Below, in pieces: positions 1 through 64,000 of a stretch of 64,000 bases of DNA (position 1 is the stretch's first letter; every line of letters starts with the position of its first letter). Location of the stretch: assembly GCA_965112155.1 (NCBI GenBank), contig OZ218099.1. The stretch is one strand, 5' to 3'. Source of the DNA: Podarcis liolepis. Taxonomy: Eukaryota. A program made the position numbers and the translations under genes. A model generated the notes under the pieces. That model saw only the letters and a list, made by a program, of their open reading frames with translations. It made no database searches and had not been told where the DNA came from.

Positions 1-61
1 AAACCCTTTCGTCTAGCGGGATTCCCGTCTTGCGAGGCATTTGTCTTGCGGGGCACCACTG
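1..61. mobile_element. Right end of a Tc1/mariner (Tigger/pogo-like) MITE, cut by the window edge
   Basis: Ends GGGGCACCACTG followed by TA; resembles the GAGGTACCACTG|TA ends of the other MITEs here. Confidence 0.6.
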
Positions 62-1321
62 TACTGTACAGTCTTGCTTCTTTCTGGGAGGTGTCTTCTT
101 CCATCTTTTTCTTTAAAAAGTTTGTAAACCTTTTAGGACTGGGACTAGCATTCCAGTAGAATGCCCTATACTATACATAGTAGTTATGATGAGGGAATAA
201 TTGAGAGGTCTCTGAACGCTGCTCCACACACACAAAATAAGAATTTTGTTTTCCAAGCCACTCACCTTGTTAGCTGCCCCTCAGTGTTTCATAAAAAGTG
301 TCATTTCAAAGTACAGTGTAATAACTCATGGTTATTATTACTCACAGGACCAAGGCCCTGTGTATTGGGGCTGTGTCCATTTTGAGAGGGTCTAGGTTAA
401 TATTTAAAGTGTTCTGCTTGCTCTTTCATCTTTAAAAACTGGCAGCAGGAGGGGGGTAGGAAACCACTTGCTGTGACAGCAAGGCACTTGTATGGGCCTT
501 GGTGTTTTATGAGCAGGAAGCCAAATTGGATTGGCCAGCTGTCCCTGAGCTCTAATACAGAGCCTTCCCCATCATTCAATCACTGCAGAGCCTCATCTTC
601 CACTTAATATGATCCAGACCTGGGCAGCCCAAATCATGCTGGATTTAAATGCAACAAAATAATATCAGCCTTCCCCTGTTTTCTTTCAATCAATTTTTGA
701 TGGCTTTAGGTAGCCATTAATAGTGATGCAATCTCTGGTTGTAGCAACCTGCTCTTTAATAAGAGGCCTGGAGGAGGGTGAGGCTGCCATCTTCCATACC
801 AATAAAATGCAGGTGAAATGAGAAAAAGAGCTTATGGAACAGCAGGAAATGTTGTAAAGTGTAGCCTTGCCTCCTCCCTGCCCCTTGACATTGGGTGGTG
901 GTGCACTTTGCATCCCATGACTCCCAGGGAGGCCTCTTGGTTCTTTGTAGTGTATTTGCCTCTGCTGAGCATTGAAATGTGTGTCGGAGCGGAAGTGCAA
1001 AGGCACAAAAATGATGCAACCAGCTCAAAGGTTTGTTGAAGCTGGGCTACACACATTTGGGCAGAGAAGCTGGGTTGCTTTCTGTATTGGACCATCATTG
1101 GCCATAAGATGAGAGATGCTGTAACAGCAGCTGGTATTCTGAAAGGTGACACCTCAGAACTGACAGTCTGAAAATGGCCAGTGATTTTATTCTATGTTGC
1201 AGTTTGTTCCTTCACTTTATTCTTGGTATCTGCTTTTCCTAATAAAACTTTACCCTATATTGCACTGTAATTATGCACTGGAGTGTTAAGAGTGAGGAGT
1301 GGGGGTGAAATGACAAACTTT

Positions 1322-1702
1322 GGCCTGCTTCACAGGTAACACTAAACCAAACTATGGCTTTGTGTGAATGAGCCAATGCACAGGCTCCTGGAGAGGAGGT
1401 CACAGCTGCTTTGCTCCTTCTCCAGCCATGGCTTGGCTTAGCATGTTGTCTGGACCTAGAGTTGTGGTTTAGCTTTTTGCATACAAACCATGACCCATAA
1501 CCAAGGTTTGTTCTGGGAGAGATAAACCACAAACCCAGGTTTGGACGACATGTCAAACCAAACTTTGGTTTACCTCAACAGAGGGAATGAGCAGAACAAC
1601 CAGAGAAGGAGGAAAACTACCATGATCTGCCTGGAAGCCTGCATATGCATGTTCACTCATGCTAAGCCATGGTTTGGCTTAGAGTTATGCATAAATGAGG
1701 TC
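1322..1702. mobile_element. Degenerate TIR element (Harbinger-like MITE)
   Basis: Imperfect terminal inverted repeat: taacactaaaccaaactatggctt at left versus aagccatggtttggcttagagtta at right; internal aaccatgg-type repeats. Confidence 0.45.
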
Positions 1703-2822
1703 TCTGTAAAGGTGGTGTTTTTGTTCTGATACTTCTCGTGTATTCTGAAGGGCTCTGGCTTTAGTTGGGGCATCAAGTTGTAAAGGCTAGAGTGTGGACT
1801 TGTTAGGATCAGAAGGCCTGAAACTGACTGATGCACCTATTTCTGTTTTCAAGTAGCAGACCAGAAAGGTAGAGAAATACAGGGAAAGCAAGAGTCAGCG
1901 GCTTACAGATTTGCAGGAGTGGGAGACAGGAGAAGAGTGGAGCCTCATCAGTTTACCACTGGGATCTCTGCCCAGCTTGTTTCTGAGAATCATCATGCTC
2001 TACTCTGCAACCTTGAGAGCTAGGAATTGAGGGGCGGGGGTGATCCATGAAAGCTAAAGTTTTTAATAATTCCATCTTCTGTGGCAAACATATGAAAACC
2101 CTGCATTCACATAGCCCTGGCTATATTCTGTCTTGTTTTCTTTTCCTTGTCTTCCTGTTTCCCCTTCTTTCCCTAAAAAGAAATCTGCTGTCTGTGGTTG
2201 TTTCTGTACAGTGGCCGCCTTCCTCTTTTTTGGTCCTGATCTCAGCCTCCTTCTGTGGGGTTATTTACTCCTGCTTTTATAACTCTGCCTTCAAATATAA
2301 ACAGTGATAGACTACAAATACATTAAAAAGGCGATCTGGCAAGTTCTGCCAAGGGAACATTGCTTCCCTTCAGCAGTATTTATCTATAGCTCTATTTGCA
2401 TGACATCGATCTCCCGCTTCTCATTTGCTTAATCTAGCATCTTCCTTTGCTCTTGCTCCCTCCTTCCTTTCTGCAGTTTATTGCCATTATTTGTAGGGTC
2501 TGGTTTAGACTGCAAATTCTTTGTGATCAGGAGCCTCAGTTTTAACCGGGCTGTAAAACTGTGATTCCAAATTGCTGGGTTACAACAGCCCTGTGGCAGG
2601 TTGCCAGGCCATCAGAATTGGGCGGGATGGGGGGGTGGGATGTAAGGGGCAATGTGTAATAGAGGACTCAGCAGCATTAGTCTGAGGTTTGTAGTTGGAA
2701 GCCAAATGAAAGCAAAATGCTGTTGCTGCCTTTTTTGTTTTGAATGTTTTAAAGCTGTGTGAATATTTGAAGTGCTGTGAATGAAGCTTCTGACAAACTT
2801 TTACCATAACAAAAGTTAGCAA

Positions 2823-2825
<3 letters not shown>

Positions 2826-2859
<34 letters not shown>
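2826..2859. repeat. (AT)17 microsatellite
   Basis: Seen directly. Confidence 0.95.
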
Positions 2860-2861
<2 letters not shown>

Positions 2862-3944
2862 AGGAGGGAATTTTTGCAATTGCAATCTTCACCAAACGGA
2901 TCAGAGTCTGTGCTGGTTGACTTCATAGATTAAAAGTTTATAATCACACGGGACTTGTAACACCACTTCATGTGCCTTGGGACGACTGTGCATGTGGCCT
3001 ATCTAGAGCAGTGCATTAAAAGGGAACTAAAATGCACAGAATGCAAGAGATTGTTAGGATGAATGTGTTATAATGTTGTGATTTGACATATCAAGACCCT
3101 GTCAAGGAGCATCTGGTTGCCAGAGGCAGGCCTGGAAGGCTCATTAAAATCCTAGTAGCTGTTGGGACTGACCACCTGGAGGTGGGATGGAGATGAGAGC
3201 AGCAAACTCTTTAGAGAACTCCGCATGTGGGCCTGAGCTACCAAGGCGCTGGCGCAGTTTTCAGGTGGAATTCTGTGACAGCCACGTTAATGACAAAAGG
3301 ATTAACTGTGATTTGGTAGAAAATAACTTCAGTCACCTGAGCTAGTAAAGAGGGACGAGAGGCCTGCAGCTAAAAAACTGGCTGCTATTTCAAATCAAAT
3401 TATGAACTTCAGACTTCCCTATCTCTCTCTGTCTCTTACAGCTCCATATTCAGCTTTCCCCTCTGCCCATTCTCTTTCCCACCTAACTTTCCCACCTAAC
3501 TCTCAGGGCCCTCTATCTGGCCTTTCCCCCTTCTTTTTAGACCAGCCCTCCAGTACAACTGCCACCAGCTTCAGCCAGGATGGGAGTGGTGGAAGTTGAG
3601 AGTCCAAAACAACTGGAAAACACTAGGCTGGTGAAGACTGGCAAGACCTGTTCAGGCTTCCAACCCTTGGTGGCCAGTGACCTTCTGCCTGCCCACCCTA
3701 CCCAGTAATATTAAGGCAACTCAGCCAGTTGGTACCAGAAGCTTTTGTACTACCATCAGGGCATCTTGTGAGTGCATTGCAATATAGATTGTCATGTGGC
3801 CTTAGCAGAGGCTAGAGGTGGGCATGGGGATCTGTGCTTGTAATAACTGCATTGTCTCAGCAAGATAATCACACATAATTTCCCGCAAATGCAGCACTGT
3901 GACAGAAGGCGGCACACCCATTGGACTCCTCACCCTATATCAGA

Positions 3945-4150
3945 GACCATTGGAAGAAGTATTTTAACAGTAAGGGAAGTTCAGCAATGGAACCAACCAA
4001 TGGAACCAACCAGGTGGTTGTGGGCTCTGCTTCACTGGAGGCCTTTCAGCAGAGGCTGGGCAGCCATGTGTTGGGGACATCCTGGCTCTGGGTTTCCAGC
4101 ACTGAGAGATGCCTTGGATTTGATGGCCCGCAAGGCCCCTTCCAGCTATG
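3945..4150 (+). mobile_element. Old CR1 LINE 3' fragment
   Basis: Degenerate CR1 C-terminal motif (LTVREVQQWN; SASLEAFQQRL) and tail ttggatttgatggcc...ggccccttcca; internal 13-bp tandem duplication caatggaaccaac. Confidence 0.7.
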
Positions 4151-4324
4151 TGCTAAACGTGCAAGGATTCCCTTTGGTTTAGTAGTTGGCAATAGAAGAG
4201 GGAATTTTTTCAGGTGTGAAGTTTAGTAGTGCCAGTAGCCCCCCACCCCATTCCCAGGATCATTATGAAGGCTAATAGAGTTCCTTCTTTCAGTTGTTCA
4301 AGTAGGTTCTGCCAACCTAGCAGA

Positions 4325-4700
4325 GGGACACAGGTGGTGCTGTGGTCTAAACCACTGAGCATCTTGAGCTTGCCGATCGGAAGGTTGGTGGTTTGAATCT
4401 GTGTGACGGGGTGAGCTGCCATTGCTCTGTCCCAGCTTCTGCCAACCTAGCAGTTTGATTGCACACCAGTGCAAGTAGATAAATAGGTACCACTGCGGCA
4501 AGAAGGTAAATGGCATTTCCGTGCACTCTGGCTTCTGTCACGGTGTCCCATTGCACCAGAAGTGGTTTAGGCATGCTGGCCACATGACCCAGAAAGCTGT
4601 CTGTGGACAAGCGCTGGCTCCCTCGGCCTGAAGCGAGATGAGTGCCACACCCCATAGTCGCCTTTGACTGGACTTAACCATCCAGAGGTCCTTTACCTTA
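4325..4700 (+). mobile_element. Near full-length Sauria SINE (Squam1 type; tRNA head, Bov-B-related 3' end)
   Basis: 5' gggacacaggtggtgctgtggtctaaacc; body gccaacctagcagtt, gtgcaagtagataaataggtacc, catgctggccacatgacc; CCTTTACCTT tail. Confidence 0.88.
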
Positions 4701-5272
4701 GTTCATTGAGAAAGCTATTACTTGAAAAGGCTTGAAAAGCTACTAACTTTTCAAGTAGTAGCTTTCTCAATGAGTTAAGGGAGAGGAGATCCTGTCCTTG
4801 CAAATTGCCTCTCTATGCGTGAGGCTGCCTGTCTTCGGCACAATCTTGAAGGGTACCTGTAACGTACCTGTGGTTCATTACTCTGATATTAATAATGGAA
4901 GTGCTATTATTTAGGCAGTGCAATTGAGTTGTTAAGCTTTCCTTGGTGCTTGGCAATCTGCACCCTGCTGCTTGTAGGGATAAGATTAGCTACTTAGCTC
5001 AATCAAGGTGTTACAAACCAACTTGATGGAAATCAGTCAGCCAGATTATATTGAATGGGACAGACTTCCCGCCTGCCACAAAACTCCATTATGACAGAGG
5101 AGCACCCTGTGTAAGGAACCCAGGTCTCTGGCATCCCGGGGTTCTGTTTTCTTGCGGAAGCGGAGGGACTGGGTTTCCTCAGAAGAGAAACAGAAAAGAT
5201 GGACTCAGAACTCTAGGAAGAGCCCCGTTCAAAGAGGGGGTGGGGGAAGAGAAAACACAAAGAAAGGATCAT

Positions 5273-5390
5273 CTCCGTTGGTAGAACACAAGACTCTTAA
5301 TCTCAGATTAATTGGGCAAAAGATTACTGCATTGCAGGGGGTTGGACTAGATGACCCTTGTGATCCCTTCCAACTCTGCAATTCTATGAT
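5273..5390 (+). mobile_element. tRNA-Lys-derived SINE with CR1-type tail (internally deleted head)
   Basis: ggtagaacacaagactcttaatctcag (tRNA-Lys CTT-like), then ggggttggactagatgacc...cccttccaactct...attctatgat. Confidence 0.75.
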
Positions 5391-5489
5391 CTTGCACTTA
5401 AATGCCAGAGACTCAGGGACTGGAACCAGGAGACTCAGTCTGGGGAAGTGAACTAGACTGATGAGCCACCACAGGTTGTGTATCCTGAG

Positions 5490-5579
5490 CATAGCTGTCA
5501 ACATTTCCCTTTTTTAAAGGGAAATTCCCTGATTCCGAATAGGATTCTTCGCAAGAAAAGGGAAAAGTTGACAGCTATG
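5490..5579. mobile_element. 90-bp foldback MITE, probably hAT
   Basis: 24-bp TIR with 1 mismatch (catagctgtcaacatttccctttt / aaaagggaaaagttgacagctatg); 8-bp flanks atcctgag / accctgaa (6/8 match). Confidence 0.75.
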
Positions 5580-6870
5580 ACCCTGAAAGACCTTTCCAGG
5601 CACAGAACAGGAATGAGCGGTTAGAAGGCAGTATGGAACCTTTGGGTTGGCCATGCCTAGAATCATTTCTCAAAGTGACAGACCCAAGGTCATCCAGAAA
5701 GCTTTATCCATATTGGGTTTTGCATCTGCCTGGCCAACAGACCCATGTATTTTCTTTCTTTGTTCAAAGCCCTTGAGAAGTCGGGGACCGGCAAGACCTG
5801 GTTAAAATATTAAAGCAGAGTGTTGCCATCTGAAACAATGGGAGTACTATTGTGGTACCCAACCAATTTCAGTTCTCTTCTGAGCCAGGTCTAATTGTAG
5901 GACCCATGGCTTATCACAGAAATCAACTTCTTAACCACTTGATCCTTTAATTGTACAGTTGCTCTGCTTTATTTAGACTAATGGCAACATTATCCCTATC
6001 TACATATGCTGTGTGAATCCACACACAGAATTTGGAAGTGTGTGTACACACAGCACTCCTTCACCCCAGGTCTCATCTTTGCCATATCAGTGAGTAAGGC
6101 TGCAGTCCCACTTACCTGGGAGTAAGCCCTACTGAGTTCAGTAGAACATACATCTGCCTAAGTCTGTAGTGCAGCGCTGTGATTTGGGTTTCGGGCAGGG
6201 ATTAATTTAGTCCCTTTGGCTGGCAAGCTTTGGGAGTTGGTGTTGTTTCTGGTGGGAATAGGGGTTATGAGTTCTGTTTGTGAAACAAACAGCAAGGGCA
6301 GCTGCAACCTGGCACCTGCTCAGCTGGAAAGAGTTGCGTGGGCTGGTTAGAATTGCACTTACTATCTCGAACGCAAGCCAAGACCTTGCTTGAATTACTC
6401 CCATGCATGCCAGAGAAGAGTTAACAGGAATGCTGCTCTCAGGATGCTGTTAAAAGGCTGCACTTTGGTTTTTCCTGTACTGCTTGCTGGTCACAAGCAT
6501 GCTCATAAACGTCCTGCTCTGATAATGGGGAAGCGTCTGCTGTCAGATGTCCAAGGTTGGAGGAGGAAAGGATGCTTGTATACACAATCAATATTTTTGC
6601 ATGGTACGTGGGACTGATGTTTCTGCCCATTCTAAGATTTTCCTGAGTCCCCTTATAGCTCACATGGAGCTTTGCCAATTGCCTTACTGATGTTGGTTTG
6701 AGCTCTTCTTGTCTTGGTTGTGGTGTGCATTGGCACAAGTGGAACAGAGGTCTCTCTGACCTTTCCCCATCTATGTACTGGATTCTCCTCCCTGTAACTG
6801 GAGAGAAATCAAGCACAATGGAGTACTCTTTTTTTATGCTCATGGATCTCTGCAATGAAAGGGAGCATCT

Positions 6871-7003
6871 TAGAACATGAGCTTCTTAATCTCAGGGTCA
6901 TGGGTTCAAGCCCGACCTCGGGGCAAAAGATTCCTGCATTGCAGGGGTTGGACTAGATGACCCTCGTGGTCCCTTCCAACTCTACAAATATATGATTCTG
7001 TGA
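6871..7003 (+). mobile_element. tRNA-Lys-derived SINE with CR1-type tail
   Basis: tagaacatgagcttcttaatctcagggtcatgggttcaagccc (tRNA-Lys-like, B box), then CR1 tail ggggttggactagatgacc...ggtcccttccaactcta...atgattctgtga. Confidence 0.8.
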
Positions 7004-7060
7004 AATCTGTATGCCTTATTGGCCTTCTAGTGGGAAGGGCCTGCCTATTTTGGAAGTATA

Positions 7061-7286
7061 CAGTGGTACCTCGGGTTACATACGCTTCAGGTTACAGACT
7101 CCGCTATCCCAGAAATAGTACCTCAGGTTAAGAACTTTGCTTCAGGATGAGAACAGAAATTGTGCTCCGGCGGCGCAGCAGCAGCAGTAGGCCCCATTAG
7201 CTAAAGTGGTGCTTCAGGTTAAAAACAGTTTCAGGTTAAGAACGGACCTCCGGAACGAATTAAGTACTTAACCCGAGGTACCACTG
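7061..7286. mobile_element. Tc1/mariner (Tigger-like) MITE, 226 bp
   Basis: Perfect 18-bp TIR cagtggtacctcgggtta / taacccgaggtaccactg, flanked by TA on both sides. Confidence 0.9.
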
Positions 7287-9116
7287 TATTGTAGTTTGAG
7301 GGATTGGTACAGGTAGATCTCATCACATGCAGGGGTTACATTCTGAGCTACTGCACATAGAGGCAAAATTGTGTGAAGCCAGAACTGCCCCATGTGACCA
7401 TCCCTACCTATCTGAAGCTGGTGTTGAGTGGGCCTTCCCAAGAGGAAGCTCTTTTTAAACCCCTCACCTTGCTTATCAGGCTTTGGGAAGGTTGAGCTAG
7501 GGCTCCCATTAGATTTTGGATCTGTCCCCCCCCCCCATTAATTTTCAGCAATCCACATAAAGCTGCAATCGCATATGTGAAATCAGCACAAATGTGATCT
7601 AGTAATCTATTTGTACTGTACAGATTCCATACAGAAGTGCTTCTTACAGGGACAATCAGTGCAGTGATGTTTGCAGTGTGTCTACCCAACCAGGTTTGTC
7701 AGTGGGTTGCCTCCAGAACGTCAGTTTATTGTGGAGGGATTCAAGCTCACACCAAGAAATTTAGTTTTGCTCAGTTAAAGTGCATGAAAGTGATCCGCCG
7801 CCTTAGCACAATAAATTCACTTTGAAAAAGAAACGAAACAGACTTCTTGCGGTTAGGAATGTGACAAGAAAACGCATTGAAAAGTGTGGGATGGAGAAAT
7901 GTCTAATGAGAAGACATCTGAACACCCAGTAAGCAAATCAAGATGAATGCAGGATGAATACTCATTGCTGCATAACCCTCCCGCAAACAGACGGGGACAA
8001 ATGCTCAATAAGCAGCCTCTGCACAAGCTTTTTGCAAGTAAATCAGGATGAATGCTCAATAAATAGGTTGTCTGGAGGAGCCCAACTTCTGTGGGTTATT
8101 ACTACTGCTGCCTCTCCCAAACAAAGGGGTTCTTTTGCCAGGGGTGTGTCAGCCACACCCTTGCCTACTTTTCCAGCAAAAAGGCTGTCACTTTTAGTAG
8201 CTTTTAAAAATTTTATTTTGTCCAGGGACTGTAGCCTTTTATATGCCAGGTCAGGCTAATTTTTTTTTGCAGCTGTTGCTAGTCTCCTCAAAGCACAGTC
8301 TGGTGCACCCTGGAGCAAGGATGCCAGGCACACTGTTGGGATTCCTGTTCTGCATTGAGATGTTGTCGCATAATCCTAGTAGAGCCAAGGAGTTGCCCGG
8401 GGTAATTTTTTTCTATTAGTGCCACTCCCTGTAGGGAATTCTAGACACTTGACGCTTGCCAGAGGATTTCCCTGTGCAGCTTGACTGAGCCAAGATACCA
8501 AGTGAGGGGCTGGTTCCCTGCCTTGTCTTTAGAGCGTTTTATCTGACGGGTCTCTATATAAAACAGGACACTTTAGCTCGTGCACAGTAGTTGTCCTTTT
8601 TAATCTGCAAAGTGCTTACGTATTTAGGATACCGTAACTTCGATTGCTACTTCTGTTTAGCATTTGCTCATGGCAGCAGCATTCCAAGCGTTGCACAAAA
8701 CGTTACAGAGTTTTGGTCCTGCTCAGATGGCTTACAAACTTTAGGGCCACACTTGATGTGATGGTAAATGCCTGGCAGCCGCCTGAAACAACACAAGTGA
8801 CACCTACTAGACTAGAGCTTCCTTCATGTGGCGACACCCCAACAGCCTGCGTTTTCAGAATCCCCATCTCCACATCATTGGTTGCTTGTGGCAGCAGCAG
8901 GTATGTGGAACCTTGTGACCTCAGTTCAGTCAACTAAATTTTGTGTAGTGGAAGGAGAGGGCCAGGCATGTCATTGCTGTGTGTGGTAGATTGCTGGGTC
9001 CCCCTGGGTGGGGAGCTCCATGATCTAGGCTGTGCTGAGGAGATGGCCTGGCCCCCTTTCCTCGCACTCTGTACTATAAGAGGCAGCAGGATATCACCTG
9101 CTACAAGAAACTGTCC

Positions 9117-9355
9117 AAACTACAAGAAAGAAGATTCCACCTAAACATTAGGAAGAACTTCCTGACAGTAAGAGCTGTTCAACAGTGGAATTTGCTGCCA
9201 AGGAGTGTGGTGGAGTCTCCTTCTTTGGAGGTCTTTAAGCAGAGGCTTGACAACCATATGTCAGGAGTGCTCTGATGGTGTTTCCTGCTTGGCAGGGGGT
9301 TGGACTCAATGGCCCTTGTGGTCTATTCCAACTCTATGATTCTATGATTCTATGA
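9117..9355 (+). mobile_element. CR1 LINE 3' end (5'-truncated)
   Basis: Encodes CR1 ORF2 C-terminus KLQERRFHLNIRKNFLTVRAVQQWNLLPRSVVESPSLEVFKQRLDNHMSGVL*; ends in the (ATTCTATG)n tail. Confidence 0.92.
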
Positions 9356-10791
9356 CCTTGCCTGATGACTAGTGTGCAGCAATGCTCATGCACGAAGAGA
9401 TTCCCCCCCCCTGATATCCTAGTCTCATACCATTTGGGGCCTGATAAATAGCACTTAGAATTGCACCTGGAAGCATATGAGGAACCAATTGGTATTGTGG
9501 GTGAATGACTGGATTCCCATCAGCAAAATAGCCGCTGTGTTGCAATTGAAGCTCCCGGTAACTAACTTTTCAAAGTCTATGTTGTGTAGATGTCAATATG
9601 TCAGTGGGCAAGGATGAAGAGCTTGTGTACACAAAACCCATGCTTGGGTGGCCACGGTGTGGATCCACTTGCAGAAGCTGGAGCTCTGGGTGCCTCAGTG
9701 TGGTGTGGTGTGGTGTGTGCTCTAGTTGTGTGAGTCTTACCAATTCTGCTGACAGTGAATGGGAGTGGTTCTGCAGGAGGAAGGTAATGTGACAGCAGAA
9801 GTCGTGTGGTTACGAGCATCTGCCCTCAGTGGTGCCAACAAATTCCTTGAAGGCATTCCTTGCTACTTTGGAAACCTGACAGGCTCACTTATGTTTTGCA
9901 GTACAGCGTCACACAGTGTGGTGCGGTGACTGGAATTGTGGGTGTGGAACACCAGGTTAAATTGCTACTTGGTTATGAAAGTCTTCAGAGAGCTCTGGGC
10001 AAGTTACAGTCTCTCATTCTAACCTATCTCATGGAGTTGTTGAGAGGCTAAATGCTACCCTGAGTAGGGTGAGATGCAGTGTAATAAATAAAATTAACAA
10101 CTAAACGGCATGGTGGGTGGTATTGAATGTGGGACGTTTCCTTTGTTCTCTGTAACTGCCTGGAGTTTGGATCTGATGTTCTTGAAGGCGTAGTTTTAAT
10201 AGTTTCTGAGACACGGTAAGGACGCAAGGAAGGAAGGAGCTTTGCTATTAGAGTTCTTGCAGCAGACATCTGTCACTGCAGACAGGAGAGGGATGTGACT
10301 CTCTTCTGGCTGTTTCGGGGTGACGAACGAGTCTGATCATCCCTGTCGCGGGTGTCTATAAATCTTTGGCTGTTGGTAAATGAGCTCCACCTCTTGTAGA
10401 GGCAATCCTTCCCTGTAGCAATTTGGGTAAATAAAAGAGCAGGAGTGATGCAGGACGGAGAGTAGCAAATGGATTTCAACGGGATATCGCTTTGCAAGGC
10501 TGAGGCGGAAAGTGCAGCTTTATCACCAAATCCTTCTTGTGTAGTATCATCTAACCAATTCTTTGCTTGGAGCTTCTGTCCCTAGAAGAGACATCCTGCT
10601 TGCAGTTTTGTGTGTGTGTGTGTGTTTTGTTAGTAAGAAGGATACCTTTTATGAGAATGGGGTGGTGGTGGGAAGACACTAGCTGTTGCTGAATACCACC
10701 TATGATCACTGCTTGGGAAATGATTCCCAGCATATCTGGCTCAGCAGGCAAGTGGCTGATGGTTTAACATGAATTTAAGTATTTAGAGTAT

Positions 10792-10927
10792 AGAAGCAGC
10801 TTAGTCATGCTGGCCACATGACCCAGAAGCTGTACGATGGCTCCCTCGGCCAGTAAAGCGAGATGAGCGCCGCAACCCCAGAGTTGTCCGTGACTGGACC
10901 TAACGGTCAGGGGTCCCTTTACCTTTT
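10792..10927 (+). mobile_element. 5'-truncated Sauria SINE
   Basis: gtcatgctggccacatgaccc...ggctccctcggcc...gcgagatgagcgcc...ggggtccctttaccttt; homologous to 4560-4700. Confidence 0.85.
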
Positions 10928-13900
10928 TAAGAGGCACAAGGAGTAAGCTTCAAGAAGGATTTTTTGTGATCCCCTATCTTTGTGACTTTGGGGAAAACTT
11001 TGTCCTTTCTTATTGCAATTGATAATTGCATTCTCTATTTCCTTCCATCGAGTGTCTGTCTTACAGCTCTGTGCTCTCTCTGTGTATTTTTGTAGGGGCG
11101 TGGAGGTAAGAATGCATTTATTTTTTTATCTATACATTTATATCATATTAGTTCCTTTTCATTCGAGACACTGCCTGCTCAGCATAAAACCTCAACAAAA
11201 TGTCTAAAAAAGGTCAATGATACAGAATACTACATAGATCTTTGCATCCAAATATCAGACATACACATGTATTCCCTTGTGACTTTGGCTCTAGGCAATA
11301 CGAGAGGTCCTATAGTGTTTCTGTGGATCCATAGAATTGCGTTTGTCCCTGTTTTGCAGGTAGGAGGGTGGGGAAAACACAGGTGGGTAGTGAATCATTT
11401 AGACTTGCTTGGCAAATCAGTGTCAGAACTGGAAGTCGGATCCCATAATTCTAACTTTCTCTGCTTACTCGAACAGCCGCCCTACCTCTTTGCAAATTGT
11501 CACCATTTATTTCTCTCCTCATTTGTGATGGTCTCTCTTTGTTTTCTCTCCCTGTCTTTATAAAAAGAAAAATCTCATTAATGGCCAACCACTCAGCACA
11601 TTAAAGTCCAATTAGGTAAATGGTGAAATGCAATGAACACTTCCACTTCTGTGTGTGAGTTTGCTGGTAGTGGGGAGAAAAAGAACTTGAAGGGTGAATG
11701 AGCGGCTTCCCCCTCCACCAACTGCCTCTCTACAGGAGCAAGGCTCTCCCCACCCAGAGGGGGAAAAATGAAAATTGTTTCTCTTCTGGTGTAGGGCTGA
11801 GTGTGAAGATATTAGTAGAGTGTTCTCTCAGTATGTGGAAATTTTCCTAGTGAAAGGAATTGGTTGCTGCTTTGATCAGCTGTGGGTTCTTTCAGGCTCT
11901 TTCTATTTTGGGTGAGATTTGAGTCACATACTGGTAAATTCGGGTCCCGCATTTAAAGTTGATTTGGAGCTCTTGCATAACAAACACACTTTCCCTAGCA
12001 AACTGAACTTTTTGCGATAAGGAGAGTGACAGGAAAAATGCTCTGGAAAGCATGGGATAGCATTTGCTTGATGCAACTTCATCTAACGCTGCAAACTTTG
12101 TGCAAACAAATCAGAATGAATGCTCAATAAACAGGTCATAAGGAAGTGAGCTCTGTCTTCTTTTTCAGCTACCTACAGCAAAGCAATGTGAGCCAAAATT
12201 CCTTACCTTTAAGTTTGTATGCTAAGTCTGTGAATGGCAAATTATTAATCCTGGGTGGCCCATTCAGTACTTAGCGAAGGCTATTCCCATTAATGTTTCC
12301 ACAAGGGAAGTTGAAAGGCTGGTGTTTATACTAGGCTAGGTGGTCATACTGGGGGTCCAACAGATTCTCCATGCCTTGAGTTCACAAAGATTGCATGGAT
12401 TTCTGATTTTGCTCACCTGTCATAATCTGGATCTAAACATAAAAGCAGAGGTCTTGATTTCAGTGCTAAAACCAGAAGACCAGAGGTTTGGGCTTTGACT
12501 ATAATATCCGGCAGATTTGCTCAGACATTGCAAAAGGTGGATACCCTGGCCTCTGTGCCAGCCACTGTTGTCTTAGATGCTCATCACAATAGTCCCCACT
12601 GCTTGCTCAAGTTCTCTGCAGCTTTCAGGAACTTGAAGCTGGGGTGACTGACTTTTTTTGCTGAGTGTGACAGATCTCTCCCTCCCCTCCCTTCTGCCTT
12701 CTGATTCATACAGAACTGGGTGCAGGGGTGGTGGGTGAAAGGTTCAAACCTCGTATTGCACCAGGCTCTGGTGAAGGAGAGAAGTGATGTTGGTCTTTTT
12801 TACTGTTTTCCCCTTTGCAATGCCTGGCGTGAAGAAACTATGGGATGCCTTAATCTTGCTCATTTCCAAGGGCCTATGTTTGGGCTAGACGGACCAAGAT
12901 CTGTTGCCTTATGAGCTAAATTGAGTTTTTAAAAATCTCAGTGGCACAGGCTAAAGAAGCCAGAGGTTAAACTTTACAGTATGGGCTCTTGTGTAGCCAA
13001 GATTCTCTGCCTCCATGTATGTTGCCCTTCGTGTAAGCTGTGTGCAGCAATGTCTTTTGGGGGCATTTGACACGTCTAACCAAACTGGAAGAAAGAACAA
13101 GTTTCTTCTTTCCCTTTGTGCAATTGAAGAAAAATAACTCTAGTGAACTTCAGTCTTCAGGGTGGAAGCTCAAGCGATGTGCAACCCTCCCACGCCCCGC
13201 CTTCTGCCTGAAGACTGGTTCTGACCTTTAGGAGTGTGTTGGAAATCTAGGATCAGCCTCAAGGCTGTCCAGTGCAAGGAGAATGAGGAAGGTCAGAATA
13301 CTCCCCTGCCTGGGCAAAGAGAAAACCCTGAAGATAAAAAGGCAGCCTTCTGTAGCTTGTCGGTTATGGATGGGTAGGCAGGACATTGCCAGCCTCCTAG
13401 TGGAGCTAAATACTTGGTCAAGCTGGAGAGGTAACAGTATGGTCCCACAAATATTGACGAGAAGCAGAATATCGTTTGTGCTGTTGGGATGTGTAGGCTG
13501 TGCTTTTTAAAAGTATTTTCTTCAAGGGTGGTGAGCTGTCTTTAAAAGTCACAAATACGGGATTACTTGGAATAGCGAGCTCTAGTCATTCACTGAATCC
13601 TGCTTGTGTTGATGATGTGGGTAGAATAAAAATCTTTGGGCCAAAGTCTTAGCAACAGTGCATGAAGGTGTAAGGGGAGATTAGGGTGGAGGCTGAGAAA
13701 GGCTGTAACATCCCTGGGGAGTTGTGGAAGGATAGGGAGCTTGCTCACTGGCTTTGCAGATCTGGTGGTGGTGGTGGGGCCCCCCGGAGTGGAACATGAT
13801 GTAGACACATTTGTTCATAATGCACTGTGAGTGCAGGTTAGCCGGCACATACCAAAGGAATCTCAGGGCACTCAGGAAGGATGCTGTCCCTGAAGCTCCC

Positions 13901-14152
13901 TATAAAACCTCTAATGCTCCTCTGTGGAAAGTTCTACACCCACATACAGTGTCTGAGGTTGCAATCTTGGACACATGAGGCACTGCTGATGCAGTGGAAA
14001 TTACTTCTATGTAGTCATGCATTTGATTGCACTCCACAATGCGTAACTCCTTTTTCTTTTAAAAAAGGAAGTCAGATTCTTTGTTAAGAGCAGATAGGAT
14101 TTTATCATTTATTTTGTCATACTAATGTGTATGCAGAGGTATTCCATTATTC

Positions 14153-14154
<2 letters not shown>

Positions 14155-14196
<42 letters not shown>
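14155..14196. repeat. (TAA)14 microsatellite, probably the tail of the adjacent L2
   Basis: Seen directly. Confidence 0.9.
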
Positions 14197-14198
<2 letters not shown>

Positions 14199-14199
<1 letters not shown>

Positions 14200-14458
14200 A
14201 GTCATACCTCGGGTTGAATGTGCTTCAGGTTGAGCGCTTTCAAGTTGCCCTCCGCGGAAACCCGGAAGTAATGGAGCGTGTTACTTCCTGGTTTCGTTTC
14301 TCGTGCATGCGCAGATGCTCAAAATGATGTCACATGCATGCACGGAAATGGCAAAACGTGACCTGCGCACGCGCAGACGTGCCGTCACATCTTACGTTCT
14401 GTTCAGGTTGCGAACAGCTCTCCAGAATGGATCCCGTTCGTATCCTGAGGTACCACTG
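14199..14458. mobile_element. Tc1/mariner MITE, 260 bp, with non-identical ends
   Basis: TA|cagtcatacctcggg ... cctgaggtaccactg|TA. Confidence 0.85.
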
Positions 14459-14460
14459 TA

Positions 14461-14684
14461 TTATTATTTATACCCTGCCCATCTGGCTGAGTTTCCCCAG
14501 CCACTCTGGGAGGCTCCCAACCGAGTGTTAAAAACAATACAGCATTAAATATTAAAAACTTCCCTAAACAGGGTTGCCTTCAGATGTCTTTTAAAAATAG
14601 AATAGCTGCTTATTTCCTTGACATCTGATGGGAGGGCATTCCACAGGGTGGGCATCACTGCCGAGAAGGCCTTCTGTCTGGTTC
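14461..14684 (-). mobile_element. L2-clade LINE 3' end
   Basis: Minus-strand RTRQKAFSAVMPTLWNALPSDVKEISSYSIFKRHLKATLFREVF (L2 C-terminal motif), plus a 3' UTR ending gggtataaataataa. Confidence 0.85.
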
Positions 14685-15499
14685 TGCTTAATAAAGAGAT
14701 CAGTTCTTTTGCGTTTCTCCATTTCAGTACTATGAACTTAGAAAAACAAATATAGAGGTATATTACTGTATCAGAGATAGTCTTTTTGCCAAATCTCAAT
14801 TGGTGCAATGAAAGACCTGTCTTCAAGAAAACACTGTAATACAGGGATCTTGTTTTAGATAGTACAGATACCCAGAAAGACAAGACATCTGGGCAAGGTT
14901 GAAAAGTGCTAAAATAGGGGTTATAAAGGATCTAATCCCAGTCATTTAAGTTATTTTTTAAAGCCATTTTCAGATCTTCAAAGTTCTCTCTCTCTCATCT
15001 GTCTCTCTTGGAGCTTTTGCCAAAAGGTATAACACTATTATTCCCTTTATACTGTGAGTTCAAGCTTAAGGCTTCTAAGGCTCATGGCCCCATAAAAACA
15101 CAGAAAATGTGGAAAGCCTATATTGTCTTTTTTCTGATAACAATCTTAGCTCTCCTAAGATGTCAAAACAATTCAGCAATTATTTTCTGTAGTGAATGCA
15201 CAAAATGGTCATGGGAACTTAAATGGGAAGAATGTAGAATGATTAGCAAATTCTGTACAATGCTTCTTCCAAGACAGCTGAACATTTCAGAGATCTGAAC
15301 CACCTTCATTCCTGAGATGTTTGTAACTGTGGGGATCTATTGTGCTGTTACGTTCTGAGTGGCTCAGCTGTTTGTCTAACCTTGCTTGCTTTGTGTTTCC
15401 TTCTAGGACTGAGCAGGATGCCGGCACCCACAATGTCCTGAATGTGGAGACTGGTGGAAGAAGAGGAGACATTAGTCCACAGACAGCTCCTTTCCCTTC

Positions 15500-15534
15500 T
15501 CCACTGCCTTCTGTTTTGCTTCATTTTTTTCCAG
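15500..15534 (+). promoter_or_regulatory. Candidate 3' splice site for the first coding exon (implies an upstream non-coding exon)
   Basis: ccttctgttttgcttcatttttttcCAG ends at 15534, 45 nt before the ATG. A second candidate acceptor (tttgtgtttccttcTAG) ends at 15406. Confidence 0.55.
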
Positions 15535-15579
15535 TGGATAGGTTAATGCACAACCATTGCTGGATGTGATTCTTTCGCC

Positions 15580-16758
15580 ATGTGGCTCCTGAGACTAAAG
15601 CACCATTTGTCGGTCAATATCTGGACCTTGCTGCTTCTGGGGAGTGCTTGGCTGCCATTGGAAGAAGGCACTCCCAAGTCCAACTCTCCCTTTAGGACTT
15701 TCCAGGTCACCGACTGGAGTTTGACACACCTGGTGGTCCACAACAAAACTGGGGAGGTGTATGTGGGTGCTGTCAACCGGATCTATAAGCTTGCAGACGA
15801 TCTGACACTGATGCGCACTCATGTCACAGGGCCCGTGGATGACAATGAGAAGTGCTACCCACCGCCTAGTGTGCAGTCTTGTCCACATGGGCTAGTCAGC
15901 ACCAACAATGTCAACAAGTTGCTGCTGGTGGATTATTCTGGGAATCGACTGATAGCCTGTGGCAGTGCTTCTCAGGGCATTTGCCAGTTTCTGCGCTTGG
16001 ACGACCTTTTCAAGTTGGGTGAGCCCCATCATCGCAAGGAGCACTACCTCTCCAGTGTCAATGAGTCAGGAACTATGTCAGGTGTCATCATTGAAGTCCC
16101 GAATGGGCAAAACAAGCTCTTCATAGGAACACCCATTGATGGCAAGTCTGAGTACTTCCCTACCCTGTCCAGCCGTAAACTGATGGCCAGTGAAGAGAAT
16201 GCAGAGATGTTTGGCTTTGTTTATCAGGATGAGTTTGTCTCATCCCAGCTCAAGATTCCATCAGATACACTGTCCAAGTTCCCCACATTTGATATCTACT
16301 ACATCTATAGCTTCAGCAGTGAGCAGTTTGTCTATTACCTGACCTTGCAACTAGACACCCAGCTTACCTCGCCTGACTCCACTGGGGAGCAGTTTTTCAC
16401 CTCCAAGGTCGTTCGGCTGTGTGTAGATGATCCCAAGTTCTACTCATATGTGGAATTCCCCATTGGTTGTATTCGTGATGGCATTGAATATCGCCTGATT
16501 CAGGACGCTTACCTAAGTAAGCCCGGAAAGGCACTGGCCAAGCAGTTGGGCATCTCAGAGCAGGAGGATATCCTCTTCACCATCTTCTCTCAGGGCCAGA
16601 AGAACAGGGTGAAGCCACCAAAGGAATCTGTCCTTTGCCTCTTCACACTGAAGAAGATCAAAGACAAGATCAAGGAGCGCATCCAGTCTTGCTATCGTGG
16701 GGAGGGGAAGCTTTCTCTGCCTTGGCTTTTGAACAAGGAGTTGGGATGCATAAACTCA
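15580..16758 (+). CDS. PLXNA1: Plexin A1, first coding exon (signal peptide + N-terminal part of Sema domain, 393 codons)
   Basis: Translation matches plexin-A1 as I recall it ([103 protein letters not shown]). Kozak context gccATG. Phase-0 donor TCA|GTAAGT at 16758/16759; the ORF-track residues beyond this are intron read-through. Confidence 0.96.
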
Positions 16759-19527
16759 GTAAGTCCTCCTCCTCCTTCTTCTACTTTGTCATTTCTCCTT
16801 TTCCTTTCTGCTCTGATAAATCCAAAGCATCAGCTGAGATACCTGTGCTGTCCTTGAGTGCGCAGCTGTAGATGTTGCTTAAAGATCTGGGATTTGTTTC
16901 AATTAGCATGTGACCATTCTATTCTCAGCTACAGTGTTTTGGTGTTGGGAGTTTTAAGCCCCTGTGCAGATCCTAAGGATATTATGAGGATAATTATTGG
17001 GTGTTGAGAAGTTCCGGCCTCTGGAATGACTTCTCCCAATCTTCAGTTATCCAAATAAAGTTTGTTATGCTGGAGGAATGGGGACTGCATTGATTTTGGA
17101 ATGTGTTTTAGAGATTCTTTGCACAGAAATTCTTGCCAAGACAGTTTTTCGGAAGGATTGAATTGAGAAGAAAGGCAATAAGTAGGAGCACTAACCATCT
17201 AACAGACATGCTGATGTTCCATTTATTCTAACCTGAGTTTACTTTCCACTGTTACCATCATGACAAGTACTGGAATGAATTAGGAAAAAAGCAGATGTCC
17301 ATGTACAGGAGATATGTCCTGCTGGAAATACAGACCCAAGTAACTGTTAGAGATACTGATGTGATGACAATTGCAGATGATTTGAAGTGTTATTCAAGTT
17401 GCAACATGGTGCCCTCTCAGCACCACATAATGATACGGCAGGAATATTAGCCAGCCAGGATGATGTTCCGACTCTACCTGGGACTCCTGTTTTCTTCTTT
17501 TATCCTCCATCTGATTCCAAATCGGGATACTCAAAATCCTTACCTTGGGATCCTCTGATTCTGTAGTTTAGGGAGAGTGTGAGAACAGGACAGCTGTACA
17601 GATAGCAGCTTCGTACTGGCAGTGAGAGGACTCTCCAAATTCATAGGTGTATATGAAACACAACTGGAGTGTCAGGTTTTGAGGCCAATTAGAAGTGAAC
17701 TCTTGCCCTGGGGGATATGGGAGCGAGCCAGAGTTATGAGTCTGGATATGTTCTTTCTCAACAGAGGGAAAGTTGCCTGCCTATCCTGAGGGAAGCATTT
17801 CCCATAGGCTGTTGCTATGGCAAACAGAGGAGCTTTATTGCCCTGTTCCATTGTGTTAAGTCTTTGGCAAGGCAGGGTAAGAAGCCTGCTTTGTTTTATG
17901 AGCCATAGCTGGGTTCCTTTTCAGACAATATCAGATATAACTGGGAGGCTATTTCAGCTACTTGCAGTGAGGATAGGAGAGTAATGTGTAAAAGATCTTT
18001 CAAAATGGGAGTGGAATGGGCAACTTTAAGATTTCTAGGACATATCACAAGTTGTAGAAAATTGGCATAGTTACGTCACTTAAAACTCTCAGCTAAACGC
18101 AAGGAGATATACATAGTGATTGTGGCAGAATCTGAGCTTGGACATCAGATGCCATAGGTCCACTCCCCAGACCCATATAGTCAAGTGTGCTTTGGACTTT
18201 GGGCTGATTCTTAATGGATCCATTTAGCCTACTGACCCTTCTTCTCCAAATTGTAATGGTCTGCTTAAATTAAATTTTGTAAATGAATTCAGCTAAAGAC
18301 CTGGCCCACTCCAAATGCATTTCTAATGGCTTACAAGAAGCACAATGTTGAGTGTGTGTGTGTGTGCGCACACGTAGGTTTGGAGCCTCCCTAAACAATA
18401 GCTGTATGTGTCAATGGTAGTGGACCTCGAGATTTAAAATTTTACTTTAGAAACTTCTTTCTCTGTTCTCCAATCAGCAGGCTCTCATTGTAATTAAATC
18501 AAAACCATACAAAGCCATAAAACATAATACATCAGCAGGGCCGATAAACATATCAGATTTTAGATCTTATGTTCCTATAGGTGCATGTATGGTATTGGGA
18601 ATCATAAATCATTGGATGTGTAATTCCTGTGGCTCATGTATTCCTAGATGCTGCTGCACGTATTTAAAGTCAATAGGAATTACATTTCCCATGATTCCTG
18701 TCAGCCACAGAATTCTGGTTGTGGGGATTACATTGACAGCCAGTGGATGGAGTGGTAGTACACTGGGCTCATACGTGGGTGCCTAGGGCAGAATTGGTAT
18801 GGTATTGTAGGCAGTTGTGATTCTGGTAGCAGCTCTGATAGGAACAGCTGAGATCAGAGATACAAAGCATGAAATAAGAGCTTGTACTGTGCTTCCTTAT
18901 GCCAATGAACCCATGTTCATGAGAAATACACTCCATTGTAAGGCTCAGTGTAGTATACATAGAACCTCGCCCCCTCTGGTCCTCAGAACATAGTTGCGTG
19001 GCAGTGTAGCTGAGAGATAGCATGTGGTCCATGTTCAGCCAGTGAGTTTCATAGCTGAGTGAGGAATTTGAATACACATCTCCATGGCTCTGTTCCACCT
19101 CACAATATGATAAATAATGATTTACAGCTGCTGTGGAGTAATGGAGATAAAGGGAGAGGGGCATTGGAGGTCTGTTTTGGCAAATTAGACTGGAACCATC
19201 CTTGGCCATGGTTTGGACACCTTACTCTTCTTCCCTTCCTCCTTCTCTTTTTAGGACAGATTCCCCAAAGGATGAGTGGAAACCCTCTGGCATGGTGTCA
19301 GGGTCCTGTAGGGCCAGGCCTGAAAGTGGTCAGATGTGAGTCCAAGTCTGGCTGAAATCAAGGTCTGAAGCAACAGTCAGAGATCATAGGGGACAGAATC
19401 AAGTACGCCACCGAGGTTGGGCAGACCATAGCATTCCAAAGGGCAGCTGGAAGTGAGTCTGCTTTGCTTAGATTGTTACTGCAGGCTTGGTTCCTCAGTT
19501 TCTGTAAAGCCACCCAGGCTTTAGGTA

Positions 19528-19718
19528 GGGAAAGGATCGTAGCTCAATGGCTGAGCTCATAGTTTGCATCCAGAAGCTTCTAGTTTCGACTCCAAAGCAT
19601 CTCAAGGTAGAGCTGTGAAAGACTCCGGTCTGAAACCCTGAAGAACCTCTACAAGTCTGTGTAGATGGTCCTGTGCAGTTCAATGTACTGTTTTGGTTTA
19701 GGGCAGCTTCCCATGTTT
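19528..19718 (+). mobile_element. Degenerate tRNA-Ala-like SINE (Squam2/Anolis-SINE2 type)
   Basis: A box gtagctcaatgg, B-box-like gtttcgactcc, body ggtagagctgtgaaagactcc..ctgaaaccctg, tail agggcagcttcccatgtt. Confidence 0.65.
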
Positions 19719-19890
19719 GCCACTATTGGCTCCACAGATCACCTGGTCTGGCTGCACTGATGAGCTGCAGTACCCCTGTTTGGCCATTTATCTGTATGGC
19801 ACTGCAGTACACAGCAAAGATCAGACCAATAACTCTCTTAGCTTGAGAGCTGCCCTTGTTCTAGTGCAGGAAGTAAGTCTCCTGTGCTTC

Positions 19891-20016
19891 GTAGAATCTT
19901 AGAGCTGGAAGGGGCCCCAAGGGTCATCTAGTCCAACCCCCTGAAATGCAGAAATCTCAGCCAAAGCATCCATGACAGATGGCCACCCAACCTCTCTTTA
20001 AAAACCTCCAAGGAAG
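19891..20016 (-). mobile_element. CR1 LINE 3' end
   Basis: tagaatcttagagctggaagggg..ggtcatctagtccaacccc..aacctctctttaaaaacctccaaggaag is the reverse complement of a CR1 tail. Confidence 0.8.
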
Positions 20017-23000
20017 CCTTGCTGCTACAGTTTCTTGTTTGAGCCCCCTGGTGCCTTACGGATGGTAAATAAGAGCTTCGTACATAGGTGTTGAGGGACG
20101 TGTGCAGATGTCAGGAGGGAAAACCTAATGAGTGGTTCCCAAACAGAAACTAACTTCTGATTGTGGTTCCTTTCAGCAGTTGAAGCTGCTGACGGTAATG
20201 CTTTTGCTGCTTTGTAGTCTGTGGAATTTTAAAGCCCTTAAGGATGCTGAAACAAATGCATTTTGGCTCTAAGTACAGATCTTATGATCGGTCTCCTCTG
20301 CTATTTTATTCCCCCCTTTTTTCTTTTTTCTGTGTTATATGTGCTATAATGTAAACTTGCAAGCAGTGTGGCTTCTAAAAATAATTTTCCAAAGTGCCTA
20401 GCTGTTTTAGGTGTGTGTGAATAATAATAGCGAATAATAACAGGGATATGGTTTTAGAGTAAAAGTGGAAGGAGGAGGGGAGAAGTATTCCAGTCTTGGG
20501 GCTGGGGGGTGTTGGAAAGAGAGAAACCCGGCAAAATTATAAGGCTTGGACGTTTTCAAGATTAAGCCTCAGAGAAGCAGCGTATCTTAATAGCATTTGT
20601 TGTGGTTTCCTTGCACCTAGGGATAATTTAATCTGAAATCCAGGGAGTGCGGGAGGGAGGGGGAGCAGGAGCCTTCTTCCCCCACCCTCCCTCTATGGCA
20701 CCTCTGCTGCCACAATCCTAGAAGCTCCCCAGCCTTTGCTGTGGGCTGAGGCATTGCCACTTCTCCTCTCTCTTATGAGTGTTCATGCTTCTGCATTCAG
20801 AGGCAGGTGCATTTCAAGGCACGACTTTCGGAGCTCGGTTCAAGGGCTTGCGGCAGGAACCAGCAGCTTGATGGGGGTCTCTGTCTTGTTTAGATGTCCA
20901 GCAGAAGGAGGAGTGTGAAATTGAGTTACTTTCTCTCTCTTTCTCCGTCCTCTTATAAATTACAGGTGCAGCAGGGGCATGGGGCTGCGTTCTAGGAGCA
21001 GGTAGTTCAGCTGCACCCACCTGGAGTAGTTTGTGCACAGGCATCCATTTGTAATTGTCCCAGGCAGCCCCTCCTTCTCCTTTTCCGAGTTCTGAGGGAA
21101 ACAGCTAACAGCTGCCTGACAAAGTAAAGGGTTTGCTGTCAAGAGTGCTGGGCTCACAAATCTGATTTTGGCTTCAAACTAATTCAATTTTGGTGGAAAA
21201 TGATGAAATCGTTACACTGCTGCCTGCTGGGTCACATAACTGCTGACTCAGGGGAGGGAGGAGGCTTTCTCTGCGCTCTTGTTTCCCCTCCCCTCATTCT
21301 CTCTATCTTTCTTGGCTTGCAGTGTAGGTTTGGGGAGCCAAGTGTAGCTCAGATCAGCTGCCATTCCCCCGAGGTCTGCCCTGAGCAAAGTAAGCGGGAG
21401 GCAGAAACAAAGAATGCAAAACAAGGAATGTGACTGTGAATGTATGAAGGCAAGAGACAGTTAAGGGCATCATGTGAGCAGGAAAGAAGACAGCTGCTTT
21501 TCGCCACTCACATTCTGCTATTGGGGAGATTTCGCTGTTCCAGAAAGTCCTTGACTTTCCCCAAGGGTCGGTGATGTTGCCAGGAATTCCCCCTCTGCAA
21601 AGAGTTCTTGCCAGTCCCTTGGTTCAAACTTTGCTAGAAACAGGAAAGCTTGAAAGACCTTGCTTCTTGACAGATTCTGGTTCCCTGTCTGATTTATGCA
21701 GGAAGTCCTGCTCTTCCTCATTGAATTGCTTGGCCGTGGAAGGGAAGAGGACGCTTCTGAGCATGTGGCTGTAGTCTTGGGACCACCAGAACCAAAGGAA
21801 TCGTCTCCATTCCCCCTACCTTCCAAAAGGCAGAGCAGGTGGAAGTGTTGTTTGATTGGCGATCCTGCACAATCTTGACACAAAACCACTGGTTCACTCC
21901 ATGTTTGGAGATCTCAAACCTTCTCAAAAAGCACACCGTATGCATGCATGCACAGCTTTAGCAAGGGGTGGGGATTATTTGAGAGATTTGGTCCAGAGGC
22001 AAAGAGCTATTCCCAATGCTGCTTGTGCTATTAGTATTTTATAAGCTCTGCAGAGTTGTTGCTTGGGAGGGAAATACTGCTGATCAGTGACTCATTCGTT
22101 GGTGGTTTCCACTGAATTTGACCTGGGCCACTGCCCCAGTCTTCTGCTCATTAGAATTGCATTGTATTACTGGGGTGAGATCAAGGGCAGGACTATCCAG
22201 GCTTTTAAATAGCATATTATATAGTAGATGTCCGCGAAGCTTCTGCAACCACAGCAGTAATGAAGATAGTATTTGGAAGGGTGGGAATCTCATGTTCCCA
22301 TATATAAAATATTGCATTTTTATGTGCTCGGCAAAAATGCAATATCCCTGCAATAAAGAACGTTTCCTCTGCTAAGCAAATGAGAAACAAATATGTCCAT
22401 TTATGCTGCAGAAACTGATTGCATGGAAAGGCCTTTAATCTCATGACAGTCAGAAAAGTGAGGAGCGGGAGAGGGGAGGAAGGACTGAAAATGAACTTCA
22501 TCCACTTGCTTTGAGCCCTGTCATATGGCTTTATAAAGATCCTTTTTCATCAGCTCTACAGGCTTTCCTCCCAAAGGAAGGCTTGTTTTTTATTGATGGC
22601 AATTGATTCAGCATGACTGAGCAAGCAAGGGTGAGAATGTGGGCAAGACAACAGGGCTTTTGGATTCATGGCCTGTTCTGTTGCAAAGAGTTACTCACAT
22701 TCCTGGGGCATGGGCACAGTCTAGTGTCATTTTATGTATCAGAGCTGGTGGTTCACAGAATATTATTTCTTCTCCTTCCCCTTCTTCACACTCCTCAGGC
22801 ACACATTTTACATGGACAAAGCAGTGTGTGAGCTTGGCAGTTGTCGATACAGGCTGCAGCAAATCCCTTGATTGCAGCTAGTGATGTTACCCAGCTTTGC
22901 AATTACCTGCTTTGGAATGTGAATTTCCCCCATAATGCTTGCACTTATTACAACTCGAACACCATTTCCTTGAGAATCTCTTCTCCAGTCCAAAATGTAT

Positions 23001-24023
23001 AACGTGACTTTGCATGTGTACAGAATGTGCTCTTGTTTTGAGTCCAAGCCCTGGACACTAATCTCAGCTCATACAGAGCTAAGCAAGCACTTGTGATGAA
23101 TATTTTTTTAAGGTTTCAAGGAACTGTAGGAGCAACCTCCAAAAAACTTTCTCTCCAAAGATCCGGCATCAAATAAAGACATGTTCAGGGATTGCACAGC
23201 ACCCTTTCCCCTCAAGGCTCTGGAACCTCCTTGGGCTTCGCTGCAGTTTCCTGGAGCCTTAGAAATCACCCTCAAGGGGTGTTTGCATAGCAGTCATTAG
23301 TGTCTGTGTCTTGGACAAAAAAATAAACGAGGGACAATTGAAAATGATAAGGGAGTATGATATGGTGCAGCCAGCATTATGAATCAATTTAGAACTCTTA
23401 AAAAACACGCCAACCATGATTTTTTTTCTAGTGTTCTCCAATGACGCTTGTAATTGCTGACCCAATTCTGCATCGAGCTGAGAGGAGTTCACCCATCACT
23501 AATAGCAACAGCTGGAAAAAGCGCTGTTGCAATCACAGTATGTGCTGCTGGCCAGATATGTGCTGGCTAGATTCACACATTACGTTTGTCCACACAAGGA
23601 CATGTCTGAGAGGGACCAGGACTTCTTGCGCAAGAAAAAGTAAATTGTGTGAACCAGTCCATAGTCATTCGCCAGTGGCCTTGTTATAGCTTCTAGGATG
23701 CCTAATGCGTTGGTGCTTGGAGGTAATCTTGAACTGCTCAGAGCTGCCTTGGATCCAGGAGGAGAGGCTGCCAGGCTTGGCTGGGAGTTCAGGAGATGTT
23801 TGTACTTCTTCCCCCAATGCTGAGGAACTGAACACATTGGCTGGAGAACTCATTCCATCTTGTTTGTTTGTTTCTTTCCTTCACTGGCTTGGAATCAGGA
23901 ATCTATCAGACTGAAAATGTGACCCAGGCTGAGATGCTCTGCTGAACACTCTGAGTTACCTTGTGGTTCTTGCTATCTTCTTCCTGTTCCACTGTGAATC
24001 CTGGTCAACAACAACAACAACAG

Positions 24024-24316
24024 TACCCCACCCATCTGACTGGGTTGCCCTAGCCACTCTGGGCAGCTTCCAGTAGATATAAAAACAGAATAAAACATCA
24101 AACATTAAATCAAACATCAAACATTGAAACCTTCAGATGTCTTCTAAAAGTCAGATAGTTCTTTATCCCCTTGACATCTGATGGGAGAACATTCCACAGG
24201 GAGGGCACTTCTACCGAGAAGGCCCCCTGCCTGGTTTCCTGTAACTTCACTTCTCACAGCAAGGGAACCACTAGAAGGCCCTCGGAGCTGGACCTCAGTG
24301 TCCAGACTGAATGATG
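24024..24316 (-). mobile_element. L2-clade LINE 3' end, same family as 14461-14684
   Basis: Shares cccatctg.ctgggtt.ccc.agccactctggg, ccttcagatgtctt and ccttgacatctgatgggag with the 14461 copy; preceded by a (CAA)n tail. Confidence 0.8.
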
Positions 24317-24477
24317 GAGATTTCTGGGTGCCAAGTTGGCGACCACAGTTTAAAAACCTCTGTCTTAATCCATAGTTAATTCCATTTCCATCTCCCCTAA
24401 GTGTGTTTCTCCTTCTTGCATACTAGGTCAAGTGAATTGTTTTAAGAGCAAGCTACAGTCAAACAATGTAGTTGAGA

Positions 24478-24530
24478 TCACAGAATTGTAGAATTGTAGC
24501 GTTGGAAGGGTCATTTAGTCCAACCTTCTG
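24478..24530 (-). mobile_element. CR1-type tail fragment (SINE or LINE)
   Basis: agaattgtagaattgtagcgttggaagggtcatttagtccaacc. Confidence 0.6.
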
Positions 24531-24659
24531 GCGAGCAGACATGCTGTTGTGGTGGCTTAAGTTTAAGGTGTCATTTGGCACCTAGCTTATGTATCTGAGT
24601 TTCTAACACTGGATATACCTAATGTGGAGGAGGGTCGTATCTCAAGTGAAAACAAATGC

Positions 24660-24860
24660 CATAAACAGTGCACTGCCGCTGAGAATGCCCTGTCTCATGC
24701 CACCATATTGCCTGCCTCAAGGGACACTCTGGAAGATCTTAAGTCTCAGGGTGGCAGGCCTTGGGAAAGGCATTCAGTCATGTACCCAGACCCCAGACTT
24801 TTTAGGAATTTTGTAGACTGAAGTCAACACCTTGAATTGGGCCTGGTAGCTTACCAGATG
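24660..24860 (-). mobile_element. Old L2 ORF2 fragment
   Basis: ctgagaatgccct (RAFS on minus) and tcaacaccttgaattgggcctggtagc; degenerate similarity to the other L2 3' regions. Confidence 0.45.
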
Positions 24861-27800
24861 TGCAGTCTGCAATGAACACTGTGTTGTGGAGTTGCGGTAA
24901 AAGTAATTTACTCCTTAACTGATTCCCTTTGAAATCATTTTATTTTGCTTCTGGTATATTAAAGACTTGGATTTGAATCACAGCCTCTAAGAAATATTTA
25001 AGTTGAGGACTAAGGTCCTTACACTTCGCTATAAGATAATTTCCTGTCAGCCCTTCACAATTAAGTCCCAGCATAACATTTATAGTGAAATGAAACAAGG
25101 GTGTTCATAGAGTTCTCTTTTCTGTTGAAGATGTCAGGAAGCCCGGAAATGAATGGCCCTAAGGGACAGCTGAATTACTAGCCACTTAATAAAGCTAAAC
25201 GAATGAATATTGTCTTTCCTGTCCACTCCTTCATTGCCCTCATAAGTGGGCTTGAAGTAAAGTAATGAATCAAGAAGACATCTACGTTTCACCCTGGCAA
25301 AGTGCTTTCTCGCTCTCTGTGTGAACTCTTGTGTCCTTCGGCTGAGTCTGGCCAAAAGGCAAGCAAATGCCCAGAGAAAAATAGTATTCTGCCAGCCAAT
25401 AACAACTGGAAGCTAAGCCCCGCTATTAATGGCAGATTCAGTGTGCACATGCTCTCTGTGCCTATATAGTGAAAAAACAGGTACAGCTGGAGAATGTGAT
25501 TTAGGTAGTTGTGAGGTTGGGCCTGCTGCGAACCATGCCAATTTCCCTTCATTATTGGCAGGAGAATGAAGGCTCTTGTTAACCTGAGAGCTGGATGTCT
25601 GCTTCGGCAAGCAGTGTGGATGTAAGTGACCTTGTGCTTCAGAAGTGTACTATTGTCAGGAAGGAATTATCTGCCCTACATGATGTGGCTGGCTCTGATA
25701 GACCAGTATGAGAATTTCGTATTGCAGCCCATGCATGCCCTTCTGCTCTCAGAAACCGCCCCAAATCTGTTTTCTTCCCACCAAATAGTCCGATTGGATC
25801 TGGCCTCTTATTGGTGTGGCACCTGCCTGTGCATCCCTAACGAGTCATTTTGCTGCTAACAAGCTAATTGCTGGCATAATTATTTATTGAGGTGGTGTCG
25901 GTGTAGCATGGCAGGCGGGTGGCAGGCACTCTTCCGCAGCCCGGGAATGCAGCTGTATTTGTCGCTTCCCAGAGAGTTTGTTGAGACAAAGCAGAGAAGA
26001 GTAAACACCATAAACATTTATGCTCTTGCATATTCAGCAGCAGATGAGGTTGAGGAAGCTGCAAATTGGAGTGGGGAGAGCAGTGTGGAACAAAGATTGC
26101 ATTGGCTGAGAGGTGCTGCCAGAGCTTAAATACCTTCATTGGTTATGCTCCAGCCCTCCTGGAAGTAGAAATTTTTTATAACCCCCTTTTCTACCACCAA
26201 GCTATACATTCTAAGAGCTGAAGAAATTAAGACGTAATGCACAGGCCTTGCAGAGCAGAGGTCATGTGACCAAGGTGAAAGGGCCATGGAATAATGATGG
26301 GGATGTCACATTCAAAAGCGTATTAGCTCTGTTATTACTTAGTGTCTGTGTGTGGCTAAATTTTCAGAACTCTGTGGAGCACATGGGCTGAATATCATCC
26401 CTTGAGATTAATTCATTCTTATCCTGGGGCGCATTCCCCCCTCTTGCTCCGCCCTGTGCTTCTCTTAGACTGCATATTTCACATTAAGATGTGACCCTGC
26501 ATTCAACTATGCAGAACAATTAGGTATTACTTCTACATTTTTATGTATGCCTTTATTGCATTCTGTCCTGGCTTGTAAGTTTTTTTAAATATTTGTCTTC
26601 TGAATGTCGGCAAATTTAGAGCTGCGTATTTTAGAATTAATTAATGTGTATAAATAAACAATTGGGCAGCGCCCTCTTCCTCCTCACCAAACCGGGAAAG
26701 GTGTCATTTCTGTCTGCAGCTAAAGTGGTCTCCTTCTGTCGACTTTGTGAATTATTTCTCAGGCCTAATTACTACTATTTATTATTTGCTGCTTCCTCAT
26801 CACAAACCTCTGTTAAAACGAGCTATGGGGATTCAGGAACAGCTGAGCAAGCAAAAGGAGTCACAGCTGTGAATTGGTTTCCTGGGTCTGAGTAGGCTTC
26901 CTCAGCTTCCCTGGATTTTTTTGGATTTTGTTTTTAGTTGCTTTCTCCATCACCCTGTTTACTGAAGTGCAGAGGGTCAGGGGTTAGCTGTTATTGCCTT
27001 CAAAGGTGCGGGCCTGTGAGTGACTGTTGCAGTTCTGTGGCTGCCTGCTGAGGCCCTTTAACTGCACAACTTGAGAGGAATTGTTCTATGCTGGGCAGTA
27101 CAAGGGCGAGAGGAAAACAACCCAGAGGAAAGCAAGCAGGGGTTTGGGTCTGAAAGACCACACATAACTGGATGGTTAAAAAGGCATCCCGGCTGGATAC
27201 AAATAGGATGCGGAAATAAATGGTTCGTCTTCACAAAGTGCCCCAAAGCTGTGTTTGTATTAGCACCAATTTTTGTTTACTTCTAATCCATTTCCTGCAC
27301 TGCCAGCCTACAAATGCTCAGAAATCATGATTCCGTTGCCAGGGATTTATAGTAGTAGTTAGATTTAACAGATACACAAGTGACCTTTTATTTATTTGGA
27401 TTTTGGTGCCATTTGGGAATATCACAGTAAGGTTTTGAGTGTATTTGTTTTCAGCAGGAAGGAGCCATGTGCTTGTTACTTACAATTACTTTTTAGGAAT
27501 GTTCTAATGATTAGATTATGAAGCTTGTGATATTTAAGCTTTTGAGGAAGCCTAGGAACATTTAGCCCTAAGAATCTGTGTTAAGTCTCTCCCTCCCCCC
27601 CCCCCGTTATAGCTACTCCCTTATGTCCAGCTATTCATGACTGCCACAGAGATTGAAAGGGTAAGGAGGAGGGAATCCGGTCTCTGTAGTTTCCCCTTGT
27701 TGATATTGTTGGGTCTCCTATTCTCTGCTTGGCTTCAGGCAAAGGTTTACACAAGCAGGCAGTCACGCAAGCTTCAGTAACGAGCATCTATTTGAAAGCT

Positions 27801-29389
27801 ATGTGTCAGGCTTAAACTATCTGGAAAACTTCTGTCAGAAACAGAATTCTGCTTCTGTCGCCTCTCACATCCTGCCTAGATAGTACTTCTGGTGTATTGT
27901 ATTGTAAATCAGAGTTGGTATGAAAAAAATAGAGGTGTGGGAAATTCCATACGGATGTCGGATCTCTGTACCTGTGTCTAGGTTTCATCCAAAGTTAGGC
28001 GATTGTAAACATACACACATCATACTCAAGTCCCACTAAAAGTGTGCATTGGGTTGCAGCCTATGTACCCTTGCCCTGGGCTGTCTTTTAGGGACTGGTG
28101 CATGCTGATTATATCATTGGTGGGTACAGAACCTTCAGGACAGTGCAAGCTGCAGCCTGTATGGTATGGGTTAGGCCTGGCTACAGATTGGCTATCCCAC
28201 TTTTCTGCCCTGAATGTGCAGTTTGGCAGTGACATATAAGAAAAGGGAAGGAGGTGTAATAGTGACAAATGAGCTGAGAGTTGTACACAGCTAAGTGACT
28301 TGCTATCCATATACTGTACAACTTTGTCAAATATTTCTCAAAGCCAATTAATTCACCACCCTCAATATGTGTTTTTTAGGAATGTGTGCACATATACAAG
28401 TCCTAGATGTGATGCTCTTACTACATTGCTAACTAAAGCTGCCCCCTTTGCACTTCCACTTCAGCCTGCAAATTTAAATGCCCATGGATGCAATTCCCTG
28501 TTTGCTAGGAACTTGTGTACTTCTGAGTGCATCTGGGCCCTTTCTTTAAGCAATGTTCTCTCGGCTTGGCTTGGCAGTTGTCCGTTCTGGGTGTGCAGTG
28601 AACCACTGAAGATTGCTGGGAACTGTATCTCTTTCATTACCGTACTGCTGTATTCTGCTGGAATTAGCAGAGCCAGGGTTTTTTGGTGTGTACCTTGTGG
28701 GTATTTCAACTCACACATTGCCATTCGTGGTATTTGAGTACTTCAGTTATTTCTCTCTTCGGTCTTCCTCTCTGTTTTCCCTGCATCCCCCAGACCCTGA
28801 AATTCATGGCCAGAGACTGCTGGACTAGAGGTTGTCATGGCAACAGCTCTCTTCCTGCTGAGGTGGAGATAGGAACAGATTTCATGGTTCAAGGAATTTC
28901 CCCATTCCTGACCCCTCCTTCCCTCCTTCCTTGTGGTGTTTTCTCCACATCTCCCTGTCATCCTCTCTTAGTACCAAGCTGCTAGGCCCGGCTCAGAAGC
29001 CAAAGGGAGCATACACACTGTGTGTTAACTGCAGACATTTTGCCATCCTTCTTGCCTCCTCCCTGTGCCATGATCTGTGACAGACTTAGGCTGGGGCATC
29101 TCACGGGATGCTTGCAAGGAGGATCTCATTTAAGGTATACTATATGAGGACTTCTCCTGAAGCTAACCACTTGCGGTTTCCCTACCTCCTCTTTTTTTGA
29201 ATCAAAATGTTGGTAAACCTCAGTTCTGGAGGCAACTGTCAGCTTGGCAGACCAGGGTTCAGCTTAGGCAAAGGCAGAAAAATCTTGCCCAACGTGTTTG
29301 TCTTTTGGTCAGAAAACAATGTGTTTGGGCAACTTGGCCCTTTCAGGCCTTGTTTCCCCATTTCAAATGTGAAATAGGTTGTTTTAGGT

Positions 29390-29453
29390 CTGTGAACTGC
29401 CCTGAGACCCCCGGGTATAGGGTGGTATATAAATTCAAATAATAATAATAATA
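29390..29453 (+). mobile_element. Short L2-type 3' terminus with (TAA)n tail
   Basis: tgtgaactgccctgagacc...tatagggtggtatataaat + (AAT)n; the tail resumes after the MITE at 29698. Confidence 0.6.
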
Positions 29454-29697
29454 CAGTCATACCTTGGAAACCGAACGCCTTTGCACTCTTTGGCTCTCAA
29501 ACGCCGCAAACCCGGAAGTGAGTGTTTCGGTTTGTGAATGTTCTTTGGAACCTGAATGTCTGGCGTGGCTTCCATGGCTTCTGAATGGCTGCAGGACCTT
29601 CCTGCAGCCAATTGGAAGCTGTGCATTGGTTTCCAAATGTTTTGGAAGTCGAACAGGCTTCTGGAATGGATTCTGTTCGGCTTCCAAGGTATGACTG
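29454..29697. mobile_element. Tc1/mariner MITE, 244 bp
   Basis: Perfect 16-bp TIR cagtcataccttggaa / ttccaaggtatgactg, TA flanks. Confidence 0.9.
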
Positions 29698-31023
29698 TAA
29701 TAATAATGTCCAAATGACAAATGGTACGGGGAGACTAGGATTCCACTTTACCTGGCCATCTACCAGCTGCTTGGGAGAGAACAATACAAGTTATTCTTAG
29801 TCTAAACTCCTACAGAGTTAGAATCACTTTCCTACAAACAAGACTGCACCAGTTTTTGGAAGTATCAGGATTGGTGACAAAGAAACACAGATTTTATACC
29901 TAGAAAAACTGATTCTGTGACTTGCATTAATTGTGCAGATCTTCCTATATGTGCCTCTTTATTGCACAATTTATTCTGCTTATGAATTTTGAGAGAGTGC
30001 TGGGGGTACCAGTCACAAGTTGGCTGCTATGGGAGTGGTGTGGCATAGCACAAAATGGTGGCCATGCAGAGCATGGAAAAACACAAAATTAGAGGCAGCC
30101 CCCCCCCCCAGCAGCTTGATTAAGACCATTGTTGAACTTTTCGACCATATTCAATCATATTGGATAATTGCTGAGAAGTGTTCTATTATTGGGCTAGGTG
30201 CTTAAGTGAGTCATGGTCCAGCTAGGCATTTTTGGCATTATCTTCAACTCCTTCAGACCCAGGACCCAGTTTTGACCCAAACATGCATTTGGAGACCTTT
30301 TTCTAAACCTTTTACCATACATTTGCATGATAGTAGAGCTCCAGTAGTGACCTACCTTGGATCAGGCTCCTGGGCCACTAGTTGAAGACCAGTGATCTAG
30401 ATCCATTTTGGCATGGATTTGGCAGATGATTTACTCCACCGGGGTAAATGTTGGCCTGCTGGTTCAGCTGGACTCCTCAGCAGATGCCATTGATGATTCC
30501 AGATTGCCAGGCTAGTGTGAGGTGACCCCTGTCCTTCTTGAAATATAGTTTTCAGAAGGTGGTACCAGGAAATTTCCAACTCACACCCTGGTTCATGGCA
30601 ACCCTTTTGGGCTGCTTGGAGTTCTGAGAAAGAGTTGTTTCTCAAATTGTTTGCAGTTTGAGAAAGCACTTGGATCCTACTTTTGCTTCTGCATTCCCAT
30701 GTGGTGGCCATCTTTGGAGGGCAGGTTTCTTTGTTCTGCTGTGCTCTTCTGCACTAGCTTCAAGCTTGTTGCTGCTGAGGGCTTTTTGAAAAATTCATGG
30801 GGCTTTGAATCCAAAGCTGCCAGTCCCCTGCCTCACAGTGCCCCATTCCAGGACTTTCTACTGTGGTACATCCAGTGGGAGCTCACTGCCAACCTGGGCA
30901 AAGCTAAAGCCATTGCTGTGGTGAAGCCCCCCTACCTCTCTGTGCCAGTGAGAAGGAGCATCCTACCTCTCTCCCCCACCCCCCCAGCCATCTGGGCAGT
31001 GTTAATTGCACTCTTCCTGTATA

Positions 31024-31250
31024 CAGTGGTACCTTGGTTCTCAAACGTAATCTGTTCTGGTAGACGGTTTGACTTCCAAAACGTTTGAAAACTGAGGCGC
31101 AAAGGGCTGGTTGCAAGTTCAGTTGGAAAAACTGAAAAACATTTGACTTCCGAGGCGTGTTCAAAAACGGAAGCAATTACTTCTGGGTTTTCGGCGTTCG
31201 AAGACCGAAATGTTCAGCTTCCAAGACGCTCATAAACAGAGGTACCACTG
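31024..31250. mobile_element. Tc1/mariner MITE, 227 bp
   Basis: TA|cagtggtacct ... aggtaccactg|TA. Confidence 0.85.
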
Positions 31251-32846
31251 TACCTCATTTTTTACTACTACAGTTACAGTGGGAGGTAACTGCCTGGTAG
31301 CACGCTAAGATACTGATTGCTTTCTCTCCCTCTCTCTGATCAAGCATAGGTAAGGTTGTCTCTGCAGGAGTTTTGTGACCCGGCAAACAATAGTCCTTGG
31401 GCCTAGCTGCTTGAATATAGAAAGGAAGTTTACAGCTGAAACAAAATCAGTTTATTCTGCAAGGGCCTGCAGATGGATTGGGAGTATTAAAACTGCCCTC
31501 CAATGTTTTGGCATTTGGGGCTAACACACCCTCTCCCCCTCACCCCACCCCAGTGTTTTAGAAGCCACATATCAGTAAACGTATGTACAATAAATGCTAT
31601 GGCTCACTTAGGATTTGTCACTAGAGTGAAAGGCAAGGGAAGATAAGCCTTGCCGGCTTCCTCTCTATTTTGGATATGGCTTGCTTAAAATGCACTCTAT
31701 AAAGCTATTCTGCAGACCTCTCTTGGTCTCCCAGAGAGACCTGAACAGCCTCGCAACTGTTCTGTGAACAGGGTCCACTTCATCCTGCCCCCGCCCAGTC
31801 CTCTCATCCCTTGTTGAATTCTGTCTGTCTCTGGGGCAGAATGTAGGAGTTGTTTAACATCTGTGCAGACACAAGGGCCAGCAGCTTAGGACAGGATGTG
31901 GGCAACGTGGTGTCCATGCGAAACTACAGGGAGGAATGTAATATGGGTGGATTCTGTAGTTTGCATGTGTGTGTCTGCAGCTTGCAAGCACATTCCTCTT
32001 GCCGCCCATGAGATACAACATTCCCTATTTAGGAGTGACCTGGGGGAGAACTGGAAAGCACACAGGTGCAGAATTATATAGTGCCATTCCCCTTGGGCCC
32101 TGTAGCACAGATGCGAAGAGCTGCACAATGAATCCTTGAGACTGTGATAAAAGCTGACAAGAAGAATTCCTCAAGTGGTGCTGGTTAAAACATGTGCATG
32201 GAAGGCCTCGTCTCTTGTTAGACCAGCTGCTAGGCCCAGTATCTTGGCCCCTGTAAAAGGACAGGCAACTTTTCCCCACATGCTTTAGACCCTTTACAAC
32301 ACTACGCTCACTTTACTGTGTGGTTTCAAAGTAGGTTTAGGCACCAGGCAGCTGTCATAAAGCAGGGAGAGACAGCTAGGCCCTCTCTAGCATTCTAATC
32401 TCCAAGAACAGATTCTTTCAGTGGACATTCAACCCGCTTAAACTCTGAATGTGTGTATTTTCTCCTTTCTGCTCCTGTCCCTTTTTCCTTGTGTCTGTTG
32501 TAAGCCATTCTGCAAGGGCATGCCTATGTTATCTTTTGTACAGAGTGTAGTGAACTTTACAGCATAAATAATGGCAGTGGTAATGCTAATAATAGTAATA
32601 AACTAATAATAGTAATAGGTAAACATAGAACTCTTCTGCCTCAAAGTAGCAGCAGAGGTCTTTTATCTAAAGGTGCTCCATTAGCTGAAGCAGATCTATA
32701 GCTCTCTCCACCTGGAGAAGACTAATTAGATGAGAGATTTGCTGCAACACAAGCTAATATTACCAACTGTGGTTTATTAAAACAAGAATAAGCTGTGTGC
32801 CCACATGTTCCCTCTTCACTCCCCCCATCCTCCCTCCCTTCATAAT

Positions 32847-32992
32847 CATGGGTGTAGCGAGGATTTTTGTTGGGGGGGGGGCAGGCCTTTTGTTAGTGGG
32901 GGCAGAACCTCAGTTCACTATGTATTTATATTGATTTTTATTTATTTTGGGAGCCAGCTGCCCCCCTGCCCCCCTCCGTGGTTATGCTGATG
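32847..32992. mobile_element. Degenerate hAT-like MITE
   Basis: Ends catgggtgtagc / gttatgctgatg; subterminal ggggggcag / ctgcccccc; similar flanks cttcataat / cttcatat. Confidence 0.55.
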
Positions 32993-34625
32993 CTTCATAT
33001 GTCCAGCTTCAGCAGAAATTTCCTGATTTCTACTGTTTCTTGTGACTTTTGAAGAGGGAAAATATGGTTTAAGGTCTCTCTCCAGTCCAGCTGATCACTT
33101 CCGTTTTCTGTAGTTTAGCTCTTTGGCAAAGTGGCACAATTGGTAGGTATGTAGGTCACCATTCTTTTGGAAACATTAAGTGAACAAAGAATATGGGGAC
33201 GTGATGGTGCTTCTATTCATGGAAGGTTGCCCTTTAAATAGTTAAACACCCTTGTCAGTTTGCTGCTTTTTCTAGCAATTTACAGTCTCAACTGAAGGAG
33301 GAATATTCACGTAGCCGTAAACCATTGAAAATGATACAGGAGCATAAAGGTTGCTATGACCTGCCATTAGGGTATCTGATTGAATCAAAAGTTGGCCTTA
33401 ATGTGATGTGGATAATGGCGAGTTCCAAAGCTTCTACATTGAAAAGATTGACTCCTCACAGATGCAAAGCGAACCTTATATGACACTTGTAAAAGTGTAA
33501 GTTCCTCAAATTAAGAGGTTCAGTAGGCACACATGGTGCAAGGCGGTCTCTTAAGCTGATTAGCATGTTGTTAATTAATCTCACCCAGATAGCTTGTAAA
33601 CAAAGAAATCTTCACCAAAACTGGGGGTGCAAAGGAAAGAGTGAGGAAGGAGTTTGCAGGTGCAAAACCTGTTTGCAGCCCCTGGGACTGCATCTCTGTT
33701 ATTGCATCTGAAATGGCCTCAGGTTGCTGCATCTCTGCCCTATACAGCCATAGACTGAGCATTGTGCTAACTATGCAAGAGAATAGGATCCTGGCATACT
33801 GGTGACCTACTGTGCAATTTGCTGAGGCCACTCTTGAAAGAAAGATTCGCAGTTGAAACAGGTCTGTGTTAAAATTGCAGCTTGTGCTCACTTTTTTACC
33901 TTGCAATGAGTGTGGTAGATACGGTTTGTATTGGTGAGTTTACCACAAAAACATACTGCAAGGAGACAGGGCTAGTTCCTACAGTTCATATGCACTTAAA
34001 AACAATGTTGCCACCTTGTTATGGGGTAGAAGCCAGTGCACACTAAATGTTAACATGTATTTGCCTCTGCCATCAAGTGTGTGAAGTGTCTCTTACTTGC
34101 TGCATCCCAGCAGTTTTTGTTTTTGTTTTAGTCAAGTGCATTGATTTTTACAATAATTTTATATAGATGTAGGAACTTCAGAAATGCTACCTTTTTATTT
34201 TGGTTTCATTCCTTCACTTTGATAATTTCCACATTTGGGAACTGTCCCATGTCCTTGTTTTGCACTCTTCTGAAAGGATTCTGAAAGTGGAAATTAGATG
34301 GTGAAGTGGTGTACCACATATCCTGATATGTGCTGTGGAATTGTGGAATTTTTTAAAGGAACATTGATGGAGTGAGAGGCTGCACGGGCCTCTTGAAATT
34401 CATGGGAAGGAATAGGAAGAGGGTTTTTAAGAGAGTTCTCTCACCTGTGACTGCCTTACACATGCATTCCTAAAGAAGCCATCAACATCTGCACTAGAAT
34501 TATATGTTTTCGTATCTGTGGTGACTTTGCAGATTTCTGTACCATTTTCTCATTCACAGCCATTTACATGATGTGCTGGAATGCTGTCAAACAGCTAATA
34601 TCTTTCTTCCCTTTCTCTCCCACAG

Positions 34626-34808
34626 CCCCTGCAAATTGATGACAATTTCTGTGGTCAGGATTTTAACCAGCCATTGGGTGGAACAGTCACCATTGAAGGT
34701 GTGCCGCTCTTTGTGGACAAGGAAGATGGCATGACATCAGTGGCAGCGTATGACTACCGTGGGCACACCGTGGTCTTTGCTGGGACACGGAGAGGCAGGA
34801 TAAAAAAG
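34626..34808 (+). CDS. PLXNA1: Plexin A1, second coding exon (183 nt, Sema domain: [61 protein letters not shown])
   Basis: Polypyrimidine tract + CACAG acceptor ending 34625; donor AAG|GTAGGG at 34808/34809. Continues in frame from ...GCINS to PLQIDD as in plexin-A1. Confidence 0.96.
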
Positions 34809-37075
34809 GTAGGGGGCAATGAAGCTCTTTCTTTGGGGTTTTGTAGGGTTATGTTGCTTGGACCATAAGAGGGCAAAAGCAATGGAATGGAAGGGGCGGA
34901 TATTTCCATGTGCACAATTTCTTCATAATGTTTGGAGCTATTTCTGTATGGAAGGATTTGACCTTGAACAACTGTTACTTGCTATTTTCTAGTATCCTTT
35001 GCATCTGCTCTTTCAGCAGAAGTATTACCCTCTGTACAATCTCTCCTGGGGCAGAAATATTTTAAAAATACAGGCCAATATTACATGTCAAGTGCCTTTT
35101 TCTGTGCAATGTGCTAAAGCCAGATTGCTTTTCTTCCTGTCTTTAGCAAGTCTTGTAGGAAAAATAGTAAATAGCAGACTCAGCTGGTCTCTTTTAAAGG
35201 TCTCCTTAGAGCAGGCTTCCTTTTCTTTTAGAGGACCTTTGCCAGCCTTTTTGAGGTTGCCATCATTTCTGCTCTACCTGCCTTTGCCATGAAGTCGCAT
35301 TGCTACTTTCTTGTTAGCTTCTGCAGTTTTGCCACACACATTTGCCTGTGTTACACTAAGCAGATGCATTTTGGGGGGAAATTCCTGAGGACGATGGCTC
35401 TGCTCTGTCAGCAAGAACCAAAGAACTCTGATAACTGTGCATACGCCTTGGAGACTGCAGAATAACTCTGATGTGGATGATTTAAAACATCTGTGGGCCT
35501 AAGTCCACAAAGTAGAGGGAACTCATCCTTCCCCAGCTACACAAAGGGTTCTTGTTGTTGGTAATTAGCAAATAGCTGTATGCCTCTCCTCAATATCTCC
35601 ACAGGGCATGGGTTTCCTGTTATCATAACATCGTTCCTATAATTACAGCTGGCTATTCCCTGTGTAAACACAGCCGGCAATAACTGCATCTTCTACCAGG
35701 CAGAATTGTATTTAGGGCCTTAGCAGAATTTTTTAAGAAGCACCTAATCAAGTAGGGGGCTCCTCTTTACCCAAGGCATGTTGATACTGGGGTCTGAACT
35801 AAGGAATGGCTTGAATTTTGAGTTGCTTCCACCTTTGATATTTTCCCCCTCCCTGACGAAGGTTCTAATTTTCAAAGCTTATAAGTATTTTCTAGTACAG
35901 AAGTCGGTGTAGTGTCTTTTGAATGTGAATGTAGAGAGGAAGGCACGCAGTGGCTTAGTATATGCATTGGATGTATTAGTCTCTTGGGAAGAACAAAATC
36001 CTTGTACAAACAGAGTATATAATAGATGCAGGTGTGCATTAGTGGAAGTCAGCATGTGCTCATCAAACTCAGCTGAGAACGTTGCACATTTTGCTGCAGA
36101 AGAGGACTCAGGTTTGCCATAGGAGCACCCAATAGCCAATTCTGTGTCCCCGAGGAGGTGTACAGTACATGTATGACACATGTGTGAAAACGTGTTTAAC
36201 CCATTCATACTTAACGTGCATTTTTTAATATGTATATCTTAAAAGCATAATGTGTGAAGTGTTGGGTTGTGGCCCTTAAGATTGTGTCTTGGAAGCATAG
36301 CTTAGGGAAGGACTGGTGCGCAACATGCTAATTACGGATGTGGGGTGGCAGGAGTTTGTTGATCGAACATTCTGTACACTGAATTTGCTCTGCATCTTGC
36401 CCTGCTTGGAGTCATCTTGTCTATGTGGAATGTTTTTCTAGCACAGGGAAACTGGTATCTACGTCTAATCCCTGCAGACTAAGAACAAGCAAGATACTGA
36501 TTTTTAGTTCAGTGAATCTGGAATGCAAAGACTGGCCTGAGGCCAGGTTGAAGGTCATTTTTAGGATATGTGATTAAGACAGTGTAGGCCCCACATAAGC
36601 AGAGAAGAGTTGTTTTGTTTATTAGGAGGGTAAATAGAGTTGGTTTTGGAGCTTTTTTTAGTCTGTAGCCTTCTCAGCTCAGCACTAGGAAAACTGTGAA
36701 ACCCCAAGGTAGTGTCGTAGCTGTTGTATTACAGAAATGTAGGTGTTTTGTTCAATAAGAACAACCTAGACTCTGCCACTTTGAAGCAAAAGCTCATCTT
36801 AGCTAACTTTGTTCTCTGCTCTAAATATGAGACCTCATCAGAAAAGACAGCTCATCTAGACAGCAGGCGAAGTCATATATCAGTATTTTAAGAGAGAACA
36901 CACCCCATGAGGTGGCCTTAAGACTGATCTTATAGGCCTCATCTTTCAAAGATTACAGATATTTTGTTTGAACAGCCAAAGTGGGTTACTACTTATAGGA
37001 GACTGAATTCAGATACAAGGTATTGGGAGGAGTGGCTGTGTCACAGCTGCTTCATGAATTAAGTTTGCTTTACAT

Positions 37076-37212
37076 CAGGGTTACCCAAACTTGGGCCTCC
37101 ATCTATTTTTGGACTACGGTTCCCATCATCCCTGACCACTGGTCCTGCTACCCTAGGGATAATGGGAGTTGTAGTCCAAAAACAGTTGGAGATCCAAGTT
37201 TGGGTAACCTTG
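37076..37212. mobile_element. hAT MITE, 137 bp, largely palindromic
   Basis: cagggttacccaaacttgg / ccaagtttgggtaaccttg; internal tttttggactac / gtagtccaaaaa; 8-bp TSD ctttacat / ctctacat. Confidence 0.85.
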
Positions 37213-39434
37213 CTCTACATGGAGACAATCTCTGGGTGTGGAGACATATATGTGCTTTAAAGTATGTCTGTGGCACAAATGTTTTCCCCACTGCAGATAT
37301 GCAGATTCGGCAGATGCTGTTATGTACAGAAAAAGTGTAATGTAGAGCATGAGGTCTTTTTAATGGTGGAGCTTGGTGCTTTTTTAATGTCTTGGGTATA
37401 TGGTAAAGCGGGACTACACCATTGAGAGAGAGGACCTGGTGTACACCTCTGTTTGAAGTTCTTGAGCTAGCAATCTACGCTGTCAGCCACACTTCTGTAA
37501 CTGTTAGGACACCCATGCTCTTGATTCAGTGTAGCAGTCAGACTTCATTCCCTTTTGGGCAGTAGCACCTGTTCTTGATATTTCCTGACTTCTTTCCGAT
37601 AAAAAGAGGCACCAGAATGGCTGGCGGCCTCTAGTCCAAATGGATCGTGAGAGATTTCACTTTGTCAGGGCTTTGGCTTTGTAGCCATGAAGGCTGAGAG
37701 AAGACTTAGGCAGATTGTCATCCCTTTCGGATTGATATGTGGTCTGAAGTGATTGGTGTCTCATTTCTACCATTTTCTCTTCCACTTTTAAGGTTCCAAA
37801 TTGCAGGCTTTAAAGAGTTCTCTGCTGGGGCAGTTCTGCATGTGTGTGTGAGTTTGTGGACGGACATGTGGCAGGAGGATAGATGAAACCACTGAGATGG
37901 TGTGTTTTAGCATCCAATTATTTTTCTCTGGTGAATCCTGATGTTTGCTTTGTGTCTAGAAAATTTCTTCCTTTGGTGGTAGTTTCCTCCTCCCTTAGAG
38001 GGAAATGAGGGGCAGATGGCCCTTGTCAACCTGGGAAGGTTGCCCTTCAAGGAGAAGGAAACTCTAATCCTAAACCTCTGCTGCCTTGCTGCTATATTCA
38101 TTCATGAGAAAGGCTTCCGGAGTAAACCCAGAGGAAAAAATCTATGGGGGAAGAAAATACTAAGGAGTAAAACCTACATGAATCCAGAATGAAATCCCTA
38201 AGATGGTTGGATAGTGTCTTATTCGCCTCCCTCCTGCAACCAGGTTGGTGCCAAACATCATGCTTTCTACGTCAGCAAGGCTGGGAGGGGAGTTTTGTCC
38301 AGTGGGCAGCCAGGGACCTTCATACACAGTACCCCGGCATGCACCCTGGAGAGGGCACTTCAGTGCTCCTAACACAGAAAAAAACAACACGGGAGGCAGT
38401 AGTTAGGAGTTACCAGTCTCTGCAGCCACAACAGGCATTGTGATTCTCCAGTAGGTTGACTTCATCCCCAGAGGCACAGTATCTCGAGACAGATGGCTGT
38501 CAACAACAACAAAAACATTCTGCCTCTTCCCCTAATTTTTCCTTTCTTCCTGCCCTTTTGAGTGACATATTGTTAAGATTGAAGACACAGTTGCCCTGCA
38601 AAGAAGCACAGAAGCATCTTCTGGGTCTACAAAGCAACCCCCCTGGTAGGCAGGTTGGTAAAGAATGCAGTTATAGGGTTAGTTAGGTCTGAAACTAGCT
38701 TCAGCTGACTTTTCAGAGCGTCCCTGCCCTCAACTTTCCATGCCAGCTAGTCCCAAAGAATGCTAAAAATAAGCAAACGTGCAAACAGGGAAGAAAAGGA
38801 TCTGTACCTTTGTCATATGTCAGTTTTGAGTGCAACATATAGCGGGACTGTAGTAGGTCTTAACCCCCCTGAAGTGTCTGCATATGTCAGTGTATAAAGT
38901 GGTCTGTGTCCCCTGCTTTAACCTTGAGGTGGTGGTGTGTGTGTGTGTGTGTGGAACTCCTGCGGTGACATCGAGAACTTGGTTTTTTCCAGCAAGGGCC
39001 GCCTGACTGAGATTGGAAGATGGGGAAAACGCTGCCTCAGCAGTTACTTGATCCTCCTAGGGAGCCCTGTGCAATCAGACCCTGCCCCTGGCTGTCTCTG
39101 CAGCTACAGCAGGAACACAATTCTCCCAGGCTTCCTTCACTCTTGTTCCCCCAACCTAGAGGTAAATAGAGGATGGGATGTGTGGCTTCAGAGATGTATA
39201 TAATGGGAGGCATTATGTGAAGACTGCAAAAGAGATGGGGAACAGTTCTTATTGCTAGGCATAGGACAAAATATTTGAGGGACGCAAGGCCCGAGAATTA
39301 TAGGCAGTTTGCTGGCTAGGAAATATTGCAGGAAGGACCCTGTGTGACACTGGAATTAAGTTTTCCTAAAGGCTTCCTGATTGTTTTGACTCCTAGTTCT
39401 TTTTAAAATCCAGTCCCTGTGCATATATAACATT

Positions 39435-39553
39435 GGGTTGTAGCCAGTATTAATCCTTCTCACAGAACCACTGGAATTAATGGGCATGTCTAACTTAAGG
39501 TCCATTGATTTAAACGAGTCTACTCTGAGTAGCATTAATGCTGGCTATAACTC
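39435..39553. mobile_element. Palindromic MITE (Harbinger-like)
   Basis: gggttgtagccagtattaat / attaatgctggctataactc (17/20); core related to the split element at 46728-47023. Confidence 0.6.
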
Positions 39554-39993
39554 CTCACTCTCAAAAACAGAGAGCAGAAGCGGATGGGTGAAATAATGGG
39601 TGAACTTTCTACAGGGTGAATAGCTGGAGATGTGGGGCAGTAGCATAGCCTTCCATGCAGCTCACACAGTGGCTGTCTGCAGTTTCTGTCTCCTGGCAGG
39701 GTTGTTAATCCTTTCGCTTAAAAGCAGCAAAGCTTGTGCCAGAATTCCCTTTGGCACTTTGGTGAAAAGGCTGATCCTGGCACTGTGTGGCAAGGAAAAT
39801 CTTCCCAACTCCTGTTTCTCGTAAAAGGAGGTAGAACAGATGCAGTCCTTGAGAAGGAATGTGGGCGCTGCAGAAAGGGGTGTGGCCAGCTTAAGGCATG
39901 CTTCCTCAATGTGCTCAACAGTTAGCTCAGACTTTCCCTTGCCAGTCGCCTATGGGTGTGCTGCCCCTCAGACGTGTATTTAGAACCTTCCAA

Positions 39994-40142
39994 AGGCTGC
40001 AGACACACCATACATTGAGCTCCCCAAGAATCTTGGGAAGTACAGTTTGCTAAGGGTGCTGGGAATTGTAGCTCTGTGGGGTGAATTGCATTTCCCAGGA
40101 TTTTCTGTTGTGTGCATCCTTTGTGTGGTATGTACGAAGCCA
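39994..40142. mobile_element. Degenerate palindromic MITE
   Basis: ggctgcagacacacca ... gtggtatgtacgaagcc; internal aatcttgggaa / ttcccaggatt. Confidence 0.4.
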
Positions 40143-40346
40143 CAGTTCGATGCCACTGCCTGGTTTTTCTACTTCAAGGTGCGTTCACCACCTCACAGGA
40201 GTCACTCTCATGAAAACGTCATTACGAAGAACAAAAGTGTTGCTTGAGCTAGGAGACTGGGGTGGAGAGGACAGGAATTATGCTGAAGAACCTTGGGCTG
40301 CATCCACTTTCATGACTGTTATAAATATGGAATAGCTCTCCTGGTT

Positions 40347-40473
40347 CAGGGATGGAAATCCTGTGTCGTCTTGTACTACAGCTCCATTATCTCTGACCAT
40401 TAGCCGTGCTAGCTAATGCTGATGGGGATTTGACTCCAGCAACATCTGAACGGTCACAGGTTTCACCTCCCTG
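40347..40473. mobile_element. Degenerate hAT MITE related to 37076-37212
   Basis: cagggatggaaatcctgtg / cacaggtttcacctccctg; core actacagctccattatctctgaccatt..gctgatgggg. Confidence 0.55.
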
Positions 40474-42200
40474 CTCTATTTAGTCCGTGAGCTGGGAAAC
40501 TGCTCTCATTTCTCTGTCACTTGGAGCAGTTTGCAATGGCAGAAGTGCTTTGGCCACCAGTATTCAGTGATCATAAGACTGGAAGAAATCTCAAAGGTAT
40601 TGAGTTGAGCCTCTGTCCTGCATTCAGGGTCCCCTCTCTGGGACTTAGGTGTACTCTGTTGCATAAATGGTGGCTTATGGATTGTGTTCATTGTGTCTCA
40701 AGGAAAATGACCTAATGAGCTTGGAAGGATAATCATATTAAGAAATGCTGGAAATGCTTAAAAAGATATGACTTAGCTTGAGTTAGAACTCACCAAAGCT
40801 CAGCCCCAGGTCAGGGTATTTAAAATATTTGTTCTGGGCATGTGATGTCATAATACAGTGGATTAAATTCCTTTCCCTCCACTGAGAAGTAGCCATACCT
40901 TTCCACTGAATGAGACCTTTCAACAACTCAACCATGCCTTGGTTCGTTTGCCTCAGGAAAAGACAGATGTGCATGGAGAGCTGTTGTGTTTGCAAATTCA
41001 TGGGTGCATACATCTGTAGTCTGAGAAACCCCACTGCCTGTGTTGCTGGATATGGGCAGTGCTGCTTCCTGCCTAAGTTTGTGCAATATTGGAGGTCAAA
41101 GGGGAAGATAGACAAGCCTTCTCCAGAAGATGGCCTTAAAAGAAGATTGTGAGCTCATGTCCTTGTACAATGACCAGGGCCCCTCTTCTCCATGGAGAGC
41201 AGCCTCTTCTCTTCATGCTATCCTGCCCTCTTGCATTTGTTCAGGATGCCAGATGCAAACGCACAGAGCCCCTTTGTCCCAGGGAGCAACAGTGCAGGCT
41301 TGGCCCTGTTTGCTGTGCCTTGATAGACATGCCTCAGACAGTTGCCTCTCTGAGGATGGTCTGCCAGCCGGCACCTGTTGCAGCTGTAGCCTCGCCCTTG
41401 ACCTGCCCTTCCTCATCCTGTCTCTTCTGTCACCCCTCCCCCCCTTTCCTTCCCTCCCCATTTCCCTTGTGCCTCCTTCTAGCTCTGCACTGAGAAGGGG
41501 ATTGTCTCATTGGTTCGCGCAACTGGATGGCAATTTCATATCTCAGCATTTGGGAGAAGAGGGGCAGGGGCAGCGATGATAATCTGGAGCATAGTTTTTC
41601 TTTTGTCCTCCTCCTCCATCCTGGAGCTCTTGAAAGCGAGACTTCAGAAGTTCTTCTGTACTTATATTTCTAGTTGCAATTGAAACTAACAGGTCATACA
41701 TTACACTCGTCAACACCTCAATTTCTTTAAAGCTGGTGTAATCATACACATTTTTAAGACAAGTAACACTGAAAACATCATGACACCGACAGACTGGAAA
41801 CTTAGGCAAGCAAATAAAAGAATCCAATCTTTTTGCACTGACCTTCTCCCTTAGGTCCTTAAGAAGTAGGATCTCTTAATTTAGAACTTCCAAAGATGCA
41901 GGAATGTGGAGTTGTGGGTGTGTATCTCTGCCCTCCTGTACTGATCCCACTGAGGTGGAGGGAGGGGCCTAGCAGTGCGTAATGTTCAGGTAACAGAATT
42001 GCTAGGCTGCGTGCACTTTTGTTCTTCTTTGTTCCTGCTGCCCTCCTTTGGGTCCTCTCTGCTATTGGTACATTTTATGTGCTTCTGCAAATGTCCAAGA
42101 TTCCCCTAAGTATGCCAGGATTAAATCAATGACTCCATGTTAGCCATGTCTGGTCATTTCAGTGGGTGTGCTCTGAGTTGACTTAACTCCTCTGAGCAAA

Positions 42201-42202
<2 letters not shown>

Positions 42203-42241
<39 letters not shown>
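42203..42241. repeat. (GTCT)n microsatellite
   Basis: Seen directly. Confidence 0.9.
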
Positions 42242-42242
<1 letters not shown>

Positions 42243-45200
42243 GAAGTTCTAGCTTACCCAAATGCAGAAAACAGGCTTCTGGCACAAAGGGAGAGAGAGA
42301 TTGAGAAGTGGAATTGCGATGCTCCACTTCAGCCTTGTAATTAGGTGTTCATGGATGCCTATGGCAAGTAGAAACTGCCTTTAGGTGCCCATTATTATTG
42401 TATGGGAGTCCTCATCCCCCTCTCTCCCGGAAAGTGAAAGTGCACAAAGCCACAGCAGCCACTGCTCCTGGGGGAATATAGCTGGGAGCTGTGGCTGCTG
42501 CATTTGTGCATATGTTCTCTTGCTGTCAAAAGAGGGAGAATATCAACACTGGCTGCCCAGGAAAGCACTACTGCCTTTCTGATCTCTGTTGCTTTCCTGA
42601 CAGAGAGACAAGGGGAGAACTCATGTTCAGTCAGAGGTAAAAGAGGAAGGGGTGGGTGGGTGCAACTTAGCTAAAAACAAACAAATAAATGTGCATTTGT
42701 TACATGGCTAAAATGGAAATACAATGGGGCAGCTGCACTGTAGGAAGTTATAGTTCCTCTCCCTGATTGGTGGGTTTCTCATTAATTTACTGCTATACAG
42801 ACCTAAACAAAACTGCAGTAAGTAATCATAGCAGGAACTGATAACTTTTTAATCACTAGATATTTTGTTATTTTGGAATTCTTTCACCTCTGTGGTGTTA
42901 TAGAAGAGATTCCCTGCTGGCCTTCCCCCAGTCCCAGTCATTACATTTCTGTTGTCATGGGATTGTTGTGCACAAATGCAGTGATCTTTGGATTTGCAAA
43001 GGTGACTAAATGTGAAGATGACTTTTTCATATGTTAGGATTGCCACATAGAAGCCACATCCTCTTTGTACTCCCTTGCCTGTGTTGTTTGACTTGTGGTC
43101 AAACAGATCACAATTCAAACAGAGAATTACATACTGTATTGCTGTTTTTCTCCACACCAACTCTTTGTTGTTCTTTGTGATTTCCTGTGGAAGATAGTGC
43201 GGCTTTTCTACCCCCTTGGTTTTGCCAAAATCTCCTCTTCTTTGCAATTATTTGATTATAATTATTTAATTGGATCACTCTAGATATCCACCAATGTTGT
43301 GTTCAGTTTAGATTAGATTGGCCTTGCAAGGGAAGAAATAAGTACTAATTATGAATACTTAGAGCATAGCTTGAGATAGGAGTTCTCTGTAGCTTGCTGT
43401 ATGGCCTTGTGTATTGTCCCAGTTCTTGGTTCCTCCCTGTTTTTGAAAAGAGCAACCCGCTTATTCAGACAGCCACCATCTGTTATTAAACCTACAAATG
43501 GTCCCAAGAAAGACAGAAGTCCCTTAAATATTGATGAGGGAGAAATGAGACCTTTTGAGCCTATTGCCTCAGGCACTTGGGCATTTACAGATTTTCTGTC
43601 ACCCTGGTTGGAGTGATGGGGGAAGAGGAGAGATTAAACATTGTGAACCTCTTGGAAAGAGATTATCTGAACACCAAGTTCTGTTGGAGTTTTTATTTGT
43701 CTCTCTCAAGGTTGTTTACACAAGTTATCTAGGCTCTATTAGAAGAAATGAGAGCCTTTTAGAGCCAGACTCAGTTCTAGCCAGGAGAGTTTCTCTGTAA
43801 ATGAGATAAGGTTGGGGCCAATGAGATTAGGATTAGGCCTGGCAGGGAATCTCTTTAGAGATAAGAGAGTGGGGACGCCATAAATAAGGCAGGTAAATTC
43901 CAGAGGGATCTGTAGGGGATATCTTAAGGGTTATTATATTTAGGGACTTCTTTCTCAGAGATGTTGGCCAAATATTAGTCTTAGTAGAGGATTCATGTTT
44001 ATTTCATGATTGGAATGTAGTGGTTTACTATTTCATTATACTTTATCAACAAACTGATCTGAACAGTTTATGAGGAATTGAAAATATGCTGATTGTTGCG
44101 TTGAAAGATTAGGATGTTCATCATCAAAGTCTATGAGGAATAACTTGAGAGTTGTTTTTGTCAAGGTACCTCCTGCTCTGTGACAGAATCTTTTGTATTA
44201 TTTCCAGTCTAATAGTTTATTAAGTTCATTGACATATCTCCCATGAAAACTCTCAACTGAAGCAGAAATTGCCAGTCAGCATAGATGACTTTTACACAAG
44301 ACATCTTATTTTATTTATGTATATAGTCAGTTACTTTCTGTAAACATGAGCTTTCTTTGGTTGGTCACCACAGAGCACGAGATGCTTTTGAAAGATTTGG
44401 CCTTAGGGGGAAAAGAATAACTGTCCTTGGAATTTCCCCGCTATCCTAATCTAAACCTAAGGCTTGGTGTGTATTTAACCATAGTTAAGAGATCCCTTAC
44501 TTTTGCACATTCCTTTTCCTCCTCCGTTCTCTTTGAGTTTATCTTTGTGCCCCTTTCCCTTCCCCTACATAAGACTCCCAATGGAGGGTATATTTTTAGC
44601 AACTTGGAAAGTTTGGGAATATCTGACTGGTGTTACTTGCCACCCTTTCCCTGGATCATTGTTTTGCATCAGTCTCATCCAACCAATAAATCTGCATGGC
44701 TTTCTTTTTGTGTGGTCATTATTGCTTCCTCTGTTGGTCAGCTGGATTGCTTGAAAATGGCCACCTGATTAGTCTGCCTTGGGTATAAACCCTAGACAAT
44801 GGTATGCTTGTTTTTGTGTGAGAAACTCTATACACACACCCTCCAACAAGAAGACATGAGATGTAGGGGATTTTGCCAGTATAAGTCTTTTAGTTATTTC
44901 TTTCAGTTCATGAGGATTACTTCCTTACTTTAGAGACTGGGTGCTTTATATAGTTCCCACCCCCACCCCCGGGAAGACAAAGAATGGACTTGTTGAAGCA
45001 GAGGGCTCAGAGTCATGAGATCAGGTTCTATTCTTGGTTGCGCCACAGACAGTGTAATCTAGGCCGTGTTCCTTCCCCTTTCATGCTTTGGTACGTCCAA
45101 GGGAATAGGTGGTTTCCTGCCTTATCGTTGAAGTCATTGACATTTGTGGCGCTCTTCAAGGCCCCGTTCACCCTCCTTAAGCTTTTCTTACCTTATAACT

Positions 45201-46765
45201 GGACCTGGACAGGTGGAGGACACTTTCAAGTGAAAGTCTGACTCTCTCTAACATGGGGCACTAAGGATAGAAGCATAGTGGGAATAGTGAGATGAAGTAG
45301 GACATGTAGAACGAAAACATTTCGGCAACAACTTGAACAGCTACGAAGTTTGGGTAGAATCTACATCATGGCTGAAGCACAGACAGCGCACCCCCATCTG
45401 TTTACATTCTTGGGATGCACTCTAAACTTACCCCTTCCTGTTCGTGGAGCTTTGCTGGGCAGCAGGGCTCGGCTCACATCTGCAGCCCTGGTACTCTTAG
45501 CTGCAGCTCAAAGTGGTGGGTGGAGCAGGACAACTGGGCCCAATGCTGTCAGGTGATGACAGTGAGACTGGCTTGGGATTCAGTGGATCCCTGCTCTTGG
45601 AATGTCCTATTTTGGAACATTTGAAGGATCTCACCAGCAGGCCTCTCTGCCCTGCACACATGTTTGTTGGTTGATGGAAAGCTACCTGAGCTAGGAGAGC
45701 TGGGTGGAGGGGCACGTCCACCATTCAACACACACATGCATCCCAGTGTAGTGAGGATGGGGCACAGATTGTTCTGTTAGTGTGTTAAAAGAATTTGTGT
45801 TTCTTGTTTTATGCAATAGGATAAAATAAGAAAGAAAAAAAATCCTGCCAGTTTCATGTGCTCGGGTTTTCCCCTCTGTGCTGTTGGACCATGAGAATAA
45901 TACCTTCAGTTGTGGTTTTAAAATCTTGTTTCTGAACCAGTAACTGGAATTTATTTTGATTCTGTTTCTGTTCTAACAGAAACTTCCAGTCAAGGATTCA
46001 TTTTCCTTTCTTTAGGGGTGGGAGGGAGGGGTTTAGTTTCTAGCTCAGATGCAATATGTTTTTGTGTTGTTTGACTGTCTTTCTGTTTTTTCCCCTTCTA
46101 TTAAAGGCCACCTTTCCCCTTCCTTGCTGAATTTCAAATATCTTTCTCTTGGCTCTGTACTGTTCTGTTGTTTTGTTGGTAATGAATAAATAAAGCTAAA
46201 TTAAAGTGTTTAAAATGGATTCCAAGGCTGAATCAGTTCTGATTTTGGCAGGATACATGCATCTTTTCTTCCTGGTGTCAGGAAGAGACATTGACCCTGG
46301 AATTTGGGGGAATGTTTTCTTGTCTGCTTTTGTCTGTCCAGTCTCCAATATAATTCCCCTAACCCAGTTTGTTTCTCAAACCAGATGGCTCCTGATGCTA
46401 AGGCATTAGGGAGGTCTCCAGAATCTGCACCCCTCCACTAGAGTTCACGCACTCTTCAGCTTGTTTATTCTCTCCCATGGAAGCTGCAGCTGATCTGGCC
46501 TCATTGCTGTTTTTGTTGGCTCATCTTCTTTAATAGGAATAACAACAATAAAATAAACAACCTCTCTGTGTTAAGTAGGTTATCCTGCCCTGGCTATGCT
46601 CTGTTCATCACTTCTGCTGGTGAGCTAGAGTTTAAGAATTAATAGCCTTGCCTCCCCATGTCTATGATGACCTGAGGCCTAGTTTTAACCAGTGTCTACA
46701 GAGTACCATGCTTTACATTGCTACTCTGGGTGATATTCAACTGTTTTACTCAGAGTAGGCCCATT

Positions 46766-46958
46766 TCTTTATGTATTTATAGCCTACTATTTTCTTATGG
46801 TGGCATACAAGGTTCTCTCCCTCCTCATTTAATCCCCACAGTGATCTTGTGAGGTAAATTAGGCTAAGAAGCAGTGATTGGTCCAAGGTCACACAATGGA
46901 CTTCATGGCCGAGTGCGGATTTGAACCCTGTTCTCCCAGGTTCTAGTTTGATCCTCTA
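46766..46958 (-). mobile_element. CORE-SINE (MIR/Squam3-like) nested in a MITE
   Basis: aatccccacagtgatcttgtgaggta..gtgattggtccaaggtcacac..ggatttgaaccc (reverse B box). Confidence 0.7.
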
Positions 46959-48843
46959 AATTAATGAACATGACTAAGTTAGGTCCATTAATTTCAATGG
47001 GTCTACTCTAAAACATATCACCAGTTTTTCACAAGGTGGTGGTGTTTTTTAAAAAGAGAACTAATTTTGCCTGAGTAACTGTCTTCAGAAATGCTGTCTG
47101 TGCCAAGTTCCATGGTGTACAGTTAAGCCATGGAATAATAAAATGTCGCTCAGATTTGGGAGGAAGATGGGGTACAATCAACTGCAGTTCAGTGCACTTT
47201 AAAGAGAAGAAAACCAAAATCACATCAAAATGAATGGGAGTAATTTGTTACCTCAAGATAACCTTGGTATTCTCAAGGAAATCCTAGGGAGGCGATTTGT
47301 CATGTGTAGACAAGGCCTCAATGATCATTTAAACACATCCCAAGAGCAATGAAACAGTGGACTTTGAAAGTGAGAGAAACTGGGATAGATCTCTTCAACC
47401 AGCGTATTGTAAAGCCCAGTACGTTACAGTTCCCTGAAAGAAACAATTTCCCCAAAGAGTCTGGCTGGTCTGAAGAATTGCAAGATTTTGAGTGCAAGGT
47501 GTTACCTTAGTGTTCTTTCTCAGTTTCAGACGCATTCAAATGCAGAGTTTAGGAAGAATTCCTATCAATTAAACTTGAGAATGCATCTCCTGTACTTTCT
47601 ACCTGGTTGACACCTGGCAGAAACGGGGGCCAGAAGCTCTGGGATAATTCTGGGAAGAAGCGGCAACAACTGTGGCTTGCGACTTCCTGCTTGTGTTATC
47701 CAGCCTGCCCTGGCAATGGTGCTCGGGCTTTTGTACCTCAGTGCTTAGAGGCGAGGCAGCTTAAAGAGCTTCTGGCTGCAAATTTCTCTGCTTTGACTAA
47801 GCGTGTGAGATCATGTTGGTCTTGTAAGGTCGTTGCTTCTCATGTGACTGTGCTTTGCTGTGCCTTGTGAGGCACAGCATGGCTGTTAAACCATTTTCAT
47901 AAAAAGGTGCCGGGTTTGTCAACAACATTATAAGGCACAGTCCACCAGCAGGAAAAAGGCCATTTCTCTCTTGCGTCACTTTTCCTTCTCAACTGTCAGA
48001 TGGTGCTGCCCCGGACACAGTTTGCACCAGTTCTGTCTGTTATTCCTTCTTAGGTCACGCTGTTCTAAACCCTTCAGCCTCTCTTTAATTCACAGCTTTC
48101 CAAAGGCTTTTCGACCTTGGCTTCCTGTCACTCCCACCCTTGCAGCCTGCCCTTCCCAACCCCTGTGATGTCTCTCAATCAGTCACAGTGAGCTCGTGAC
48201 ACTCCAAGCTCTTTGCTCTTGTCTGTAATCCCATTTACTGCCTGTAGCCCTGTTGACAGGATTGACTGGTGTGTCTCTGATGTAGCTGTGCGTGCGTATG
48301 TCTTGGTACTTCTTTTTAAAGTGTAGATAGTTTTAAAAGAAAGAAACTAGGTTCTGCAATCAATAAATGGACGTTCTGCACTGAGAGTGAATGAAGCCGT
48401 AGAAATATATTTGTGCAGTATTATTTGTGAAATTGTGAATGTGCTGCGAGGAATTTGGATAAAAATAGTGGGGAAGAGTGAAAGCAGCAGATTGCACAAT
48501 GGCAGAGGTGATATTACATAGTTTTCCCTGGGTTGCCAACCTTTTTGAGGCCTGCGGGCACATTTGGATTTTTGAGCGGGTACTGTGGGTACCACCCTGT
48601 CTGGTCAGTGTTCTCCCCCATCCTCCAGATCTGCCCCCCTCCAAGATACAGAAACTGAGAAAGTGCATGGCATGAACACACTCCCTCTCCCCTAAATTGA
48701 ATATATCTGAATCTTGAAAAGCACACAATACCTAAGGGGAAGTGGGATAGAATACCAGTCCTCTCAACTTCCTCTTTCAATTCTCTGTACTTTTCAGGGG
48801 AGGATAAGGAAACCACCCTCAGCACCTCATGACCAAGAGGGCA

Positions 48844-48870
48844 GTGTGTGTGTGTGTGTGTGTGTGTGTG
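48844..48870. repeat. (GT)n microsatellite
   Basis: Seen directly. Confidence 0.9.
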
Positions 48871-51800
48871 GAGTGGAGGAGCTCAGAGGCTTTGTGGGTA
48901 CAAGGGGAAGTCCTCAAAGCCACCACCACATCCACAGGCATCACATTGGCAGCCCTAAAGTGTTTTGTGGGATTAAGTTGCACTCCCTTTCAATTTTTGC
49001 CATATTTTTAATTCAAACTTCACATCATACAATACAATAAAAAACAAACTTATCTAAAAAATAAAATGGGAAAAGGAAAAGAGAAAGGGAGGGGGGAAAT
49101 ACAAAGCCCTCTTTCAAAGGTAGATCTTCAACCTTGTTTCACACAGAAGTGGGTTGACCCTCCCAGCTCTCACCTGGGAGCTTCTCTTTTTTCTCCCACC
49201 CTCCCACCCTGGGAGATCTCCCCTTCCCTGCCTCTCACAGTCTTTCACCATCCATCCATCACCTTCATGAAGATGCACTCCCTTTCCATTATAAACCCTG
49301 CTTCTAATTTCTGACGGAATGACAAGAAACTGCCATAATGTGTTCAGATTTTTATTATTTTTAATTCACAATTGTAAGGGCTGGGTGCTCCCCCTCTTCT
49401 TCTAAAGGGAGGCAGAAATAATCAGGCTTGTGAAGCAATCCTGCTAGAATCTATGTAAGAAAAACAAATTCTATTAATTGTACTATGGTTGCAGCCACAC
49501 ACAGATTCCTAGACTTAAAATGTACTAAAAACAACTTAATATTCTCAGAATGCACTAGAAGTGCATTTTCCTTGAAATTTTGAGAGACAAACCAGTACAG
49601 CGGCAGAGTTGGATCTCAGCCATGGCTTCCCCTTGCAAATGCTAGCCGAGTTGCTCCTCTTGCAACATTTTCCTAAGTAATGCCTTTGGATAACTACTTA
49701 ATAAACATTGGGCCTCCTTTCCTTGGCCTCACAGTGTGGAGAGGGGAGCTCACCCTCCCTTTTAGCAGACTCTGTGTGAACTTGATGCCTTTTACCCACC
49801 TGCCTGTGCTGTTCCTGCCCTTTCACTTGGGAGTTGCATTTTGGGGAATAGGCTTCTTTCCTCTTTTTGCATGCTAGGGAACTGCTTTAGGAGCAAAAGC
49901 AGCAAAAACAAGCTTATAAAGACTAATAAATTTGTTGCGGTGTAAGCATTTGTGAACTATGGTCCTGCTTCCTCAGATGCATTTAGAACCAGTTAACAGC
50001 TGGCCCCATCCCTGCTTCCGTGCTGAGCCTTTGGCTTCAGGGTGCTGGGCTGACCTGCCCTGCTCTCAGTCTGGAATGTCATATGCTTGTCATGTGGAGA
50101 GAGCCTCCCACTAGAGCCCCAGGGCTTAGTTGCTGTAGCCAGCAAAGGAGAGCTGGACCCACCAAACAAGGAGATTGCTAAGCCAGCTGTCTTGTGCTGC
50201 ACAAGGGCCTTTTGTTCTCATTCCTGGGCTTCTTTCTGTCTCTTTTTATCGGGTTTCTCTCCTCCCCTCGCTCTCCCATTCTCTCTGCAGTCCCTCTAGG
50301 CACCCCTGTTTTCTTATTTCTGAACGCAGGTAGCTCCCTCCGAGGGTGTCCTGTATCTTCAGGCCCCATGCGTTTGCCTGTTCGGCTCTGTATCTCTTAC
50401 TCATTTCCTCCATTCAATAGCAATAACGTTAATGGCATGACAAGGTAGCCAAGTGTTGCCAAAGCGAATCCATCAAATACTTCTCAGCTACTCCCCAAAC
50501 CCCCTGGGAGCCCTTTAAGTGCAAGCCCTTTTAATAAAGGTAGAGGCTGGTAGCTCTGTTGTGTTAAGTTGGGGAGTGGGAGACAGGAGAGAGAGAGAGA
50601 GAGAGGAGCTTGGTCTGGCTGCAGTAAGAGCAGTATGTGGGGGAAGGCAAATATCCTTTCCTGCATCCACTGGCTGGGAGCTTGTGTGCTCTTTTGTCAG
50701 CATCTGGCTTTGTGGAGCCGGCCAGTTCCAAACAGGATGTTCCATTGTTGCAGGAAACAATTACAAATCTATCATTAACCATTGGCCTCAGAGAGAAAGG
50801 ACAGGTTTAGGGCTGGTGGGAGTGGGGTGGGTTTGACAGAAGCCAAGTGCCCTTCCGCAAGTGAGCTCAATGAGACCCTTTTACAAACCGGATTGGAGGC
50901 TCTTCCTCTCCTGTGAAGTCTGCCCAGAGTCTCCAGGCTGGCCGACTGGCCGGAGGCAGCTGTGTGTGCCAACTCAGGACAGAGGTTTCTATTGCTAATG
51001 TCTTACTGTGATGTTCTTCTGACCCTCCAGCTTAGGGTTGCATTTTGTGTTAGGTTGAACTAACCGGGCACTTCTTTCTAAAGTAGTCTTAACCAGTGCT
51101 TTTCTTTTAGGGGGAAAAGGTGCCAGTAATGCGTACCCTTGAGTACCCCCAGAAACCCCCCTTGCTTAAAACATAATATTATTGAGAACGATCATATTAT
51201 ATTTTAATGGTGTTTCTACCTGGAATGAAGACACAGAAATAGCCTGGCTGTGCATGCATATTTGTCATGTTTGATCATTCTTAATCTTTGTGCCCACACC
51301 AAAAGAGAATTTAGACATGGAATTGATGTGTGAGAGCATATCTATGTTGCAGAAAAGTTACATGGGAAGTGGTAGTCTTTGATTACAAGCAACGACTGAT
51401 CTGGCGCGTCCGAATGATGTGCGACTGAGCATGTGTGCATGGTACCGAACCCAGAATTAGCCCCAGAATGTCATAAAGCCTTCACGGAAAGAGGTCGAAC
51501 AGGGTGGGCTTATGCATGTTCCGCTGACATGTGCAGGGGTCCAGAATGGAACCCCTGTGCAAAATGAGGATTGTCTGTATTTTGTCATGTCTCCTGGCCT
51601 CCCCCCCTCCAAGGAACTAAAAGCATTATCCATGGGATTCTGATGCGCTATTCCATCCAATAATTGATCAGGTCCTGCTTAAGAGAACACAGGTGTCATC
51701 AAACCATGTGCAGCTCCTCACCCCACCCCAGACCTCTGGAATTGCTGTTTGCACTTGTGACTTGGACTGGTGTGCGTGTTCATTGACCAAGTACCAGAGC

Positions 51801-52561
51801 TACTGCATTACTATAGTCTTTTCCTTTCCTTAGGTCACCTGTGATGCATGGGCAATAACTTTTCGTTGAATCTGTTCTATATTTGGAACAGTGTAGAAAG
51901 ATAAACAAAATGAGGAAAACAGCCCCTTGCTTCTGTCTTCCAGCCAGCTTTATGCACAGTACAAGAGGCAACAGCAGACCCTGACATACTCGCTCCCCTG
52001 CCCCTTGAAAGTGCTGAGCTTGCACATCTCCATGGCTTCTGTTCCTCAGTGACTGGATAAGGAGCCATGCATAACCTCTGTTCATCAGCCAGCACTTGCT
52101 GCTGGATTAGACGGATGGAAGCAAAAGGCAACTCTGGGTAGCAGGCTTTGCACAGACACCTAAGCACTGGTGTCAATTAGGAAATGTTGCATTTATCAGG
52201 GTCTCCCAGCAGTGTAGTCAAGACAGCTCAAACATTCAAAGCCTGCGGGTGCTTCTCCCTCCCATTAATATGACTGGAAAGAGTGGAGGGGACTAAATAA
52301 TGCTAAAAGCCAAAGAAATAATGAGCTGATAATAGACAACAAGCTTGACATGAACGAATGATGTGACTCCTCAGAGACTGACGTCGTTTTCTGAAAAGTA
52401 AACAGGGATGAGTTTGTCTCTTTCTTTCTATATTTTCATAGTGAGACTTGGGATAAAGTGTGCAAGCCTGCACAGCCTGATTCTTTCTGGTCACAGGCAG
52501 ATCTATAAGTCACAGGCAAGCTTGGTTTATTAGGAATTGTTCTCCTGCTGCATTGTGTCTT

Positions 52562-52884
52562 AGAGCCAGCGTGGTGTAGTGGTTAAGAGTGGTAGACTCG
52601 TAATCTGGTGAACCGGGTTTGATTCCCCGCTCCTCCACATGCAGCTGCTGGGTGACCTTGGGCTAGTCACACTTCTCTGAAGTCTCTCAGCCTCACTCAC
52701 CTCACAGAGTGTTTGTTATGGGGGAGGAAGGGAAAGGTGAATGTTAGCCGCTTTGAGATTCCTTAGGGTAGTGATAAAGCAGGATATCAAATCCAAACTC
52801 CTCCTCCTCCTCCTCCTCCTCCTCCTCCTCCTCCTCCTCCTCCTCCTCCTCCTCCTCCTCTTCTTCTTCTTCTTCTTCTTCTTC
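52562..52884 (+). mobile_element. Full-length Squam3-like CORE-SINE with (CTC)21(TTC)8 tail
   Basis: A box tggtgtagtgg, B box ggtttgattccc, CORE-like gctgggtgaccttgggctagtcac..cacctcacagagtgtttgtt, 3' end agccgctttgag..aaagcaggatat, then microsatellite tail. Confidence 0.85.
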
Positions 52885-54048
52885 GTGCCCCATAAGATGT
52901 GGGCATATCCAAACCTCCAAGTCCTTAGTCTGCCAGATAGGACCAAACACAGTTGCCCTGATAGCAGTGTTACCAGTCTCAGCAAAACATGACACTTCTA
53001 AACACGGGATGCACAGAAAGTTTCATGCTTGCCTCCACTTCCTCAGCAGGCAATGATGGTTATAGGTTGTGGTTTCACTCTGCCCCAGGGTGTTTTTGGA
53101 CATACTTTCACAGCACAGGAGCAGGAGATGTGGAAGGAGAATGAAGATAAAAGGTACTATGTATAGCCCATGTGTGCTTCTAAGGGACCAACCTCTGTTC
53201 CATAGTTAAAAAGCTGTCAAATGGTTTCTCTCCATCCTCCAGTTCCCCTGACCCGCATTCCTCGCCTTTGACCCAAGCTTCTTTGCACAAAAAGAGAGGA
53301 GCGGTAGATCCTCTGCAAGTGACCTGGCTCCGGGGACCCCTGCAGGGAAAGGGGTTGGGGTGGCAGTGATGAAAAGCTTTACCATTGAGATGGAAATGAG
53401 ATGGGAGGCTAAAATTCTTGAGAGGGTCCTCCTGTCGGGGATCATTGTGTCCATTTAGAAGCTGGAGTGCTAATTAATTTGAGCCTTTCTGTTGGCAGAG
53501 TTACTTCCACATTGTCCCCCACTGGAGGGGGAGAGTGGAGAGGAGGAGTGTGAGACAGCACCACAAGGTGAATAATGGAGGTGTCTTTTCTAGAGACAGA
53601 GGGGGGTCTATAGATTGTGCTGGTGTGGAAGGAGGCTGTTCCGGTATCCAAGGCAAGCCTTTGTCCCTGGCTAACACAGATTAATGGTGCTAGTGGAATA
53701 TTGCCTGCTCTCTGTCTCATTCTGATCTCCCTTCCTGTGCAGGCAACTTTACATTTTAATGATGTATATGTGTGTGGTTAACTCTTTCTCCTATCCCAAG
53801 TCAATAGACCTATGGAGGATTGTTCCTTGGGTGAAGGACAGCAGTTGCTTTTTTAAAATTTTGGACAGCAAAGTATTGCAAAGAATCAAAGAAGGACATA
53901 ACAGCCTGGTTCATTGTCAGTTATGGAGAAAAGCAAAGGTGCTGCAGTCCTGGCTACAGAAGCTGCAAAGATCATTTCTCCTCTAAGGGAGTGTTGATTC
54001 TTAAAAAGCTAGCAGGAGTTTTGAAGCTGTGCATATTAAGACAGTGGT

Positions 54049-54620
54049 AATAATACCAATAATACTACTACTAATAAATTTTATTTATACCCCGCCCTCC
54101 CCAGCCAAAAGCAGGCTCAGAGCGGCTAACATCAAATGTATAAAATATTGCCATAAAATCAAGCAATCAATTAAAATACATCCTAAAATCAAATCAGAAT
54201 CAAAGTGAAATCTAATCAGGTGGCAACTCGCAAATTAGGGATGGGGGCCTTAAATGCTCACCAGGCCTAACTGTTTATACTGATCTTATATGAGCCCGTG
54301 AGAAAAGTTGGGGGGCTACTTTCATGCAAGTTCTTATAAGGAGAGAGGGGGAGTCAGGCTGGACCCCGGCCAAAGGCCTGGCAGAACAGCTCTGTCTTGC
54401 AGGCCCTGTGGAAAGATGTCAGAACCCGCAGGGCCCTGGTCTCTTGTGACAGAGCATTCCACCAGGCCGGGGCCACCGCTGAAAAGGCCTTGCCCCTGGT
54501 CGAGGCCAGTCTAATCTCCTTGAGGCCCGGGACCTCCAAGATATTTGCGGACCGTAAGGTCCTCCATGGGGCATACCAGGAGAGGCGGTCCCATAGGTAT
54601 GAGGGTCCTAGGCCATAGGA
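54049..54620 (-). mobile_element. L2-clade LINE 3' end (second family)
   Basis: Minus-strand GLGPSYLWDRLSWYAPWRTLRS...TRGKAFSAVAPAWWNALSQETRALRVLTSFHRACKTELFCQAF; 3' UTR ending gggcggggtataaataaaatttatt plus tail. Confidence 0.88.
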
Positions 54621-57600
54621 AGCATTGCAGAACAAGAGGTAAGGGAAAGCTCTTTGACTTTGGGGTCTGGGTTGCTCTTTGACTTTGTAACTGTTTCCTT
54701 GCTTTGTTGCCTATATTTGGGTGAAAATCTTTGGCTTTAATGGGGTCAACTCTTTGGCGATTCCCTCTGGACACTGCACTGAGGATAAGAGTTCTTGCTA
54801 CTTGCAATTCACATCTTGGCTGAGTGGGTTCCCTGTCAGAGCGGAAGTGTTGCACGCCTCTTCGTCTTGCCTCATCTGATGCAGCATGGCTGAGATTGGC
54901 TTGGATGTTAGTGTGTTAGCAAGGACGGCTTCCACAGCTCCCACCACTTCTTCTTATACGTGTTCTTACACAAGTGCGATGACAGGGTAAGTCACCTTTT
55001 ACTGTTCCTTCGTGGCTTGACCTCTGTGGTTCCTATGGTAACGACCAGCACATGTGACTAAAGCTGTGGAGACTTCCAGATTGGGAGGAAAATCTCCCAT
55101 AAATCACAAGTGAAGTGGAGGTGCAGGCAGCAGTGAAACAGGGGGAGGAATAGGGAGGCTTTGGGAATGAAGGGCTGCTTCTGCCGATACAAACTGCGCT
55201 GGCTGGTTCTGCCATAATTCTTGGAGCCTTTTGATAGTCGCAGAAGATTCAGTTACATTGCTTGCCCCCAGTAGGGGCACTGCATTTTTAACTTTGACTC
55301 CACCTGCTTGGCCAAGGCATGCAAAAGCTACAGACAGGCTGCTGCTGAGTCCCACTTTATCCCCCTCGTTCTCTTTTTGAAATGAGGAGTAAATGCAGGT
55401 GACCTCATGATTGAATCAAGTCTGCTGAGAAGGATGGAGGTGCGATTCAGGCAGGCCTTGGTGATCAAAAGCGAATAGAATGAAATTTGAGATGGAATTC
55501 ATTCAAGGGTGAGGGTATGTGTGAGTGGCAGGGGCCTGTTACAGGTTTCTTGCTGCTAATGCGAAAACAAACAAATCTGTGGCAACACTTTGTAAGGGGA
55601 CCTTTTTGATTCACCCCATATTTATTTCCCAGTAGATTATTTGAACATGTGCCTCAATGGCAGGAGCTAATCCCAAGCCCACCAAGGGCAAGAGGAAGCT
55701 TGTATGGGATGCTGTGATTAAAGCGATGTCTCGCAGTCTTGATTGTGTCTGAATTAGATTTAAGCAGTACAGTGTGAGGTAAACAAACTGGCAGATCAGG
55801 ATCACCACAGTAATCTGTGGGTGTGTTACATTTTCCAAACAATCAAAGGCTGTGTTCATCAAAGGGCAGCCCAGATAGGGGGTGGCATACGGTGAGGATT
55901 TAGGCATGCAGCTGGGTTTAGTGGCTAAAGAATCTAGTCAACCAGTATGGGGAGACCTGTGTGCTAATCCCATCTTAGGCCACAATGGTAAAAACATTGG
56001 GGGTTTAATGTGGTGTTTCAAAATTGATGAGTTTTATAGCTTCTCAGCCTTATCCTCCACTAGAACTCATCAGAGAAGTCTTGCGTAGCTGACATCATTA
56101 GCATAATCTACTCAAGGGGAATCAAAGAATATTTGAGGGACGAAGAAAGAGCTGTGGGTCAGGAATCAGGAACACACATGCAGTTGGCTGTGAAGGCTTC
56201 AGAGAGCAGCTTCAGATTGTGGTGTGATGTCAATCGAAGACCCGGAATTGGATGGGGTAAAGGAAATGGATGCCACTGGTCAGTCCGGGTAGTTAGTAGG
56301 TCTGGTTACAAATATTTTCAGAATATCAGAAGTGGGAATATGAGTGTTGAACATTCGAGCAACATAGCCCAAGGTTCTAAGATCAACTCCAGGCATTAAC
56401 TTCTACTTTTCCCACCAGCCAACATTTTATTTGCCTCATTGTGGTTTGTATAATGTTGGAAACCGGTTTATCTTGATGCAGATCAGTTTCCTTTGCTTTT
56501 CATTGTGCCCTCCACACCAAGTTATGGAGCAAAAGGAGGAGCTGCATTGTAGCCCCAAAGGTTTTTGCATTGTGCACTTTAAAAAGCAGCAGTGAGGACG
56601 GCAAACCTTCCTACCAGTTTGTTCTTTCCATTCTTTGTTCCAGGAAGCTGAGGAGGACAAATCTGAGGATACATAGCATGATAATAATCGGACAACAAAG
56701 ATTTCTGAAACAGCAGGGCATAGTGGAAGAGTTATCAATGGGTACAATGCAACCCAAGATTGCCTAAAGGGCTGGATTTGACAGCTGATGCCTAAAATGT
56801 CTTCATAGCGTAGAATATATTTTAGCAGAGACATTGTGATTGCAGAACCCATTTGCTAATGCTAAACATCCTTGTGGCAACTACAGCAATTGCCTACATG
56901 AAAAGCAATAACAGGAAAGCTATTGAATTTATTTTCAGCATCCTTTTAATGTAATTTAGCAGCTGGAAGTAGGAAAGGGAACCAGCACCATGTGACAAGG
57001 TATTTCATTTCAGATCAGGAGTTGAGGAATGAGAGTGGATGGTTAGCAATATTCGGCTTGAGATTTCCACCTGCCAGTTTAATTGATCAATAATACAAGT
57101 AGTTGAGCATAAACAGACTGAAAACCTCTGATACAGGCAACTCCAGATTTATAAGTACTCTCACTTTTTATATATATAGAAAAAACCTTTACTGTAACAA
57201 CATAATAACATTCTGGTCCTGTGAGCTAGTACCTGTTGGATTAAGCACAAGGACTATGGCACCAGCCTAATTTAACAATTTGTGACATTGTATTGCTCAT
57301 CAGCAGTGTGTATTGCTGTGCCAGAAACATCTATCTCTCTCTATCACCACCCCGCCAAAAAGAAAAAAAATATTCCACAGAGGAAAGAAGATACAGCTAC
57401 AGATGACTCAGCCGTACTTCTTTTCTTGCCTCCATCCTCCTCTGGCCTCTATAATTGACAAACTCATTGGAAGAACAAATGTTGTTTTAATTTAATTTTC
57501 AGACAAACAATAGTCCAGGGACAATGTTAAATTCATGAAACTGGCATAATGTGATGAAATTTAATGAGGCAAATTGTGCTCTGCCATGGGCTTTTGCAGT

Positions 57601-58194
57601 GTGCTTGCCCCTAGCTGTGTGAGATCTTGCTTTCGCTGGAAGCAAGAGGTCACACTGCCTCACTAGTACTTCCCTCCCATTTCCCTGCAAGTGTGGCATC
57701 TTCCTTTCCCCCTTGTAAATGCTATTCTGAGAACTTGTGTGCATACATTGGCAAACACATTTCATTGGATTAATGTAATGTTTACAAGTGTGGGTGATCT
57801 GTAGCTTCATATTCACTGCAGCATACCCTTTTTTAATAGAACGTGGACTTGTATTTGATTAAAATAAGCTGAACACCGCCAAAGAAGGCAACTACTGTGT
57901 ATGAGGTTTTCACAGATGATGGGATGCAACACATAGAGGCTCAGAATGGAAACAAAAATGTCATCCTATGTTTTTATAGCTCCAGATGTCTTCAGGTGGC
58001 TGTGCTGATGTGTCTTAGAGCTGGTGTAATATATGTATTCATACTGATCAACATTATCTAAAAACAGGCAATTGCTTGTTGAGTCATATAAAATCATTTC
58101 CCATTGATGTCACTGTATGTTACTTAAACCCCTCCCCCCCAAAAAGCCGACCTTTACATGGTGGGGCAGGAGTTAAAATAAAGTATACACTACC

Positions 58195-58574
58195 CAGTGG
58201 CGGAGCATATGCCCACGCTGCCCAGGGTGGGCACGCTTCCAAGGGGGGCGTGGCCTGGAGGGTGCCCTCCCAGGCATGGGTAGCCGCTCAGGTGCATGGA
58301 GTGGCACTCGCGCCCTGCAGCCGGGGGCGGAGCAAGCCGCCCATGGCGGACATTCAGCGCACTGTCCGCCTGCGACTGCCAAGCCTCCCCCAGCTGTCAA
58401 AACAAAGGGGGGAGGGGGGAATGCAGCCAGCAAAGTGGCATAGCTCCCCCCTTCCCCCGATGGCTCGGGACAGGCTTGGGAGTCGCAGGTGGGCGACATG
58501 CCAAATGTCACCCCCCCTCAGCGAAGACACCCAGAGCGATCCGCCCCCACTGCACCCCCCTTCCTCTGCCCCTG
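58195..58574. mobile_element. Non-autonomous hAT element, 380 bp, GC-rich
   Basis: Ends cagtggcgga / tctgcccctg; perfect 8-bp TSD acactacc (58187-58194 and 58575-58582). Confidence 0.88.
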
Positions 58575-59265
58575 ACACTACCTCAACTTTCTACCTTTTC
58601 ATCCCGTCTTCTGAGGAATTGGAGGACAAGTAGTTTTGCTTTCTCTTGCAAAGGAAACTGTATTACCAGCACAGTTTAGAGGAATGACGTGTTGGTCAGG
58701 AGGGTGCTTTTCTTCCTGGCTGCAGGATGCTGAGCTGCTCCTAACCTGTTGCTTTCTGTGAACAGGGCTGAATGGAAGTTGGCATAGCCTACCTCTTTCA
58801 GATTCCCATTGTATGTAGGTCCCGGAAGGCTCAAGCTTTTTTCTTTAGCATTTACCGTCCAGTCACTTTCTTAATAGGAATGAATCCAACCAGGTGTTCC
58901 TGAAGTTGCTAGGTTTGTCTGAATCAGCAGCTTCCTTTTAAAAATGGAGCTAATAATATAAAATATTCTTGGCCACAGAGGTCAGTTTAGGACAGGCTCT
59001 GAACAGAGTATTGAAAAGTCTTGTTTTCCCTTTCACCTTTCATTCGCTTCCTCCATCCCTTAACTTTGTTCTAATTAAAACCATGCTGAATATGCCTTTT
59101 TCTTCTACCTCTTCTGCCGACTTGAAGTCTCTTTGTTGGGGAAGAGCTCCAGGCATTATCTATTCCAACATGTGCAGCAGCAGGGACAGGCCTAGGCATT
59201 AGGAAGAGTTTGGAGGATTAACACTGATCTTGCTGCTAATTCTCCATTGTCCACCGTCTCTAGAG

Positions 59266-59764
59266 CAGTGTTTCCCAAGCGTTTCTGGGCAACGGCACAC
59301 CTGTTTACCGGGAAAAAATCTCGCGGCACACCACCATTAAAGCCCCGCCCCGTGACATCAGCGCGCAGCGTCACGCCGGGAGGGACGCACAAAAGTTAAA
59401 GTTTTTTCCCTTCCCCTTGCCGGGGTGGGAGGAGGCAGCAGAGCGAGGGATTGAGGGACGGCAGCAGCGGCTGTTGTGGCGGTGGGGGCGATAGCGGGCG
59501 GAGGAGGAGCCGTCGCCGGGAGTTGCTGCTGCTGCTGTTGCTGCTGCTGCCCGGACATGCCGGCCTCCTCCTCCTCCGCTGTCTCGCGCTCCTCCCTTTT
59601 GCGCGCGCTGCCCCGCCGCTCGGCACCAGCACCGCGGAGCCGCCCCCGGCTCGACGCGGATCCTCGCCGCCGCCGCCTCTCGCCGCCTGACTCCCTCCCA
59701 CGGCACACCAGCCGGTGTCTCACGGCACACTAGTGTGCCGCGGAACACCGGTTGGGAAACACTG
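59266..59764. mobile_element. Young non-autonomous hAT (Charlie-like) element, 499 bp, with CpG-island-like cargo
   Basis: 13-bp perfect TIR cagtgtttcccaa / ttgggaaacactg; perfect 8-bp TSD ctctagag (59258-59265, 59765-59772); subterminal cggcacac repeats. Confidence 0.93.
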
Positions 59765-60287
59765 CTCTAGAGCTGTTTCAGAGGGCAAGTTAAAGCAAGG
59801 TTTACCTAGTCCTGTCATATAAGAAGGGCGCTTGGAGCAATGGGACTCTCCCCTCCCTTCCCCAGCAATAAATGGAAATATTTGTAGATGGAGAAAAACA
59901 CATTAGCCATGTGGTATATATTATGCGTGTATCCTCCAAGGATCCAGAAGGTAGAAACCAAAACCCCCATAAGAATTTGCTTCATTTTGCCCTCCTCTGA
60001 CCAGCACCAGTTCATCTTGCATGATCATTCTGGGCTCTGAAGGCCTTGTTTATACTACAGGTTCAGTGACCTACACTGCTGTTTCTCAACCTATTGTGTG
60101 TGACCCAGAAACAATCCAGCTTTCAAGGCATCTCTTATCGTACAGAGGCTGTTCACCTTTGGCCTTTCAAAAAACAAACTCTTCCAAATGGCCCCTCTCC
60201 CAGTCAGAGGGCAGAAGGACAAAGTTCACTAGGGCTGATCCAGCCCAAGAGTTGTTTTGGAGTTTGTGTGTGAATGTAAAAAGTCCT

Positions 60288-60365
60288 CCTGAATCAAACC
60301 GAAGGCCCATCTAGTCCCAACATCCAGTGGATCCCTATGAGAAGCCTGTAAGCAGGGCATGAACA
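60288..60365 (-). mobile_element. Old CR1-like 3' fragment
   Basis: ctgaatcaaaccgaaggcccatctagtcc...gaagcctgtaagcagggcatga. Confidence 0.45.
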
Positions 60366-61463
60366 CCCTCCTCACCCATGAATGTGACATACAGGGACGT
60401 ACTGTGGGTTTTGTTTGGGGTGGCACATATTTGAGGATGCATACTGCAGTTGGAGCCTAATGCATATCTGTGTGTATGAGGGAGCTGGCAGGTGGCCTGT
60501 GAGACTGTTCTAGGGATAACACATCAATAGCTTGCTTGTTGGAGGACATGAAAGACAAATGCACTTTCTTTCTTAGCAATGTATTACTGACTTAATGGTC
60601 AATATCAAGGTCTGGCTTGTAAAAGCTGAATAAATGACACCTAGGTGTGTTTATGCATGGGTTATAAATGGCTAGAAATGCATCAACAGACGGTGTTACA
60701 GATGGTTATTAGCCAAGTTTGTCAGCAAGCTGTTACCCTGGCGTATTCTTTTTATCATCCTATAGCAATTGATGAATCAGTTATTAAAGTATTTGATAAT
60801 CATTGATGAAATCACTTCATTAATCAACTGCCCCATTAATAAATGGGATTTTAAACTTAGAGTGTGATTTTTCGTGACACAGTTTCTCCTCTTACTCACA
60901 TGAAGCAGCTGCAATAGCGCTGAATTCAGCAGAAGACAAATGTACAGTGATGCACACTGGGATATATACACAAACACATTCCCAACATTAGATCACATTA
61001 TAGTCTGACCAAGAAACAGAACAATATAGAACTGTTTAGGTACAGAGGCTATGCACAGACAGGAACAAGTTTGGTTCTTTGTGGATGGGATTACCAGTTC
61101 ATGCACGTGGGGTGCGGATTAAATTTCCAGCAGTGTCCCCAAGTGCACCACATTTTACTTCCCTCCCCCATAGCGATGCATGGCAGCCATTCATTTATAT
61201 GGGAAAAAAGTAAGTGGTCACTGCTGTGATGGGAAAAACAACAACTCTGTCCTATATCCCAAACACTTGGGTGGCTGAGCTGCCCCTGAAAAATATCCCA
61301 CAGGGGATTCAGGCTGCCCAACAGTCCCTCTAGCCATCATAATGCTGGGCATTTGCTAATATAAATATTCCAGTATAATAGATCTATAAAAGATCACCCA
61401 CTAAATCTTGGTCAGCATATTGTGATGCAACTTCAGTGATTCAAACTAGTAGATCGTCATCAT

Positions 61464-61506
61464 ATCTCTATCTCTATCTCTATCTCTATCTCTATCTCTA
61501 TCTCTC

Positions 61507-61546
<40 letters not shown>
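61464..61546. repeat. Compound (ATCTCT)n/(ATCT)n microsatellite
   Basis: Seen directly. Confidence 0.9.
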
Positions 61547-62905
61547 ACTGTGTGGAGGAGGATCAAAACATCACAGTGTTATGTAGTGTGTAAAACAGGA
61601 AATGAGAAGACAGATTCTGGGTTATATTCAGATATTTGCTGCTGATATGACATGAAATGCAGATGAGAATAGCTCACAAGGGAGAGAAGTAAGGGTAAGT
61701 GAGTGCTATCCCTGTCTGAAAGGTGTGAAGATGATAATTTGCTGCATTTTCATGGTGGGTGGGCACAGCCCCCTCTCCCAGGCCTGAGTTAAAACACCTG
61801 GCTCTGTTTAGCATAAAGAGTCTTTGTTTCTTATTAAAGTTAATTAAATCTAAATAGCCGTCATTTAAACAGAAATGCCAGTGAAATTTTCATATACGAT
61901 AAAAACAAAACAAAAAAACCAATGGGAAAATACAGACATACTCTGTAATGTATGTTTGTAAAGCTCCCCCAAATAATCCTGTGTTGCAGCCAGCCAAGTT
62001 GACCATAGCTGGAATTGCCTGTGGAAAATAGTAATAGTCACACTTCCAGAGCGCTGTTCATTAAAAAGCATTTTGGCCTCATGATAATTGGGGTGGGGGT
62101 ACAAATGGAGAAACTAAGTTAGAGAAGAGTGAAGTCACACAGCAATGGAATCGGAGCTGGCATCAAAAGTGGGAAGGTTCTGGCTCCTGATCCTGTGCAC
62201 AGACATGGAGCCCACACAGCTAGCGTTTCAAAGGTAACTTGGACGAGATTTCATGGACTGCATTGGATGGAACAGTGTGGCAAGGCTGGCTTTGGCATAG
62301 CATGCTTCACTTCTTTTAATCAGCTGTAGGTTTTGTAGAATAAATTGGCCTTTTATGAACGGAACCTGGGAAGAAGAGGACTTGCCCCGTGGCATTTTAT
62401 TTTAACTGGCAGCAATGAGGTCTTCTGAAGCTGTGATTCAGAATTCCAGGGGAGCCATGCATTTGGAATGGGTGTGATTTCTGCACTTCACAGATACTTG
62501 GACGTATGTGTGTGAAGAGGTTTTGAGAACTTTGTGGATACTAATTATGAACAGGAGGCACTGTAGCAAACAAGTCTAAGGCCCAAATGAATTGTGACAT
62601 TCAATGCATGTATATTTCCCCTTTAAATAAAAACCGAAGCAGTGAGTTGGAGCAGATAAATGCTTGGAAGAAGGCAGGCCTTTAGGATTGTACCTTGAGT
62701 TTGTAAACTGTCAATTAACCAATCAATAGCAAATCCACATTGTTTAAGTTGCTAATGAATAAATGTAGAATTTAGAAGCCTTGTTTTTGAGTTGCTAGGG
62801 GCACACCCAGTAATGGCATTACTGTTTGTGTAGGCATGCAGTGAGCATCGATTCCCATATGATGTCTTTGCAGGCAAGTATTGTTCTTATACCTTTGTAT
62901 GACAA

Positions 62906-62992
62906 GGCTGCATTGCTATGCTCACTAACCTGGAAGTCAGCTCCATTGAACTTGATGGGGCATGCTTCTGAGTAGATTTGCATAGAATTACC
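62906..62992. mobile_element. Short degenerate lizard-type MITE; a related copy lies near 6098-6178
   Basis: ggctgcattgctatgctcactaacctggaagtcagctccattgaac resembles ggctgcagtcccacttacctgggagtaagccctactgag at ~6098. Confidence 0.45.
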
Positions 62993-64000
62993 TTTTAATT
63001 GGCGTAACATGAGGAGAAATGCTACCTGAAAAATCGCTGTGTAAATCCGCTATGAAGTTCTGGTGTTGCCAGTGTGCCCACCAGTACTTTCTATGGTGCC
63101 TGAGAAATAACTCAGCAAATGCCACCTTGAAAATCCACAATACATGAGAGACTGCTTGCTGTTCCAGTTCAGGTCCTGTTTGCACTGACTCAGGCTCCCC
63201 AACATTGAGCATGCCCATTTAGACAAGCCCACATTTTGCTAGATGCCAGAATTGGATATCTGCTGCTTTCACTGTTCTGATCAGAAGAGAGGTACAAAGA
63301 TCTTCTCCTTGTGAGTGTGTCTGCATTGGATGCAAATGCCTTTCCCCCAATTGATGGGGCAGCTGATTACGGGGTTTTGGGGGTGGCACACAGCACCATT
63401 TTGTGGTTCTGTCTTTTTTCCTACTCTTTTAGATGCAGTAGCCATTTTATATTATGCCACCCCCACCCCCCCCAAATAGCAGCCATTTTGTAGCACAATT
63501 ATTCATTTTGGCTGGGAAGCAACTTTATTATTATTATTAATTGTGTCCCAGAAGTTGCAACCCCAAACTGAGAATTAAAGAAAAGGTATTGAATTACTTG
63601 GGATCTTCTCCCTAATATTGATGTTAGACAGCAATGCTTTGTATCTAAGCCTGTATATTTGGTTGTATTAAATATAGAGAATAGATGTTTCTTAATGTTT
63701 ATTAGCATAAATAAGAAAAATAAATAACAAAATATTATGTTTATTATGTTTAAGGGGGGAAATGATTTTTTTCTCCTCAAATTCATATAAGCATCAACAA
63801 AATGTTTAAAGAGGTGTATAACAGTTGTGACACATTTCATTATCTCCTATTTCTGAAATCTGTTTAAAAACATTATCTGTGTACTAAAATTTACTTTAAT
63901 ATCAAACTGAGTTTCAACGGTACCAATTTAGCAGGATGCTACAATTTGATTCTTGGCAGATTCATAAAATCAATCTGTTACTGTGTATTAATTAATCTGG

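Follow-up and report, generated by a model that had tools for sequence, protein, structure and literature searches.

The locus examined here raises the question of whether a short, CpG-rich hAT transposon in PLXNA1 of Podarcis liolepis carries a fragment of another host gene and, if so, from which gene and by what route the fragment was acquired. The window, meaning the whole 64,000-nucleotide stretch of DNA that was analyzed (contig OZ218099.1 of assembly GCA_965112155.1), had been described in an earlier note as holding a young hAT that had captured the first exon of a gene the note could not name. In the reading that we consider very probable, the element is one copy of a young, high-copy, nonautonomous hAT carrying exon 1 of RANBP9 and a CpG island from upstream of TCF20, likely acquired through template switches made while DNA was being replicated or a gap was being repaired. 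Its transposase probably came from another source.

Structure and insertion site of the element in PLXNA1

The element spans 59266 to 59764 (499 bp; both end positions are exact). Its 13-bp terminal inverted repeats (TIRs), at 59266 to 59278 on the plus strand and 59752 to 59764 on the minus strand, pair CAGTGTTTCCCAA with TTGGGAAACACTG at 13 of 13 positions, or 15 of 16 when extended to 16 bp. The same 8-bp target site duplication (TSD), CTCTAGAG, with TA at positions 4 and 5, stands on both sides (59258 to 59265 and 59765 to 59772), so the perfect TIRs and 8-bp TSD described in the earlier note are as stated. The note's hand count of about 50 CpGs is close to the 54 counted in the 499 bp (GC, 0.675), and its description of the flanks as CpG depleted held, the observed/expected CpG ratio being 0.95 in the element versus 0.21 in the rest of the window. 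Elsewhere in the window, a CpG-rich patch lies at 14001 to 14500 (21 CpG; observed/expected, 1.02) and a GC-rich patch at 58250 to 58500 (GC, 0.68). The empty orthologous site proposed as a check is present in one contig of another organism, which joins 59257 to 59765 with a single copy of the target sequence and skips 507 bp, the length of the element plus one TSD.

GGCACAC repeats lie near both ends. Two are found in the left subterminal region (59279 to 59341, plus strand), a stretch common to the family that occurs as two main left-end types, and the right subterminal region (59699 to 59751, plus strand) combines such repeats with a 48-bp imperfect palindrome (59708 to 59755). Inward from the left end, a left-arm segment at 59342 to 59421 (plus strand) contains what we take to be GC-box and CRE-like motifs; this segment is dispensable, because it is missing from some mobile sister elements, such as L115. 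The adjoining 59422 to 59459 (plus strand) is the leftover of an older GC-rich block that has longer contexts in sisters L152 and L243, and two motif searches for its donor gave 343 and 140 matches, too many for a donor to be singled out. On the right, a GC-rich segment at 59664 to 59698 (plus strand) is common to most sisters and has a 9-bp deletion in the window copy. Located donors cover 59460 to 59663, and about one-third of the interior (59342 to 59459 and 59664 to 59698) is without a located donor.

The host gene lies on the plus strand. A large Sema-coding exon, in a stop-to-stop frame at 15547 to 16854, matches Plexin-A1 (E value, 1.7e-213), and the next Sema-coding exon, at approximately 34635 to 34808 (plus strand), is the last one located before the element. 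The element is downstream of both exons, and its RANBP9 piece is antisense to PLXNA1. The earlier note had placed the insertion in a PLXNA1 intron; the identity of the host gene stands, and the intronic position is one that we infer because the Sema domain is unfinished after the last located exon. Two sets of candidate frames, 21 and 63 in number and reaching as far as 40 kb beyond the window, did not yield the following PLXNA1 exon.

RANBP9 as the source of the captured frame

DNA searches with the interior, as the note had proposed, and with the whole element led only to family copies among the matches scored, namely 40 of 1,253 first-look candidates in the genome for the interior, at 95 to 100%, and 40 of 2,108 for the whole element. 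The donor was instead reached by comparing the interiors of elements that share the same TIRs, another check put forward in the note, since sisters hold other interiors and the longer ones led to RANBP9. In the 1,265-bp form, the minus-strand frame reads on to a GT splice donor, and the best match to the peptide of element L121 is Podarcis lilfordi RANBP9 (E value, 3.7e-64). Longer sisters carry the complete RANBP9 exon 1 and 28 nt of intron 1.

A motif from the 3' part of exon 1 has 23 sites in the genome, 21 of them between family ends (18 with identical TSDs). The other two are a TIR-less RANBP9 locus and a paralogue, presumably RANBP10. At the TIR-less locus (G000:C8:60.208 Mb), the remaining RANBP9 exons are arranged in their proper order across 28 kb. 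A 90-kb stretch here contains a single 13-bp family TIR pair, which lies in a later intron at a distance of 21 kb. The single-copy, genic, TIR-less source that the note had named as its test therefore exists, as RANBP9 exon 1. Three RANBP9 blocks spanning 4.8 kb are collinear with this locus, and long carriers differ from it by 2.2% substitutions (218 of 9,907 aligned bases). Since the RANBP9 N terminus is also present in agamid, skink, gecko, and human proteins, the gene, and not the element, is the source. The family element near RANBP9 has different arms. A sister element in a later RANBP9 intron (G000:C8:60186934-60187811; L185:6934-7811) has an ATG, a hydrophobic, signal-peptide-like stretch, and a GT donor, and L271:644-1530 is a further element with the same three features.

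In the window copy, the start of exon 1 lies at 59506 to 59583 on the minus strand (donor, G000:C8 60208913-60208996) and includes 25 nt 5' of the ATG, the ATG itself (59558 to 59556), and codons for MSG-polyQ-LPATAP. A second piece of the exon, rich in Pro/Ala/Thr codons, follows at 59460 to 59505 on the minus strand (donor, about 60208762-60208804), the two being separated by a 108-nt in-frame deletion and joined at a 4-nt microhomology. The ATG, the peptide as written, and the mixture of CAG and CAA codons in the earlier note are all correct. The peptide follows RANBP9, less 36 deleted codons, as far as the alanine run, and its VPQSLALLPPPTPA portion comes from the left arm of the element. 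Similarly, of what the note read as a GC-rich 5' untranslated region, 25 nt belong to RANBP9 and the remainder derives from the TCF20-upstream donor in the opposite sense. The plus-strand poly-Leu frame mentioned as an alternative results from reading the glutamine codons in antisense; it lacks a Met and is no feature of the donor.

The capture of a first exon by a hAT, as the note had proposed, is supported, with RANBP9 as the gene it could not name. Its picture of an exon moved once into PLXNA1 is not, as the start-codon motif of RANBP9 has 1,109 sites genome-wide (reversed-pattern control, 0). The capture of RANBP9 happened once, upstream in the history of the family, and the PLXNA1 copy is a late, shrunken derivative. 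Among short copies, 36 of 41 retain the ATG and an open frame, which is expected from youth alone. The only protein match of the window frame, a UniRef Kunitz-domain model from Podarcis muralis (P0001), was rejected as a donor, as it holds the captured peptide. Twenty of its residues are identical to the captured frame, and three residues of the identical stretch are read from upstream of the ATG; either an element copy was wrongly included in the gene model or the peptide is a case of exonization.

A second donor upstream of TCF20

At 59583/59584, the cargo switches from RANBP9 to a second donor at a shared GTC, so that two cargo pieces lie back to back. The second donor is a CpG island upstream of TCF20, represented in the window copy by 59584 to 59619 (plus strand; donor, G000:C11 about 32265280-32265245) and 59620 to 59663 (plus strand; donor, about 32265163-32265120). 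Between these pieces, a deletion of about 80 nt removed the CCAAT-containing part. A motif from the sequence adjoining the switch has 18 sites, of which 17 have a right TIR and 1, at G000:C11:32.265 Mb, has no family sequence. The island at this last site matches sister L115 over 619 bp at 98% and sister L218 over a further 1,027 bp at 98%, and its substitutions amount to 1.9% versus element copies. No family TIR or element was found in 170 kb around it.

The island is CpG rich and contains a CCAAT motif; 85 bp beyond the captured sequence it has a GT that resembles a splice donor. The main coding exon of TCF20 (1,905 codons) is 8.3 kb downstream on the same strand, and its protein matches Lacerta agilis TCF20 at 98%. 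We infer that the island is the promoter or first exon of TCF20. Downstream of the gene, at G000:C11:32.17-32.21 Mb (L288 to L291), are cytochrome P450-like exons in at least two copies, presumably CYP2D.

A young, high-copy hAT family

A 30-base motif from the right end, allowing at most 2 mismatches, has 3,870 matches in the genome, and the reversed-pattern control has 0. Among the closest distinct copies, 33 of 36 have an identical TSD. Mean divergence from the majority sequence is 0.6% among the 35 closest copies (one truncated copy was dropped), a value that is a lower bound on the age of the family, as it comes from the best matches only. When elements were taken in order of position, all 30 had TIRs and a TSD (at most 1 mismatch); 13 carried the RANBP9 exon and TCF20 pieces, 3 carried the RANBP9 upstream block, and 14 had cargo from none of the three located donors. 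A RANBP9 exon piece in 13 of 30 would scale to about 1,700 copies, versus the 1,109 motif sites.

TA stands at TSD positions 4 and 5 in 143 of 147 distinct elements, which we take to be the signature of the Buster (Charlie) group. The family shows the features of the hAT superfamily, namely an 8-bp TSD, short TIRs (13 to 16 bp, within the 10 to 25 bp usual for hATs), and GGCACAC subterminal repeats. An 8-bp TSD is stated for the superfamily, within which Ac and Buster differ in target selection (PMC3942097).

Sisters with the same ends and other interiors range from 454 to 2,421 bp. A size series from about 1.6 kb to 0.5 kb is related by deletions, in which the 499-bp form is a deletion derivative of the 739-bp form, itself shorter than the 1,265-bp form. 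The left end of the window copy is of a different type from that of its 739-bp parent. Arms and cargo were exchanged between family members. An apparent inversion in three elements proved to be an orientation artifact, and two loose read ends considered as donors were sister subfamilies (274 and 387 motif matches). Fold-back inverted copies of arm sequence occur inside L145 (1,036 bp) and L243 (1,446 bp), and L145 has two types of cargo one after the other, one of them from RANBP9/TCF20.

An autonomous partner was sought in two ways. No family end was found near 30 of 62 hAT-domain matches (1.5-kb flanks; 150 of 315 candidates scored), and none was found in 20 regions of 9 kb. Other hATs were seen in the same genome. 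A 4.8-kb element at L099:3645-8445 (G000:C7, about 56.3 Mb) has an 8-bp TSD, an 841-codon hAT-domain frame, and CAGTGGCGTAGCG-type ends, and is a candidate autonomous copy of the other, CAGTGGCGTAGCG family, judging from its frame and ends. A different small element starting with CAGTGGCGTAGCG is nested in several sisters (L130, L155, and L158). The hATs at L100:2854-6288 and L106:3774-6592 have TIRs, TSDs, and frames of 691 and 589 codons, with unrelated ends.

FH and other cargo in sister elements

Sister elements carry fragments of further genes. FH cargo of about 1 kb, comprising a CCAAT region, exon 1, and about 0.8 kb of intron 1, is present in four elements. The FH motif has 5 sites, 4 with TIR and TSD and a fifth that is TIR-less and has fumarase exons downstream; substitutions between this donor and the elements amount to 4.3%. 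In one form, a 31-bp RANBP9-upstream piece lies between FH and TCF20 cargo. At the FH locus, a tRNA-Glu gene (L199:9583-9659) is situated about 200 bp outside the captured stretch. A link between tRNA genes and donors was considered and rejected, with one tRNA-Glu beside FH and none in four 10-kb stretches at RANBP9 and TCF20.

One sister contains the start of a protein kinase A (PKA) type II regulatory subunit (PF02197; E value, 5e-14), first spotted by eye and then confirmed by the domain match, and another contains a transglutaminase-like internal exon (E value, 6e-9), so that cargo is not limited to first exons. Donors were not located for these two pieces or for the cargo with the signal-peptide-like stretch. 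The three donors located, RANBP9, the TCF20 island, and FH, are all CpG-rich 5' regions. Across 22 nonredundant cargo blocks (14.9 kb), GC is 0.60 and the observed/expected CpG ratio is 0.64 to 1.13 in 20 blocks and lower in 2, a composition that is no clean test of bias because the set was partly gathered via GC-rich motifs. A Pfam search of the 150 longest of 235 interior-block frames found no transposase and no host domain. The interior of L254 has four telomere-type repeats (CCCTAA) at a cargo junction.

Route of capture

Two readings would do without DNA-level capture of gene sequence. The GC-rich interior could be the transposon's own promoter or 5' region, with a gene-like frame arising by chance, as the left-arm GC-box and CRE-like motifs have no located donor and the parent element was not found. 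However, RANBP9 and the region upstream of TCF20 each provide a single TIR-less locus that the interior matches, and the RANBP9 N terminus is older than the family. This refutes the proposal for 59460 to 59663, leaving 59342 to 59459 and 59664 to 59698 as the only parts to which it can apply, and as an account of the interior we regard it as extremely improbable. We give equally little credence to passage of the cargo through RNA, as a retrocopy inserted into an element. That the located cargo consists of 5' ends of genes could be read in its favor, but the 28 nt of RANBP9 intron 1, the FH intron 1 sequence, and the upstream DNA carried by the elements refute it for RANBP9 and FH, and no exon-exon junction is present in the cargo. 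Because intron and upstream sequence came along, capture took place at the DNA level. Transposition was repeated after capture, because the TSDs are distinct.

In the preferred order of events, an element would first have taken up RANBP9 exon 1, about 250 bp of upstream sequence, and two further upstream blocks. A switch at the shared GTC would next have put the right half of a TCF20-carrying sister in place of the RANBP9 upstream part, giving the 1.26-kb form. Deletions would then have produced the 0.74-kb and later the 0.5-kb form, with the 0.5-kb form amplifying most. The template switches would have occurred at 1- to 4-nt microhomologies, and the element in which they began had probably inserted close to the donor. 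Cargo junctions have 1 to 4 shared bases, a number that chance may also give.

Two observations hint that capture took place beside an insertion. The last bases of the RANBP9 upstream block are precisely a TA-type 8-mer, ACTTAAGT (C8:60213264-60213271 in the genome), followed by 23 nt of the inner left end; the genome has the 8-mer once at that boundary, whereas in the element copy a left-TIR remnant comes after it. This inner remnant would equally be explained if an element had inserted into cargo captured earlier. At FH, an element whose left arm is that of the FH carriers is located 15.9 kb away from the FH block, with strand and side both matching, an arrangement with a chance of about 7e-4 (calculated post hoc, with gene preference ignored). 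Against a start near the donor, the FH-adjacent element has no diagnostic variant in common with two FH carriers, from which it is as distant as 16 other arms are; the 170 kb around TCF20 hold no family element, and the one near RANBP9 has different arms.

The same observations bear on two other routes. The left end of one insertion and the right end of a neighboring one could have been mobilized together with the host DNA between them, deletions following later, as proposed for Pack-CACTA elements in two accounts (PMC6379663, PMC8903248). The 8-mer boundary with its 23 nt of left end, the collinearity of the RANBP9 blocks over 4.8 kb, and the collinearity of the FH blocks with the neighboring element's arm all speak for this model. 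Against it, pieces of cargo that come from different chromosomes meet at microhomologies and have no element ends between them (RANBP9-TCF20 and FH-31 bp-TCF20), which means that exchange between elements is needed in any case, and leftover single ends are absent at the three donors; we consider it unlikely. Capture in trans, by an excision gap or stalled fork that copies open, GC-rich chromatin anywhere, would make the FH neighbor a coincidence. It accords with the 170 kb around TCF20 in which no element lies, with the lack of shared variants at FH, and with the FoSTeST and gap-filling models described in the animal survey (PMC8277862), but not with the low chance of the FH neighbor or with the target-like 8-mer at the RANBP9 boundary, and we hold it as a real though minority possibility. 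On balance, we take the main route to be template switching combined with exchange between elements, and we consider it somewhat more likely than not that the process began near the donor.

Methylation and transcription of family copies

Singleton transitions in four subfamilies (65 sequences) number 114 at CpG versus 19 at other C/G positions, a rate per site 12.5-fold above that of other C/G positions (P = 3e-37). This excess makes germ line methylation probable for most copies, which would then not act as protected CpG islands. Most family copies are probably inert, as is the PLXNA1 copy itself. In one RNA run, 990 reads fell on the element, in both orientations, with none extending into the flanks of the window copy; this shows that family copies are transcribed somewhere and is not a measure of promoter activity. 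In RNA run X24, 16 reads with 15 starts join the right end (59764) back to the left end (59258), reflecting either a tandem copy elsewhere or a circular form.

Comparison with known gene-capturing elements

Tan et al. (2021) report 370 Pack-TIRs in 100 animal genomes, only four of them multicopy; in their description, when TIR transposons of animals capture genes, the result is mostly single-copy and does not depend on transposition (PMC8277862). By biological criteria, the lizard family is a multicopy Pack-TIR, with TIR-less parents at least 90% identical, capture at the DNA level, distinct TSDs, and an empty site. As a two-donor mosaic with deletions, it falls outside the pipeline filter of that survey (interior of 100 to 5,000 bp; length ratio of 80 to 120% to one parent), and filters such as a unique best hit and that length ratio would tend to miss such a family. 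The likeness is close to Pack-hAT-N8_XT, described there as a nonautonomous hAT with the CAPSL 5' untranslated region, a TIR-less parent at >90% identity, and distinct TSDs. Pack-hAT-N8_XT is reported in three copies, whereas here one cargo motif has 1,109 sites and there are about 3,900 ends. Unlike the cases described from the survey, single lizard elements hold cargo from several chromosomes.

Bat Helitrons provide a parallel in copy number. HelibatN3, which carries the NUBPL promoter, first exon, and partial intron, is described as showing sequential capture at the DNA level with a bias to promoters and first exons, and Helitrons of this type have about a thousand copies of one cargo, as in the lizard family (PMC4224331). 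In contrast, bat Helitrons are rolling-circle elements without TIRs or 8-bp TSDs and use another enzyme and capture route; the TIRs and 8-bp TSD rule out Helitron identity for the lizard elements. Rice Pack-MULEs and other Pack-TYPE elements of plants, Pack-hAT and Pack-CACTA among them, are alike in their preference for GC-rich cargo, mosaics of gene fragments, and sharp local GC step, but Pack-MULEs are plant elements with long TIRs and 8- to 11-bp TSDs, and the largest plant clusters quoted in these sources have >100 copies (PMC5861414, PMC8903248, PMC6379663). For plant Pack elements, capture has been linked to neighboring insertions or repair (PMC6379663, PMC8903248). The hobo_AC hAT families of Anolis, as described by Novick et al., likewise take up extraneous DNA and swap ends between elements, but their filler is other transposons and not gene starts, the likeness being one of description and not of sequence (PMC3014272). 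In openly licensed PMC papers and bioRxiv, there was no report of a lacertid Pack-hAT or of such high-copy capture by a vertebrate hAT.

Implications

With about 1,100 copies of one gene start and several donors, the lizard family represents the opposite regime to the mostly single-copy capture described in animals. Its intermediates are <3% diverged, which makes the manner of cargo acquisition, next to an insertion or in trans, testable in one genome, and the same genome lets the preference for GC-rich 5' regions be tested as a capture bias versus an amplification bias. At RANBP9, TCF20, and FH, the copies will also interfere with the mapping of reads, the calling of methylation, and the building of gene models. 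A bolder and doubtful reading is that the lacertid family acts like plant Pack-MULEs at full scale, harvesting CpG-island promoters and first exons of many genes near its insertions, stacking them by exchange, and scattering thousands of cassettes. Some cassettes would retain an intact promoter, ATG, and splice donor, and a few would start or splice into new host transcripts. If this is true, the family would offer, in a vertebrate and at a young age, a series of extant intermediates from which the successive steps of gene capture can be placed in order.
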